DNA of 64,000 nucleotides, taken from assembly GCA_964036045.1 (NCBI GenBank), contig OZ038378.1, positions 173,848,001-173,912,000 on the forward strand, in the 5' to 3' direction. Source of the stretch: Eutreptiella sp. 'Long Island Sound 2002' (Eukaryota; Protista; Euglenida). This document shows, piece by piece, positions 1 to 64,000 of this stretch. Position numbers and translations under genes: made by a program. The notes below the pieces were generated by a model. It was not told the origin of the DNA. It saw only the letters and a program-made list of their open reading frames with translations, and did no database searches. How positions within the stretch are numbered: position 1 is the first letter of the stretch; every line of letters begins with the position of its first letter.

Positions 1-539
1 GCCTTCCCTCCAGTTGGACCACGGGAGTAACTATAATGTTACAGCACGAGTGATCCCCCCCCCCCCCCCCTGCTCCTCCGTGTGCCCTGCTTCATGGAAG
101 AATCTGAACGCTGAACAATGGTTTGGGTTGGAAACCCGCCTGCACATTGGCGCATCGCACGCACTCAGCCAAAGCGGCTTTCGATGGTTTCCAGTATACT
201 TCAGAAGCATCGCCCTGTCCAACGGACGGTTATGCATCCATATTAGGCAGAATGACGCAACGGTGCGATCCTTCGCCTTGCCTGACCATACCCTGCAATG
301 ACGTCCCGTCTGTAGCAGCACTTCTACCCTGCAAACAGCAATACCAAGAAGCAGCAATGGTGGTGGCTACAGTTGTGTCGAAGCCACACTGGACCAGATT
401 TTCAAAGCCTGTGAATTTGGGACCCAATCTGATTGATACTGGAATTGAGAGGAGAGTGTTTGGTGAGAGTGGTGTGAAATGGAGCAAGGATATAATACAT
501 TTGGGGAACAATCATTGTGTAAGTATAAATAATATGTAG

Positions 540-833
540 TGTGAGGCACCAAACACCTCTCACTTGCAGGGCCTCTTGCAAGATATGAATGAATTGACAA
601 AGAGGGACCACAAACATGGGACAAGACACAAATCTACAAATGGCCCAAACAAGCCCCAAAGGAATCCATTGCCTGGGGCACTGACATTCTTCAGGTGCAA
701 GCCCCTGTCTTTCACTACCTGGGACACCTAGTTGCACACTTGGGGTGGCTTGGTAGAGCAAGGGACGAGATGCTCACACTGGTCACCTTTGATCCATGCA
801 CGGAATTTTGTTACCATTGCTAAGAAGATCGAA
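540..833 (+). pseudogene. Degenerate non-LTR (LINE) reverse transcriptase, C-terminal part
   Basis: The frame from 602 reads EGPQTWDKTQIYKW...APVFHYLGHLVAHLGW, matching the G-x-x-x-x-x-KT and F-x-YLG motifs of LINE RT domains. It is homologous to SKTEL...LVFKCLGHHLAHIVW at 50.7-50.9 kb. Stops and frameshifts lie upstream. Confidence 0.5.
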
Positions 834-1399
834 ATCACACATGATACCACGCATGTGCATGCCCTTGTTTCTGAAGAGGGAATCAGACTCAAGCAGATTT
901 ATCGGAGCCATTGAGCCCAATACATTACTATGTTGCAGACTGCCCTTCAACACCCACCGGCATTCATGAGTCGCCTCCTCAGTACACTAGTCTGAATGAA
1001 TATTGCCCGATACATGATTTTGTCCAGCTACTAAAACAGAGGGGGGCCCTCACAACCATGACCATGGATCAGTGTGTGCGCCCTCAGGCAGGGCCAAATC
1101 ACCTCGAAGAGAGGTTGTTCGATCAAGCGCAGGCGCGGGCGTCGTATACCCCCCTTTTTTGGGGTCATTCGCGAAGCATACCCCAAGGCATGATATTTGA
1201 TGTCCAACCCCTTGTAAAATCATTATTTTGCCCAATATGACCATCCCCCAATGGATTTTTTGATTCTGAGGCCTCTATCCCCTAAAACTGGATATCACTT
1301 TTTTGAGGGGGTGGGGGGTGGGGGGTGGGGGGGGGGGTCAAAAGTTTTCGCTGAAAAGGCTCCAAGCAGTGGGGAAGCATGTCGCTAACACACAACTGC

Positions 1400-1470
1400 T
1401 GGTCGAATGGTAACACAGCGAAACACAGGCATAATGGTCGGCGTTTCAAATCCTGGCCGGCCCAATTTTT
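1400..1470 (+). ncRNA. tRNA-derived (SINE-head-like) Pol III promoter unit; not a functional tRNA
   Basis: A-box-like TGGTCGAATGGTAA (1400-1413), B-box-like GTTTCAAATCC (1443-1453) and TTTTT at 1466-1470. No paired anticodon stem. Confidence 0.45.
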
Positions 1471-1499
1471 GTGGCGGCGGCGGCGGCGGCATATTCACC

Positions 1500-1559
1500 C
1501 GACCGGGGTTCGAACCGCCGACCAAAAAGTCCGCGGTTGGCTGCATTACCATTCGGCCA
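1500..1559 (-). ncRNA. Second tRNA-derived head, convergent with the first
   Basis: The minus strand reads TGGCCGAATGGTAA...TGGTCGGCGGTTCGAACC (A and B boxes) and aligns with the plus-strand copy at 1400-1460. Confidence 0.45.
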
Positions 1560-1835
1560 CTGCTTGATTATCAGCGTAACGAGTCCCCACTGCTTGGGGC
1601 CGTGTCTGCCACTCTCAAAAAACCCAACTTGTGTGTTTCTCTGTCTGACTGACTGCTGGCCTGGCTCAGGGACTGCTTGGCTGACTGTCAACCTCTCTTC
1701 GAGGTGCACTGCCGAAGGCAATAGAATTTGTTTGATTAGTCAGAGGACGAGGATGGGATTTTATTTCCAGCCCAAAATAGCAAGTGGGCTTGGATGAATT
1801 CCGTCACTTTTACTTTTCACAACCCCCCCCCCCCC

Positions 1836-1953
1836 CTTGGATCAAGGGGTTGGCAAGGTGCCCGAGCGATTTTTTCCCGCTGTTGTTGCACGCCTGCCAT
1901 GCTGTACCACAAAAACATGCTGGACCACAAAAACGGGACAAGACACAAATCTA
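1836..1953 (+). repeat. 118-bp direct repeat, copy 1 (copy 2 at 3277-3394)
   Basis: CTTGGATCAAGGGGTTGGC...GGGACAAGACACAAATCTA occurs twice, 1441 bp apart, with one mismatch seen. Both copies follow a C-run. Confidence 0.9.
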
Positions 1954-2012
1954 AAGATGAGCGCAAGCAGGAGCTAGCGACAGTTGCGTTGCAACAGATA
2001 CAGGAGGCGTAG

Positions 2013-2900
2013 CACAGAGGCATTACAGTCCTGTATATAGATGGGTCTGCGGAGCTTGTGGGAGGAGTAGGCTGGGTAGCAGGGTATGGATGTCACGAGC
2101 CAGGTATGTGGGAGGAAGCCAACCACCTCCCAGTCGGAAGGAAACAGACCATCAATAGGGCAGAATTGATGGCTGTGATTGTGGCAGTCAGACGCACACA
2201 CACAAAGCAGCACACATTTGCAGTTGCAACCGACTCCTCGTACGTGTACGGGGGAGTCCAGGGCGCAGCCATCAAATGGCGAGCCCAGCACTGGGTTACC
2301 AACAAGGGACCAGTCCTCAATGTAGACCTGTGGATTGACCTTCTTGAGCTATTAGATCTAGCCTCAGCGAGTTATGAGTGGATCAAGGTCCCCAGTCACG
2401 TACAGGTGGACGGAAACGAAAGAGCTGACGCTCTTGCTGAATTAGGCCGCAAATCTTCTCCACTGTATGCCAGAGCAGGCAGGCAGCCACAGATACTGCT
2501 AACGCCAATAGCAGTTTCCCCGATTGGCGCTCCAGATGGACCGCCGTCCGTAAGTACAGGTTCAGCGCTCAAGTTTAGTGTGGAATTGACACCTCTGACA
2601 TGTGATGCCGACCTGGGGTTTGCCCAGGTGACACCGGCCGCACAGGGAGGGCAGCTGCCCTCCCCTACCAGACAATTAGACTTCGACTCCGCCCTTGATT
2701 TTTACATACCGGCAGGAGCAGAGGGGACCCTCCGGTCCCTGGGCCTGCAGCTCATTGAGTCCCCTGTTACAGATGCATCGTCAGAGTGTAGTCAGTCAGT
2801 AGCATGTGCATTGCACTTTATGGACGAGGATGACCTCGTCACATCAGCTGATGAAACTGTCTCCATGGGCAGTACAAATACCGATTCTTCACTGTATTGA
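2013..2900 (+). pseudogene. Type I RNase H domain of retroelement type plus Pro/Ser/Asp-rich tail, 5-prime truncated
   Basis: VLYIDGS...QTINRAELMA...VATDSSY...WIKVPSH...GNERADALA contains all D-E-D-H-D catalytic residues. An in-frame TAG at 2010-2012 lies just upstream and there is no ATG before DGS. Confidence 0.85.
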
Positions 2901-3276
2901 CAGGATCCAGGGAGGGAATAGACTAGGGTTAGTACATGCCAGCACACTAGGACATGAGATTGAGGTTTGGCCAATTGGGTGCCAACAATTCCTGCACGAC
3001 CACATGAAATGTCCAGGTGCCCACACCCCACGTATGTAGATGCACGCCGCCTGGCGGAACACGGAAAAACACGGTGCGGCACAACGAACCTCAGGAGAGG
3101 GAGGAGTCAATGACCGATTGTTCAGGTGAATGCTGCACGTTTAGAAGAGCTCACTGTACATAATTGTGATGTTGGGAGCATGGACTCTAACAGGACTGAG
3201 CATCTACGGTTTGAGAACGCTATTGCCCTGCTGTAGACCCGCTCTATGTTGTTGAATGTGTTTGCGCCCCCCCCCT

Positions 3277-3394
3277 CTTGGATCAAGGGGTTGGCAAGGT
3301 GCCCGAGCGATTTTTTCCCGCTGTTGTTGCACGCCTGCCATGCTGTACCACAAAAACATGTTGGACCACAAAAACGGGACAAGACACAAATCTA
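3277..3394 (+). repeat. 118-bp direct repeat, copy 2
   Basis: Near-identical to 1836-1953. Confidence 0.9.
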
Positions 3395-3784
3395 CAAGTG
3401 CCATGCTGTACCAATCTGGGGGCAAGGTCCGGTCAAGACTGGTTTAGCGATGGCAGTGACTGCCAAGCCTGTCACTATTCTGTGCACTGTGGGGGTAGTT
3501 GTCACATGTGGTGGGTTGAAGAGCTTGGTGAGGGTGTCTGGTCCATGGACCTCTTATCGGGCCGCGCTAGTCGGAGCAGTTATTGCCGCTACACTTGCAG
3601 ATGACGGTAACACCTTGGTCTGCGACAAAACTGCAGTGTTCAATTACTTGGGGGCGCCTCAAGCGCAGTGCGCGCGCAGTGCAACTATTTGGGCGTCTGG
3701 CCGTACTAGAGACCCATACTTTGAGATACTAGGGGCCCCTAGGGGCATCATGGTGACCCCTAGCGGAGGTTTTGAGTTCTGATT

Positions 3785-4328
3785 TTGTCCCCCTTTGTTG
3801 GGGACCCCCGAGAATACAAAGTTACGGTTGCCATTGACAGCTTGGGCAACATCGTTTGGATTTGTCTGTTGGCCCCGGGGACATCGGCGGATGTTCCCAT
3901 TTGGGATCGCGAGGGGCCCAAAAGGGTGAAGGGACATTATATGGATTATGAGATTGGCTCCATGGATGGTGCATACAAGGGGCACCTCCATGTGGCACTG
4001 GGGCATCGTAAGGAACATATGGAGGGGATCCGGTACGGAGTTGCATGAGTACGTGCGTGTACTCTTGCATTTGCAGCAATTTTTGATTTGAAGACAGGTA
4101 CGGTACCCTCCATATGGTCCGTGGGAACACGTACCTGCACATGTATGGACTGCACCTACACAGGAGGACAATGATGATGAGGATGTTGTGGGTGATGATG
4201 GGGATGTTTGTGCCCTTTGTTGCACCAAGTGTGACCTTGAGAAGATGTCCATGTGTGACAAGTGTGAACTGCAATATTGTACAGATTGCATTGACACACA
4301 CACATGTGACAATGTGACTTTTCTTTGA
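3785..4328 (+). pseudogene. IS5/PIF-Harbinger-type (DDE_Tnp_4-like) transposase fragment with C-terminal zinc finger
   Basis: YKVTVAIDSLGNIVW...PGTSADVPIWD...DYEIGSMDGAYKG, then a frameshift to WGIVRNIWRG...LLHLQQF...RYPPYGPWEH and CALCC...CDKCELQYCTDCIDTHTC. The segment with the catalytic E is missing. Confidence 0.6.
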
Positions 4329-5051
4329 TTCTGCGGCTGTGTCATGTTGTGCACACAAGTTGCGTATTCTCAATGTGTACTTAGTTGACAATGGAACAGA
4401 GAGACAGTTGTGTGTTCTTGAGGGTGGCGACCAATGCGCTGTTCATGGCTTTTCTAGTTGTGCATGATGTGTGTTATGTGAAGGGAAGGTAGTTTGCAAC
4501 TTTCTTGAGCTGGGGCAGTTTGGGTCACCTAATTCTAAGGGCGTTTCCAAGGGGTGTGCCTGGGGGCTCTTCGGGGGGAACATAGTCTAAAAGTAGCGTG
4601 CAGTGCGCGCGCAGTGCAAAGACACCCCCCCTTCAAGGACCCCCCTCAGCAGTGATAATGACATGCATCACACTCTGCTTACAACTATGGGCAGCAAAAA
4701 AATACCTTTTCGATGGATACCCAACTAACAAGATCTGTCTGCGGCAAGAGATGCACAAGACTGGTCTGCTACATGGCCGGTCGCAGGGTAGGTGCTCCAC
4801 TTGACCAAGGAGGCGCCAATGAGACAGCCGGGCAGGTTTTGGTGTACATGGTGGCCCCCTTCACATCATCGGGCCTGCACAGGAACCCCAAACACCATAC
4901 TGACGGGAGCTCATGGGGTTATATGTAGCAATATTCTTGGCGTCACCAACAGCTGGGGTGGTATTGGACAACCAAGCAGCATCCGAGCACGCTAGCAACC
5001 TGGTACATCACAAGGTGTGTGATGTCGATGTCTGGGCCGTGATGTCCGACC

Positions 5052-5600
5052 TTGTGCATAACTGTATGGTGGGTGCTTGGCCAGCGTGAAGAGAAAGATG
5101 CACGGTTACAGCAAGAGGCACGTGACATTTGTGGAAACAATTTGTTTGACAGCCTGGCTAACCCGGGCAATGGGCTTCTACTACCTATGTACAATCCCAT
5201 AGACCCCAACAACATCACTAATCGAGCAACAGAAGCACCCACACCTGCCAGAAAGTGGCTCACCACTGTGCGAACCCATGCTCTGTCCCTAGTGTGCATT
5301 GGGCCATTTGGCTACTTCTCAAGGCAACCCGCCGATGGGTATGTTTGCCAGGGGTTTGGGGCAATGTGTGGTGGCGCGCTTGCTCTCCACCATGCTCTCC
5401 ACCCGGCATTTGGACAATTTGTGGATTCTCTCTATGAGCCAGCACTTGAACCCTCCATCCGCACTCTCGAATCATCACGAATCGCGGGTAGCACGGCCTG
5501 CATAGTGCTACATATTGCTACAAGTTGGGCCCCAATCGGGTCAATGCTGAATGCCTATGTCCCTAGAAGGCTGTCACCATCTTCTAACACACTCACATAA
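5052..5600 (+). pseudogene. Coding-like region of unknown product, probably a decayed gene or element ORF
   Basis: 182-aa ORF with protein-like composition (LSLVCIGPFGY...QGFGAMCGGALALHHA). Upstream frames are interrupted by stops. No family recognised. Confidence 0.3.
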
Positions 5601-5977
5601 CAGCAGGTAGTGCTTGGCCACGGCCACCAATCACCAAGGATATGAAGACCCTTGTGACGCTTGCATAAATGCAAGGTGGTTTCCTCCTTTCTTCCCTGGC
5701 TAGGTTTCATTGTGTTGGCACTGCACGCCGTGCGCACGTAGTGCGCTCGCAGTGCGCACGCAGTGCACCAACTTGGCCAAGCACACACTCACCGTGTCCC
5801 TAGACACTATGTGTACCAAGTTTGCCTCCCACATGGAGCCCATGGAGTATGGCTTCCGACAAGCCTCGGCCCACACCGCTGTCATTGCCAGGGCCGTGAT
5901 TCACCACTTCTAGTTGTCTTGCCAAAGTTGCAACATATGGATGGCGATGGTGTCAGCATAGTTTCGTCACCGGGATA

Positions 5978-6230
5978 CCCCCCCCCCCCTTTTGCAATTC
6001 GCCCCCGCCCCTTGGGGGGGGGTCACTTGGCTTAGAAAGCATAGGAAATACTAGGCGCCGAAGGCACCAAAGAAAATTTTTACGAGGTGCAACCGATTGT
6101 GATACTGTGGTATAGATTTGTGGTGCAATTCCCCTGTGGTGGGGGACTTCATGACTGTCCCCCCCCCCCCCCCCTTGGGGGGGAACCGGCCTGACAAAAG
6201 GGGGGAGATTGCAGGGGGGGGGGGGGGGGC
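5978..6230. mobile_element. MITE-like element with poly-C/poly-G terminal inverted repeats, copy 1
   Basis: Starts TA|CCCC..TTTTGCAATT and ends GATTGCAGGGG..C|TA. The internal sequence is homologous to 19010-19260. Confidence 0.6.
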
Positions 6231-6369
6231 TAGGTGGCTTACTTCAGCCATGTGTGATGTACTACTGGTACACTGTACAAGCGTCCAACACACCATGTGA
6301 CGATGATGGGTGGGGGCCGTTCATAGGGAATGCCATGCACGCAGTGCGCACGTAGTGCCCACGCACTGC

Positions 6370-6550
6370 CCACGCAGTGCAAAGTTTTGTATGTCGGTAA
6401 CTACCTGAACCCTAGTTTTGGCCCTTTTGCGGAGGTTTGTTGTTCAATAGTAGGATTTTTCAAGCTTCTTATGCATTCAGGATATGACAAATTTGAATTG
6501 TCATTCATTATCACCTATTTTCACCCATTTGTACCCATTTTCACCCCCTC
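6370..6550 (+). repeat. Interspersed repeat shared with 52915-53095; lies upstream of Harbinger-like transposase fragments in both places
   Basis: GCAGTGCAAAGTTTTGTATGTCGG...ATTTGAATTGTCA...TTTTCACCCATTT aligns between the two loci. Confidence 0.6.
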
Positions 6551-6578
6551 CCTTTTTTTTGCATGTTCCTCGTTGTAG

Positions 6579-6915
6579 ATGGATGGTGGATTATGTGGAC
6601 TCCCACACGCTGACCTTGACCCCAAAGATGTGGCTTGGTGGATTGATCAGTGCTCTGTTGGGCGCTCCAAGGAGCCTTGGGAAGTATATTCACAACTCCA
6701 TAAACATGTCAACCTCATTGGTGTTGATTGTGTTATAGCGGAGGAATTCTGCATGAAGTATGGCGCGGAAGGTTTGTTGTCCCAGGAGGAGGGATCAACG
6801 TGGTCCTTCGCGAATGCACGGACAGTTCTTTGATTATGAACTAGGTAATCACGATGGCGCTTACAAGGGTTACAGTGGTTGCAACTGCATAGTGGTACTC
6901 TACAACACTAAATGA
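6579..6915 (+). pseudogene. Second fragment of the Harbinger-like transposase family
   Basis: After a frameshift near 6815 the frame reads HGQFFDYELGNHDGAYKG, matching KGHYMDYEIGSMDGAYKG at 3.9 kb. Confidence 0.5.
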
Positions 6916-7020
6916 GATGTTCACAGGTACATCAAAGTACCGGGTTGGTAGTGGTTCAATGTGTGTTGGCTTTGTTGCTTTGCAGTGTTATACGGAGGTG
7001 GCATGGGGTTGGTTTCACTG

Positions 7021-7093
7021 CAACGTGCACGCAGTGCGCACGCAGTGCCCACGCAGTGCGCACGCAGTGCACGCGCAGTGCGCACGCAGTGCA
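7021..7093 (+). repeat. Tandem 11-bp GCAGTGCGCAC-type repeat; longest of about 15 dispersed clusters
   Basis: About 6 units are directly visible. Related clusters occur near 3665, 4600, 5730, 6340, 14045, 14310, 17405, 32420, 33015, 52905, 59670 and 60360. Confidence 0.85.
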
Positions 7094-8253
7094 AACACTT
7101 TGCCATACTGTCACCACCAATGCAAAGGGAGTGGCTCCGGGAGCATGTCACCTGTATTGAGCACCTTAACGAGGAGTGGGAGTCCCTACGGAAGCGCCTG
7201 TGTCGTAAACGTCACCGTAGCTCGGTCATGGGGTTGTGTGTATCGAGGTTTAAATGCTTGAGGATCCCCAGCCCCAACAACGGTGTGTCCGGCAGTTGAT
7301 TGGTGACCCACCGCTTGGTGACCTATGGGAGATCCAACTCATGGCATTTCCTCGTCACACATACCACTAAAACTAGTCTTGAAACTTGGCCTCCGGACGC
7401 AAGCACACAACACACCTACTTCAAACCTACCACTTTACCAATAAGTTGATGGGGTGCACTGCACCCGTAGCAGACCAAACTTGCACCATCATGGCGGCCG
7501 ACCTACTGTTACCAGTCCCCATAGGTGTCCGTTTTGGATGGGCATCACGTACACGAAGTCCGTGGCTATGCTTGCAGCAGGTGTACATATGTTAGGCATT
7601 TGCGCCTACGAGCGCCCCTGTTTGTTTATAGTGACAATTGTGGACTTTTGGACATATGCAACGCCGGAGGTAAAGAAAAACAAAATACAACACTTGGATA
7701 AATTCTAGTAACTAGCAATCACAGGCCACACTAATGTTGAGGTGGACACAAAATATTGACATGCTTGAGCACTATTTAGAACAATGCACCCAAAACCTCG
7801 TGCGTGACTGATGCTATGCATACCAGCTCTGACATTGGTTTCCGAGGCTTTTTTGGGGGCAGTTGTGGACACGGTGTGCGTGCGTTGGCAAGTGGGGTGT
7901 ACATTGGGGGAGCACCTGACGCGGCGTGTGCGCAGTGCATAGACCGAGCCACCTGTCTAGCCCAAGCAACCGTGCTTACCACCAATGGGTTTTCTGTCCG
8001 TAGGGGCCATTTTAGAAAGGGGAAAAGCCGAGGCCGTTCTGGGAAAACGTGCGGTGGGCGCGTGGCGCAAATACTCCCCCATTGGGTCATACCAAGAGCC
8101 CACACACCTAGTTCAGAGGGTATTACTTGCATTTGAGCAGACACATTGATGGGGGATAGGTCCCCTAATGTGTTGCCGCCATTTGTTGTTACATGTTGTG
8201 GGTTGCTTTGCCATTGCTATTTCATACTGTGTGGCTCTTGTCACCACAGCGCA

Positions 8254-8500
8254 ATGTCCCTGTCATGGTTTCCTGGTGTGATGGTCACATACACTCGAAC
8301 AAATGGTGACCAAGTCACAGCCTCCAAGAATTAACCAGGAGCCTCCATGACTTAACAAGAAGCTTCCAAGAGTCAACAGCATGCCTCCGGGAATTAACAG
8401 CAACTATGCAGGATTTAACAGGAAGCCACGAGGTATTAATAGCAACTGTCCAAACATTCACAGCAAGCCTCCACGAAATCAACAACAGCAACAACAGGAA
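8254..8500 (+). pseudogene. ORF start MSLSWFPGVMVTYTRTNG followed, after a frameshift, by a 21-bp-period heptad repeat
   Basis: Homologous to MSLSWQPVGITVTYTRSNG at 32579. The repeat translates SLQELTR SLHDLTR SFQESTA CLRELTA TMQDLTG (coiled-coil heptads). Confidence 0.4.
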
Positions 8501-8810
8501 TCACCCAGGATAATTTTGGCATGCCCCACAGACCTCCAAGGGACATCATTTTGAGGGCTTCTAACAGGAGACCATTGGCCCTGGTATTGGTCCAAAGGTG
8601 GGCATGGTGTGCACAGTGCGCCCAGGGCATGCACGGTGTGGATACTCTCCCAAATGGCGCTTTTCATTGTATCTATGGGCATGTCCAATGGCCAGCCCCT
8701 GGTCGAACAGCGCTTTTTTTGCTTTGTGATATTTCAACGACCACCCCACCCATTCGTCAAATGGTTGCACAAAGGGGGGGAGGGGATAATTCACTGGATG
8801 TTGCCACAAT

Positions 8811-10532
8811 TTGCCACACTTTCTGAGTGTCTATTTTTCAAACTCTGCATGTGACATGTCAATTGGAGAACCGTTTTTGGTCTGTGAGAAGTGTGGAGAC
8901 CATGTGTACCATAGTGCAGTGCAGAACAAGTTACCTAGGCTCTACCACGGCATCTACACTGTTGTGGGGGTCACCTGCGCCAAGTGCAGTGGTGGCGATT
9001 GTCAAGTTGCGCACAGGCCAGCAACGCAGATCAAACTCGTGTCCCGTGTTCTGTTGTTTGACATGGCGCTGCGCAGCGGCCAAGCGTTCCAGAGAATCAA
9101 AGATGTGGGTGAGGCAATGCGGGACAATTGGTTGGTGTTTTTTGGCCGCCAACGCAAGATGCCCAAGACAATTACGTCATCTGTATCAGCAAGCATCACC
9201 ACGGAACCGAAACTCTTCCAAAGGCACTCTGTGGACAACACTTGGGCAGCGAAGGACGTCTTGCAGACATTTGCAGAGTATGTACCAATTTGCGAGTCCG
9301 TTCTTGCTTCCCTCAATGAGGAGGCGGATGCACAGGCTCCAGGCGCACTGGAGAGAAATGCGCAACTAAAGCAGCTTCGGTTGGAACAGCAAACGGCACG
9401 GGTCCAGCATACGGACACAATACTCAAGGCCCGCAAAATTAAGCTGACCCCAAGGCAACAAATGCTGCAGCAAGCACAGTTCCTAATAATGACTCCCTGC
9501 AAACGGAAGGAGCCCAAAGAGGAGCCTTTGAGCACAGACGCATTGTGGAGCTTTGTTACACAGTATTACACAGAGTATTGCAGCCTGGCGGGCGTACACT
9601 GCACTTTACACAAGATGCTGCCAATGCCTGATTCCACATCCACTACAGAGCCGCATCCAGAGGCTGCACTTGTGAGGGTGCTTACGAACCCTGAATGCTT
9701 TGCTGAGTGGGAGAAGGTGTACCAACAACGTCTGCAGGACATGCCAAGGCCCCCACCGAATAAGAAGCAGAAACTGGACCGCCCCGCCAAAGTCAATGGC
9801 AATGAGGATTTCCTCAAAGCATTAAAGAAGTCTTGCGCAGATTGGCAGTACAATCCGTCTCTTTTAAGGGCGCAGTGGTCAGTAGATGAATGCATAAAGA
9901 TGAAGGAAAAGAGATACTTAGCCTTTCCCCTCCCTGGGGATGTCGGCAGAGAGGTTCAAAGCACAGAGAAGAGCTGTAGTACTCAGGACGAACAAGCAGC
10001 ACAGCAGCTCTATGTTCAGAAGTGGAGGGCATGGGTTCGTTCAGGCGGGGGTGCATGTGATATGCCTGACTGTCGCCCATGGAATCCCTGCGATGGGCCT
10101 GGAGACAAGATGCCGACTGGCAAGAGCAGAGAGGCCACGGATGTTGCAGCAGGTTCTGCTGCCAGTACAGCGGCTGATACAGAGGCGGGGCAACGGGATG
10201 ATAATGAAGACGGGGACATATGTGATTGGGAGAAGGAAAAGGCAAATGATTACGTGCGTATGGGGACTTTGGTGACTGATCCGTTTGCTGAAGGGGCCCA
10301 CCCACAAAGGGCCCTTCTGGTCGACCACCTGGTGCTCTGTGAAGAGTTGGAGGATTGCAGAGATTCGGCGCGGCGGGCTGCGTATGTGCAGATCGGCAAA
10401 TACCTGAAGGTTCTTTATGCAGCCACAAAACACAAAATGTTGACACCACTTGCGGTACGAGAGAACAAGCTGAAGGAGGAGGAAGGAAAAGAAAAGGGAT
10501 CGTTGCAGGAGGAGGACGAGCCCAAAAAGTGA
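8811..10532 (+). CDS. Protein with N-terminal ASH2L/Bre2-like atypical PHD plus winged-helix, then coiled-coil and charged regions; no SPRY domain seen
   Basis: 573-codon uninterrupted ORF, first in-frame ATG at 8856, 5-prime end uncertain. EPFLVCEKC...VTCAKC...VGEAMRDNWLVFFGRQR...ITSSVSASITTEPKLF parallels my recollection of the ASH2L N-terminus (CxxC...CxxC, then I-x-x-F-x-x-x-W...RQR...N-I-x-x-x-M-S-x-E-x-x-x-F). Confidence 0.65.
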   Translation: MPHFLSVYFSNSACDMSIGEPFLVCEKCGDHVYHSAVQNKLPRLYHGIYTVVGVTCAKCSGGDCQVAHRPATQIKLVSRVLLFDMALRSGQAFQRIKDVGEAMRDNWLVFFGRQRKMPKTITSSVSASITTEPKLFQRHSVDNTWAAKDVLQTFAEYVPICESVLASLNEEADAQAPGALERNAQLKQLRLEQQTARVQHTDTILKARKIKLTPRQQMLQQAQFLIMTPCKRKEPKEEPLSTDALWSFVTQYYTEYCSLAGVHCTLHKMLPMPDSTSTTEPHPEAALVRVLTNPECFAEWEKVYQQRLQDMPRPPPNKKQKLDRPAKVNGNEDFLKALKKSCADWQYNPSLLRAQWSVDECIKMKEKRYLAFPLPGDVGREVQSTEKSCSTQDEQAAQQLYVQKWRAWVRSGGGACDMPDCRPWNPCDGPGDKMPTGKSREATDVAAGSAASTAADTEAGQRDDNEDGDICDWEKEKANDYVRMGTLVTDPFAEGAHPQRALLVDHLVLCEELEDCRDSARRAAYVQIGKYLKVLYAATKHKMLTPLAVRENKLKEEEGKEKGSLQEEDEPKK

Positions 10533-11339
10533 GAAAGAGATGAATGACATTGAATACAGCAAGTGCATTGATAGATCAAGCAGCAGGAACGTAATTACAT
10601 TGTGTACGTTTCTTGAAGCATTCCTCCCCCCACATTTCGATCCTAACCCTAGCCCTAACCTCGGGATCAAGGGAATGCTGAACAATGCGAGCCGTTGACC
10701 CACTGACCCAGCTGTACATATCAAGAGAACATGAAGCCAAGAACTGCCGAACATTGCTGCATATGCCTACAAGGACATGCATGTGTAGAGCGCTTGAAAG
10801 ACTTTCGTGCGGCCCCATTTTGATGCAGTTTGCGCTCCTGGTTGCATTTAAGTCCTGCTGCACCTTCAGTCAGCTTGGCATCGATATCTATGAGCTAGTG
10901 GTTGTAGCCACTGGCACCAATTTCAAGCGGATGGAAACAATGCGACGACGTTACCCCATTTCGGAGACCTGCTTCTTAGAGAGAGGGCATGGAAGAGTGA
11001 GGTGTCCCTGAGAAGTTCAGGAGGGGTTTGAGGCTTGACAGGAGGTCGCCATGGCCTCCAAGCGTGGTGGGGCACGCACGCTGCTGTGGATTTGCAGGAA
11101 TGAGACTTGTGACGGCTCCCGTCTTTCACGCATTGCTTTCCCCTCCTTCCCCCATTCCCTTTCCTGAGCTGTCAAGAGATACGGGCAGGAGCTTTGAGTG
11201 GGGCTTGGGCTTAGCAAATTATTGTGGAACAGATGCTGCAGGGGGATATGGGTAACATGAGGGTTCTTTTTGGGCCCCCTTTTTTTGGTTAGAGACCCCC
11301 CCCCTTAGTGACACATTGGTGCCTACGCTAGGGTTAGGG

Positions 11340-12860
11340 TTACGGAGCTGGGTCTCCCAGTAATGGTTTACAACCCATTTTAGGGTGTAAGGTGAGCAAT
11401 GTATTTTAGCAGCAGCAGCAGCAGCAGCAGCAGCAAGCAGCAAGCAGCAACAGGCGGTCATATTTTTTTTGTGAAGACACCAGGGCTCAAAGTCACGATT
11501 GCAGTAGCCCAAAACGACAGCAGAGCAAATGTGCTTCATAGGAAACAAGTTTCGTGTGACTTCGAGTTGTCTAATCCGTTTTATGGCCAATCTAGTGTCT
11601 AAAAAGAGCCATTTTCAGCCTGGTTTTAGGACGATCATCCCGAAAGTTCAGGATGATGACCAGTGTGTCATGCACGTGTCTCCAATGAAGGTCGTTCTTC
11701 TTTCGTAGCGATTGAGCAATCAAATGATTGAAAATGAGTTTTCAATGAGCTGCCTATCGTGAAATGGTGCCATATAGTACTCCATGTAGAGGTGAAAATG
11801 AGCAATCCTGTAGCAATTTCAGCCACCTTTGCTCGCGCCACCTTTGGTCCTTATTCATCTCTCTTTCCTCCTCAAAATGGACCACTGCATGACACTATGG
11901 TGTGGGAGACGCCTCATTGGGCACCCATTTGCAATCCCCTGATAGCTTGATCGCCATGGAAGACGAATGGCCCTCATTGGAGACACCTGCTTGACACTTG
12001 GAGACACTTGCCCAAACGTTCAGGAGGCCCAACTCGGTCCTGGCTGTCAGTCTTGATTACCAAGCTGGATTTCCCCTTGGAGGTTTTGCAACCCATTTTA
12101 GGGTCCACGGTGAGCAAGGTATTTTAGCTTCAGTAATGATAGTAGATTGAGCAGTAGCAAGCAGCAGGCACATAAAAACTCTTTTATGGGGACACCATGG
12201 CTCAAAGTCAAGATTGGAGTAGTCCAAAACGACGGCAGTGCAGATGCGCAATACCTGAAATAAGTTTTGTGTGATTTTGAGTCCTTTTGCCTTTTCTATG
12301 GTTGATTTAGTGTCCATAAATGGCTATTTTTTGAGCTTGTTTTCAAGATGATCGTTGTGAAAGTTGAAGACATATGCCAATATGTCAAGTAGGTGTCTTT
12401 AAGGAGGGCCGTAATGGTTAGACCATCAAAGGATTGCAAATGGGTGTCAATGAGGCATCTTTATGCCGTGGTGCCATGTCGTGGGGCAGTGTGAGGTGAA
12501 AATGGCCTGTTTTTCAACCAAGTGTCAACCAAGAGAACCATACGCACTAGCTCAATCCTTGTCGTAAGCCATGTCTCCACATGGAGGTTTTACAATGCAA
12601 TTTAGGGTCCAAGGTGAGCAAGATATTTTAGCACCGCAGTAGTAGCAAGCGGCGGCGGCAAGCAACATGTGCATATCACTTCTTTGTAGGGACACCGTGG
12701 CTCAAAGTCATGATAGGAGTAGCTGAACAGAATGACAGAGCAAATGCGCATCACGTAAAACAAGTTTTGTGCGATTTTGAGGACTTTAGACCATTCTATG
12801 GCTGGGATAGTGTCCAAAACTGGCTAGTTTTTTCTGACAATTGTCATGAAAGTCTAGCAC
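11340..12860. repeat. Diverged modular repeat array (three copies of a roughly 260-bp module plus a roughly 200-bp module in both orientations)
   Basis: CAACCCATTTTAGGG...GGCTCAAAGTCA...AAGTTT modules at about 11360, 12085 and 12595. The GTGTCA..GTCTCCAATGAG module is forward at about 11660 and reversed at about 11900-12000. Confidence 0.75.
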
Positions 12861-13128
12861 ATTGGGGGCGTTTGCGCGCTGTGCACAAAGTTTGTACAGT
12901 ACCATACCCAAACTGCATAGTAGTGCCTAGTATCAATAACAATGAGCTCACGGTGCGGTCACCATCACCACCACCCTCTCCAAGTCAGCCCAGGCGTAGT
13001 CTCCTTGCATTGCTAGAGGCTAAGCAACGCGATCCCCCGCCATCGCGGCGGTCGAATACACCGTCTACGTCGATGTCACAACCACGCGCGGCAAGCCGGC
13101 CGGCACGGCCCCCCTTCGGCTTCAACCG

Positions 13129-14067
13129 TTAGTCGTCCATCTCTACCGGTACAACAGGCGTCACATTCGCGGTAATATGCTGAAAAGCTAGAAATCCTGT
13201 TCGAGCCCACACCCCTGCCAGCTGTGCTGAGACGAACACACAGCGCATGTTTCCGGGATCAGCCGGTGCGCTCGGCTCAGACAATGCTGGAGGCCGCACT
13301 GAGCCCATAGTAGCAGGGTCATGGGTCACGCGCAATGTGCCTTGTGCCAGCCAGTGTTGTACATGTACAATCGCGCTTGGCACATATTTGTGAATGCAAG
13401 CAGCAAGTACTGAAGCAGCCTCCCTGACAGCCGGCAAGTGACCACCAGCAGCTTCCACCACTTGCACCTCCCATGACACCTCAGATATGTCACTCTTGGA
13501 ACATTGGCCAAAAATGGTGAACACATGGAACATCCCTAGATCATCGCCCACACCTCCTCCTCTTGTTTTTTGAACCTTAATGATACTGTTGTCTGTCAGA
13601 CTATCCAGCCACACAATATGAGGATGGTGCTTGGGTGTGAATGATTTCCACGCTTCCGTTCGAGACCGATGAAGATCTGCATGGTGCAAATCAGCACAGT
13701 ACTCAGCCCAACCAAGAGTGTTTGCCCACTGGCTGTTCTGGGGAACACATCGCTGGACAGGAACCTCAATGGTGTTTACAGATCGGTGCAAAATTTTGTT
13801 GATGTCACAGGGTTCATTGCAAATGTGTAGCTGAACCAGCTGATGGGCAGTGTCCACTGCACTCACCTGCCACACTCCAGGGCAGAAACAGCATGAACAA
13901 TGGGCAATGCACGTGTCGCTTTGCCAAATGCAATAAAATGCTTGGCCGCAACATGGTCCCCAGTGTTGGGGAATACCGCAGTATTTGGCCACACTTTGGT
14001 ACCTTTCACGTGCAATGCAGCCTCCCCAGGGGGCGTACCGTGCGCTGTGCACGCGCTGTGCGCGCAC
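13129..14067 (-). CDS. Hypothetical Cys/His-rich protein, start uncertain
   Basis: 312-codon ORF in non-repetitive sequence with a cluster CIAHCSCCFCP...HICNEPC. The ORF start falls inside an 11-bp repeat cluster. No family recognised. Confidence 0.35.
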   Translation of the reverse strand: MRAQRVHSARYAPWGGCIARERYQSVAKYCGIPQHWGPCCGQAFYCIWQSDTCIAHCSCCFCPGVWQVSAVDTAHQLVQLHICNEPCDINKILHRSVNTIEVPVQRCVPQNSQWANTLGWAEYCADLHHADLHRSRTEAWKSFTPKHHPHIVWLDSLTDNSIIKVQKTRGGGVGDDLGMFHVFTIFGQCSKSDISEVSWEVQVVEAAGGHLPAVREAASVLAACIHKYVPSAIVHVQHWLAQGTLRVTHDPATMGSVRPPALSEPSAPADPGNMRCVFVSAQLAGVWARTGFLAFQHITANVTPVVPVEMDD

Positions 14068-14176
14068 TGTGCGAAAAGTTGGCTGTTCTCCACCACCGGG
14101 AGTCCGGTAAGTTCAGAAGATTGAAAGGACGTCATTGAATGGCTGCTGCAGTGGACGGGGCTATAGGGGGCAGAAT

Positions 14177-17100
14177 TTAGGTCCCTGGGACCCATGGCAA
14201 GCATGAGATGTTTGAATTTTTGAGTTTTGAATTGATTGTACATGATTCCGCAGGTGGGTGGTTTTCAGGGTTGTTACCTGGATAATCACCGTAATAATTG
14301 GCGCTGTGCCCGTGCTGTGCGCGCGCTGTGCCCGCGCTGTGCGAAAACGCCCCCCCACCCTCATCATACAGCAACCGGATCCTATCATCGAGGCTTAAAT
14401 TGCATCGCTCCCGCAAAAATGCGCTGTACCACGTGATCTGAGGGTCGTTTGGCTTTTGAGGGTCGTGTGCTGAGCTCCCTGAGGGCCCATTTGAGGTTCC
14501 GGAGGTTCCAAGACTTGCTTTTTCAGCAAGACGCCCTCTTGTTGACCTGCGGGAGTGCAGGACAACATATGGATGAGTGCTTGGCTCCACATGTTGGATG
14601 TCATTTGCTGTCCGCAGACCGGGAATTGTGGGCATGCAAGGGTGAACAGCTGCGGGCTCTTGGGTAGCACACTGGGATGCAGCATCCTGTGCATGATCGC
14701 TCATTTCCCTCTGTGCACTGTCAGTGACAACGGCCTGGGGGCTGTGATCAGATGGTGGCTCCCCTTGGGCACAATTTCCTGTCCAGAAGCATTTTCCATA
14801 GTCCACAATGATCTCCTCATCAGTTTGAATGGAACCAAATGACATGACATCAATCCAAATTGAATGCGCGGACCGTCTTTTTACAAAGACCGCATTATAA
14901 TGCTGCACGTCTTTTGCTCCATTAGCAAAGGACATGACACCCTCCCCGTAAATCCATACCCCGCGCTGGCCGGGCTCGCAACCCCCCTTCCCCCCACTGT
15001 CCATGCACAGCAGCCTTCCCTCCCGCCAGCGCCTCATCATTTCATGATTCTCTCCAAATGTTGTGCAATATGTAATACCATCATATTCGCCAAGCTTGGT
15101 GTCGTCTTTGATCATTGCACCTGAGTTGAAGAGCCCCATCCCACTGTTTCTAGGTTGCTTGCTCTCCGCCACCCGCAGCTGGTCTAGAGCATCAAAGCGC
15201 GCAATGGCAGGTTTGTGCTTTTTCTGCTTTGGATGTGCTTTCTGTCCCCAATCCAAATCTTGGGCCTCGTCACTGTAATTGCTGTCCTCAGCCCTTTTGC
15301 GCTTGGTTGCGCAGGTTCGTTGTGGCCGCTTGCGGCTTGCAATGCTATCAGAAGGCGTCACACTTGCAGCAATGGTGTCACCAGAAGCGGCATCTGTTGC
15401 TTTGTCTGCTGGGCTTGGTACAGTGGCGCGGCCCCCCCTGCTAGACGCATGAAGCTCTGTGTCTTGTTGAGGACCAGCTGCATTAGCAGCATCTGCAGCA
15501 TCTGCAGGATTAGCAGGATCCGCAGGATCAGCAGCATCAGCAGCATCAGCAAGGTGTGGCCGCTTGCAGCCTGCAATGCTATTAGAAGGTGCCACGCTTG
15601 TAGCAGTGGGGTCACCAGGTTGTACACTTGTGATGTCCTCCACGGGGCAATCAACGGCACCCGTTGCTTTGTCTGCCGGGCTTGGCCCAGTGGCGTGGTC
15701 CCCACTGCTAGAGGCATGAAGCTCTGTGTCTTGTGGAGGACTAGCGGCATCAGCAGGATCAGCAGCATCTGCAGGATCAGCAGCATCGGCAGGATCAGCA
15801 GCATCGGTAGGACGAGCAGCATCAGCAGCATCAGCAAGATCAGCAGCACCGGCAATGTCAGTAGGATCAACACCATCAGCAAGGTGTGGAGGACCAGCCG
15901 CATCAGCAGCATCTGCAGGATCAGCAGGATTAGCAGCATCAGCAGGATCAGCAGCATCAACAACATCACCAGGTACAACAGCATCAGCAGCATCAACAGC
16001 ATCAACAGCATCAGCAAGGTCGGTAGGATCAACACCATCAGCAGGGTGCGGAGGACCAGCTGTATCAGCAGCATCTGCAGGATCAGCAGGATTAGCAGCA
16101 TCGGCAGGATCAGCAGCATCGGTAGGACCAGCAGCATCAGCAGCATCGGCAGGATCAGCAGCACCGGCAACGTCAGTAGGATCAACACCATCAGCAGGGT
16201 GCGGAGGACCAGCTGTATCAGCAGCATCTGCAGGATCAGCAGGATTAGCAGCATCGGCAGGATCAGCAGCATCGGTAGGACGAGCAGCATCAGCGGCATC
16301 GGCAGGATCAGCAGCATCGGCAACGTCAGTAGGATCAACACCATCAGTAGGGTGTGGAGGACCAGCCGCATCAGCAGCATTTGCAGGATCAACAGGATTA
16401 GCAGCATCAGCAGGATCGGCAACATCTCCAGGTACAACATCATCAGCAGCATCAGCAGGATCAACAAGGTCGGTAGGATCAGCACCATCAGCAGGGTGTG
16501 CCCTCTCATTGCTTGCAATGCTATTGGAAGGTGCCATGCTTGCAGCAGTGGTGTCACCAGGTTGTACACTTGTGATGTCCTCCACTGGCCAATCGGCAGC
16601 ATCCGTTGCTTTGTCTGTTGGGCTTGGCACAGTGGCAGTGGTGTGGCCCCCACTACTTGACGCGCGAAGCTTTGTGTCTTGTGGAGGACCAGCAGGATCA
16701 ACAGGATCAGCAGGTTTAGCCGCATCAGCATCAGCAGGGTGTGGCTGCTTGCATCCTGCAATGCTATCAGAAGGTGCCACACTTGCAGCAGTGGTGTCAC
16801 CAGGTTGTACACTTGTGATGTCCTCCACTGGCCAATCGGCAGCATCCGTTGCTTTGTCTGTTGGGCTTGGCACAGTGGCAGTGGTGTGGCCCCCACTACT
16901 TGACGCGCGAAGCTTTGTGTCTTGTGGAGGACCAGCAGGATCAACAGGATCAGCAGGTTTAGCCGCATCAGCATCAGCAGGGTGTGGCTGCTTGCATCCT
17001 GCAATGCTATCAGAAGGTGCCACACTTGCAGCAGTGGTGTCACCAGGTTGTACACTTGTGATGTCCTTCACTGGGCAATTGGCACCGCTGTTGGGACATT

Positions 17101-17239
17101 CACGCTCACGGGGCAGATCGCCTTCACGCTCAACATCAAAGCCGAGGCCCAAAAGAGGGCGCGCTCCGAAGACTACGGCACACTCCCGAAAGAACGAGAA
17201 GGAGCGCAACACTACTGTTTGACCGATTTGCCCGTCCAT
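14177..17239 (-). CDS. SET (PR/SET-like) domain protein with long Ala/Asp/Pro repeat N-terminus
   Basis: 1020-codon ORF. The SET domain at about 14783-15178 reads LRVAES...GMGLFN...LGEYDG...VMSFANGAKDVQHYNAVF...IQTDEEIIVDYGKCFW. A basic NLS-like RKRPQR/TKRKR precedes it. A 243-bp module is tandemly repeated (starts 16561, 16804, 17047) alongside 9-bp DAA/DPA units. Confidence 0.8.
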   Translation of the reverse strand: MDGQIGQTVVLRSFSFFRECAVVFGARPLLGLGFDVEREGDLPRERECPNSGANCPVKDITSVQPGDTTAASVAPSDSIAGCKQPHPADADAAKPADPVDPAGPPQDTKLRASSSGGHTTATVPSPTDKATDAADWPVEDITSVQPGDTTAASVAPSDSIAGCKQPHPADADAAKPADPVDPAGPPQDTKLRASSSGGHTTATVPSPTDKATDAADWPVEDITSVQPGDTTAASMAPSNSIASNERAHPADGADPTDLVDPADAADDVVPGDVADPADAANPVDPANAADAAGPPHPTDGVDPTDVADAADPADAADAARPTDAADPADAANPADPADAADTAGPPHPADGVDPTDVAGAADPADAADAAGPTDAADPADAANPADPADAADTAGPPHPADGVDPTDLADAVDAVDAADAVVPGDVVDAADPADAANPADPADAADAAGPPHLADGVDPTDIAGAADLADAADAARPTDAADPADAADPADAADPADAASPPQDTELHASSSGDHATGPSPADKATGAVDCPVEDITSVQPGDPTATSVAPSNSIAGCKRPHLADAADAADPADPANPADAADAANAAGPQQDTELHASSRGGRATVPSPADKATDAASGDTIAASVTPSDSIASRKRPQRTCATKRKRAEDSNYSDEAQDLDWGQKAHPKQKKHKPAIARFDALDQLRVAESKQPRNSGMGLFNSGAMIKDDTKLGEYDGITYCTTFGENHEMMRRWREGRLLCMDSGGKGGCEPGQRGVWIYGEGVMSFANGAKDVQHYNAVFVKRRSAHSIWIDVMSFGSIQTDEEIIVDYGKCFWTGNCAQGEPPSDHSPQAVVTDSAQREMSDHAQDAASQCATQEPAAVHPCMPTIPGLRTANDIQHVEPSTHPYVVLHSRRSTRGRLAEKASLGTSGTSNGPSGSSAHDPQKPNDPQITWYSAFLRERCNLSLDDRIRLLYDEGGGAFSHSAGTARAQHGHSANYYGDYPGNNPENHPPAESCTINSKLKNSNISCLPWVPGT

Positions 17240-17479
17240 GGCATTGAAAGGTCATTCGAGACATTTGGATGGGTTCCGCCCATGACTAAGGGTTGGGGTG
17301 AAACATCAGGTTGTGCAACATTGTGGGGGTGTAGTATGGTCCACAGAGGCAAGAATATTGTCAGTGGTAGCAAAAAATCCCCAATTTATCCATGTAATGT
17401 GTGCGCCGTGCCCGCGCCGTGCGTGCTGTGCGCGCGCTGTGCACAAATGCCCTCATTTGCTAGTGTGTCAAACGGCCGA

Positions 17480-18830
17480 CTCCAAGGAGGGCGGTTCTTC
17501 TTCCACAATGATTGGACCATTAAATGATGGCAAACGGGGGTTCTGCTCAACGAGGCGCGTGATGCCATGGTGCCATGAGGTGGTCCATTTTTAGGTCAAA
17601 ATGAGCCATTTTTTTAGCTCAATGTTCAGAATCATCTTCTGTAATGTTCCAAACGATCACCAATGTGTCATGTGAGCATCTCCAATGAGGTCCGCTCTTC
17701 TTCCATAGCGATTGGGCTTCAAATGATTACAAATGGTAAACCCCCCCCCCCCCCAATAGTGTAGTGTAGTGTAGGAGTGGTACAGAACTGGTCTGCGCTG
17801 CAGTGCAGCAAGGCAAAACACTGAACTGTGTGGTGATGACCATGCGCCTGTGACACGGGGGTGTATGCGAGCCTAGTATCCGTTGCCTCATGGCCAATAG
17901 TGTAGCCCCCCCAAATACTATACCCCCCCAAATACTATACCCCCCTTGGCTTAATAAGCGTTTTGCCAAATAGTATACCCCCTTTTCATCACATACAAGC
18001 AAACGAAACACGATTCAGAATCAGAATCACCCATGGAGCCAACACAAAGCAAAACTGAATAGCAAGCAGTGGTAGTGGCAGTGACAGTGTACAACAAGCA
18101 TGCACACAAAGCATATCTAACAGCCGCATCAGCATCGAAGCCGGATGCCACTCATCTGGATAGGGCTGCATACCTATGACGAAAGAGAAGACAACGAGGG
18201 GTGAGGGTGAGGGTGACAGCGAAAGGGCTGAAATACCATACCCCCCAATTAGTATACCCCCCAAATAGTATACCCCCCTGGCCCTATTGAGCGTCAGGCA
18301 AATAACGTACCCCGGGGTACAGTATTTGGGGGGGGGGGGTTTAGTCAAATATGGCGTCCTTGACGACATGTTGCCATGTTGAGGTGAAAATGAGCCATTT
18401 TTCAGCCAGTGTTCAAGACAATTTTCCTCAACGTTCCAAATGATCACCAATGTGTCATGTGAGCGTCTCCAATGAGAGTTGTTCTTCGACAGCAATTGGG
18501 CTTCAAATGATTGCCAATGGGTGTCCAATATGGGGTCCTTGACGTCGTGTTGCCCTGCGGTGGTGAATTTTGAGGTGAAAATGAGCCATTTTTCAGCCTG
18601 TTTTCAAGACAATGGTATTGATCTTTTCGGATGATCACTAGTGTGTCAAGTAGGCGTCTCCACTGAGGGTTGTTCTTCTTCCATACTGATTGGGTTGTGA
18701 AATGATTGCAAATGTGCGTTCAATGAGGTGTCTCTCACGCCATGGTGTCCATTTTTGCCTCAAAATGGACCACCACATGGCACCACGGCATGAGAGACAC
18801 CTCATTGAACACCCATTTGAAGTTGTTTGA
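17480..18830. repeat. Modular repeat array homologous to 11.6-12.5 kb, ending in a fold-back
   Basis: AAAATGAGCCATTTTT...GTGTCATGTGAGCGTCTCCAATGAG units at about 17620, 18390 and 18580. Inverted arms 18718-18747 and 18781-18810 match at 28 of 30 positions. Confidence 0.75.
17739..18341. mobile_element. MITE inserted into a repeat unit, TA target duplication
   Basis: TA|AACCCCCCCCCCCCCCAATA ... TATTTGGGGGGGGGGGGTT|TA. The flanks rejoin to ATGGTAGTCAAATATGG, matching the intact unit ATGGGTGTCCAATATGG at about 18520. Internal ATACCCCCCAAATAGT repeats. Confidence 0.75.
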
Positions 18831-19009
18831 TAGTTCAATTGCTGTGAAAGACGAACAACCCTCACTGGTGACTGGCATATGGCATATAGCAGCACCATGT
18901 GCCTTGCACAACGGTAAAGGCCTGCAGTGAAGCATGGAAGTAGGGGAAGGGGCTATTGCACAAGCACTACACTGGCACAGTGTGGTAATCTGCTTCATTT
19001 CGGGTGCTA

Positions 19010-19260
19010 CCCCCCCCCCCCCCCTTTGTAATCCCCCCCCCTGGGGGGGGGGGTCCGTCACTTTGCCCAAAAAGCATAGAAAATACTGGGTGCCAAAGAA
19101 AAATTTTAAAGGCGCCGCAGCTGATTTACACTATACTATGGTACAGATTTGTGGTGCAATCCCCCCCCCCCCCAAGGGGGGGAACCGTCACTTCATGCCC
19201 CCCCCCCCCCCTGGGGGGGGAACTGGCCTGACAAAAGGGGGGAGATTGCAGGGGGGGGGG
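19010..19260. mobile_element. MITE-like element, copy 2 of the 5978-6230 family
   Basis: Shared AAAGCATAG.AAATACT, AGATTTGTGGTGCAAT and GGCCTGACAAAAGGGGGGAGATTGCAGGG. Preceded by TA. Confidence 0.65.
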
Positions 19261-20510
19261 TGGTTGTGCTCAAATTCCCACACCAAAATTGCATCCTTGC
19301 GGAGGTAGTGGCAGCAAATATTTGCCCACCATGGTGCACGCAAGACGGGGACCTTGGGTGGCACCGGGAACCAAAGCAGGTGGTGACAGGGTTGTAGCGC
19401 ACGCCGCAGACTACCTTCCTGTGGGCCATCAAAAGATGCTCCAAAACATATGTGCACCATGTGTGCATCGTGTGACAACACCCCCCAAGGTTTTTTTTAG
19501 TGCTGTGGTACCCTATGGAGGGGTGGGTGGGGTTTTGGAGTGGGTGGGCGGGTCCTTGAGAATTCACCCCACCCTTGTGGGGGTATGCCATGAGTGGATT
19601 GGTCATTTGTGGCTGGTCATAATGCTTGTGCTCCACTACGGGGACCCCAAGAAAGCGGGTGTTGTGTAGCCACATTGATTCCTACCCACTATAGGGACCC
19701 CTTGGCTTGGGGTTATGGAGCCAGCCCCCCGCCCGTAGCCAACAAAAAACAACAAAAAGGCTTGACAAGGATTCTGGTCGTCCTAAGTGCTTGTGTGAGT
19801 GCACTCTGGGCCCTTGAATTACCCGGCTCCATTGAGGGTGCTTGTACAGCTTGTTGTACAAGGCTATTGAGGCTATTGAGGGAATCTTGCTGCGCAGGGC
19901 GTGCATGGGCATCTCTTAGGCACGTTTTGTACCCGAGGCAATGTTTTTGTGTTGCAAAAAGGCGGTAGAGAAGCACATTCTGCTGCATTTGACTTCACAG
20001 CTTGCGTACCACCTTGTGTGCCGGCGCAAACCACTCGTGTTTTCTCCAAAGACGCTTGTGTAGCACATGTGCTGCACTGGTGACACTGTCATTGCATGCG
20101 ATGTTGGGCTTCTGCCACATGGGAATGAGTTCCAGCACAGATGTGCAGACAGGTGTACAAGGGGTAGTTGTGTGGGATAGGAGCGAGCAAAGGGGGCAGA
20201 GAGAGGGGGAGAGAATGAAGGGGGGGGGGGGCAGGGAGGGGGAGGGAGGGGTACGGGATATTGGGCAGTCGATCTTCAAACTTTGGGGCGTTTCGCCGAG
20301 TTCAGCAAGCAGTCCGGCCACGTGGAGGTTCTCCTGGACAGTATGGCCTGCGCAGGACTCTGTAAGGACAGGCCGCTCCATGTCACAAGGGGTCCTGCAT
20401 CTGTAGTGAGCACTCTAAATGCACAGGGATTGGTCTCACGCAACGATGCAGAATCTGTGCTGAAACCATCTGACACGGGTTGTGAGGTTCTTTCGTGTGC
20501 ACAGACCAAA

Positions 20511-21497
20511 ATGTATGCAGCGCAGCCCAATTATATGGACCCCAAGTACTATTTGGTCCCTCCGAATACTCCGAGTACGCCGTTGCCTTGGATCCAGCCG
20601 ACCAGCATTGCCTATCCACCTGCTGGGGTTACCTACGTCCCTTACACCCCCTACTTCGTGCAGCCCAGCGTAGCCTACGGGATGTCAGATTCATTTGAGG
20701 ACCCGCTTGTTAGAGAAACGAAGATGCGCAACACCATCAAGATCATCAAACTGTTTGCCGTGATCGGGATCGTCGGTGGTATTCTGTTCATTGCCGCAAA
20801 CTTGACAGTAGTGATCAAATCGATCAGCGACGCTGTTGATAAATCTACGCAGGGACAAGGATTTGACTACGAAGGTGCGCTTGGTATTGTGCTGCTGTGC
20901 ACCCTCTTGGTGCCCATCGTGTGGTTCATTTGCAACAATGGCCACTATTGCCTTGGGGACAAGATCTTCTTCTGTTGGCCATGTGGCGGCCGGCCAATGC
21001 GACTGGATCCAAGTGCAAGCTATGTGGGCTCATGCATGAGCATGTGCTGCGTCTGCAACAAGCACACCCCACTGACAGTAAAGCATGCTTGCTGCTTGCC
21101 CTACCGATGCTTTGGCTACGCACCTGTGCCACTACTGGCCGGCGAATTCCTCGGCCCCATTCAGGGCGAAGCTGAAAGCGATTACATTGCAGCTGTCAAG
21201 GAAGCCAGTTGGACCTCCAACGCTGGGGTGTACCTAATCCCCATCTACATCATCAATGTTGCCTTCTTCATCGGAGCAATGAGCTCTGATTGGGATAATG
21301 CTGCTTACATTGTGCCATTGGTCATTGTGTTCATTCCCCTTGTACTTGCGCTCTTCGGCTGCTACAAGATCTGTAAGTATGACAACAAACCAGAAAATAT
21401 CGCAAAGGAGCAGCTCCGCATCGAGCATTATGGCTATGGCCAAACATACAATTTCCGCCAGCGGATTGGCCAGAATGGGATACCACAGCTGGTGTGA
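20511..21497 (+). CDS. Multi-pass (about four TM) membrane protein with Pro/Tyr-rich N-terminus and Cys-rich loop; function unknown
   Basis: Uninterrupted ORF with regular codon usage. Four hydrophobic segments: LFAVIGIVGGILFIAA, ALGIVLLCTLLVPIVWFIC, VYLIPIYIINVAFFIGAM, YIVPLVIVFIPLVLALFGC. The ATG is preceded by a pyrimidine tract and ACAG (acceptor-like). Confidence 0.8.
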   Translation: MYAAQPNYMDPKYYLVPPNTPSTPLPWIQPTSIAYPPAGVTYVPYTPYFVQPSVAYGMSDSFEDPLVRETKMRNTIKIIKLFAVIGIVGGILFIAANLTVVIKSISDAVDKSTQGQGFDYEGALGIVLLCTLLVPIVWFICNNGHYCLGDKIFFCWPCGGRPMRLDPSASYVGSCMSMCCVCNKHTPLTVKHACCLPYRCFGYAPVPLLAGEFLGPIQGEAESDYIAAVKEASWTSNAGVYLIPIYIINVAFFIGAMSSDWDNAAYIVPLVIVFIPLVLALFGCYKICKYDNKPENIAKEQLRIEHYGYGQTYNFRQRIGQNGIPQLV

Positions 21498-23336
21498 GTG
21501 CGCTCATCACTCAGAGCCTCCATGTGTCTCGCCTTTTCAACACAGCATCACACAAACACAGCACAACACGACACAACATAACGTAACATAAACTCAACAC
21601 AATGCAATTGGAGAGTGCGTTCACGCTTGCAGTGTGTTGTAGGTATCTCTTGGCTGCCGGCGACAGCTTTGTTACGACGTGTCACTGGGTGCTGCAATTT
21701 CGCGATTTCGAGTGACAACTTGAACACCCTTGAATTCTACAGCAGTGCATCTGTAGCCTTTGCTAGGGGCCACCTCACTCAGTGCACCAACATTCCCCCA
21801 GAAAATCCAAGGCAACGAAACTGCACAGTCACAGGAGCCCCCCAGGACTGTCAGGTTATGCAGGGCACATGTTGAGCATTTGTTTGCATGCTTAGCACAA
21901 CCTACAACCTGTATCATGCCTTTGCTGCAATCTGGTCACTTTGGTGTTCTTTTCGCTTCATGCCTACGCCCTCTAATTTAAACACATAAGAATGTCCATG
22001 CGGAGCTATATGGTTGTGCCTTGGTGCGCAGTCCATCACCTCCCTGGTGTTCCCTGTCTGTGCTCACCATCAGTGCGGTCATCTCTATCGCTAACCCCCA
22101 CGTCCACTTTGAGGTCACCATCGACGTCACCCAAGTGGCCATGGACTGCGCTCTACAACAAGGAGCCTTTCCCAAAGCCCCCAACGGTCAAAGCCACAAA
22201 AACTAATGGAGCCATGGCCAACCAAAAGCATTCAACCCAAAGACCCTTCACAAGGTACTGCATCAACCAGCTGCTGAGCACTTCCACCCCTACTTCACAT
22301 TTTTGCACTGCTTCAGCATTTGCAACATGAAACTCTCACAATGGGGGATATTTCAGCAACCGTCTTTTTCGTCGTAGGCCCAAGTGTGCTCTAGGTAGTT
22401 GTGTGTGTTTCGGAGTAGGGGCTAGGTACATGAAATTAGAGCTCCTGCTTCTGCTTCAATACCCTTCTGCATCGTCAGACATGTTATACAATGATCAAGT
22501 AGCTAAAATTGCATGCAGCCTACCCCCAACTGAGTATGAGCCAACAGGGGCTGAGGGATCTGGTGGTATCCGGTGGACCTTCCATTGCATGGCTACTTTC
22601 GATTGGGTGTTTTGGACTTTAGGGCTACCGTGAACCACACAAATGGACAAATTGGTTGCCAGGGAATGTATTCCAAGAGGGCTGTGGAGTTGCAGGTCTC
22701 CAAAGCGAGCAAAGGTGTCATGACTCCTGCCTCATCAGCTCAAAGCGGGGAGGAGTTGGATAGCCCCTTGGATAGCGCTGATCGGAGCATTTAGGGCTGA
22801 ACGCTTGCCTGGCGGGCACCCAACGCAGCAACATTTGCATATACTGGAGCATGGAATATTGATGGTGTGCAACATGCAGTCTGAAAGTCGAAGCTGCCTC
22901 CCATCCCCAGGAATGGTTAATAACAAGAGACTAAGGGATGAGCACGAGAGATGGTGGAGGTCATGAGCTATTGCCGTGCCAGTTACCCTGAATGTACAGC
23001 CATGGCTTTTTGAAGCACTACAACCAGCATTACATCAAGCGGCTTTTGACAGTGGTACTCTGGCACTGGTGCATCAAGTAGCCAAATGCATTTGGAAGCA
23101 GGCCCCCCCACTCCTGCTTGGACGACAGGTACCATGTATCTCCTTGTGTGTGGCCCATTTCCGATGCAACAAATACAACTGGCATGCAAGATGATGGTGG
23201 ACATGAGACCGCTGTTTGTGCTTTCTGCTATCGAAAGCACATCACACAGCTTGCCTTAGATACGCCCAGGGGGTCCTTAAGGAACTAGATTTTTTTTTGT
23301 TAAGGACCGCCCTTAGGGACCGCCCCAAGGGACCAT

Positions 23337-23566
23337 CAACCGCCAACCACCAACCGCCACCAACCCCCAACCGCCAACCGCCACCAACTGCCAACCGCCA
23401 ACCGCCGCCAACCGCCAGCGGCGACCAACCGCCAACTGCCAACCACTGCCAACCGCCATCAACCACCAATCCCCAACCACCAACCGCCGCCAACTACCAC
23501 CAACTGCCACCAACCACCACCAACCGCCAGTCGCCAACCGCCAACCGCCAACCGCCCACCGCCAAC
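23337..23566 (+). repeat. ACCGCCA-based minisatellite
   Basis: Many degenerate CCGCCAA/CCACCAA units. A short reverse-strand relative occurs at about 44495-44530. Confidence 0.9.
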
Positions 23567-26500
23567 ACATGGTGTGTCCGCGGGCTTTTTTGGGAAAACT
23601 GTGTAATGGAACACTTTTTTTTTTCCCCGTTACGGACCGCCCTGGATACACCCCAAAACAGGCTAGAATCTTGCCACCCAACCAGCCAGATCAACCTGCA
23701 AACCATGCCTGTAGAGCACACAGCTGAACGCCAAACCTCAGGATACAAAGTACACAAAAACGTGACATCTACTGTGCCTCATACACAGTTTTGTCTCAAG
23801 TGTGTGGGTTGATACATGCAGTGCAATCCTTTTCACTGCACTGACCACACGCAGATCTGGGACTGAATTCTGGCTCTGGGTACACCAGCCAAATGCTCCT
23901 CTTCAGTATGCATTGTTTATGAGAGAACGTGTGCATATCTCTTGGGGGCAGTTCAGAATGTGCCAACTCGGTGGGATTTGGCCCCTTTTCCTGGTTTTCT
24001 GAACTTTCAGTCCAATGCACCAAAATATTGTTCCCTCTTGGGGGGTATGTGGATAATTTTTGAAATGTGTGAGAAAAGGCTGTTTCAGAAATGTATGGGT
24101 TAGGGGGGGGGGGTAGGTGGTCACATTTTTGAGCACAGAGCACCAAATGGGACGATGTGCACGAAACATGCACTCCACAGTTTGGACCGCTCATTATTTG
24201 GAGTCCGAATCGTCGTCATCGTTGCCCCTTTCTACACGGGCTGGGACCTCATTGGGGCAGATATCCCCCTGCTTGTGAATGGGCACATATTTCTTGCATG
24301 TGCATGTGCGTGTGCAGAAAATCCTGCTGTAAAGCCTTCGTGGGGTGCACTTTACCATCCCAAAATTGACTTGCAAAAGAAGCGGCCTCTGCGGTGGTCA
24401 GAATCTGGTGTTCCTTGTGGGTGCATGCAGGTTGCTGCGAACCGGCTGTACGGGGCTTTTTTGCTCAGCTGCCAGGCCAGTGCTGAGCCACCTGCACCCA
24501 CTCTGCAACCCCAGGGCGAGCCCTTTTCCGCATTAAAGGCTTTTGTGGTGCATTGGGGGAAGCAACAGCCCGTGAAGTCAACTTGTATGAAGACATGGTA
24601 GCTGCCTGTTGCCAAAAAGAGGCAGCAAGCAACACAGGCATCGTCCAAAACGGACGAAAATCTCAAGCATTTTCGCAGTACAGCATGCAGACCCAGGGTG
24701 TCCCAAATGGCCCTTTTCAAGGGCTTTCTGAATATACCCCACATACCCCATACCTCTGGAACACTCAGTGGGCACAAATAAGGCAACAATGGCACCGACC
24801 CCCGAAAACCCACCGAGTTGGCACAATCGGCAACGTCACAAAGAGATATGCAAAACAGAAACGCTGCCCTTTCGCTGTGAAGCGGAGTGTATTTGTGTCT
24901 AGATTGCTTGTAGAACCCGGCCCCCCGATGTGCTATGCACATAATATTTGGGCCTTCTGGCACTGAGGGCTCCACCACCTATCCAGGGCTGGGCCACTCC
25001 CTGCCATCCTTGTTCAGGATTTGTGTTCCTTTTGGACAACGCCTCAGCGCCACCCTGCCTCATGCGGCGCTTGACTGATCCCTCTTGCTCATCAATTGAT
25101 AGCCGTCGCTTTGCTGTCAGCTACAAGACACCGCACCACAGCACAAAGACAAACTCGCAAATAGGCAGCGGTTCACAGACCAGGCTCAGTTGCCCCCATT
25201 GGGTTGTTTTTGTTGTTGGGGTTGCGTGTGGCTGAGTTGGGGGGTGAGTGCACGGAGATGTCCCTGAGGTTCAGCTTTTGGGTGGGTTGATGGGTTCCTT
25301 GGCACCGGCCCCTTCATACCCGATCCGTACCGTTGCCGATTTTGGGACTGCAGGTGAACCATTAATGTACCCATATGATTGTTCTTTTGGACTGGTGAAA
25401 CCGCTCAGGGTCGCAATGGTCTTCACATGCCTGGCCTCCCAATTGTGCAAATAAAAGGGATATTGGAAATTCCTGGAGGCAGGTGTTGCATCCAAGGGAT
25501 GTCAAAGAGCCATAAGTGTGAGATGCGCTTTCCAATGCTATGACCAGGCGCTGCGTGCTGGTGCAGTCAGGATGCTCTCCCAGAATGGATGCACAGCTGT
25601 GGAAAGAAAGAGACATACCTCCCGCCCAGAATGACGTGGCATGGGCGGGGTGCCCATGGGCATATCAGGACTGCCGCACACGTTGGCTGTGTGTGCAATT
25701 TTTTTGGCGTGCAGTGTGTCTGGCAATTAGCCACTATACTCTGTCTTTGTTTATGCCACTTGGGCCTGACAGAGGATCACAGCATAGCATTGCTGGGAGA
25801 TGAATCCCAACAGACAGCATGCACTGGGCCAGTGATCTGTGAATAGTTTGAGCGCTGTCAGTTGCAAAACAGCCTGCGTTGCAGTCCTCAGTGGGCGTGT
25901 CACAGTGTGTCATGGTTTTCTTTTGGGGTGTAGCAGGTGTAGCTGGCAATGAGGAGGCGGTTCTCTCCGCCGTCTGTCTGTATTGCATCTGCCTCGAGTA
26001 TATATGACGCCACTCTCCTCAATGGCTTCTGTCAATATCCTACCATACACTTCTATATTTACCCGCACACTGCCGTATCAGCAGCGTGGCAGATCGTGCA
26101 CAATCTGCACTCTGTGACATTAGAACTCAGGAGGGAAGGTAGACGCGGAGATGAGGCCCTGAGCCACATATATCACGTGGCACAGCTCTAATGTACATTG
26201 CTGAGTTCCTCTTTCGAGCACAGCTTGACACAGGCGTGCGTGATCCTCAAGACAGAAAGGAACACGATGGGCAGTGTGCGTGCAGTGGAGCTCCAAGCAA
26301 TGGCGTGCGATCGATCGTATGACACAATGGGTGCACGCCGGCTTGGGGCTTGGATCGGAAGAGGCCTGTCCCCACCCTTGAGCTATCGCAAGACTGGGAA
26401 TCAGTGGCATGAGCACGAGTGGTCAACCCAATATGCTACCACGCATGAATATCAGCTAGATTTACAGGGTGTGGGAATGGGACAACCTCTCACACATTAC

Positions 26501-29133
26501 ACATTACACTGTGAAAGCGCAAACCACACAACAGGGCCTGACCGGAAGAAGACTGGAACCTAGCAGCCTGAGTGATTTGACATAGAAAACATGCATGGCC
26601 ATCAAGAGCAGCACCATTGACATTGGGGAGGGGGGGGGTTCACCGCAAATTGTCATTTTGGTAGTTGAGATAGGTTGATGTTGTGAGTTGGCGTGCCCTA
26701 TGGCTCGTTTCCTTGGACCACTTTCCCCTTTCCTGTTTTTCTCTTCCATTTCCTTAATACTTGGCCCTGGAGCGTGTGCAGACCATTGAGGGCTTCCATT
26801 AAATCCCTTGGAGCTCATCAAGGACAAAAGACTGGAAGTGGTTATCTGTTTGCTAGTTGTACAAGCAAGTGGCCCACTTGCGTCTCATCACTAAAAAGGG
26901 TAAGGGATGAACGACAACAAAATATGAAGTGTGAGAGTCACCCTGCTGCCGTCATGCTCCACTGTAATGGAATTGTGCTCTGATTCTGTGGACCGAAATT
27001 GGACTCAATCACCACCTTACTGCATGCCCCGTTTTGCAAAGGCCGGCAACAAAGAGTCCCTGGTACCCTTAATCCAATGAGCAGTATTGCAGAGTGTATT
27101 GACCCACACACGTGGGGACAAAACTGTTTATTAGGCACAACACATGTCCCATGTGTTGAGGAAGTGGAATTTACAGTTTTCGGCTTACATGTTGTGCTGT
27201 GTGCTTTGTAGGGAAGGGTTTGGCATTGATTCTGGTCTGCCTGGGGGGCTTTTCTAGGGGAGGGTAAAACTGGTGCCAAAGTTGGGAAACTTGGTACAAA
27301 AATAGCGTGCTGGGCAAACCTCCACTCTACATGCCCCTGAAAACGTCCTATGAATGCAGAATTATTACTAACTCTTCCTCCACTCTCCCCTGCGTACACC
27401 CTTTTGCCCCCTCACCGTTATGTGTGCACAGACACTACAAAGAGACCCCTTCCCAGACAAAAGTCCATACCCTGTGTGACACAATCCTTTCACCATCTTT
27501 GACAAACCTGAACACTGAACGAAAAGAAGGTCAAAAAACGTGCTCTTAATGTTCGGGATTTCCATCCTGAGGGCTGGCTGCCTGAGTCCCTGCGCATACT
27601 CTCTGCTTGTACTGGCGGTTGTCCATTCCACCTGCATTGTGTCCCCAAACGGATCAAAAAGGCAGTTGCATGCTGTCATTTCACATGTGCATGACGTCGC
27701 ATATGCTTGTCAAGTGCAACTGGACAGTGTGGCAAAACAGTCAGCCGAGCAAAACAAATGGGCATGCAGGGATTGGTCAGGTCCGATCTACTGTATACCC
27801 TGCCACTCCCTTGTCCAATACACATCGTTCTATATCAGAAGAGCATGGTGGAGTCAGTTGCCAGTGAATGGACCCCCCCCCCCCCCGCATCTTAGTTGGT
27901 TTATTGGTTTGGTGAATGAACTTGTACGAGCGATGACCGTATGGCCTGTGTCACAGGGGCTATATCGGTCGCTAAGTATGCGTTGCTTCACAGCCCATCT
28001 TAATTGGCGCCCTCAGCCGTACAAGACAATCCCCCCCCCCCCCTTTTCTGTAACAAGTTGTTGGCTCCATGATAGCTCTCCAAAAACCCTAGAATGTCGG
28101 AGAAACTGGGAGATGAATCCATTGCCAGCTGCACAAAAGCACACAACCAAATTTCCATCAATTTAAGAACCCCATGCACAGCCCACAAAGCTGATGTAAA
28201 AGGGATTTGGTGGACTTTGGAGATATGTTGAGTTGTTGGCCCCCCTATGGGCGTGCTATTGGCTCCCTCAGCAGTGATGCATGGATCATGGATCATGAAT
28301 CATGGCCCGGGCCATTGACATGAGGTGGAAGGGTGGTAGTAGATGATACCTGACTGAAGGCTGAGTGGATAGCACACTCTCTGGGTACCTACCCATGGGC
28401 ACTGGTGACCGACTGTGCAAATCACAGTTTTCACCAACTTTGTGTTAATGACCCACCGGTGGTGCATGACCTCTGGCGAAGTGGCGCACATGGATTTGTG
28501 GGAGGCTATTCTGTTGGAAAGGGAATGAGCCGGAATCTTGGTGCAGCTGGAATGGGTGTTGTTGCATTTGGGTGTGAATGAGAGTGTGGCTGGGTTAGCA
28601 GAGGATGGTCGGCTGGTGCAACCTGACAACGGGCCAAAAAGGGCCAAGAAACGTTGGGAGGAGGAATTTGTAGTGCGAAACACGAAGGCACCGTTGGCGG
28701 GGTGAGAGGCGTTGGGTTGCAATCAACGGGGGGGGGGGGGGGGGAGCAGCAGGTGATTCCTTATCCCAGTCTGCCTCCACAGACGCTTGGCTTTGAACCA
28801 TGGCGAGTCTGGAGGCCATGATCCTCTGGCTCAAATGCGAAGGTGGGTCCTCTCTTTTTTCACAGATCTTGCAAGCTGGGAGGGCAACGTGGTAACACCA
28901 AGCGCATGAGCCATGCTCATTAATGCACTGTTCATACAAAATGTGAAAAAATGGTAAAAAAACACAAAAAAAATTTCCGAATATCTCAGAATAAAAATAC
29001 TTAGCATAGAAAACGCCTGACGCAAAACAAGGGGTGCAAAATGCGCTGACACGCTACGGGAAAAGAGGCAAATAAAAGCTTCGTACGGTTGCTCTTATCA
29101 TGCCTGCATGCGCTTGTACCTTCGCACCCACAG

Positions 29134-29348
29134 GAGTTGCTTTTCCGATTTTCTTACTTCTGTGGAGCAATGATCGAAGATGTGTGTCTGCCGGAACTCC
29201 CATGGAAGGAAACCTTTGAGCCACCGACGCCGAGCTTCAAAAGCCTGTCATGCACATCCCATCATGTGCGGTTGTTGCAAACCTTGGCTGAGATGGGCGA
29301 TGGTGATATGCCCGGAGGCTCATTACTGGCCACAATGGACATCATCAG
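29134..29348 (+). CDS. Exon A of a predicted spliced gene encoding an IQ-motif protein
   Basis: CACAG acceptor and CAG|GTACTG donor. Reads ELLFRFSYF...LLATMDIIR and ends in phase 2, in frame with exon B. Confidence 0.5.
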
Positions 29349-29816
29349 GTACTGTTGGGGGATCTTTAGTCTACTGTGCACGGTTGCAGAAAGCCAGTTC
29401 TCATCCTTCGTTTCAGATCAGACTGCTTTGGCGGGCACAGTGGGTAAGGTGTGGGAGAGAAGCGGGACTGAAGCAGGGCAGGGAAGGGCAGACCATGAAA
29501 AAGGAACACAAGTAGACAGAATATATTTTGCTCAATCTGCTTCACAACAGCAGAAGAAGTTGCAAACATGTGTCTTCATGAAGTGTCTGCGTAATGCAAA
29601 TATAGCCTGCTTCCAACAGTTCAGCATTCTTCACATGTATTGTGCCACCACCACACCTTGTGCCAACATCCCGTTCTACAAAACGAGACTCCATGTTGCT
29701 GTTGACTTCGTGAGCCATGTTTGTGTGACAAAAAGCGGAGTTGGGGGGTACTGCTATGGCACTTTGGCGTGTACTGCCTCGTCAACAAGGCTTACATTCA
29801 CTGTGTTCTTTCTCAG

Positions 29817-29909
29817 ACTTGTGTTGGGCCTTGCAGAAGTCGCCATGAAGTACCTGTTCAGAGTGAAAAATCGTACAAGAATGGCCCTGCGTTTGCAGCG
29901 AACGTTCAG
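29817..29909 (+). CDS. Exon B, start of an IQ-like motif (ALRLQRTFR)
   Basis: TTCTTTCTCAG acceptor, CAG|GTAGAC donor, phase 2 to phase 2. Confidence 0.55.
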
Positions 29910-30000
29910 GTAGACCAAGAAACATCTCGGACCGTAAAGTGTCTTACCGTAAAGGGGGCTTCCTTTGTTATGGTTGTTAAGGGCACCGCTTTTCAGGGAT

Positions 30001-30108
<108 letters not shown>

Positions 30109-31997
30109 CCCGGGAAGACACGCCTTGGGATTGAGTCCCTCCCGCCTGTGACAGTCAGTGCATGATATGACTGTTTCTTCCTTCTCCCCGCCTCCTTTGA
30201 GCTTCATTGTAGCATATGCAGGTTGCTGAAGTGCAGGTGGTTTCAATCCCTTCCCCTTAATGTCGTACCAGGGGTCTTGGGCGGGTGCGTTTTCCCGCAA
30301 CCTGTGGGGACATGCATAGGTACTAGCACCCGTTTCTTTGTGCAAGCCTGTGCCTCAGCTACGCTGGCATGGGCTGGAAAGAGACGGTAGTCCACGCTGA
30401 GGGGCACGCTGGTCGTTTGCATCCCCCCCCCCCCCCCCTCCCGGCCCCTTCCCCTGTACTGCAGAAAGGTGGCTGGTGCCGTCATGCAACCAAATGCCTG
30501 TTCTTCTGTCACTTGGCGAGCAGTTCACACTGGAGCCTGTTTTGTGCTGCTACTTCTGTGTGTGTGTTTGTGTGTGCGTGTTGTGCATGCATGCATGCGC
30601 GCGCGTGCGTGCGTGTTCCCATAGCATTGTTTGTCCAGCTCTCCATGTTTATGGCCTTTGAAGTGCGGCTACCCAGTGTTGTGCCTACAGTGGGTGTCGC
30701 TTTGGCGATGTGTGTGTCTGTGGTTCAAAGGATGCACACAACCTTGGAGTTGCATTTTGTTGGCTGTTTTGCTTCTGCCCATGCAAATCGCTTTGCACCG
30801 AGGGGTAATTCCATGCACCATGCGCACACTGTGCAACTATTTCCTGGGCATGCACCCTTGCAGTGCAATGTCCCAATGTTGCACTTTTCCGGACAGAGGA
30901 AATTTTTGTGTGGGGGACAATTTTGTGGTGACTGTTTTATTTTTCAGATTGGAGTAGAAATACCCCCACCCAGTTTTTTTGCCACAATTTGGGCTGTTTC
31001 TTGCTCGTTCCGCACACCCTCTGGTGGCGGTAGGCAGGTACTGTTGTGTTGTTGTTGGCAGTCGGTTTGTTTGTCATTCCTGTTTGCTTTCTTGAGAATG
31101 AGGACTTCGTCGTCGTGCATTAGCTGATCTGGTCGAAAACAACAAGCCATGGCAGTTTGTTGCTGATGTCTTTGACAATCCAGCTGCACATGGTATTTCA
31201 ATGCCGCAGGGAGTCACAAGTATTCCTCAACGCTGGAGGTGCGCGTTGGATGAAACCCATGAACTTCAGTTCATGTGCACCTAGACACAGTCGCGGAAGA
31301 CCTTCAAGCAAAATTTAGGGGTGCCGAAACTTCCCGCAACTCATTGTCCAAAAAAAAAAGCACCCAAATTTGGGGGTATTTGACTTTTCCCTGCCTGAAA
31401 TTGTCCTCACACAAAGTCCCCCCCCCCCCCCCCCTTGGTCCATGTCATCAGTGTACAGCAGCAATTCATTCGTTGTTGTGTGGCTGATTCTGATTCATTT
31501 TGTGGCGACCAACATTCCAACAGGAAAAGCCCATCTGCTCTGTGTTTGCTTCATCTATTCTTTCACCAATGTGATGTGCCCCCTTCCTCATTGCATTCAC
31601 CTCAACTCACACAGCTGCACTTATGCACCCCGAATGCGAGGATCCAGGACAACTGCCGCCTCAACCGACAAAATTTTTGCTGCGGTTGGGACAGGGATTG
31701 TTTCCTATTGGTGGTTGGGGCGTTGGGGTGGATGCAAGTGCTTGCACAGGACAGAGGTGGGCGGCTGGGTGGGGCGAGGTTCAAGAGGTACCTTTCAGAC
31801 ATCGAGCTCTCCTCTGAGGTGACACGCAGGGAGTCAGACCTGTGCATGGGAGGGGGCATCAGAATACTTGGGCAAAATCCTTGGAACCAATGGCTACCTA
31901 ACCTGCCACTCCCTTGAATAGTCCCCCCCCCCAATGCAGGATGGTGTCCCCCACCCTTGGCAGAAACTGCCTTCAAATGATGGCGTTCCCCCAGGGC

Positions 31998-32345
31998 ACT
32001 GGTGTGGCTCGAGCACACAGCAGCGCAATGGATATGAAGTCTGTGATGAACAATACACTGGACTTCGGGGTTGAAATGCCACAAGAGAATCCATCAGTGC
32101 CTCCAAAGTGCTGTTTGGGTGTCGATGAAACATTCTACTGCCTTGTGGAATTCTGCCATTCTTAACAAAACAAAGAGGAAAATATTACACAAGAAATTTT
32201 TCCGGGGATATTAATTCTTTTGGAAGTGTTCCCTCACAGCCCCCAACCCCCCCACCCCCGTCGGCAAGACCAGGACGCCTGGATGGTGCCGTCGAACACT
32301 GATGTGGTTTGTAGGTACTGGTGACCCTCAGAGGGCCGAGGGGGA
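31998..32345 (+). repeat. Left arm of a roughly 350-bp near-perfect inverted repeat
   Basis: Reverse complement of 35180-35529 with only a few substitutions. Confidence 0.95.
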
Positions 32346-33267
32346 TGGCAGGTCATATGTGTTTGGAAGCATCATCGTGGTACCATCCTATGAGGGAGTC
32401 CTGTACATGATGCACGTGCGGTGTGCGCGCAGTGCGTGCGCAGTGCATGTATTTGGGGTTATTCAACGGACTTACCCACCTAGTTTATAGGGCAGTGCAT
32501 GCTTTTCCAGGCTGTAAAAGGTATGGCCATTGCACATACTGCGCTGTGCCCCCCCCCCCCCCCCTTACAGTATCAACCATGTCCCTTTCATGGCAGCCTG
32601 TGGGCATCACTGTCACTTACACCCGATCAAATGGTAATAGGATGCCTGCCACCATCATCTCTCCGTCCGAATGTTGGCAGCACGCGAACATTGAGTATGC
32701 CGAGGATGCCGAGGATCACTGTGTGTCTCACCCCACGGTGCCTGCTCACCGAATCCAAGTTTGCATATGTAGTCCGTCCCCCTCCCCAGACGGAGACCTT
32801 GAGGAATATCAGGACCCTGATGTTGAAGAAGACCCGGTTGATCGAACAGCTTTCAAGAATAAACGGCAAGCATCCAGGAGCCTCCAAGCATTTTCACCAA
32901 GCAGCCACAAACCTGTAGAAAGTAACAACAGGCAGCCCAGAGCCCTCCAGGGTATACCATTTTTAGGAGTTCCAAGGATTGATCATTTCCCCATAGCTTG
33001 TCCCAACACGTTATGCAGTGCGCGCGGTGCAGGTACTACCTCCGTCTTTTCGGGTATTTGCTGTGATTTCCTGGACGCCCTTTCCAGGTGGTTCTGGGGA
33101 AAATGTGTTAGTGACAGTGTCCCCCCGTTGAAGGGGCGGGGTTGGTCCGTTGTGCTGCAATTTGAATGTGTGTGTGTGTGTGTGTGGGTGTTGGGGTGGA
33201 GCAGATCTTCTGTTTCCATCCAAGGGTCCGGGGCTGTTGCGCCCCATTCCGCACCGCTTGTCCGCAG

Positions 33268-33400
33268 GAAATTCATTTTGTTGCGGGACCGCCATCTGTG
33301 GGACATGATGAATGCTTGGAACGCAGCTGAGACTCTTGCTCGGCGACATTTGGCATTCGCCACTAGTGGGCCTGCCGGCCCTGCTGTACCCATGCTGCAG
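33268..33400 (+). CDS. Exon C of the IQ-motif gene
   Basis: CTTGTCCGCAG acceptor in phase 2 joins exon B to give LQRTFRKFILLRDRHLW. Donor CAG|GTCGGT. Confidence 0.5.
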
Positions 33401-33865
33401 GTCGGTCTGTGTGCCTGTGCCAAGAAGGGGCCCCGGTACCGCAACAAATGTGCGTAACACATTGGACCGGATGTATGGGGCAGTCTGCCCTTTGGCCTTT
33501 TGATGGTCCGATGCGCCCGTCCGGAGAGTGTGCGGGGCACAGATCTCCCGGAGGTTAAGGGGCAGCGACCAGCCGAAGGGCAGTGCCCCGAGGGTCGTGC
33601 GGTACGGACTCTCAGGGGGTGGGCGGAGACCAGCCGCGCTTGATTGAGGGGGGGGGAAGGGGCCCAGTCCCAGTCTTCCAAAAAACAGGAAACAAATGAC
33701 AATGTGAACAGTCCACTCGTACCCCCATGACCCCCCGACAGTGCCCCTCCCCCCCACAAATGATCTGGAAGAACAAAGAAGTCACCGGACATCCGGTTGT
33801 GCTACAACCCCCTTTTTTATGGTGCCCCCGTGTTGCTGCTGAGATGAGTTGTTTTTGCTGTGAAG

Positions 33866-34139
33866 ACCGTGAGGCGGCTTTGCGTGTGCCCCCGGATGTC
33901 CCTGACAAACAAGTGTCATACCCAGAGAAGACAGGTCCCCTCTGCAAGCAGCGCCCTGTCCGAACAGCCCTGAGGAGGTGCTGTTTCTCTCCCTTTGTGA
34001 AGTCCTGGAACGATCCATTTTTTTTTCTTTTAAGCGTTTTAGATTACATGCAGTACTCAATGAGACCCCGCACTACGTGCCGCTCAGTATTACACATCCA
34101 GAAATCATTGAGAGCCAACCGGGCACTTCGGGCCGCTCA
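33866..34139 (+). CDS. Exons C2 (33866-33977) and D (34035-34139), second IQ motif
   Basis: A 57-nt GT..TTTTTCTTTTAAG intron joins ...RTALR-S-VLDYMQ...VLHIQKSLRANRALR. Exon D ends at CA|GTAAGA. The C-to-C2 junction phase is unresolved. Confidence 0.45.
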
Positions 34140-35179
34140 GTAAGACCCGCCCCCTTCATACACAGAACTCAGTGAGAACCGCCCCCGCGATGTGCAACTC
34201 AGTAATACCCGGCCCATTCACATTCCGAATTTAGTGACCACACCCCCGCACCATGTGGAATCGGCAACAGCCCTTCCAGACAAACATCCCGTCGTGGCCA
34301 AGGGACTCTGCAAGATCACAGCAGCAGAAAATGGGGGACTGCTGAAGCAGCACTGCGGGCGGCCTCAGCACGACGGGTCCTGGTATCCCGGTGTTCATGT
34401 CCCCAGGTCCCCACTGCGCTTTGTCCTGTGGACTGCAGGTGCTGATTAATCCCAGTGTCCACAGCGCGCGTTCACAAATGTGGCGTTTGTTTGTTGTTGC
34501 GGAGCACATCCACAACGGGTTCAGTGAGGCGGGTGGGGACAGGGGACCCGAAGGTGCACGGGTGCGGCACGCGCGGCGTCCGTGCAACGCAGCCGAAATT
34601 GTCCAGGGCACCCCAACTCATCGATCGATGCACCGACAGCCTTCTGCGATGTCGCGTCCTGAGAATGCCCAAAGATGAAAGGCCCAGATCCACGGTTTGC
34701 CTTTGGGAGGGGGCATTGCTGCGTGGCCCATGGTATGGGGGCTCGTCCCCATGGAGTAGAATTGAGTCCATCGAGATGTGAAGGGGGTGGGTCTTACTGA
34801 GTGCGTCGTGTGCATGGCCTTGGGTGATGTGTGCCTTCGACACCCCACGACAGGTCACCGAACCGACCCAAGCGTTTTGTACCTGCGGCCGCAACGGTCC
34901 CGCGCCGGGGCGTGACTTGGGGAATGCTTTGTCCAACTTTTCCTTCGGGGGCAGCCGGCCCGCCCGCGCCCGCGCCCACGCTGCTGTTGGTGCCCCGGGG
35001 GATGCCGGCGGTGACGACGCAACGCAGATGCAGGTGTGGCTGTGCACGATGAGAGAGGGTGGCGGGTCACGGGCGTTGGCGAGGGTTTGAGCATACCGGG
35101 AGGGGGCCTGCTCCTTTGGCCATGCTGGAGGCGATATGTGGACCGCAGCCCGGCGCCGCTTTACCATGTCACCACGACG

Positions 35180-35529
35180 TCCCCTTCGGCCCTCTGAGGG
35201 TCACCAGTACCTACAAACCACATCAGTGTTCGACGGCACCATCCAGGCGTCCTGGTCTTGCCGACGGGGGTGGAGGGGGGTGGGGGGCTGCGAGGGAACA
35301 CTTCCAAAAGAATTAATATCCCCGGAAAAATTTCTTGTGTAATATTTTCCTCTTTGTTTTGTTAAGAATGGCAGAATTCCACAAGGCAGTAGAATGTTTC
35401 ATCGACACCCAAACAGCACTTTGGAGGCACTGATGGATTCTCTTGTGGCATTTCAACCCCGAAGTCCAGTGTATTGTTCATCATAGACTTCATATCCATT
35501 GCGCTGCTGTGTGCTCGAGCCACACCAGT
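35180..35529 (-). repeat. Right arm of the 350-bp inverted repeat
   Basis: See 31998-32345. Confidence 0.95.
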
Positions 35530-35856
35530 TGCCATTGCTTCATATTGTACAGCAGGTGTGCCTTTTTTTGACACTTTCCATGCAACGGTACCTCGTAGCA
35601 AGGTCCATACAGGAACCCAACAGTGTGGCAATGCTCCAATACGGCGTTCTATCACCGCCTTTGCGACGCTGGTGGGCAGTACTGACTCCTGTTGCAGCAC
35701 ACCTGCGTGGTCTGTCCCATGCAGTGAATACCATGGCAGGGGCCTTTGGTGTCACCCAAAATTGCTGCAACTACCAGCGCCACGGTGGTGTCAGCGGTAC
35801 TCTCCGTTGCAGCCCCTTACAGAGCTCCCCCACATGGGCCATCTAGGTGCTTGTAT

Positions 35857-37505
35857 CAACCCTATGAAGTCTCCAATTTTCCGGAGACCCCCGGAGACCT
35901 CAATTTCCCCCCATTTTTCCACTCCGGAGACCGGAGACTGAATTTTTGTAAAGAAAAGTGCCGTTTTTCTGCCATTTTTCCGACCATTTTTCCACCGTTT
36001 TTCTCTGAACGTCCCGTTTTTCATCCATTTTTCCATCCATTTTTCCAGCCATTTTGATAATGTTGTCCTTTGGTTTTGCTTTTGGTTCTTTTGTACCATT
36101 CCACCTCTGCTTCAGATTTTTCACACAAATGGACCCTGAGGCTTTTTGGCCTCATGAGGGTGTGTTGTTCATGATGAAACAAGAGGTGGTCAAACGTGGC
36201 TGGCTGTCGGATGCTCAATCCTCGAAGAAGCTGAAGGGCGAATGGAAAAAGGCTTCTACTTTGGGGATGCATCTGTCAGCCAAGTATAGTGGGGCCCGTG
36301 AACTGAAGTTTGCAAATGTCGATCTGATTCTGCCCGTGGTGGTTGTGGGGAAACGTGAAGAAGCCGCCAGGACTATTTTGAATGAGAAAGAACGCCTACT
36401 ACCAACTCCCCAGGTATTGCAATGGGCGTACATTTTCGTTTTTCGGTGCAAAATAGCGGCTTCTCGTCCTACATGTTTTTGTGTTTGTGTCTATCTTCCT
36501 GTTTTTGTGTGCAGCATGCAGAACACTCACCGGAAAATGATGTGGGGCAGCCATCGGGAAATGCTTCACAAACGGCCCCGGTGGACGAGGAAACGCAAGA
36601 AGGCCCTGTTGATGAAGGGCCAAGTGAAACTGGCACCCCTGATGAAAAGGTGGTGCCCCCTGAAAGTTGTGCAATGCACCCGAGTGCTATTGTCTTTTTA
36701 ATAGCCACTTTTTTTTGTTGTCCTGCATAGGTGTTGGACACTGCCTTTGAGGTCCTGGCCGCTGCCCGGGACAAGCTATGGAAATATGTCGGCAAGCACA
36801 TGGAGCTTGCCAAGCAGGCCAGAATTTTGGACGCAACACAAATGGCCGCTCTGCCTGGTGAAATTGCAGCGTTCCCTCTCATCTTCTCTACCCAGGTTCA
36901 ACAGACATTGCTTGAAAATGGGGAATGGAAAGTGTATCGTGATTCCGTTACACCCTCCACCCCACAATTTGACGTGCTACAGTGGTGGGAAGGCATGGCT
37001 GTGCGCCTACCCACAATGTACCGCATTGCACGGTCCATCCTGGCCATTCCCCACACTTCTTGTGATGTAGAACGCTCGTTTTCAGTTTGGAAGCGTGTTC
37101 GTTCCGACAAGCAACAGAGTATGGCGGAGGGAACACACAAGGCCTATGTCTCCTTTTGTTTCAATGGTGTAGTTCCACCACCATGAGCAAGTACAAATTG
37201 TGAGTGGTACACGAGATGGCAAAACGATTCTTCGCTTTGAATGCACCGCCTACTGAATGCTTGTGTTGCAATCATGTGTGTCGTCAAAGAAGTAACAGTG
37301 GCGAGCAAGCGTGCTCTGGCATGCCATACCCCTGCATTTCCCCCCATTTCCCCCCCCGTTTTTCCCCGTTTTTCCCCGTTTTTCCCCGTTTTTCCCCGTT
37401 TTTCCCCATTTTTCCCCATTTTCCCCCATTTTCCCCATTTTTCCCATTTTTCCGGTGCCCCAAAAAAGACTTGGAGACTCCGGGGTGGGAGACTTCCAAG
37501 GCCTG
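35857..37505 (+). mobile_element. Internally deleted hAT DNA transposon with 18-bp imperfect TIRs and TTGTAT target duplication
   Basis: The left end CAACCCTATGAAGTCTCC matches the reverse complement of the right end CAGGCCTTGGAAGTCTCC at 14 of 18 positions. TTGTAT lies at 35851-35856 and 37506-37511. Subterminal CCATTTTT and GTTTTTCCCC repeats are at both ends. Confidence 0.8.
36129..37186 (+). CDS. Truncated hAT transposase; predicted exons 36129-36413, 36515-36649, 36731-37186 (291 aa)
   Basis: The last exon has the hAT dimerisation motif FDVLQWW...LPTMYRIARSILAIPHTSCDVERSFS. Two phase-0 GT-AG introns with pyrimidine tracts give one open frame. Confidence 0.7.
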
Positions 37506-39387
37506 TTGTATGATTTGGGTTGCACCGACCTGAGGCAGATCTGTGTGCAGCCCCCCAACCAGCCAACAAGACCGAGAACAACCAAACACACAGAACGCAG
37601 CATGCCGTTTGCACCCCTGTCCCTCGGATACGCATCCTCCCCATTGTCCACCGGGCGACTCTTGGCACCGATCTGCTGGCCGTGGATGTGGTCCCTCAGT
37701 GCCATGGGTCTTTTTGGTACGGGTTCTGGGATCCAGTCATCCCACCAGCGGCAGGTTCGAGGGGGTGCGGGTGCTTTAATCCGAGCAGAAAATCTGGCTG
37801 AAAAACCTACACAAAAAAGCAAAAATTATTTCTCAAAGACAAGGACAAAATCACACAAGGTATTCTTAAGCACCACACGCTGCGTTATCAACATACCAAT
37901 CTTCTGGGAGTACGGGCCCGTGTTGGTCATGTCGTTGTGTGCACCGCGGGCCCCGGTCGCCTCTGTCGGCGCTCTCAGGGAGCGGTGAGAAGCTGACCGG
38001 CTTGGGGTGGGTAGTGGTGGTCGCTGAGCCAAATGGGGGTTTGGAATTGAGGCGCACGACTGGACAGTCAGAGGGGCACTGAGAGTAGAGGCCCAAGCCG
38101 ATCCGCCATGACCCGGACGATGAACACATGCCTCGTTGTCGAAGAGCCAAGGAGGGCTCAGCTGTAGAGATTTGCTGCGTTCAGTTGGCCCTCACAGGGT
38201 GTGCGGTGATTAAGTTGATTCATGGCCATCAGTGCAGTCATTTGCTTCAGGTGGGGTCTACCTGGGCGGGGGGGGGATGAGGGCAAAAAAGAGTTTGTGT
38301 ACCTAAAATGGGCCTCTCACTTTTGGATCTCTATTCAAAATTTCATTTTTCCCCAGAGGAAAATGCCTTTGGGTTCCAGGGTGGGGTCCAAAGACAGGCC
38401 ATTTACCCCTTCTGTTAGAAGCCCCTGTCAGGAAAATTATCCTGCAGATGCACACCCCAGCGCGCACAAGTCAGTGCTGGAGTCGGCAAGCCCGGCATGG
38501 ACTCGGAGTGTGTATCTGGATGCACCTGGTCAATGGCACGGGCGACAGCCCATCTCCGGGACAGCTGACCCTGGAGTAGTCAAACAGGACACGTCATCCA
38601 GGGGCTCCGTTGACACAACCAAAACATGTTCGGGCCCACAGAGGGTCAGAATGAACAGCGGCGAGAGGCCAATAGGCACCGCCGAAGGCAAACGACCTAA
38701 TACCGGGGCCTTGTGCCAACCCCCCCACCCCCTTTGGTAAGCAAACGACTGCATCAATGCAAAACCCTCCGTCTGAGCCCTGCCGTGGTTTGGCCACCCC
38801 TCAAACTTTTCCCAGGAGCCGTGCCTCTCCTGCCGCCTTGCTGGGAACGGATGCAAACGTTCGTCCCTGTCCGCCGCCGCGCGAAGCTCACCGACACCAC
38901 GGCCCCAAGGCTCCTCTGGCAGCACTGCCACTTATGGGTCATCTTGCAAACAAAGGCATCAGGACGTGTGGAATGGAGACGACGAGGCTGTCTTGCTGCC
39001 GGTGTGACTGGGGCTCGATCCGACGGGTCGGCTGTGTTGTGCATTAAGGAGAGGGAGCCTAAAGCGGGTCTCAAGCGCACATGCAACAGCAGTAACTGGC
39101 GGTTCGAGTGAGGGTCAGATTCTGGCTGTTGTCACGCGGCTGCAGGGCCATTGCAAATGCCGTGGGTGTGAAATTGGCTGTCCCTTCCCAATGGAGGGGG
39201 TCACGGGAAGGAAACACCCAACAGATGACGGATCGGGGCCCTGGATAAGAAGTCCCTGAGACACATTGTCGGGAACCGCGTGATTCGTCTGCTCTTGTTC
39301 TGTGTTGTCTTCCGTGGGGCTTTGTGCATCCCGTGCGTCCTGTGCTCCCAAGCAGGATCCCTTGTGCCGCTCACAGTCACTCAAGTA

Positions 39388-39783
39388 CCCCCCCCCCCCC
39401 CTTGTCCTAACACGGGCTTGTCCAAACACGGCGACCCGTGTTTCTGCAGTTTTGGGATTTTGTTGGAACCATCGTTTTTGCGGTTCCAATCCAATGGAGA
39501 CTGTAGTTTGTGGCCTTGGGCAGGCTGCAGGAAGGGTCCATATGGGTGTCGAAGTGTTGGCGTAGCTGTGACTCCATGTGCTCTTGTGTTCTGGGGTGTA
39601 TACCGGCGTGTTGGACACCGTTTTGTAGTCACGAAGGGAGAGGGTTGGCTTGTTCCTGCAACATGTGTTCCGTGGTACGGCCGCGCGGGAACACGGGCCC
39701 GTCCAAACACGGCGACCCCGTGTTTCCGCCTTTTTGCCCCCCTGAACCAGAACCTGGTCCGCGTGTGGACAGGGGGAGGGGGG
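39388..39783. mobile_element. MITE-like element with CCCCC(T)TGTCC / GGACAGGGGG ends
   Basis: Starts after TA. Internal duplication of TCCAAACACGGCGACCCGTGTTTC near both ends (39421, 39701). Confidence 0.45.
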
Positions 39784-42477
39784 CATTTGAGTGCTACCCG
39801 GGAAAGGAGTGGCATCCAGAAGACTGCAGGCGTTGAGTATGAGGGAGTCTCAACAACGAAAGCTGTGCTGTCTGTCATGGGGTGTGGGCCTGCCGTGTGG
39901 CAGCAGATGGATGCCCTGTGCTTTGGCATATCCGTCGAACTTGAAGCCGGCTGAGCAGTGAGCAAATTCCTTTATCCCCCCCCCCCCCCCAAGGGGTCTG
40001 ATCACGTTTCTTCAGGGGAAAGATCAATGCTGGGCCGCCTTTGGCACACGAACCCTCAGACCCCAGATCCCTGTGTCCTCCGTTTCAAATCAAAGCTCGG
40101 CCCGGGGGGTATTGCGGATGGGCGGACCTGAGCAAGCGGTTGTACGATCGGTTGCACAGGGGCCTGGGGCAGAGACGCCAGGCGGTCGCATGGGCCTTCC
40201 CTGCGCTTCCTTCAGGTCTTCTTCAGGGAGCGGGGGGTCTCTGTCCAGAGCAAGTTACTCGTTGTGTACAAGTTGTATGACATCCGGCGGCACCTGATGC
40301 TGCGCTCCTGTCGCGCCCCGGAGAAGCAAGGGGCAGTGAGGGGCGAGGACAACGTGTCCATGTCCGCGGTCCCCGGCAGGTCCATGTGGGGCGCAGTATG
40401 GAGCCGGTTCTTCTGTGTGCCGAAGGAGAGCAGGGCCTATTGGCTGCAGGTGTGGCGTATCCGAGGGCGAGTTCCATATGACCTTTGGATTGGGCAGCGG
40501 CGGGTTCTTCATCACGAGGCCTACCAGCGGTTGTCATTGCTGCGGACCCGCGCCATTCTACGCGCGGGGGTGGGGGGGGGGCTGGCACAAGGCCTCGGCA
40601 GGGGGGCGTTGGGACAAAGCCCAGCTATTTGGCTGCTCTCCTGGCAGCTGGCAGCGTCGATCGACCTCTCGCCATTCACGAAGATCTCGACCAGGCCTTC
40701 CTTTGCCAAGGCCTACCTGGGTCACGAAGATCCACCAAAGCCACCGTGTTGGCCCACCGTTTCCGTTTCTCCATCGGTGGCGGGTCGTGGCACCAACACA
40801 TTACGGATCCAGACGGCAATAATCTTCAGCGCGGAGGGCAAAACGGCGGTGCGGTCTTGACTTCCCCGTCAAGTCACCGTCAAGGGACAGCTCCCTGTCC
40901 CGCCAGCACTTGCTCGGTTGCTGGCTGAAGCCATCCTCTGGCTATGCCAGTGATGAGCCGCCTTGGGGCACTCGCGCTCGACCAGGCCTTCCTTCGCCCA
41001 GGCCTACCTGGGAGCTACGCCTCTGGGAACGTGCTGCCAAAAGTCCCTGTGCTGCGGAACCTACATCATGCGTAGCATCGGGGGGGGGGGGGGGGCAAAG
41101 CCCAGCAAATTGGCTGCTCTCCTGGCAGCTGGCGACGTCCATTGACCTCTCGCCTATCACGAAGATCTCAACCAGGTGGTGGGGGGGGTTCAGAGTGCTG
41201 GGGTCGGTTGTGTTGGGATTACTGGTCCGCACGGTGTCATCCCAACGGTGTATGAAGGCGCCTGCTGGTGGCTGAGGGCGGCCAGGGCTGTTGGCAGTGC
41301 TCCAAAAGGCATTTTCAAGTCCCTTTTGGGGGGGGGTTTAGCCCTTGGCTCCACAACTTACAGTTCCAACACATGGGAATCAGAGGTCGGGCATCTCACT
41401 CTGAGTCCACTGTTTGCATGGCTCTGCCATCTGTTTTCGTTGTGTTGCTGCTTAAGTTTTGAGCTCTTTTTTACACTATTTCTATTTCCTTCCAATAGAA
41501 CGCCCCCAACGACACGGGGGTTGTAGAACAGGGGGCTAGGGGCCAACACGTGATGCACTACACAAACAAAACCCACCTGTTTGTTGTACACGTCGCTGTT
41601 CGAGCAGCGAAGATCCATGGCGCTGCAATGCCGAGGGGACTACACTGCACGAGCTGGTCGTGGGACAAGGGGGGGCCTAACGCCCTGTCATACTCCACAC
41701 CCCATACAGATATCATGGTATTTGACAGCTCAAAACCAACGGTACAAGCGCCCATGTCCTTACGAAGACCTGACACTGATTGTGAACCCGATTGCGAAGG
41801 ACTGACAAGGATGGCAGACAGCTCTGATGGTGGATCAAGGGCTGGGAATATGTCGCAGACCTTCCTGTCACTATTCACCCTGCAATTCTGCAACAGAGAC
41901 ACGCAGACTCAGACATAGGCCCAGATGGAGGTGGCTATCTGGTAAACAGGTTTAGTGTAATACTTTTTCCCTCGGTGCTGCAATTTTTATACCTTTTTTG
42001 CAAAACACTTGAGCAACGAAAATTTTTTGCTCCTTTTTTAAACTGAGCTGGTAAACTCAGCCGATTCACTGAGTGAAGACGGATGCTTTACTCATTTTTA
42101 CCGATGAGGGGGGGGGCCTTAGTTCCCAAAGGCAATCCTCCCCAAGCCTTTGGCCATAGTTTGTTGCCCAATGCCGCGGGGCTTGATTTAGTGTGATGCC
42201 AAAGGTTTCAGAAGGAAATTTTTGTCCACGGTGAGCGGCTTCCAGATGAAGCCCCATGCAGCCCGATTTATGCCCCAAAGTGGTGGGCGTTGTGCAGCCA
42301 TTTTCCACGGTGGAGACCCCAATGCAGCAGGGCTCATCTCGCCACTGTTCAACTCCCTGTTTTGGGGACCCCTGATGCGGCAAGATTTACCAATTGCCCT
42401 GATGCGGCCAGGGCCCTGTACCCCACGCTTGGATCCCAACATGGAAGGGGTCCAGTAATCACTTGTCATCCCCGCAC

Positions 42478-42800
42478 TCTAGAGTGGGAAGGTGACATGG
42501 CTGCGCACCGCCTATTGCACTGCGTCCCTGGAGTGGCACGGTGAGATGGCTACACAACCCGGGGTGTACCGGGGTCCCCGGAGCAGGGGGTGACAAGGTG
42601 GCAAGTTGCTACACAGCCCTTCAGTATCCAGGCCCCGAGACTGGGGGGATGACATGTCTGCACGACCGCTGCCATGTCTAGAGGCTCCTGGAGCGGGGTG
42701 GTGACATGGCCATATAGGCCCTGCCATATTACGGCATTGACTAGATAACACCGACCGCATGAGGACCCCTAGAGCAGGGAGGTGACACACGGCTGCATAG
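42478..42800 (+). repeat. Degenerate roughly 50-bp tandem array (core GAG..GGG.GGTGACATGGCT)
   Basis: Six cores at about 42478, 42527, 42577, 42634, 42687 and 42769. Confidence 0.6.
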
Positions 42801-42957
42801 GGGTCTAGCAGGATGTACAGGTGTAGGGGGCGGGTGGGGAGATGTAGGGGGTTGCAGGGAGGTGTAGGGAGGTGCAGCCGCCCCATCCCCCCCCACGCCA
42901 GCCCCCGTGTGCCAATAATGCCCGGCCCCAACTGATTTGAAAATAACGACAACAACA

Positions 42958-44385
42958 ATGCCCCAGACCGGTCTTGGGTCGCCGCATCGCGACCGTGCCC
43001 GCGCTCTGCAGGTCGCAAATACCCGCCCTTCCGACGCACTCGCCAGCGCCGACCGTCACCTCGCCCGCCTGCACGAGAACCCCTGGCTGGAGGAGGTGGA
43101 CTTCTCCCAGGCGTCCCTTTGTACGGACACCCTCCGCGTCGACGGCATGCAGTCCGACGCGCAGAACCAGCGGACCTCAGAGATCGTCCTGGCGATGCTG
43201 GGCCTCGCCTCCACCGCCGCATCCGATTCCGATGCGGTCGCCGACCCCCCACACGAGCCCGAGACCCCCACGGCACAGATCGTCCGGCCGGCGGTGTGCC
43301 AACGGTCGCCCGCGCGGCAGCCCCGCACTCCGAGCGGCAGCCCCGACGGCAGCGTGAGCGGCAGCCCCACGCAAAGCCCCGGCAAAGGGAGCCCCACCCG
43401 GGGGGCGCACGGGCCCAGGCCCATCCCCCTGCGCGGCAGCACCTTCATATCGCCGCAGGAGCTGCGGCAGCAGCTGCAGGCCAAGCTCCCCGTTCTCGCC
43501 GCCGCGCCGGGGGGGCCCCAGCCGGGGCCCTGCACCCCGACCCCGGCGGACCCGGCCCCCCCACGCCCCGTCGACGCGCCGTGCTGCCCGGCGCTAAGGC
43601 GCTCCAGTACGGCCCGCTCCGCGTCCCTGTCCCCCCGTCCGGACCCCGCCAGCCCCACCGTCTGGCCCATCAAGCCCCTCGGGGCCCCCTCCCCCAGCAG
43701 CAGCATCGGCAGCAGCCCGCGCCTCGGGTCCCTCAGAGGGCGCCCTGGGGCCGCGGGCCCTGCCGGGCCCGGCGACGCCGGGGTCGCGGCCCTCCCCCGG
43801 CGGCCCAGCATCGGCGACCGGCGGCCCTCCATCAGCGACCCCCTCCCCCCGTCCCGCGAACGCCCTCGTGCCAGAGGCGACTCTCTTTCGCCCCTCAAGC
43901 CGCCGCCCACCGGCGGTGTTGCAGAGGCCCTGTCCCCCCCGCGCGCCCACGTCAACCCCCGCCGCCACAGCGATTGCTCGCCGGCGGGGCGGCCGCGGCG
44001 GCGGCACAGCGGCGTGGACCCGCTGTCGTCGCTGCGGCGGCAGAGCGCCACCGCGCCCCCCAATCCGGTTCTGCCGGAGGACCCGCTCCGCACCGACCCC
44101 CTGTTCGCTCCCGCGCGCGACAACCGCTGCGGCAGCCCATTGCTGTCCTTCAAGCGGCCGCGCGCGCACGGCTCGCCCCCGGCCACACGGGGGCTGGGGG
44201 ACGGCAGCGGCGCCGCGTGCCCAGCCAAACGCGTCGGCGCGGGGGGCCCAGGGGACGACGGGGCCCCGGCCCCCGCGTACGGGTCTCCGTCTGCGCGATG
44301 GAACTCCATTGCGGAGGGTGCGCCGGAGTCGGGGTTCCGCCGCAGCCTCCACAGTCCCTTGGTCAGCCAGTCATGGCACCTCTGA
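42958..44385 (+). CDS. Pro/Ser/Arg-rich, largely disordered protein of unknown function
   Basis: Long GC-rich ORF with ATG in an A-rich context (ACAACAATG). The N-terminal 100 aa is globular-looking (LARLHENPWLEEVDFS...EIVLAMLGL), followed by many SP and RRxS motifs. Confidence 0.6.
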   Translation: MPQTGLGSPHRDRARALQVANTRPSDALASADRHLARLHENPWLEEVDFSQASLCTDTLRVDGMQSDAQNQRTSEIVLAMLGLASTAASDSDAVADPPHEPETPTAQIVRPAVCQRSPARQPRTPSGSPDGSVSGSPTQSPGKGSPTRGAHGPRPIPLRGSTFISPQELRQQLQAKLPVLAAAPGGPQPGPCTPTPADPAPPRPVDAPCCPALRRSSTARSASLSPRPDPASPTVWPIKPLGAPSPSSSIGSSPRLGSLRGRPGAAGPAGPGDAGVAALPRRPSIGDRRPSISDPLPPSRERPRARGDSLSPLKPPPTGGVAEALSPPRAHVNPRRHSDCSPAGRPRRRHSGVDPLSSLRRQSATAPPNPVLPEDPLRTDPLFAPARDNRCGSPLLSFKRPRAHGSPPATRGLGDGSGAACPAKRVGAGGPGDDGAPAPAYGSPSARWNSIAEGAPESGFRRSLHSPLVSQSWHL

Positions 44386-45960
44386 TCTGCCCCTTCGGGG
44401 GGAAGGATCGGCACACACCCAATGAACAGCCGATGTGCTGGGGTCATCCTCCCGCCGCACGCCGCAGTTTGCAGATGCCATTTCAATGCGGTCGATGGCG
44501 GTTGGCGGTTGGCCGTTCACTGGCGGTTTGCGACCCTCCGACGACCGCCGGGCGCTGACCGCTGGCGGACAGGGACGTCCCTCGTGCAGCACATCAGTCG
44601 GTTCCTTCGGGAGCGACCACGTGCGGCGGCGTGGGGCCGAGACGAGCCCAATGCCAAACGCAGTTGCACTATCACTTGGAGGGCGACAGGCCTGCGCACA
44701 GTCAATCGCCTTCCTCCGCAGGGCTCATGTGCTTTTGCGCCCTCTGGCTCCACGGCCTTGCCTTTCTCTGGAGAGGATCGGGGGAACATGATTTGAAAGT
44801 GCCACTGCCCCCCCCCCCCCCCCCTCCCCCCGGGAGGGGCCTGGGACCCACGTGAACGGTCTCCAAAAGCCCAAACCGGTGCGTACACCGGGTGTACCAA
44901 CCGGCACACACTCACTGCGCTGTTGTGGCACCCCCCCTCCCCCGCGGGACGATGCCGTGTCTCAGTCACACACACCCGCATCGGACACGGTGCACGTGCC
45001 GGCCTTCCCAAGGCCGTGGTCATGTCTTATTGGCAAGTCACGAGACGCCGACTGCGAGGCCCGACCGAGAACGCACCCTCACGAGTAGCGGCGACCCTTC
45101 ATGGCCCACATGCGCCATCCCCCCCCCCCCCCCCGTCTCGAGGGATGGACCGCTCGGGGTGTGTGCCCTCTGGGCCCCCTTGTCTGCGTAGGCGCTGCGG
45201 GCCGTGTCTCGGGGCACTGCCACTGCGGGCGACCACTGGGGTAGACCAGCGCTGGGCCACACTTAGTCCGCAGGGTTGCCGGGCTTGGCGCCGGAAGGAC
45301 AGTTCTGTCGATGACACCCCCCGCCCCCGCCCCGACGTATCTCACCTCAAAATGATCAGCGCGGCGCGGCGATCGGTTTGAGGGACATTTGTTGGGATCC
45401 CTCCCCCTCCGAGGGGCCTTCAGCCCACCTCTGCCTTTGTGGGGGGGGGGGTCGCGTCTCAGCCCGAGAGATCCCCCCGCCCCCCCTTTGTCCGCCCTTT
45501 TCGCCAAAGGCCTTCCCTTTCTCACGATCGGGAGGATATTTATTTATAAGTGTCACTGTGTGCGCCCCCTGAAGGGCGCTGTGTCCCAGTCCTCTTCCAG
45601 CGGCGTTTGGCCCGAAGGTTCAGACCGAGCTATCGACATGCGTTTCTGGGTCAACCCCCGTTCCACCCGATGTTTAGGGCTGAAACTGTCCTTTTGGTGC
45701 AGTCGTTCAGTCCAGCTTGGCTCAATATGCAGCCCCCCCCCCAAAAAAAAACAAAGAGGTCCGAGGCTTTACTTGTGGCCGTTAGCCGTTGAGGACTTGA
45801 CTTACAATTTCGAATCGGAGGCAGTGTGACTGAGGATTGTGGGTTGTACAAGCCCAGGCTTGTCGACGCCAATGATCTCTGCAGTACTGTCGCTCGGGAA
45901 CCGGGGGTTCTGGGCATCCCAAGTGGATCCTGAGAGGCTCCATTGCCCTTGTGGCTTGCC

Positions 45961-46020
45961 CAAGCCCCTTCCTCTCCCCCCAAGCCCCTTCCTCTCCCCC
46001 CAAGCCCCTTCCTCTCCCCC
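45961..46020 (+). repeat. Perfect 20-bp unit repeated three times (CAAGCCCCTTCCTCTCCCCC)
   Basis: Directly visible. Confidence 0.95.
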
Positions 46021-46494
46021 GCTCGGTGGCCCCGTCCACCTTCCATCCCCCAGCCTCACGGGACATGGCCCAGGGTTGTGATGAAATGTGACCTGATGAT
46101 GACCGGACGGACCCTGACATTTCGTCCACTTGTTGACTTACGGGGCCCTGACCAGTCACCCGTTTCCCGTTTGGAGTTTTGCAGTCGGTTCCTCTCGTCA
46201 TCATGTTTTTGCGCTTGTCGTCACATTTGTCATGGCCCCCGGAAGTCCTCGTGACCGCGTTTGGATCCGCCCCCGTGCGGCTTCACTCCCTCGCTATCCT
46301 GAGCCCGGACATAGTCACCGGCCCCAGCTACTGGCCAGGCAGCCGCGGGCCAGTAGCTGGACTGGCAAACGCGGGAGTGAAAGTCTGCTTTGCTGGTGTC
46401 AGAGAAGGTCAGACGGCCATGCAACGCGGTCTGCGAGCTACGACCCCTCAATAGCCCCTGCCCTAAGATGGCCCTAGGATGGCCCTGGGATGGT

Positions 46495-46580
46495 GGAGGA
46501 GGAGGAGGAGGAGGAGGAGGAGGAGGAGGAGGAGGGGGAGGAGGGGGAGGAGGGGGAGGAGGAGGAGGACGAGGAGGAGG
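46495..46580 (+). repeat. (GGA)n microsatellite
   Basis: Directly visible, with GGGGA interruptions. Confidence 0.95.
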
Positions 46581-49500
46581 GGCTGTGACTCTCAGTCACT
46601 CAGCCAGAGGCCTGGCCAAGCGCACTGCAGGTGCACGCGTCAGCAACCCCGTGCCTTCGCTGCCTCTCAGCTGTCCTCTATTGACGGGAGGCCCCGCACG
46701 TGCCACCCCGGGAGCCATGCCCCCCGGGTGTCCCAGAAGCAGGAGCCCTTTGGGCAGTGGCTTTCGGAAGCAAAGGTAACTCTGCCGCAGGCGCTGCCCA
46801 CAACATTTCTAACCGTCGCCGTGACAGCCCCTCTGTATCTTCGAATCCGGTGGATTGTCTTGTTGTCCATTCTTTGGCGACATTCGACGCACGCAAAAGG
46901 CTCGGTGACGTGCTGTTCGCCACGCAGCCGGTGTACTGCGGGGCGGGAAGCCTCTTGAAGCCACTCATCTCAAAGGCCTTTTCAAGTCCGCATGAGACTG
47001 CGGCTCTCACCCGACCCCAGCGGTGGTGGAAGAGGAGCACGGGTGATGGGAGTCCGCTGTTGCTCATTTCGGGCTTTGTGTCTAGGCACACTCTCCTCCC
47101 AAGGGGTCGGGGCCTGGTCTCTGTCGGAACAAGCCACGCCAGAGAAGCATGGTCCCTGACCACTACCAGTGCAGCACGCACACAACTAAAGTCGAGCATA
47201 ACACTTTCGTTTTGCCACAGCAGGTGCAGTCCAAGGTCACAGTGTATAGTGGTGTGTGTGTGTGTGTGTGTGACAGATCTGAGCAGGGGGGTCAAGTTTT
47301 CGGCCGCATCCCCGCACGTGTTCCACGGTGATGATGATCCGCAAGCTCCGGCAGCTTATCATGGCTTGAACCCCCCCCCCCAAAAAAAAACAAAAAGTGA
47401 CGATGATTTCAGGCTGCCGGTCGGCCAATGTTTGCACGCACGCAAATGCAGTGACAGGACAGGCCGGGGGGGGGGCAGAGAACACAAAGCAAACTGGATG
47501 CGCAAAGGCCACTGCCAAGCAATACCTGAAGTACCCTGAGGTCGGCGGCTGGCTCAGATTGTCGACCTGTGGATCCCGACCAAATCTAAAGTGTAGATCA
47601 ACATTAGTTTAACCCCGGCAGAGTCGGGTTGGGTCCCTGTGTGTGGTGTCAGGGCAAGTGCGGGCTTCGGCTGCAAGTGGTGGGGGCAGACAGGTCGCTA
47701 TTGGAAGGTGTTTGCTCCCTCTCCCAAGTTTGATGATTGTTGCCACCAGTCAGCCTTTCCTACCGGCCCCCATACCATTTCATTTTGCTGATTTGTGTCC
47801 CGATGCTTGTGCCGGACCTACGCAATGTTTGTGTTTGTATCAGTGATCAGTGACGGGACGGATCTCAGTGGGAGAGACCGTCAAACGCTACCACCCATCA
47901 CTTAAACACAGCTCTCAGGACCGTTCAGGCGGGGTTTCAATCGCCATAAACTGACGAGTTAAGCTCTTATATGCCCTCCGCCCCGCACTGTATGCTGGTG
48001 TCTTTCCCTCCTGACGGACGCAGTGTTCGTGCAGTGGAGAGTGAGGGGACTTGGAAGAGTTGACTGCTTTCGCTGGAGTCGGGATGGACCTCGGACGGCA
48101 GGGAATGCCCCGGGCACACTGTGGGGAGTCCTGCGACCTTGGCTGCCGCCAGCCGCAATGTCTTCCTTGCAGCTGAAGGAGGCACGTGATTGGGGACGTT
48201 GAACTGCAGCTGGAATGGATCAACCCTCAGCCTGGGAAATATATATTTGCCGGTTGAAGTGCGTTACACTCGTGTCGTCACTCTGATGCAACAGCGTTGG
48301 CTGGTGTTGGAGGGACTATCCCGCATCAAGCTTCTGTCCCTCGCGTCCCCAGGTGAATGATGGCCTACAGGCATGCTGCATTCTGGGCGTGGGAGCTACG
48401 GCCGACACGACCTTGAGTGAGGGAAGACTGGAGGACACCAGGACACCAGAAAAACACAATGTGCTGCAGCCACGTGCCCGCGAGTGAACCGGTTCCTGAA
48501 GCTTTTGGCAGATGGCTGTTATAAAACAAGGTCAGTCTCCGGTTGGTTCCATCTGCAGTGTGTGTCCGCTAGACGGACATGTCTGATCTAACTCTAATAT
48601 ATGGTTGTGGTTGTACCGGGTGTATCTTCCAGCTTCTCCCTATGCCCCTGTGCCCCCCTATGCCCTTGTGCCCCCCCCCCCCCCCTTCCCCCCAGGGTGA
48701 ACTTCAAGTTCTTGGGGCCCGCATCCCAAGTAATCCAGTTTAGTCTGACGGAATGCAGACTGCCCCGGTTTGTTTGCGCTCCCTGGTTTGTTGTGCAGGT
48801 CTGGGCAGGAGGGTTTATGTCTCGGACGGTTGGGTTCCATGTCAATGGGGGTCCGCGTTTCAAATGCGATATGCTACGCTTGCAGCAGCCGGGACCTGCT
48901 GTTGTGGACCTGTCATGAGGGCCATTTCATGCGCCGCACAGCCCGCTGTTGCATGCGAAATTGCCGCTGTGCTGCGTATGCGCGTTGTGCATACTCCATA
49001 TCTGGTTTGAAGTCGGCGGTCCACATTCCACTGTGCTTAGGGGACTGCATTGGATACCCCACATGGCCGGCCTCTGACTCTGCCTGTGTCGCCTGCCACC
49101 GGATGATATTGCCACGTGTGGTGGCACCTTTCCCAGTGTGCTCTTGGATGCTGCTGGTACTGTCAGTAAACAGCTCTGATACTGATTCTGGTAGAGCATC
49201 TGATGCCACATTTGGTGTGGATGTAATTTACTGCACATGGTTTAATCTTGGCTGACCGTCTGCACGTTGCTTGCTGAATCGTGATACCCTCCCTCCTCTC
49301 ATCTCTGTTTTTGTCACAGCCACGTACCGGTTCAACTCAGAGCGACACGTCAGACATTCCTCCGCAGTTCCAGGATTTTTGGTGCCACAAATGCCATTGA
49401 AAGCCCATGGATGATTTATGAGCTGTTGGGAGTGACGTCTACGTCACCATTGCAACCCCCCGGCGGTCCAATGCCTGCATTTTTTCAGGTTGGGAGGCGG

Positions 49501-50559
49501 CTGGAACCGTGGCAGCCGACCCCAAAACAGCACTGTTGATTGATCGGGATGTTACCGGTATGTTGCTTGATTGGGTAGGGCACAGGCACCTCACTTCCAT
49601 TGAACTGGTGCAATTTAGGATCGAGTGTGCAAGGCCGAATCAGTGCCATTCTCTGCAGCCCTGTACCAATTAGCATGTTTTGCAGACAGGCGTCGTGCTG
49701 ACTGCTGAGGGCCTCAAGAAGGGGGGGCTGTCACCGCACGGTGTGCGCATGTGACAGCTCGTGGGTGTGCTGTTCCCTGGAGTACCGTCCAACAACAATG
49801 CAGATTTCTCATTCAAAGTCGCAAAACAAAGTCTAGAACCGCAAATTGCAGTAAAACCCACATGAGCGACATAAGCGAAATTGACATAAGCTGACATAAG
49901 CGAGGTAGTCGCTGCCAACCCTATCAGGCACCCCACCCCCACCCCAGCCCTGCCAATGAAAACCACCCCCCAGGGCTGCTTTTGGTGTTAGTCTTGCAGT
50001 TCCTACTGGGGGTTGATTAGGAGAGGGCGACATCTGGCACCACGAGACTGCGCCATACTTTGCCGCGGTGTGTAACAATTGGCTGTGATTTTCGTTCCCC
50101 TTCGGCTACTACAAGCTAATGTCACGGAGAGGGCGACATTTGGCACCACAAGACTCTGCCACCATTTGCCGCGGTGTGTACCAAGTGGCTGCGCATTTCG
50201 TTTCCCCTCTGCTGCTACAAGCTAATGTCACAGACCATGTTGTGGGGCATTTTTCGCAATATGTGGTTTGCCTTCAGACGGCCCAAGGCCTATGGCATCA
50301 CGCAACATATGCCGAGTTGTTGTATGCCATGCCACAGAGCTCGTCTGAAAAGGCTGGGGCTCAATGAAGGCATGGTGTATGCAAATTTTGTTCTTCAGTG
50401 TGCATGATGATACGTACACGATACACATTCAGATTTTTTTGGATTGCTGAATTCATTTAGCAGTGCCTGCTAAGTGAATGCTTCTTTGCTTCTTACAAAT
50501 GCTTCATACAAACGAGTGCAAGGTTTGGGTCCATGCTTGGCGTCCAGTAAATAACAGCT

Positions 50560-52060
50560 ACCACCCTGAAGCCTCTGGGAAATGAAGGTGGGCATCTGGG
50601 TTTCATGCCACCCTGGCCAGGGAGTTCCCAGCCCGCTTCTTCGTATGTGTAGATCATATTGCTGTAGTTCCGCCCAATGAAGCCACCCTGCGCAAAGTAT
50701 TGCACCGCACCTATGGACTTTCCAGGTCCATTCGGTTCAGAATCAATCATTCCAAAACTGAACTCTGTTGCTGCCCCGCCTGCCATAAGTGCGCTTCCAT
50801 CACATGGGAGGGTCAAAGAATAAAAATCTTGGCTCTTGTCTTTAAGTGCTTAGGACATCACCTTGCACATATTGTTTGGGTCGGGCCCAAACAGAACGTA
50901 TGTCACAAGTCACATCTGATCTGTCCCGATACCAACATTTCCCATCGGATGCGTTTGAGTGTGCACAATGACTATCTCTGGTCCTCTTCCCTAAATGGTG
51001 CTACAGGTTGCTGTTCATTCCCCAGGACCCCATGTTCTATGAAATTGATCAAAAGACATGCATCTTTGTCACAGCAGCCAAAGGCATTGAACCACGACAC
51101 AATGACACACATGCTATGGACCCCGTGAACGTTTGTGGGACGTGACCGCACCAAATCCATTGAACTTATCGAACACGATATATCTCCTTGCTGCAGTGTG
51201 CTCTGTACTCACCCCACTCCCCCTTACGTGAGTTGGCATCCGACCCAGTGTCCCAGTCTATGGCGCCCATCAGGGATTATGTGGCCTTGTCAAAACAGCC
51301 GGGAGCGCATGCTTCCATTGAACTATGGCAACGGGCGGTTCCCCAAGGGGGACCTGAATTGTAGGATGACGAGTCTTGTGATGATGGTCAACTCCTGCAC
51401 CCAAACTCCCAATGTTGCCCTGTCCAATTACCCAACCAGGTACATGGCCAATAAATCAGTGCCACAAATAAAGGATGCAGATACGATTCTGCCTGGGGCC
51501 TCCCCTATTACTATTGCCAGATATCAATGCTGCACCACTGGGAAACTGAAAGAGGGGAAAGTCTGCTTCAGTGACAGTAGCAAACTAGAGGTCCCTTCAC
51601 TGGAGGAACAGGCGGACAGGGCTGGTGTTGCACTGTCCTATGGATCACTCATTATCATTCCCCACGTAGCAGGCCCACAGACCTCAATCAGGAGTGGATT
51701 GTAGGTGCAGTACTTGTCACAGCACCAAACCTCGCTGAACCTGGTGACACACTGACCATGGACAACCAAGCAGTTGTACTCTGGACACCCAGACCTCCCC
51801 ACCGAGAGTGTACGGATATAGACCTGCGACAATAGGTTACCCAGCATCTGAAAACCCGGCCGCCAGTGCCCTTTTCTTGGGCCCCCAGCCAACGCGACCT
51901 GTCGGATGCCACGAGTCCAGAGGACTGTGAGGCGATACTGCAAAATGATGAGGTAGACAAATGGGCAAAGATAGCCACGGCCCTTCCACTACCACCATAT
52001 CAACCTACAGCCCTGTCTACCTGTTTGCGGTGGAATAGCGTCCACTTCGGTCATTGAATG
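50560..52060 (+). pseudogene. Decayed LINE with RT C-terminal part and RNase H
   Basis: FFVCVDHIAVV (decayed YxDD), RFRINHSKT and VFKCLGHHL at 50.6-50.9 kb. Then VCFSDSSK...GPQTSIRS, TMDNQAVV, FSWAPSQ and QNDEVDKWAK at 51.5-52.0 kb. Several stops and frameshifts. Confidence 0.65.
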
Positions 52061-53184
52061 CCGCCGAGCTTTTGGATTTCCCAACTGGGTGTCCTGGCTG
52101 CCTTTGAAGTGCACCAGATGCTTGTTGTGGCTCCGCTGGCTGTGGGAAATGTGCGGTGGGAGGGATGTGCCCCCCCCTAGGAAAAGACCGTCAGCCTTTG
52201 CCCACTGTGTGACATGTGCCATGGCAGCATAGTGCATCTGTGACTCATCCAATGTCCCGCCTGGACAGCACTCTTCCGAAAAGTCTGGCTCAGTTATGGG
52301 GGGATTGGACTGAATATTCCACTTCCTGGTTTGATCAAGCGGCACACGATGACCTTCTGCATATCTCCCGCTTGCCGAGCCCTGAATTCTTTGTAGGTGG
52401 CGTACCTCGACCACTTCGACCTGCTTTAAATGAGCATGATGCATATCATCAGTACCATTTGCTGCTGTCAGTGACGTCCTTTCGTGGCAAGTTACCCGTG
52501 CCCCCCCAATATGCTGATTCTTCTGTCCCTACCAGATTTGTCTCAGCCTGGTCTGGTTCACTGTGCCCCAGAAAAATTCACCCAAACCCGACAGCGAAAC
52601 CCCTAACGGTACAGGTGCACTTTTCACCGGCACGAAATGGCTCTGACTCTGATACACCGTCTCCCAAACCTGCATCTACCCACTGGTTACACGCCGGATA
52701 AAAAAGCTGCTGACCTAGCCCCCTTCCTCAAAAAATGTGTCCAAAGCCGTCCACTACCTCACCCATTATTCGGGCATACCCTACACAGCAGATCTGAATG
52801 CTTTTGCATCCTCACAACTGTACATATCCCCAGGTATGCTTAACCCCATGCCATTCACTTCCCCACCACGCTTCTGAGTTCCAGTCTAAGGGAATGCTGT
52901 GCACCTAGTGCGCACACAGTGCGAAGTTTTGGATGTCGGCAAATACTTGGACCCTATTGTTGGCCCCTTTTGACAAGTTTTTGGTTCCATAGTGGGGTTT
53001 TTTTTAGCTTCCTATGCATTTGGGATGTGGCACATTTGAATTGTCACCCTTTTTTTGCCCATTTTCAAACCATTTTCACCCATTTTCCATCCCGCATATT
53101 GAACTCTCCCCACTATGGGGACCCCGAGAAGGCAGGGGTGATGTAGCCATATTGAACTCTCCGAACTATGGGGACCCCGAGAAG

Positions 53185-53545
53185 GTCGGACCACTTTGAG
53201 TGAAGACCAACAAGGGTATAACGGTGTCCATGGCTTCTATCGTGCAAGGGTGGAGCACCTCTTTTTTTTGCACGGTCGTGGCAATGGAGGATTGTCCGCC
53301 ATATTTGGACACGCTCTGCAAAGGAGCCGCATGGCCATGTGCATATTTTGCTCCACCTTACTCAGTTTTGTATTTGCAGGCAGACTAGGTATCAACCCTA
53401 TGGACCTTGGCCTCATGTGCCCGAGTCTGTGTGGGCATAGGAGGAGGCAACCATTGAGGAGGAGGAAAATGATGATGGTGTTTGTTGCCAATTGTGTGGC
53501 CACCGTCCTGGTGATATATCCGAGTGTTGCACTTGCCACTTGAAC
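53185..53545 (+). pseudogene. Harbinger-like transposase C-terminus interrupted by the YR retroelement (continues at 59609-59660)
   Basis: YNGVHGFYRARVEHLF (catalytic E motif), a frameshift in a T-run, then WQWRIVRHIW...LLHLTQF...RYQPYGPWPHVP...CCQLCG...CCTCHL, matching the 3.8-4.3 kb copy. Confidence 0.75.
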
Positions 53546-53657
53546 TAAAGTTTATGCAGTAAACTTGAGTTTAAATTGGGCAAGGGGGTGGGAGGAGGGC
53601 ACCTCGTGAACACTCGCCTAGTGTTTGTTTGTTTTGTGGTGTGCCGTCGCCCTGACC

Positions 53658-54674
53658 ATGCCTGAGTCTGAGAACCAGCCGATCAGCTTTGAGGATTACC
53701 TCGAGCAGGGCCAGCATAAACTGGCCACGCAGCTGCTAAACGCATCCACGCTTCAGCAAGACACGGACAGACTCGTGGCGGCGGCAAAGACAGCGGGAAT
53801 TGACACCGTTGAACTAGCAGATCGGCCGAGGCAGAAGTATGGTCTGAAGGGATCCATGGAGGGCATCTACGAGCAAGTCGTAGCCTTCGGGACCCTCCAC
53901 AAGCGGACCTTCAATTGGAACGACTGCACGTTCTACATGTCAGCACAGCATGCCCAAGTGATCGCAGGGAACGGAACCCCGGAGAAGAACCCCGCGGACG
54001 TGGTGTCAATTGGGGGCAACTCCAGTGCCAGCGGGTCGCCAAACGACAAAGGGGTGCACGCAGACATCGAGAAAATGCGCCAAGAAATGGAGGACATGAA
54101 GCTCGTGATGGAGCAGCAACTACGAACGATACAAGAGCTACGAGCGTCCAAGACAGTGCCGCAGCTGCGGCAGGTGGTTTTCGTACTGGAAGCAGGACAT
54201 GAGATGGAGGCCAACGAGGCGAAACCTGCCTGGGCGAGAGCGATGGCGGGGGCGATGGCAGGCTGGGCGGCGGAGAATCTGCAAAGCATGCTGGAGTCTG
54301 AGTACGAGGCGGCGATGAAGGCCCTGTCCGAAGTGTGGTCACACCTGCTGTTCGAGGTCGAAAAGGAGGAAGTCAAGGCGCAGCTGGAGGCTCGAACCGC
54401 CGACGGAGCAAACGGGGCCAGGGGCTCAGAGAAGGCGAACGTCAAGGAGGAGAGAGCGAAGACCAGGCCTCAGACGGGAAAATTGGCTCCGCAGCACGTG
54501 CAAGACAGGCGGAGGGAGCGGGTGAAGGACCGCTTCACCAACATGGGAACACCCGAAGGGACGTACGAGTCCAAAGGCGGCAAGGTGCTCAAAACAGGGA
54601 AGCCCCCGCGATATCCCTGCGACGTGTGCAGAGTCAAGCACTGGTGGTTCCAGTGCCCATTCGAGAGCGACTGA
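53658..54674 (+). CDS. Gag-like protein with coiled coil and C-terminal CX2CX3HX4C zinc knuckle
   Basis: ATG five bases after repeat A1. IEKMRQEMEDMKLVMEQQLRTIQEL coiled coil; YPCDVCRVKHWWFQCP. Confidence 0.8.
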   Translation: MPESENQPISFEDYLEQGQHKLATQLLNASTLQQDTDRLVAAAKTAGIDTVELADRPRQKYGLKGSMEGIYEQVVAFGTLHKRTFNWNDCTFYMSAQHAQVIAGNGTPEKNPADVVSIGGNSSASGSPNDKGVHADIEKMRQEMEDMKLVMEQQLRTIQELRASKTVPQLRQVVFVLEAGHEMEANEAKPAWARAMAGAMAGWAAENLQSMLESEYEAAMKALSEVWSHLLFEVEKEEVKAQLEARTADGANGARGSEKANVKEERAKTRPQTGKLAPQHVQDRRRERVKDRFTNMGTPEGTYESKGGKVLKTGKPPRYPCDVCRVKHWWFQCPFESD

Positions 54675-56114
54675 ATGGAAGGGGGCCCCCGCCGCCTCGG
54701 AGCTCGGCGAGACGGCGGGCGCAGGGGGGCAGCAAGTGCCCGTGGAGGGGACGGTTGGGGGGCGGCCCTCCAGAAGATGGAGAGACTACGCACACAAGAC
54801 ACTCTGCACAGCTGGCAGACGTTTGTCCTGCTGGGATGGGAAGAATCGTCATTGGGGACATACCAGTGTCACCTGCGCAGACTGGCGGCGGTCGAGCGGC
54901 GGTTCCCATGTGATGCCAAGGAGCGGGTCCTGGAGCAGGCCATATTGGAGTGCGCCCGATTGGGGAAGTCCGAGAGCACAATCAAAGGGATCATCAGCGC
55001 AGCCGTTATGGCGACAGAAGTGCGGCTGGTTGACGCGTGCATCCCGGCCACCATCTGGAGATCCGTCAAGGCGGCGAAGAAGACAAGGAATGCGGCAAAA
55101 GAACGTATCTGGGGATCCCCGATCATGCTGCTACACATGGCAGCAAGGGCCGGCAGCCTGGAGGACTGGGCAGTGGTCGGGCTGGCCATCGTCTCGTTCC
55201 AGCTCTTCCTGCGCGTCGGAGAGGCAATCACTCTACAGCCTTGGGCGGTCGTGGACGACGCGGTACGGTTCTTCGACTCCAAGACGAGGCAGGACTGGCA
55301 ACAGAGGTCACTCACGCCGCTTACAAGGGAGTGGCTGCAGTGGCTCCAGCGCCACTTCCCAGAGCCGGCGGCGGAAGGAAGGCGGCCGTGGACGACACAG
55401 CAGCTGGAGAAGGGCATGCAACGCCTCCTCGTCGGGTCCCCATTTGAGGGTGCCCGCTGGCACGCTTGGCGCAGAGCTGGAGCTCGAGCCATGTGGACGG
55501 CAGGGGCCACAATACGGCAGGTCGCTGTGTGGGGCCGCTGGGCACGTGACTCCACCGCGCGGTGGTACGCGCATCCGACCGAAACGCAGCCCGTGCAAGC
55601 GGAAGAGTTCTGGCCGCGACCTCCCCGAGAGGGAGCTGGAGGCAGGTGGCGCAGCCGCACGACGTCCCTACGGCTCGAACAGCTCTGGCCGTCTGGGATA
55701 CGACAGCAGTGGAAGCACAGAAAGGAGCATGTGGCGTTTGGGCCCTCGAGGACCATGCCCGGGACCGACGGGCACGCTGGAAACTCGACGGCGGCCCAGG
55801 GCGGGGCGGGGAGCAAACTGCGACCGAAGCGACAGCTCGCCAAGCACAGGCAGGCACCCGACAACGGGGGCGGCAGCTCGACAGGGGCGCGGCAAGTTCA
55901 GGGTGGTGGGCAGCAAGTGCCGGCCTCCTCAACCGAGTCGGCTTCGTCCGACTGCCGTCCCACAGAGGAAGCCCTCGTCCCCTTGCGCCTGGTCCCTAAG
56001 TTTAAGAGAGGGCGCGCTGAGGAGGCCCGGGCACAGGGGGGGTTCAAGCGAGTGCGGAGAGCCACCGGCAGCGTGTCCTACTCGTCTTACTCGTCTTACT
56101 CCTCCACCGCTTAG
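54675..56114 (+). CDS. Tyrosine recombinase (DIRS/Ngaro/VIPER-type YR)
   Basis: FLRVGEA (R at 55212), DSKT, WHAWRRAGA (HxxR at 55461), VWGRW...STARWY (Y at 55566). An alternative ATG lies at 54777. Confidence 0.9.
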   Translation: MEGGPRRLGARRDGGRRGAASARGGDGWGAALQKMERLRTQDTLHSWQTFVLLGWEESSLGTYQCHLRRLAAVERRFPCDAKERVLEQAILECARLGKSESTIKGIISAAVMATEVRLVDACIPATIWRSVKAAKKTRNAAKERIWGSPIMLLHMAARAGSLEDWAVVGLAIVSFQLFLRVGEAITLQPWAVVDDAVRFFDSKTRQDWQQRSLTPLTREWLQWLQRHFPEPAAEGRRPWTTQQLEKGMQRLLVGSPFEGARWHAWRRAGARAMWTAGATIRQVAVWGRWARDSTARWYAHPTETQPVQAEEFWPRPPREGAGGRWRSRTTSLRLEQLWPSGIRQQWKHRKEHVAFGPSRTMPGTDGHAGNSTAAQGGAGSKLRPKRQLAKHRQAPDNGGGSSTGARQVQGGGQQVPASSTESASSDCRPTEEALVPLRLVPKFKRGRAEEARAQGGFKRVRRATGSVSYSSYSSYSSTA

Positions 56115-57609
56115 TGGAGAGCTGTGGCTGTGCGTAGGCGGGTTTGGCGCTTTGTTGGCGGTACTGGTGCGACTACTTTCGCGGGCGTGGTGGGTTGCGG
56201 TGGTATGCGCGTCGTACGTGGCCTGCGTGTGTCGTGTCGGGGCGGGAGTAACGTCTGATGCTACCGTTGAGGCGGAGCGGCCCTCCAAGGCCAGGTTCCG
56301 AGAGGCCATGTATCAGCTTTCGCTGCGTTTTGCGCAAAAGTGGGGTGTAGAGCAGGGACGCGCGTACAAGGCGTTGGATGTGTTCAGGAAAGAGGTGTTC
56401 CAGTTGAGTGAGGATTTGAGGGACGACAGGCCACTACTAACATGGATGCATCTGTGCGAGGCCATGGTCATGGAGGGACTTAGGGAGCTGCTGGACGGCA
56501 TTTACCCCGCCGTGCCGGAAGGTGAGGTGACTCCTGAGATAGCCCAAAAAGGGATAGGGTCAGTGGGTGCGGTTCCACTGCCGGATTGGCTGTGGCAGAT
56601 CTATGTCAGTCCGCGACAGGAGATTTTACTCTTGTCTGCTGAGGAGGTACGGAAGGTGCGAGGACCCACGGCTGACATGCTCAGGGCCATTGCAGGGACA
56701 GGGGCACTGCAGCAACTGTCTAGGCAGGAGGCGGATGCCTTGGGCATTCCGTGGTCGCCTACGGCGACTGCCTTCACCATCCCCAAAAATGAGACCAAGG
56801 CGCGACTTATCCTGCACGGGGTGCGCGCAAACAAGCGGCAGTGGGAGGGCGGGTACAGGGTGCCGCGTGTCAGCCTGCCTTAGGTAGAGTCTTTAGCGGA
56901 GGTTTTTTCGCAAGGGCTGCGTGGCTGGGGGGCCAACATCGACATCACAAATTGTTACTGGTCTATACTGCTGCCAAAGGGGAAGGGCCACCTTTTTCGT
57001 GTGGGGGGGGAGGAGTGCGTGTGGATTTTTAAGACGCTGCCGTTTGGTTGGAGCTACAGTCCACTACTGTGTCAGCGACTGCTGGCACAGTTGACGGGGA
57101 AGGTGGGGCTGGAGGTGGCAGGGGCGGTGCTGCGGCTCATGCACTACCTCGATGATTTTCTGGTTTTCGGCGACTCCGAGGCCGCCGTCGCCACAAAGCT
57201 GGCGGAGTTCAAGGAAGTTCTGAAAAACGCAGGCTTCCTGATCAGTGAAAAGTCGTCCAGTCGGCCGGAGAGGGAGCTTGTCTTTTTGGGCAAGCATGTC
57301 GACTTTGGGCGGGGGGTCATTCTGAACACCAGGCACACGTTGGAAGATGCCCTGAGCAGGTACGTACTGATGGCATCCAGGCCGGTTACGCGAAAGTCCG
57401 TACAGCGGGTGGTGGGGAAGTTGATCTGGGCCTGCAGGCCATCGCATTGGTCAAACCTTTTTCTGGCGGGGCCCATTGCGCACGTACAGTGGGGCGCAAA
57501 ATGGATGCCGCACCCGCCCACAAACCTTCTGCGGTCGCTGTCGGGTGCGTTGTGGTTTGCTGGGAGGGGCTGGTGGCCGCCTGCGTCGTCCCCCCCCCCC
57601 GCCCCCTAA
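56115..57609 (+). pseudogene. Reverse transcriptase of the YR element, with one in-frame TAG (56881-56883)
   Basis: FTIPKNETKARLIL, NIDITNCYWSI, FKTLPFGWSYSP, HYLDDFLVFG (57145) and LVFLGKHVD are all in one frame apart from the TAG. First in-frame ATG after the YR stop is 56308. Confidence 0.9.
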
Positions 57610-58090
57610 GGGGCTGTGCCCGCAGGTGTACTCCGACGCAGCGCGGGACGGAAATAGTGGCAGGCTGGGTATGTGCTCATCGGCGGGAGCACACCACTCC
57701 CTGCGTGTACCGCTGCAGAACCAGCAGGTGCTAGAATTTCGAGGGGCGGCTGCGGCCGTGAAATCAGTGGTGGGACGGAAGCTCCCTTGGGCTACATTGC
57801 ATCTGGACAACCAAGGGGTGCTCTGGGGCCTAAGATCAGGGAAAGTGGGAATTGGGCTGAGGGAGCAGCGTCGGTGTGTTCGACAAATAATGTATGCTCT
57901 GGCAAAGGGAGGGACTTCGGTGCACCTTTCGTATGTACCCGGGGCCATCATGCCGGCGGACTATCTGTCTCGGGTTCGCACCAATTTTTTTGGTGACAAG
58001 AGCATGGCACTGGGGTCTGCCTTCGACCAAATGGCAGATTTGTTACCTGTTTGCACTCAGACAGAATGTTGGGGTGTCTTGCGGTTCTGA
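57600..58090 (+). pseudogene. DIRS-type RNase H, offset by +1 from the RT frame at an 11-C tract (57590-57600)
   Basis: QVYSDAA, QQVLEFRG, LHLDNQGV, SYVPGAIMPADYLSR. Removing one C fuses it to RT. Confidence 0.85.
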
Positions 58091-58244
58091 TTTCGAGCCG
58101 TGAGTCTGCGCGCCTGTAGTGAGCCTGCGGTGGGTGTGCGTGAGCGTCGTGCGTGGGCCCGGCAGCAAGTGCCTGGGCTGTTGAGGGGAGTGTTGTGCAC
58201 TGCTCGTGGCAGAACTTTGTTTTGCGGCGCCACACGTGCTACAC

Positions 58245-58748
58245 ATGCCACGAGCTGGCAGCGCGCAGCGCGATGCGGCGCAGGTGGCGGCTAAGCGGGG
58301 GCGACGAGACGATAGACTGGTGGCGGCTCACAGGTTTGAAGAAGTATACGAGGTGGCGAGCGTGTCATATCGAACGTGGACGGTCACACCAGGGCTGGCG
58401 AACAGCAAGCGCTTTCCGGTCGTGATGCGGTTGTGCAGACGTGTCGAGGCAACATGGCGGCGCGAGACGCAACGCAAGGTCGAAGGAAAGCCGCAGGGAA
58501 CACACTCCATGGAGCGAGCGGTCTTCATCCCAGAGTGGACCGGGGCGACACGTGGCGTGCGTATCTCCGTAACGGTGGAAAAGCTGAAACACGGGCCTCG
58601 GCTACCGCCGGGGACGCAAAGGCTTTGGGCCGCCGGTTCGCCGGCTATGGTGCAGGCGGTGGCCGCAGTGATGCGGGAAGTGCAGCAGGAGGGGGGTGGC
58701 CACGGAGAGGTGGAAAGCGCAAGTGGAGATGTGGACCAAACCCAGTAA
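58245..58748 (+). CDS. Orphan ORF4 inside the retroelement, between RNase H and repeat B1
   Basis: ATG at 58245 within the 58206-58748 open frame. It ends 25 bp before B1 and has protein-like composition. No family recognised. Confidence 0.45.
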   Translation: MPRAGSAQRDAAQVAAKRGRRDDRLVAAHRFEEVYEVASVSYRTWTVTPGLANSKRFPVVMRLCRRVEATWRRETQRKVEGKPQGTHSMERAVFIPEWTGATRGVRISVTVEKLKHGPRLPPGTQRLWAAGSPAMVQAVAAVMREVQQEGGGHGEVESASGDVDQTQ

Positions 58749-60752
58749 GAAGGGTGATTTTGAATAATTTTTTTGTGCTCCCTGGTGGTGGTGGTGACGG
58801 ATGGTGCCGCCGGCACAGCAGCACAATGGTCACGCGACACTACGTTCTTTGGGTTCAGCAATGTCCACGACTGTGCACTGTTGTCTCGTCTACTGTGTGG
58901 ATGACAGTGAGGGGAGGTGGAAGGAGGTGCGTGGGGTTTGGTTGGGCGAAGCAGCAAGTGCCAAGCCCATGGGGGGAAAACCAATTTAAACTAAAGTTTA
59001 TGCAGTAAACTTGAGTTTAAATTGGGCAAGGGGGTGGGAGGAGGGCACCTCGTGAACACTCGCCTAGTGTTTGTTTGTTTTGTGGTGTGCCGTCGCCCTC
59101 CCACCCTCCCTAAAACAACGGGCGCGTGCCGGACGTGCGTGGGTGAGCGCGCAAGGTGTGGCATAGAGTAGCAAGGGCCGCGGGGCGAAGTGTGGCGCAG
59201 GGGCACAGAGCAACTCGCCAGCGAACGGCCTCGATGGGGCCGTGACACGTTTCACGGGAGAACCACCGCCCACCACAGGCACAGGTACAGGCGCGGCCGT
59301 CGCACAGGCGATGGACCAACGTATATGTGTGTCGTATAAACGTCTATCGGGACCGTGGATGTCCCCTACCATGCACCACCCGCACCACCCTGTGCTCCCT
59401 GTTGGTGGTGGTGACGGATGGTGCCGCCGGCACAGCAGCACAATGGTCACGCGACACTACGTTCTTTGGGTTCAGCAATGTCCACGACTGTGCACTGTTG
59501 TCTCGTCTACTGTGTGGATGACAGTGAGGGGAGGTGGAAGGAGGTGCGTGGGGTTTGGTTGGGCGAAGCAGCAAGTGCCAAGCCCATGGGGGGAAAACCA
59601 ATTTAAACATGTGTGCCTCTTGCATGCCCCTGCATAGTTGTACTTTACGGGGGTGTTGCTTGATCCGTGCGTGCACCGTGCGCGCACCGTGCATACTTTT
59701 GGGTATTGTTTATTACCCAGATCCAGAACGCCTGATTTTTTTTCCACAAAATGGGGTTCTTCATGGTTGTTGTGGATGCAGGACAGCTATTCAGCTGTTG
59801 GTTGACCATTGGTTGCCCCGTTTTTGAAAAATTCCCTTTCCAAATTTTTCTTTCTTTCTATGAAATGGTGCATTCTGTTGGCTGAGTGCTATGGTAAGAG
59901 GGGAGGGGTTCTTCGCCCAGAAAGGGGGGTGCGAGACGACGCCGTGGCGCTCATATGATCTGAGAGAGCGTGGTGGTGACTGCACTGAAAATAAACCCCT
60001 CTCTGTGTGTCTTGTCCCCTCCCGCTTGGGCACAACCCTTCACTGTGCGGGGGAAGGCTTTTATGCATCAGGCCAGCATAATTTCGCTGTTTCTGTACAA
60101 CCAGATAAACTTAAAATGCTTGCAACCTGACCTTTGGAACGCTAGGTGGAGAATTTCAGTTCAATTCTGGTATACTAGCAAGAGCTGCAAGATGCAGAAA
60201 TTAGGACCCTGGGACCTGTGACAAGCATCAGAACAAAAAATAAAAATTCCTGGTATGCGAGCAAGGGCTGCAGGGTGCAGAAATTGGGACCCTGGGTGTG
60301 GTTTTGTGGGAGCTGTTCAACGGGGTAGAAGCTGGGTGCATATTCCAAAAACATTGAACCGTGCGCGCACCGTGCACACACCGTGCGACAACTCCCCCTA
60401 CAAGCCTGAGTGGGTTGTTCATAGGGACAGTGGAGTACCAAGTTGAAGGCAGTTTCGTTGTTCTCATGTGGGCTTTGCTGCTTCGCCGTGCTACCAGATA
60501 GGTGACAGGTATTCTTGGGTGAGTATCCCGGCCTCTGCGTGCGCAACAACTTGGCCTAATGCACTCGCGGAGTATGAACAGTTGGGCCAACTGTTCATAC
60601 TCCGCCAGGCACTGGAATATGGCACATGTGCAGCCGCAGCATGCCGCAGCATGCTGCAGCACTCGTTTTTTGGAGCTGCACATAGGGGTTTGGAAGCATG
60701 CCGCAGCATGCCGCAGCATCCAATTTTTTGGCTTCGTGTGTCTGTCTGCCTG

Positions 60753-60920
60753 CTCCTCCGACGACCACGCTCTGCTTGCCATGTTGAGCGAACGTTCAGT
60801 ATGATGGGCCACATCCAGACAAAGGACCGTTTGCATATGGGCAACAACAGTTTGCGCCATTTGGCTATGATGTATGTCAACAAACCCGCTACAGACGATC
60901 CGGATGGTGAAAGTGATTAA
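60753..60920 (+). pseudogene. hAT transposase C-terminal dimerisation fragment
   Basis: PRSACHVERTFSMMGHIQTKDRLHMGNNSLRHLAMMYVN aligns with PHTSCDVERSFSVWKRVRSDKQQSM at 37.1 kb. Confidence 0.6.
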
Positions 60921-62089
60921 TTCGGCCCAACAGTGTTGTCCATGGTGTCTCTTGTTTGTGAGTTCAATTTCCCACAGATGCGTAGGTACCCGCATGTGCA
61001 GGTAAAAGCATGCCGCAGCATGCCGCAGCACAAGAAATTTTTCCAAGGGACCGCACATGCTTGGTTGGGGGGTATGCACAATACACGGAAGCCTCTCTTC
61101 TGCACCATTTTTGCAAGCGGGTGCGACAGTGTTGCACAACCCTACACACTTCCATTGCTACTTCGCGTCGCCGCATCATTGTTTGGAAGCGCCAGGGAAC
61201 CTTCCTCCTTGACTACTACGACACACTGATGGAAACGTGTACCACAAAGAAAGCAAAAGTTTGGGTTACCCCTGCGTTCTCTGATACATCGATCAATGCA
61301 GGTATTTACAACTATCGCTGCTCAGCTATTAAGCAAGAAATGGTCCACCGTGGAGGACCTTTTCCGAGCCGATGCAGCCATCGCACATCACCTGACAAAG
61401 CATTCTTTGCGTTGCAACTCTGAACACCCCGACTCCAAGAGGATCTGCATGCCCCACACCCCCCCACTCCCCTCAGAAAGAAAGAAAATCATTTCAGTTT
61501 TTCTTGTGCTCCAGTAGCACACTGGGATGCCTACAGGTGTGGCAGTTCCCGCTGCATTTCCTGGTATCACTTTATACGCACTACGTGGTATGTCTGCTAC
61601 CACATTGCTTCGTGGGACAATCGTGGCACTGGACAGCTCTGATCCTTGGTTCTGAGAGATTTCTCGATTGCCTTTTGGTGAGCGGGCTTTGCCAGCTTGC
61701 CAAGGCCTAGACACCCTCCCCCCCCCCCCCCCCCCCCCGCCTTCAAAAAAATAAAGGCGGGAGTTTGGAAGTTTGGAGGAAACAACAGCATCCATTGAGG
61801 GTCGAAGAGTTTCCAATGGTATTTCACAACCGGCACCAAATTTTCCGCACCCGCTTTTGCCTGCCCAAATTCTTCCACACACCCATTCCCCTGGTCCCCG
61901 AATATGGTAGTCCGCAGCTGCGACTGCTGCTGCCTAACGAGGCATTCCGTCCATCAAATACAGTCAATGAGCGCCCCTTGACACAAGCATTGAGTAGCTG
62001 ACGGTTGGAAGTGGTCCGATAGTCCACTGCCACAATGGGACGGCACAGGAATGGGTGGCGTGTTTTCTTGTATGATACCTTATCCGGTA

Positions 62090-62330
62090 TAGGCTGTGCA
62101 GTGGGGCCAGGCCCGTTGCTGCTGCCTTGCTAGCGCCTCCCAGAAGGGAAAGGCCCTGCAGCCGCCGGTGGTGACAATTGAGGTCTCCTTTTGGGCGGTT
62201 TGGGTCTTCATGGCTCTTTATAAATTGGGGGCTTACTCTCAAGGGATGGGCCGGGCTGGGAGGAAGGCACCCATCCCAACGTGGTCGACGGATTTGTACA
62301 TGCACCACCTTGTTGTCCAAATCCATATTA
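62090..62330 (-). pseudogene. Possible RNase H tail of a decayed LINE
   Basis: LDNKVVHVQIRRP...QFIKSHED...ASKAAA resembles MDNQAVVLWTPRP...WAPSQ...DKWAK at 51.8 kb. Confidence 0.35.
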
Positions 62331-64000
62331 GAAGATTAATTCACAGGACGCTAGCATTTCGCCAGTGACCACGCGGAGAACAATGGTGTTTTGTGGCAGA
62401 GTGACAGGGTGGCCCTGTCCAAGGTGCGCCTTTGCGGTGCGTTTGCTGAAATTACACCCAAAGTACTGTTTGAGATGCCAGAGTGATTCTGGAGGGTCGC
62501 GACCATCGCTTCATTATGGCCAAGCTACGGTCTGCAACAATCTGTGACGGCGCTTCCGCCGCTGTATTCTTGACAGTTCACTGAGGGCGTTTCCCAGAGT
62601 GATCCCGGAGGGTGACGACCATCGTCACTTTATGGCCAAGGTGTGAAACGATATCTACATCCCCTGCACGTCTTTGTCATGGATATCCATACCTCACAGT
62701 CCTCACAAGTCTTTTGTTTTGTTTCTCTCTTTTACCCGAAATAAAGCAGGTGAGACGCCGTCAAGGCATGACAGTCACATCCCGCTGCAGCCGCCGGTGG
62801 CAGTGTACAAGTTTCAAGTATACATCCCACCGTCCTCTGATGGCATGTGGATCCTCCACACGGGATAATACATGCTGTACTTTATCTGCCACACAGATCC
62901 GGTCCGTCTGACCGAGCGCTTACGAGGCACACGTAAGTCTGAGAAAAAAAACAATAAAACGGTGCGCCCTGTCCGAGCTGGCCCTTGTCCCAGCCATGCC
63001 TTGTCCATTACCCCCCCCCCCCACCCCTGCCCCTTGCAAAAACAACAGTAGGCGTTGTTTCGGCAACTTTTGGAACTTAATCGTCGTTCTCGCAAGGTAG
63101 GGGGGTACAAGCCCCACGTTATCCAAGCTATGCCTAGTTTATTCTAAGCTTTGTCCAAGCTGCGCTATCCTTATTGGGCACCAAAATTAGTTTAGTTTTT
63201 GTGTCACCATCAGAGGCCACCTTGTTTGTGGTATCTTCTGAAGTGTCCGCATGTACGCGAATCCAGTCTCTGCCAACCCAATGATCCAACCTGGCTCCCC
63301 CTCCCGAGTGTGTGTGGGGGGTGCATCACCACCCTTCACCACCATTTCCTGTTTCATGTTGAAACAGTCGTCTCCCACAGGGGGCTGATACTCTTGCTGA
63401 GAGCGGAGTCCTGTGGCAGACCGTCAGTTTGCGGTTATTTCCTTGTTTCCACTCATGTTAAGCACAATGTCACAAAGATCAAACAACATGACCCGCAAAG
63501 GTGTTCTGCTGGAAGAAATTGATGCCTCTGTCGTATGCGCGCACGATAAGCCTTGCCTAGCCTGGTCTACACCACACCCGTTGCTCCCTGTATGCTCCCC
63601 ATTAGTGACGTACCTCATTTCCAAACATTTTGCTTTTAGTGGAGTGCACTTGCTGTGTGTTAGGCTCGGCCGTCCTGAGCAATGCTGTATTTGGGCTGAG
63701 GCTTTGTGTAACCTGAACCAAGAAGGGTTCCTGGAGTGCAACAGAAGCCCAAAATGCCCAATCGATCCAATGTCCAACAGTATCCAACATGTTGATTGTG
63801 GTGCAGTCAAATCAGTAGCCAGCGTTGTACCCCCCCCCCCCCCCTTGTCTAAGCTACGCCCTTGTCCAAGCTACAGTAGGTCTGTCGGTGGGGACCTATT
63901 GCTGAACTTTCCACTGTTCTATGGCCAAGCTACAGTAGGCGTAGGGACCGTATTAATTTGGTACCTAATTTTAATTCGGTACCAAATTTAGTGCAACCAC

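Follow-up and report, generated by a model that had tools for sequence, protein, structure and literature searches.

The RNA of a tyrosine-recombinase retrotransposon from a euglenid carries a conserved sense-strand hairpin, repeated along the element, that looks like a docking site on the element RNA and not like a per-gene splice or start signal. The conserved sense-strand fold is an observation that we hold with high confidence. Its function as a packaging signal or other RNA-protein handle, for which we infer the partner and the purpose, is a tentative assignment, and we place the probability of the combined reading, a conserved sense-strand hairpin acting as such a handle, at roughly 0.5.

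The core of the hairpin is the 12-mer GCAGCAAGTGCC, which occurs exactly at 54729, 55910, 58162, 58951 and 59568 of the window (the whole 64-kb stretch of DNA that was analysed), always on the plus strand. As the original prediction had stated, no further exact copy was found elsewhere in the window. Dinucleotide shuffles of the window gave a mean of 0.02 copies, and five copies were reached in 0 of 100 shuffles. Since the copy at 59568 belongs to B2, the 218-nt repeat of B1, the independent occurrences number four; the sites are not pieces of longer internal duplications, the longest stretches shared between them being 17-20 nt (repeat families D5 and D7). All copies share one orientation relative to the element, and no motif was found on the antisense strand in any element copy examined. 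A genome-wide count gave 2196 copies, of which only about one quarter lie in the tyrosine-recombinase family; the majority are in other repeats, chiefly a 2.26-kb LTR retrotransposon, so the motif is not private to the element.

The host element and its gene map

The element is of the VIPER-like DIRS-order type, with split direct repeats arranged A1 ... B1 A2 B2 and the gene order gag, YR, RT. Its features are as follows.

53540 to 59608, plus strand: whole tyrosine-recombinase retrotransposon, in the order A1, gag, YR, RT/RNase H, ORF4, B1, A2, unique stretch, B2
53540 to 53653, plus strand: split direct repeat A1, with copy A2 at 58986 to 59099 (family D2, 114 nt, 99% identical)
53658 to 54674, plus strand: gag ORF, with a third-codon-position excess of substitutions
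54675 to 56114, plus strand: tyrosine-recombinase (YR) ORF, in frame with gag, its conserved ATG directly after the gag TGA
56308 to 58090, plus strand: RT/RNase H coding region, broken in the window copy, with coding periodicity beginning near ATG 56308
58245 to 58748, plus strand: ORF4, 167 aa, coding by substitution pattern, of no recognisable family
58774 to 58991, plus strand: split direct repeat B1, with copy B2 at 59391 to 59608 (family D1, 218 nt, 100% identical)

The genome holds more than 20 copies at 99% identity, with 410 candidates; because this reference subfamily is so young, identity among its copies proves nothing. The copy in the window is defective: an in-frame stop interrupts it at 56881-56883 and its frame changes within a poly-C run near 57590. 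The RT/RNase H frames of other copies are open for 1187-1258 aa. The RT domain matches Pfam RVT_1 at 52.7 bits (cut-off 29.6), and the YR domain gives a weak match to Phage_integrase of 20.9 bits, below the 27.1 cut-off (E = 3.4e-4). The Gag C-terminus combines an arginine-rich stretch (QDRRRERVKDRF) with a zinc knuckle, CX2CX3HX4C, and both hardly vary from lineage to lineage; this region, with its RRRER motif, is near-identical even between lineages 69% identical in DNA, and no 12-mer in the element alignment is more conserved than the zinc-knuckle DNA.

These data correct the gene map, YR starting directly at the gag stop and RT near 56308. The sequence CTGAATGG at the YR start (ATG 54675) is conserved across lineages, and ATG 54777 is not. 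Codon periodicity in the YR/RT overlap tracks the YR frame and not the RT frame, so the long RT-frame overlap with YR is not coding, and 56115-56307 also behaves as non-coding. The earlier claim that the 12-mer precedes every ORF accordingly holds only in part: site 3 lies in a spacer before ORF4, but sites 1 and 2 lie inside the YR ORF. The distances given for it, 36 nt to ATG 54777 and 71 nt to ATG 58245, are arithmetically right, but the first leads to the non-conserved ATG. With ORFs defined by codon-position substitution patterns, motif positions do not track ORF starts, which does not support the proposal that the motif defines one mRNA per ORF.

Structure and conservation of the hairpin

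Together with the G on its 5' side, the 12-mer forms a self-complementary 13-mer with a 4-bp stem, GGCA/UGCC, and the loop GCAAG. Flanks extend the stem at every site, each with a different sequence. About seven hairpins are present per element RNA, of which five have the GCA/UGC stem and two have different ones:

54727 to 54741, plus strand: site 1, GGGCA-GCAAG-UGCCC, codons 19-22 of the YR ORF
55896 to 55933, plus strand: site 2, core 55909-55921, with an extended irregular stem
58156 to 58179, plus strand: site 3, core 58161-58173, nine pairs and one bulged U
58943 to 58969, plus strand: site 4 (B1), core 58951-58962, 30 nt before the B/A junction
59560 to 59586, plus strand: site 5 (B2), core 59568-59579, duplicate of site 4, 30 nt from the element 3' end
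53859 to 53888, plus strand: extra GCAAG-loop hairpin in gag, stem CUACGA/UCGUAG at 53867-53883 plus an outer stem
59147 to 59159, plus strand: extra GCAAG-loop hairpin, GCGC/GUGU, in the unique stretch between A2 and B2, closer lineages only

Site 1, 54 nt downstream of the conserved YR ATG, is the least conserved; it is kept in lineages at 90% identity or more and in lineage L034, and is degraded in four other deep lineages (L036 having no aligned sequence there). Site 2 falls in the C-terminal tail of YR, a region under weak constraint, and the RT ATG follows 387 nt later. Site 3 occupies the RT-ORF4 spacer, with 71 nt separating it from the RT stop on one side and 71 nt from the conserved ATG of ORF4 on the other. 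In the window subfamily the stem of site 4 consists of GCA/UGC plus an outer GGGC/GCCC, and older lineages have the full GGCA/UGCC. The gag hairpin folds at -13.5 kcal/mol in sense against -7.3 in antisense, and it persists in the diverged lineages L026 and L027, where G·U and A-U pairs replace some of its own.

RNAfold predicted the hairpin in 5 of 6 contexts, with z-scores for single 42-nt windows of only -2.3 to +0.05. Stems of 3-5 bp are weak alone. Native combinations of left and right flanks reached -14.1 kcal/mol versus -10.1 for swaps between sites, and 2 of 2000 permutations were as good. At nearly every site, folding is more stable in sense than in antisense (for example, -17.1 vs -9.5 and -19.8 vs -11.1), and the first eight stem levels of 96 hairpin contexts contained 121 G·U pairs versus 39 A·C mismatches. 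A 3' arm changed to UGCU or UGUU still faces an unchanged GGCA on the 5' side, so that pairing is kept only as G·U in the sense RNA. The element carries GCAAG 21 times on its sense strand versus twice on its antisense strand, with about 8 expected from composition, and 5 of the 21 sense copies have a stem of at least 4 bp, with 0.47 expected.

Comparison between lineages points the same way. At site 2, RNAalifold on nine lineages gave 11 consensus pairs, of which four show compensatory double changes; at site 3 it gave 6. The loop GCAAG was identical in all nine at both sites. Motif conservation was 0.78 at site 2 versus 0.34 and 0.51 in its flanks, and 0.71 at site 3 versus 0.48 and 0.46; since the lineages were picked by RT protein similarity, the sample is unbiased for the motif. 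Sites 55910 and 58162 and repeat B stand out as conservation islands in lineages 58-71% identical, and the entire 45-nt end of B, hairpin included, is conserved in deep lineages. Positional conservation in diverged relatives thus extends to these sites but hardly to site 1, which is poorly kept in the deep lineages. Sites 1 and 2 are read in two different phases of YR, and the motif has no coding role at site 3 or in repeat B, which argues for a cis element selected at the nucleotide level; on this point the original prediction was borne out. A search of 53400-59700 with the Rfam 15 covariance models, on either strand and with E up to 1, gave no match.

Possible roles of the hairpin

As we picture it, the signal is the GGCA/UGCC stem (5' to 3') with a GCAA-type loop enlarged by one base, lengthened at each site by local flanks, and its several copies would offer binding positions to a protein by which full-length retrotransposon RNA is marked. 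Our leading candidate for this protein would be the element's own Gag, with its almost invariant arginine-rich stretch and zinc knuckle, and the second a host RNA-binding protein. Binding might serve RNA selection and packaging, or stabilisation, or export.

The same hairpin, with a 6-7-bp stem, is found in the leader of the unrelated LTR retrotransposon, at 160 nt from the 5' LTR; CCUCYGCAG follows it, and the ATG of the ORF comes 16 nt after the hairpin. Retroviral packaging signals likewise lie in the leader, between the 5' LTR and the ORF. This LTR family is non-autonomous and has integrase-type ends (TG..CA, with 4-bp target duplications). In a related family, L007, the hairpin is 347 nt inside the ORF. 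Loci of these other families were chosen for the exact motif, so their conservation does not count as evidence. Because the ORF of the LTR element is not similar to the Gag of the tyrosine-recombinase element, one element-encoded protein hardly explains the sharing, and a host factor is favoured. We raise, as a speculative extension, the idea that the 13-nt hairpin is a portable module acquired separately by several unrelated retroelement families (the recombinase-type element, the integrase-type LTR element and two or more additional repeat families), the reason being that it recruits a single host factor. That factor might, for example, secure export, stability or translation for RNAs that need to stay free of the spliced leader, which would make the hairpin a 'passport' common to the retroelement RNAs of a trans-splicing organism.

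An expression signal is the alternative that survives best, and we consider it unlikely. With the help of the hairpins, a polycistronic transcript would be turned into, or translated as, a separate message for each gene, by spliced-leader trans-splicing to a nearby AG, by guiding cleavage, or by re-initiation or internal initiation downstream. Two sites lie in inter-ORF spacers or repeats, a placement that an expression role fits too. Site 3 lies in the RT-ORF4 spacer with a conserved pyrimidine-rich stretch ending in CAG about 40 nt downstream, the hairpin of the LTR family precedes CCUCYGCAG and an ATG, and the euglenid host trans-splices, spliced-leader RNA genes being present in the genome. 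Against this, sites 1 and 2 and the gag hairpin are within ORFs, as is the L007-family hairpin, and site 2 is far from the RT start. The 25 nt upstream of the four independent sites are purine-rich, with only 28-48% pyrimidine and 4-28% T. No junction of the spliced leader to CAAGTGCC (the CAG of the motif) was found in the genome, nor any within 30 nt before the ORF4 start; the leader followed by TGCC (the AAG of the motif) gave three genome matches, judged unrelated, one of which was inspected. Aligned contigs showed no spliced-leader loose end at any motif, a weak result as these are assembled contigs and not raw reads, and a metatranscriptome contig, in which DNA carry-over is possible, runs straight through site 3. 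The trans-splice acceptor role suggested at the outset thus lacks both a pyrimidine tract upstream of the motif and a junction in genome or contigs.

A signal for reverse transcription, either an initiation or strand-transfer site as in LINE/SINE 3' stem-loops or a nidovirus-style template-switch core, appears improbable. It would account for the copy 30 nt from the element 3' end in B2 and again in B1 just before the B/A junction, which is the bridge in the split-repeat replication model, for the deep conservation of the 45-nt B end, and for the occurrence of the same hairpin in non-autonomous elements that must borrow RT, but the integrase-type ends of the LTR family do not suggest dependence on the recombinase element. 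The motif is absent from the 5' leader A1 and from the sequence before gag in the integrated element. Deletion junctions at 58233/58646, 58268/58748, 58053/58779 and 57475/58779 fall at the motif in none of four cases, a small sample, and the ends of truncated copies, at 58991, 59264, 58671 and 58478, do not follow a hairpin. With no leader copy and no deletion derivative joined at the motif, the template-switch role proposed earlier is not supported.

Still less probable is a double-stranded DNA site, GGCA-N5-TGCC, bound by a dimeric protein such as an internal promoter factor or the element's own recombinase at accessory sites. The motif is indeed an inverted repeat with a 5-bp spacer, in a single orientation relative to the element. 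But the spacer, GCAAG, is its most invariant part, the arms change asymmetrically with pairing rescued by sense-RNA wobbles, unrelated flank sequences extend the complementarity, and the same loop sits on hairpins with completely different stems. Absence of function, with the copies produced by chance, composition or micro-duplications hitch-hiking in a young high-copy family, is largely refuted: the purine-rich sense strand favours GCAAG, but the 12-mer is expected 0.02 times in the window, lineages 58-71% identical retain the hairpin in homologous positions amid diverging flanks, and its stems show compensatory and wobble changes.

In the literature searched, models of tyrosine-recombinase retrotransposons rest on terminal and split repeats, and no internal cis-acting RNA signal was found for these elements. 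About seven conserved hairpins per RNA would provide a mutable handle on how such elements choose, package and express their RNA. That one genome has this 13-mer also in an LTR retrotransposon and in further repeats suggests a recognition system common to them, and euglenid retroelement RNAs that are active could be searched for with the 13-mer as a sequence tag.

Comparison with known systems

Among the closest counterparts is VIPER (with its short partner SIRE), a group of kinetoplastid tyrosine-recombinase retrotransposons with gag, YR and RT/RNase H and repeats ordered A1 ... B1 A2 B2 (PMC6681497). The euglenid element has the same gene order and split direct repeats, and both hosts are Euglenozoa, the spliced-leader sequence indicating this phylum for the host of the euglenid element. 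It differs by an additional, fourth ORF and by unique sequence separating A2 from B2. The word hairpin does not occur in the VIPER paper, which thus describes no internal hairpin repeat (PMC6681497). RT relatives of the euglenid element were found only in the same species.

Like trans-splice acceptors, the motif contains CAG and AAG in a host that trans-splices, but it has no pyrimidine tract and its conservation continues 3' of the AG as a paired arm. The transcription-regulating sequences of nidoviruses are likewise short identical cores repeated along a multi-gene RNA, some before ORFs; the euglenid motif differs in having no leader copy or junction products, a folded core and several copies in ORFs. 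LINE and SINE partners share a 3' stem-loop recognised by the LINE reverse transcriptase, as in eel UnaL2. There too, autonomous and non-autonomous elements have in common a small hairpin with a specific loop close to the 3' end, but the euglenid element has many internal copies, and the elements sharing its hairpin integrate differently (recombinase versus integrase-type LTR ends).

Arginine-rich peptides recognise GCAA-type loops, as does the N peptide on phage lambda boxB, and we take the Gag stretch to resemble the lambda N peptide, a resemblance that we treat as a lead. The hairpin shares with boxB and with GCAA-type pentaloops (the 'CGCAAYG' family of 23S rRNA) a five-base loop starting GCAA. 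In solved GCAAY loops, the first and fourth loop bases pair in the manner of a GNRA tetraloop (PMC9830547). The euglenid loop differs in its fifth base, G, and its closing A-U pair, and a similar fold and peptide binding would be predicted by analogy.

For the preferred reading, a packaging or RNA-protein handle, a parallel is in the packaging stem-loops of retroviruses and LTR retrotransposons, such as HIV-1 psi SL3, which are bound by the zinc knuckle of the Gag nucleocapsid. The euglenid hairpins differ in being dispersed over the whole RNA, in coding regions and the 3' repeat, and not clustered in the leader, and the Gag-like proteins of the recombinase and LTR families are unrelated. The likeness lies in short sense hairpins with an invariant purine-rich loop, in a Gag with a zinc knuckle and a basic stretch and, for the LTR family, in the position of the hairpin in the leader before the ORF.

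Position of the motif within the retroelement

As originally noticed, the 12-mer GCAGCAAGTGCC was found five times in the window (54729, 55910, 58162, 58951 and 59568; sites 1 to 5), always on the forward strand, and nowhere else in it; dinucleotide shuffles of the window gave 0.02 copies. Since the fifth copy belongs to repeat B2, an exact duplicate of B1, there are four independent occurrences, and the sites share no more than 17-20 nt with one another and are therefore not fragments of longer duplications. The motif is borne by a 6.07-kb retrotransposon (53540-59608), whose split direct repeats were located by repeat comparison.

Split direct repeats of the element
53540-53653, repeat A1
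58774-58991, repeat B1
58986-59099, repeat A2
59391-59608, repeat B2, 218 nt, exact copy of B1

The VIPER elements of kinetoplastids have the order gag, recombinase, RT and repeats A1 ... B1 A2 B2, and the element shares both this gene order and this layout (PMC6681497). Its RT domain matched RVT_1 at 52.7 bits, and the tyrosine-recombinase match was weak (20.9 bits, under the cut-off). The family is young and abundant: over 20 genomic copies are 99% identical, and candidates number 410. The copy in the window is defective. Its reading frame meets a stop at 56881-56883 and is shifted by a difference in length of the poly-C run near 57590 (about 57584-57603), of which sequencing runs show length variants; in other copies, RT frames are open over 1187-1258 aa. 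Exact-protein look-ups with gag, recombinase and ORF4 gave matches almost solely in one further assembly of the same organism, and an RT word-index protein search returned same-species proteins only. Two metagenome DNA scans yielded nothing and five unrelated bacterial-type contigs, respectively, and Logan contig L044 had no DNA similarity to the element. In Atlas and Pfam, ORF4 had no match and gag gave weak Gag-like leads only.

Two environmental contigs, L042 and L043 (JGI samples 3300040751 and 3300040806), were 99.5% identical to the element. The order in L043 (ORF4 end, B, A, gag) is like that of a circle junction or tandem copy, but since the 114-nt A repeat might cause misassembly, we set it aside as evidence for either. 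The B1|A2 junction is bridged by a 20-nt inverted repeat (58981-59025) with 95% complementarity. About 635 bp immediately beyond the 3' end of the element are flanked by copies of the palindrome CCGTGCGCGCACCGTGCA, inverted and direct (59661-59706 and 60342-60390), and may be a small inserted element.

Coding regions were defined from substitutions between copies by codon position. Positions 54780-55740 are coding only in the recombinase frame (rates of 0.038, 0.016 and 0.117 at codon positions 1, 2 and 3), and the long open RT frame that overlaps the recombinase gene (54736-56114) is under no coding constraint, with substitutions on its second codon positions. A recombinase tail under weak constraint (55741-56111) is followed by a region with no codon periodicity (56115-56307), and RT coding, judged from these rates, appears to begin near ATG 56308. 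The ATG at 54777, taken earlier for the recombinase start, is not conserved across lineages, and the gag stop and its following codon, CTGAATGG, are kept in all of them. The gag stop abuts the recombinase start as TGA-ATG in the same frame (54672-54677), and the surrounding CTGAATGGAAGG(G/A)GGCCCCCG is kept in nearly all lineages, which suggests that the junction may work by stop-restart coupling or readthrough.

With these boundaries, the proposal that the motif precedes each ORF holds at site 3, the only site in a spacer, with the RT stop 71 nt upstream and the conserved ORF4 ATG 71 nt downstream, but not at site 1, which lies within the recombinase ORF, 54 nt from its start, nor at site 2, in the recombinase tail 387 nt before RT. 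The B copy is 30 nt ahead of the B|A junction. Because, by direct reading, the motif encodes Ala-Ala-Ser-Ala at site 1 and Gln-Gln-Val at site 2, its conservation is at the nucleotide level, as was proposed.

Structure and conservation of the hairpin

Together with its preceding base, the motif reads GGCA-GCAAG-TGCC, so that two complementary arms of 4 nt enclose a loop of 5 nt. Of six contexts submitted to RNAfold, five were predicted to form this hairpin, and in each context the flanks extended the stem with sequences that differ between sites; in another repeat family the predicted stem was 7 bp.

Extended stems predicted by RNAfold
55896-55933, site 2, 11 irregular pairs
58156-58179, site 3, 9 pairs with a bulge
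58943-58969, site 4, outer stem GGGC/GCCC

When right flanks were swapped among seven sites, the mean energy rose from -14.1 to -10.1 kcal/mol, and 2 of 2000 permutations folded as well as the native flank pairing. At nearly every site the sense strand gave the more stable fold of the two strands, and 96 distinct hairpin contexts contained 121 G·U pairs versus 39 A·C mismatches. Since G·U pairing is possible only in the sense strand, the working form is taken to be sense-strand RNA, plus-strand single-stranded DNA being less likely.

We also scanned for any stem of at least 4 bp closing a GCAAG loop, and found two further hairpins in the element whose stems are unrelated to that of the motif.

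Additional GCAAG hairpins
53867, inside gag, CUACGA/UCGUAG
59147, GCGC/GUGU

Of the element's 21 GCAAG copies, 5 have such stems (0.47 expected), compared with 4 of 140 in the remaining window (about 3 expected). GCAAG itself is present 21 times in sense and 2 times in antisense orientation in the element, where about 8 and 5 would follow from base composition. A search of 53400-59700 on both strands against Rfam gave no match (E up to 1).

An RT-protein search gave relatives spanning 100% to 36% identity, from which twenty were taken without regard to the motif. The deep sample comprised six lineages with DNA 58-71% identical to the reference. Across these six, the 12-mer was 78% conserved at site 2 (30-nt flanks, 34% and 51%) and 71% conserved at site 3 (flanks, 48% and 46%). 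A conserved 45-nt end of repeat B includes the hairpin, and conservation was weak at site 1 (56%). Deep lineages number about seven in all and are not fully independent of one another. The usual variants of the motif (GGCAGCAAGTGCT, ..GTGTT, GGCGGCAAG.. and GGTAGCAAG..) all retain pairing by way of G·U. RNAalifold applied to nine lineages returned 11 pairs at site 2, four of them with compensatory double changes, and 6 pairs at site 3, and the loop was unchanged in both alignments. That the motif forms a hairpin in sense-strand RNA is well supported.

At about 58712-58728, four relatives at 91-95% identity (L011, L021, L025 and L028) have an additional hairpin, GGCG/GGUG-GCAAG-CGCC/CGCA; the loop in the reference copy is GAAAG. 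Hairpin sites are gained and lost among lineages. No GCAAG hairpins were present in the genome's more distant recombinase families, whose RT is 36-40% identical. A seemingly repeated word in L040 proved to be no more than its terminal repeat.

Copies in other repeat families

The motif is not confined to the element. A genome-wide count found 2196 copies of the 12-mer in the 2.28-Gb genome versus 100 for a reversed control. For the G-prefixed 13-mer with a loose tail filter, the counts were 1249 and 21. We assigned 100 listed 13-mer places to families by hand from their 3' context, and exact-context counts were of similar scale (332 for the LTR family, 228 for the B site).

Families at 100 sampled 13-mer places
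2.26-kb LTR family, 39
Recombinase family of the element, 19
L007 family, 11
Repeat with an 896-aa ORF (L014, L020), 8-9
Other, no identified family, about 22

The LTR family (examples L002:1433-7461 and L003:1597-3854; ~330 or more places genome-wide) ends in 352-bp TG..CA repeats, the 3' one preceded by a purine tract, has 4-bp target duplications and often lies in LTR-internal-LTR tandem arrays. Its single 274-aa ORF has no known domain, terminates in RRWRR and is unrelated to the element's Gag; the family is a non-autonomous LTR retrotransposon. Its hairpin, with a 6-7-bp stem, is in the leader, 160 nt past the 5' repeat, and the ATG follows 16 nt later. The L007 family, a 2.3-kb repeat (L007:2310-3649 and L007:4608-5947), shares with the LTR family a related 3' region and, in its 269-aa ORF, a related C-terminus, and has the hairpin 347 nt inside the ORF. 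The L014/L020 repeat, with a coiled-coil-like ORF of up to 896 aa and no domain match, contains the 13-mer hairpin as well. Because these loci were chosen for containing the motif, they show sharing, not conservation. The 13-mer in one or two repeat families by chance would be unsurprising; four or five are, by our estimate, more than expected.

Candidate mechanisms and proposed role

Among the signals originally proposed to define one mRNA per ORF was a trans-splice acceptor. Spliced-leader RNA genes, of at least three variants, are present in arrays at the starts of two contigs of the genome (C1 and C2), and their leader matches that of Euglena; the host is probably a Euglena-like alga. At the motif, however, the 25 nt upstream are purine-rich and the paired 3' arm is conserved past the AG. 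No leader-to-motif junction was found in the genome, before ORF4 or among assembled contigs, and one RNA-library contig runs through site 3. Drawn from genomic sequence and assembled contigs, this evidence argues weakly against trans-splicing at the motif. Contigs from three of four sequencing runs were DNA-like, repeat A being flanked by varied genomic sequence, and an estuary metatranscriptome covered fragments of the element only. The ~57 intron bases displayed for the spliced-leader RNA genes contain no CUUGC complement or GCAAG hairpin, and a minor gene variant with the same stem and a different loop (GGCAGC-UUUGG-UGCU) was judged a coincidence. In one contig (run X4), position 54851 is immediately preceded by the entire spliced leader in reverse complement. 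Trans-splicing would require the opposite orientation, and no motif copy lies at this place; the contig may be chimeric or may reflect a genomic junction. A dispersed family on C1, with at least 20 copies of a complete spliced leader followed by GTGTCTTTTTGTCCATGCTTGCCCGGGCC..., looks like retro-copies of trans-spliced RNA.

A promoter or other duplex DNA site is disfavored, since the invariant spacer, asymmetric arm changes and flank complementarity favor a folded single strand over a duplex. Template switching fares poorly too, as there is no leader copy of the motif and deletion junctions of sampled copies lie away from motifs. Complementarity to 18S rRNA for re-initiation was dropped, since 5 nt of complementarity within a 2-kb rRNA would be uninformative and the positions of the hairpins do not suit such a mechanism.

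The hairpins are spaced 0.2-2.3 kb apart along the RNA, in spacers, weakly constrained coding tails, gag and the terminal repeat, with none in the strongly constrained RT core, a dispersal more in keeping with repeated docking sites on full-length RNA than with a start or stop signal. The reading we favor, as an inference, is that the hairpin would serve as a multi-copy protein handle on sense-strand retroelement RNA, acting in RNA selection and packaging, or in stabilization or export. Arginine-rich peptides classically recognize GNRA-like loops. The Gag end, the best-conserved DNA of the element, consists of QDRRRERVKDRF and a CX2CX3HX4C knuckle and is almost unchanged between lineages with 69% DNA identity. 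Solved GCAAY pentaloops adopt a GNRA-tetraloop-like fold with an extra base (PMC9830547). By this analogy, binding of the GCAAG loop by the arginine-rich Gag end might be considered a lead; that families whose Gag-like proteins are unrelated share the hairpin favors a host factor instead.

Retroviral packaging signals lie in the leader, as does the hairpin of the LTR family. The VIPER paper mentions no hairpin (PMC6681497), and no such motif was found in the literature on Euglena or recombinase retrotransposons. Cis-acting hairpins in retroelements are of a known kind, and this one is new in the number of its copies, in their dispersal and in being shared by different types of element.
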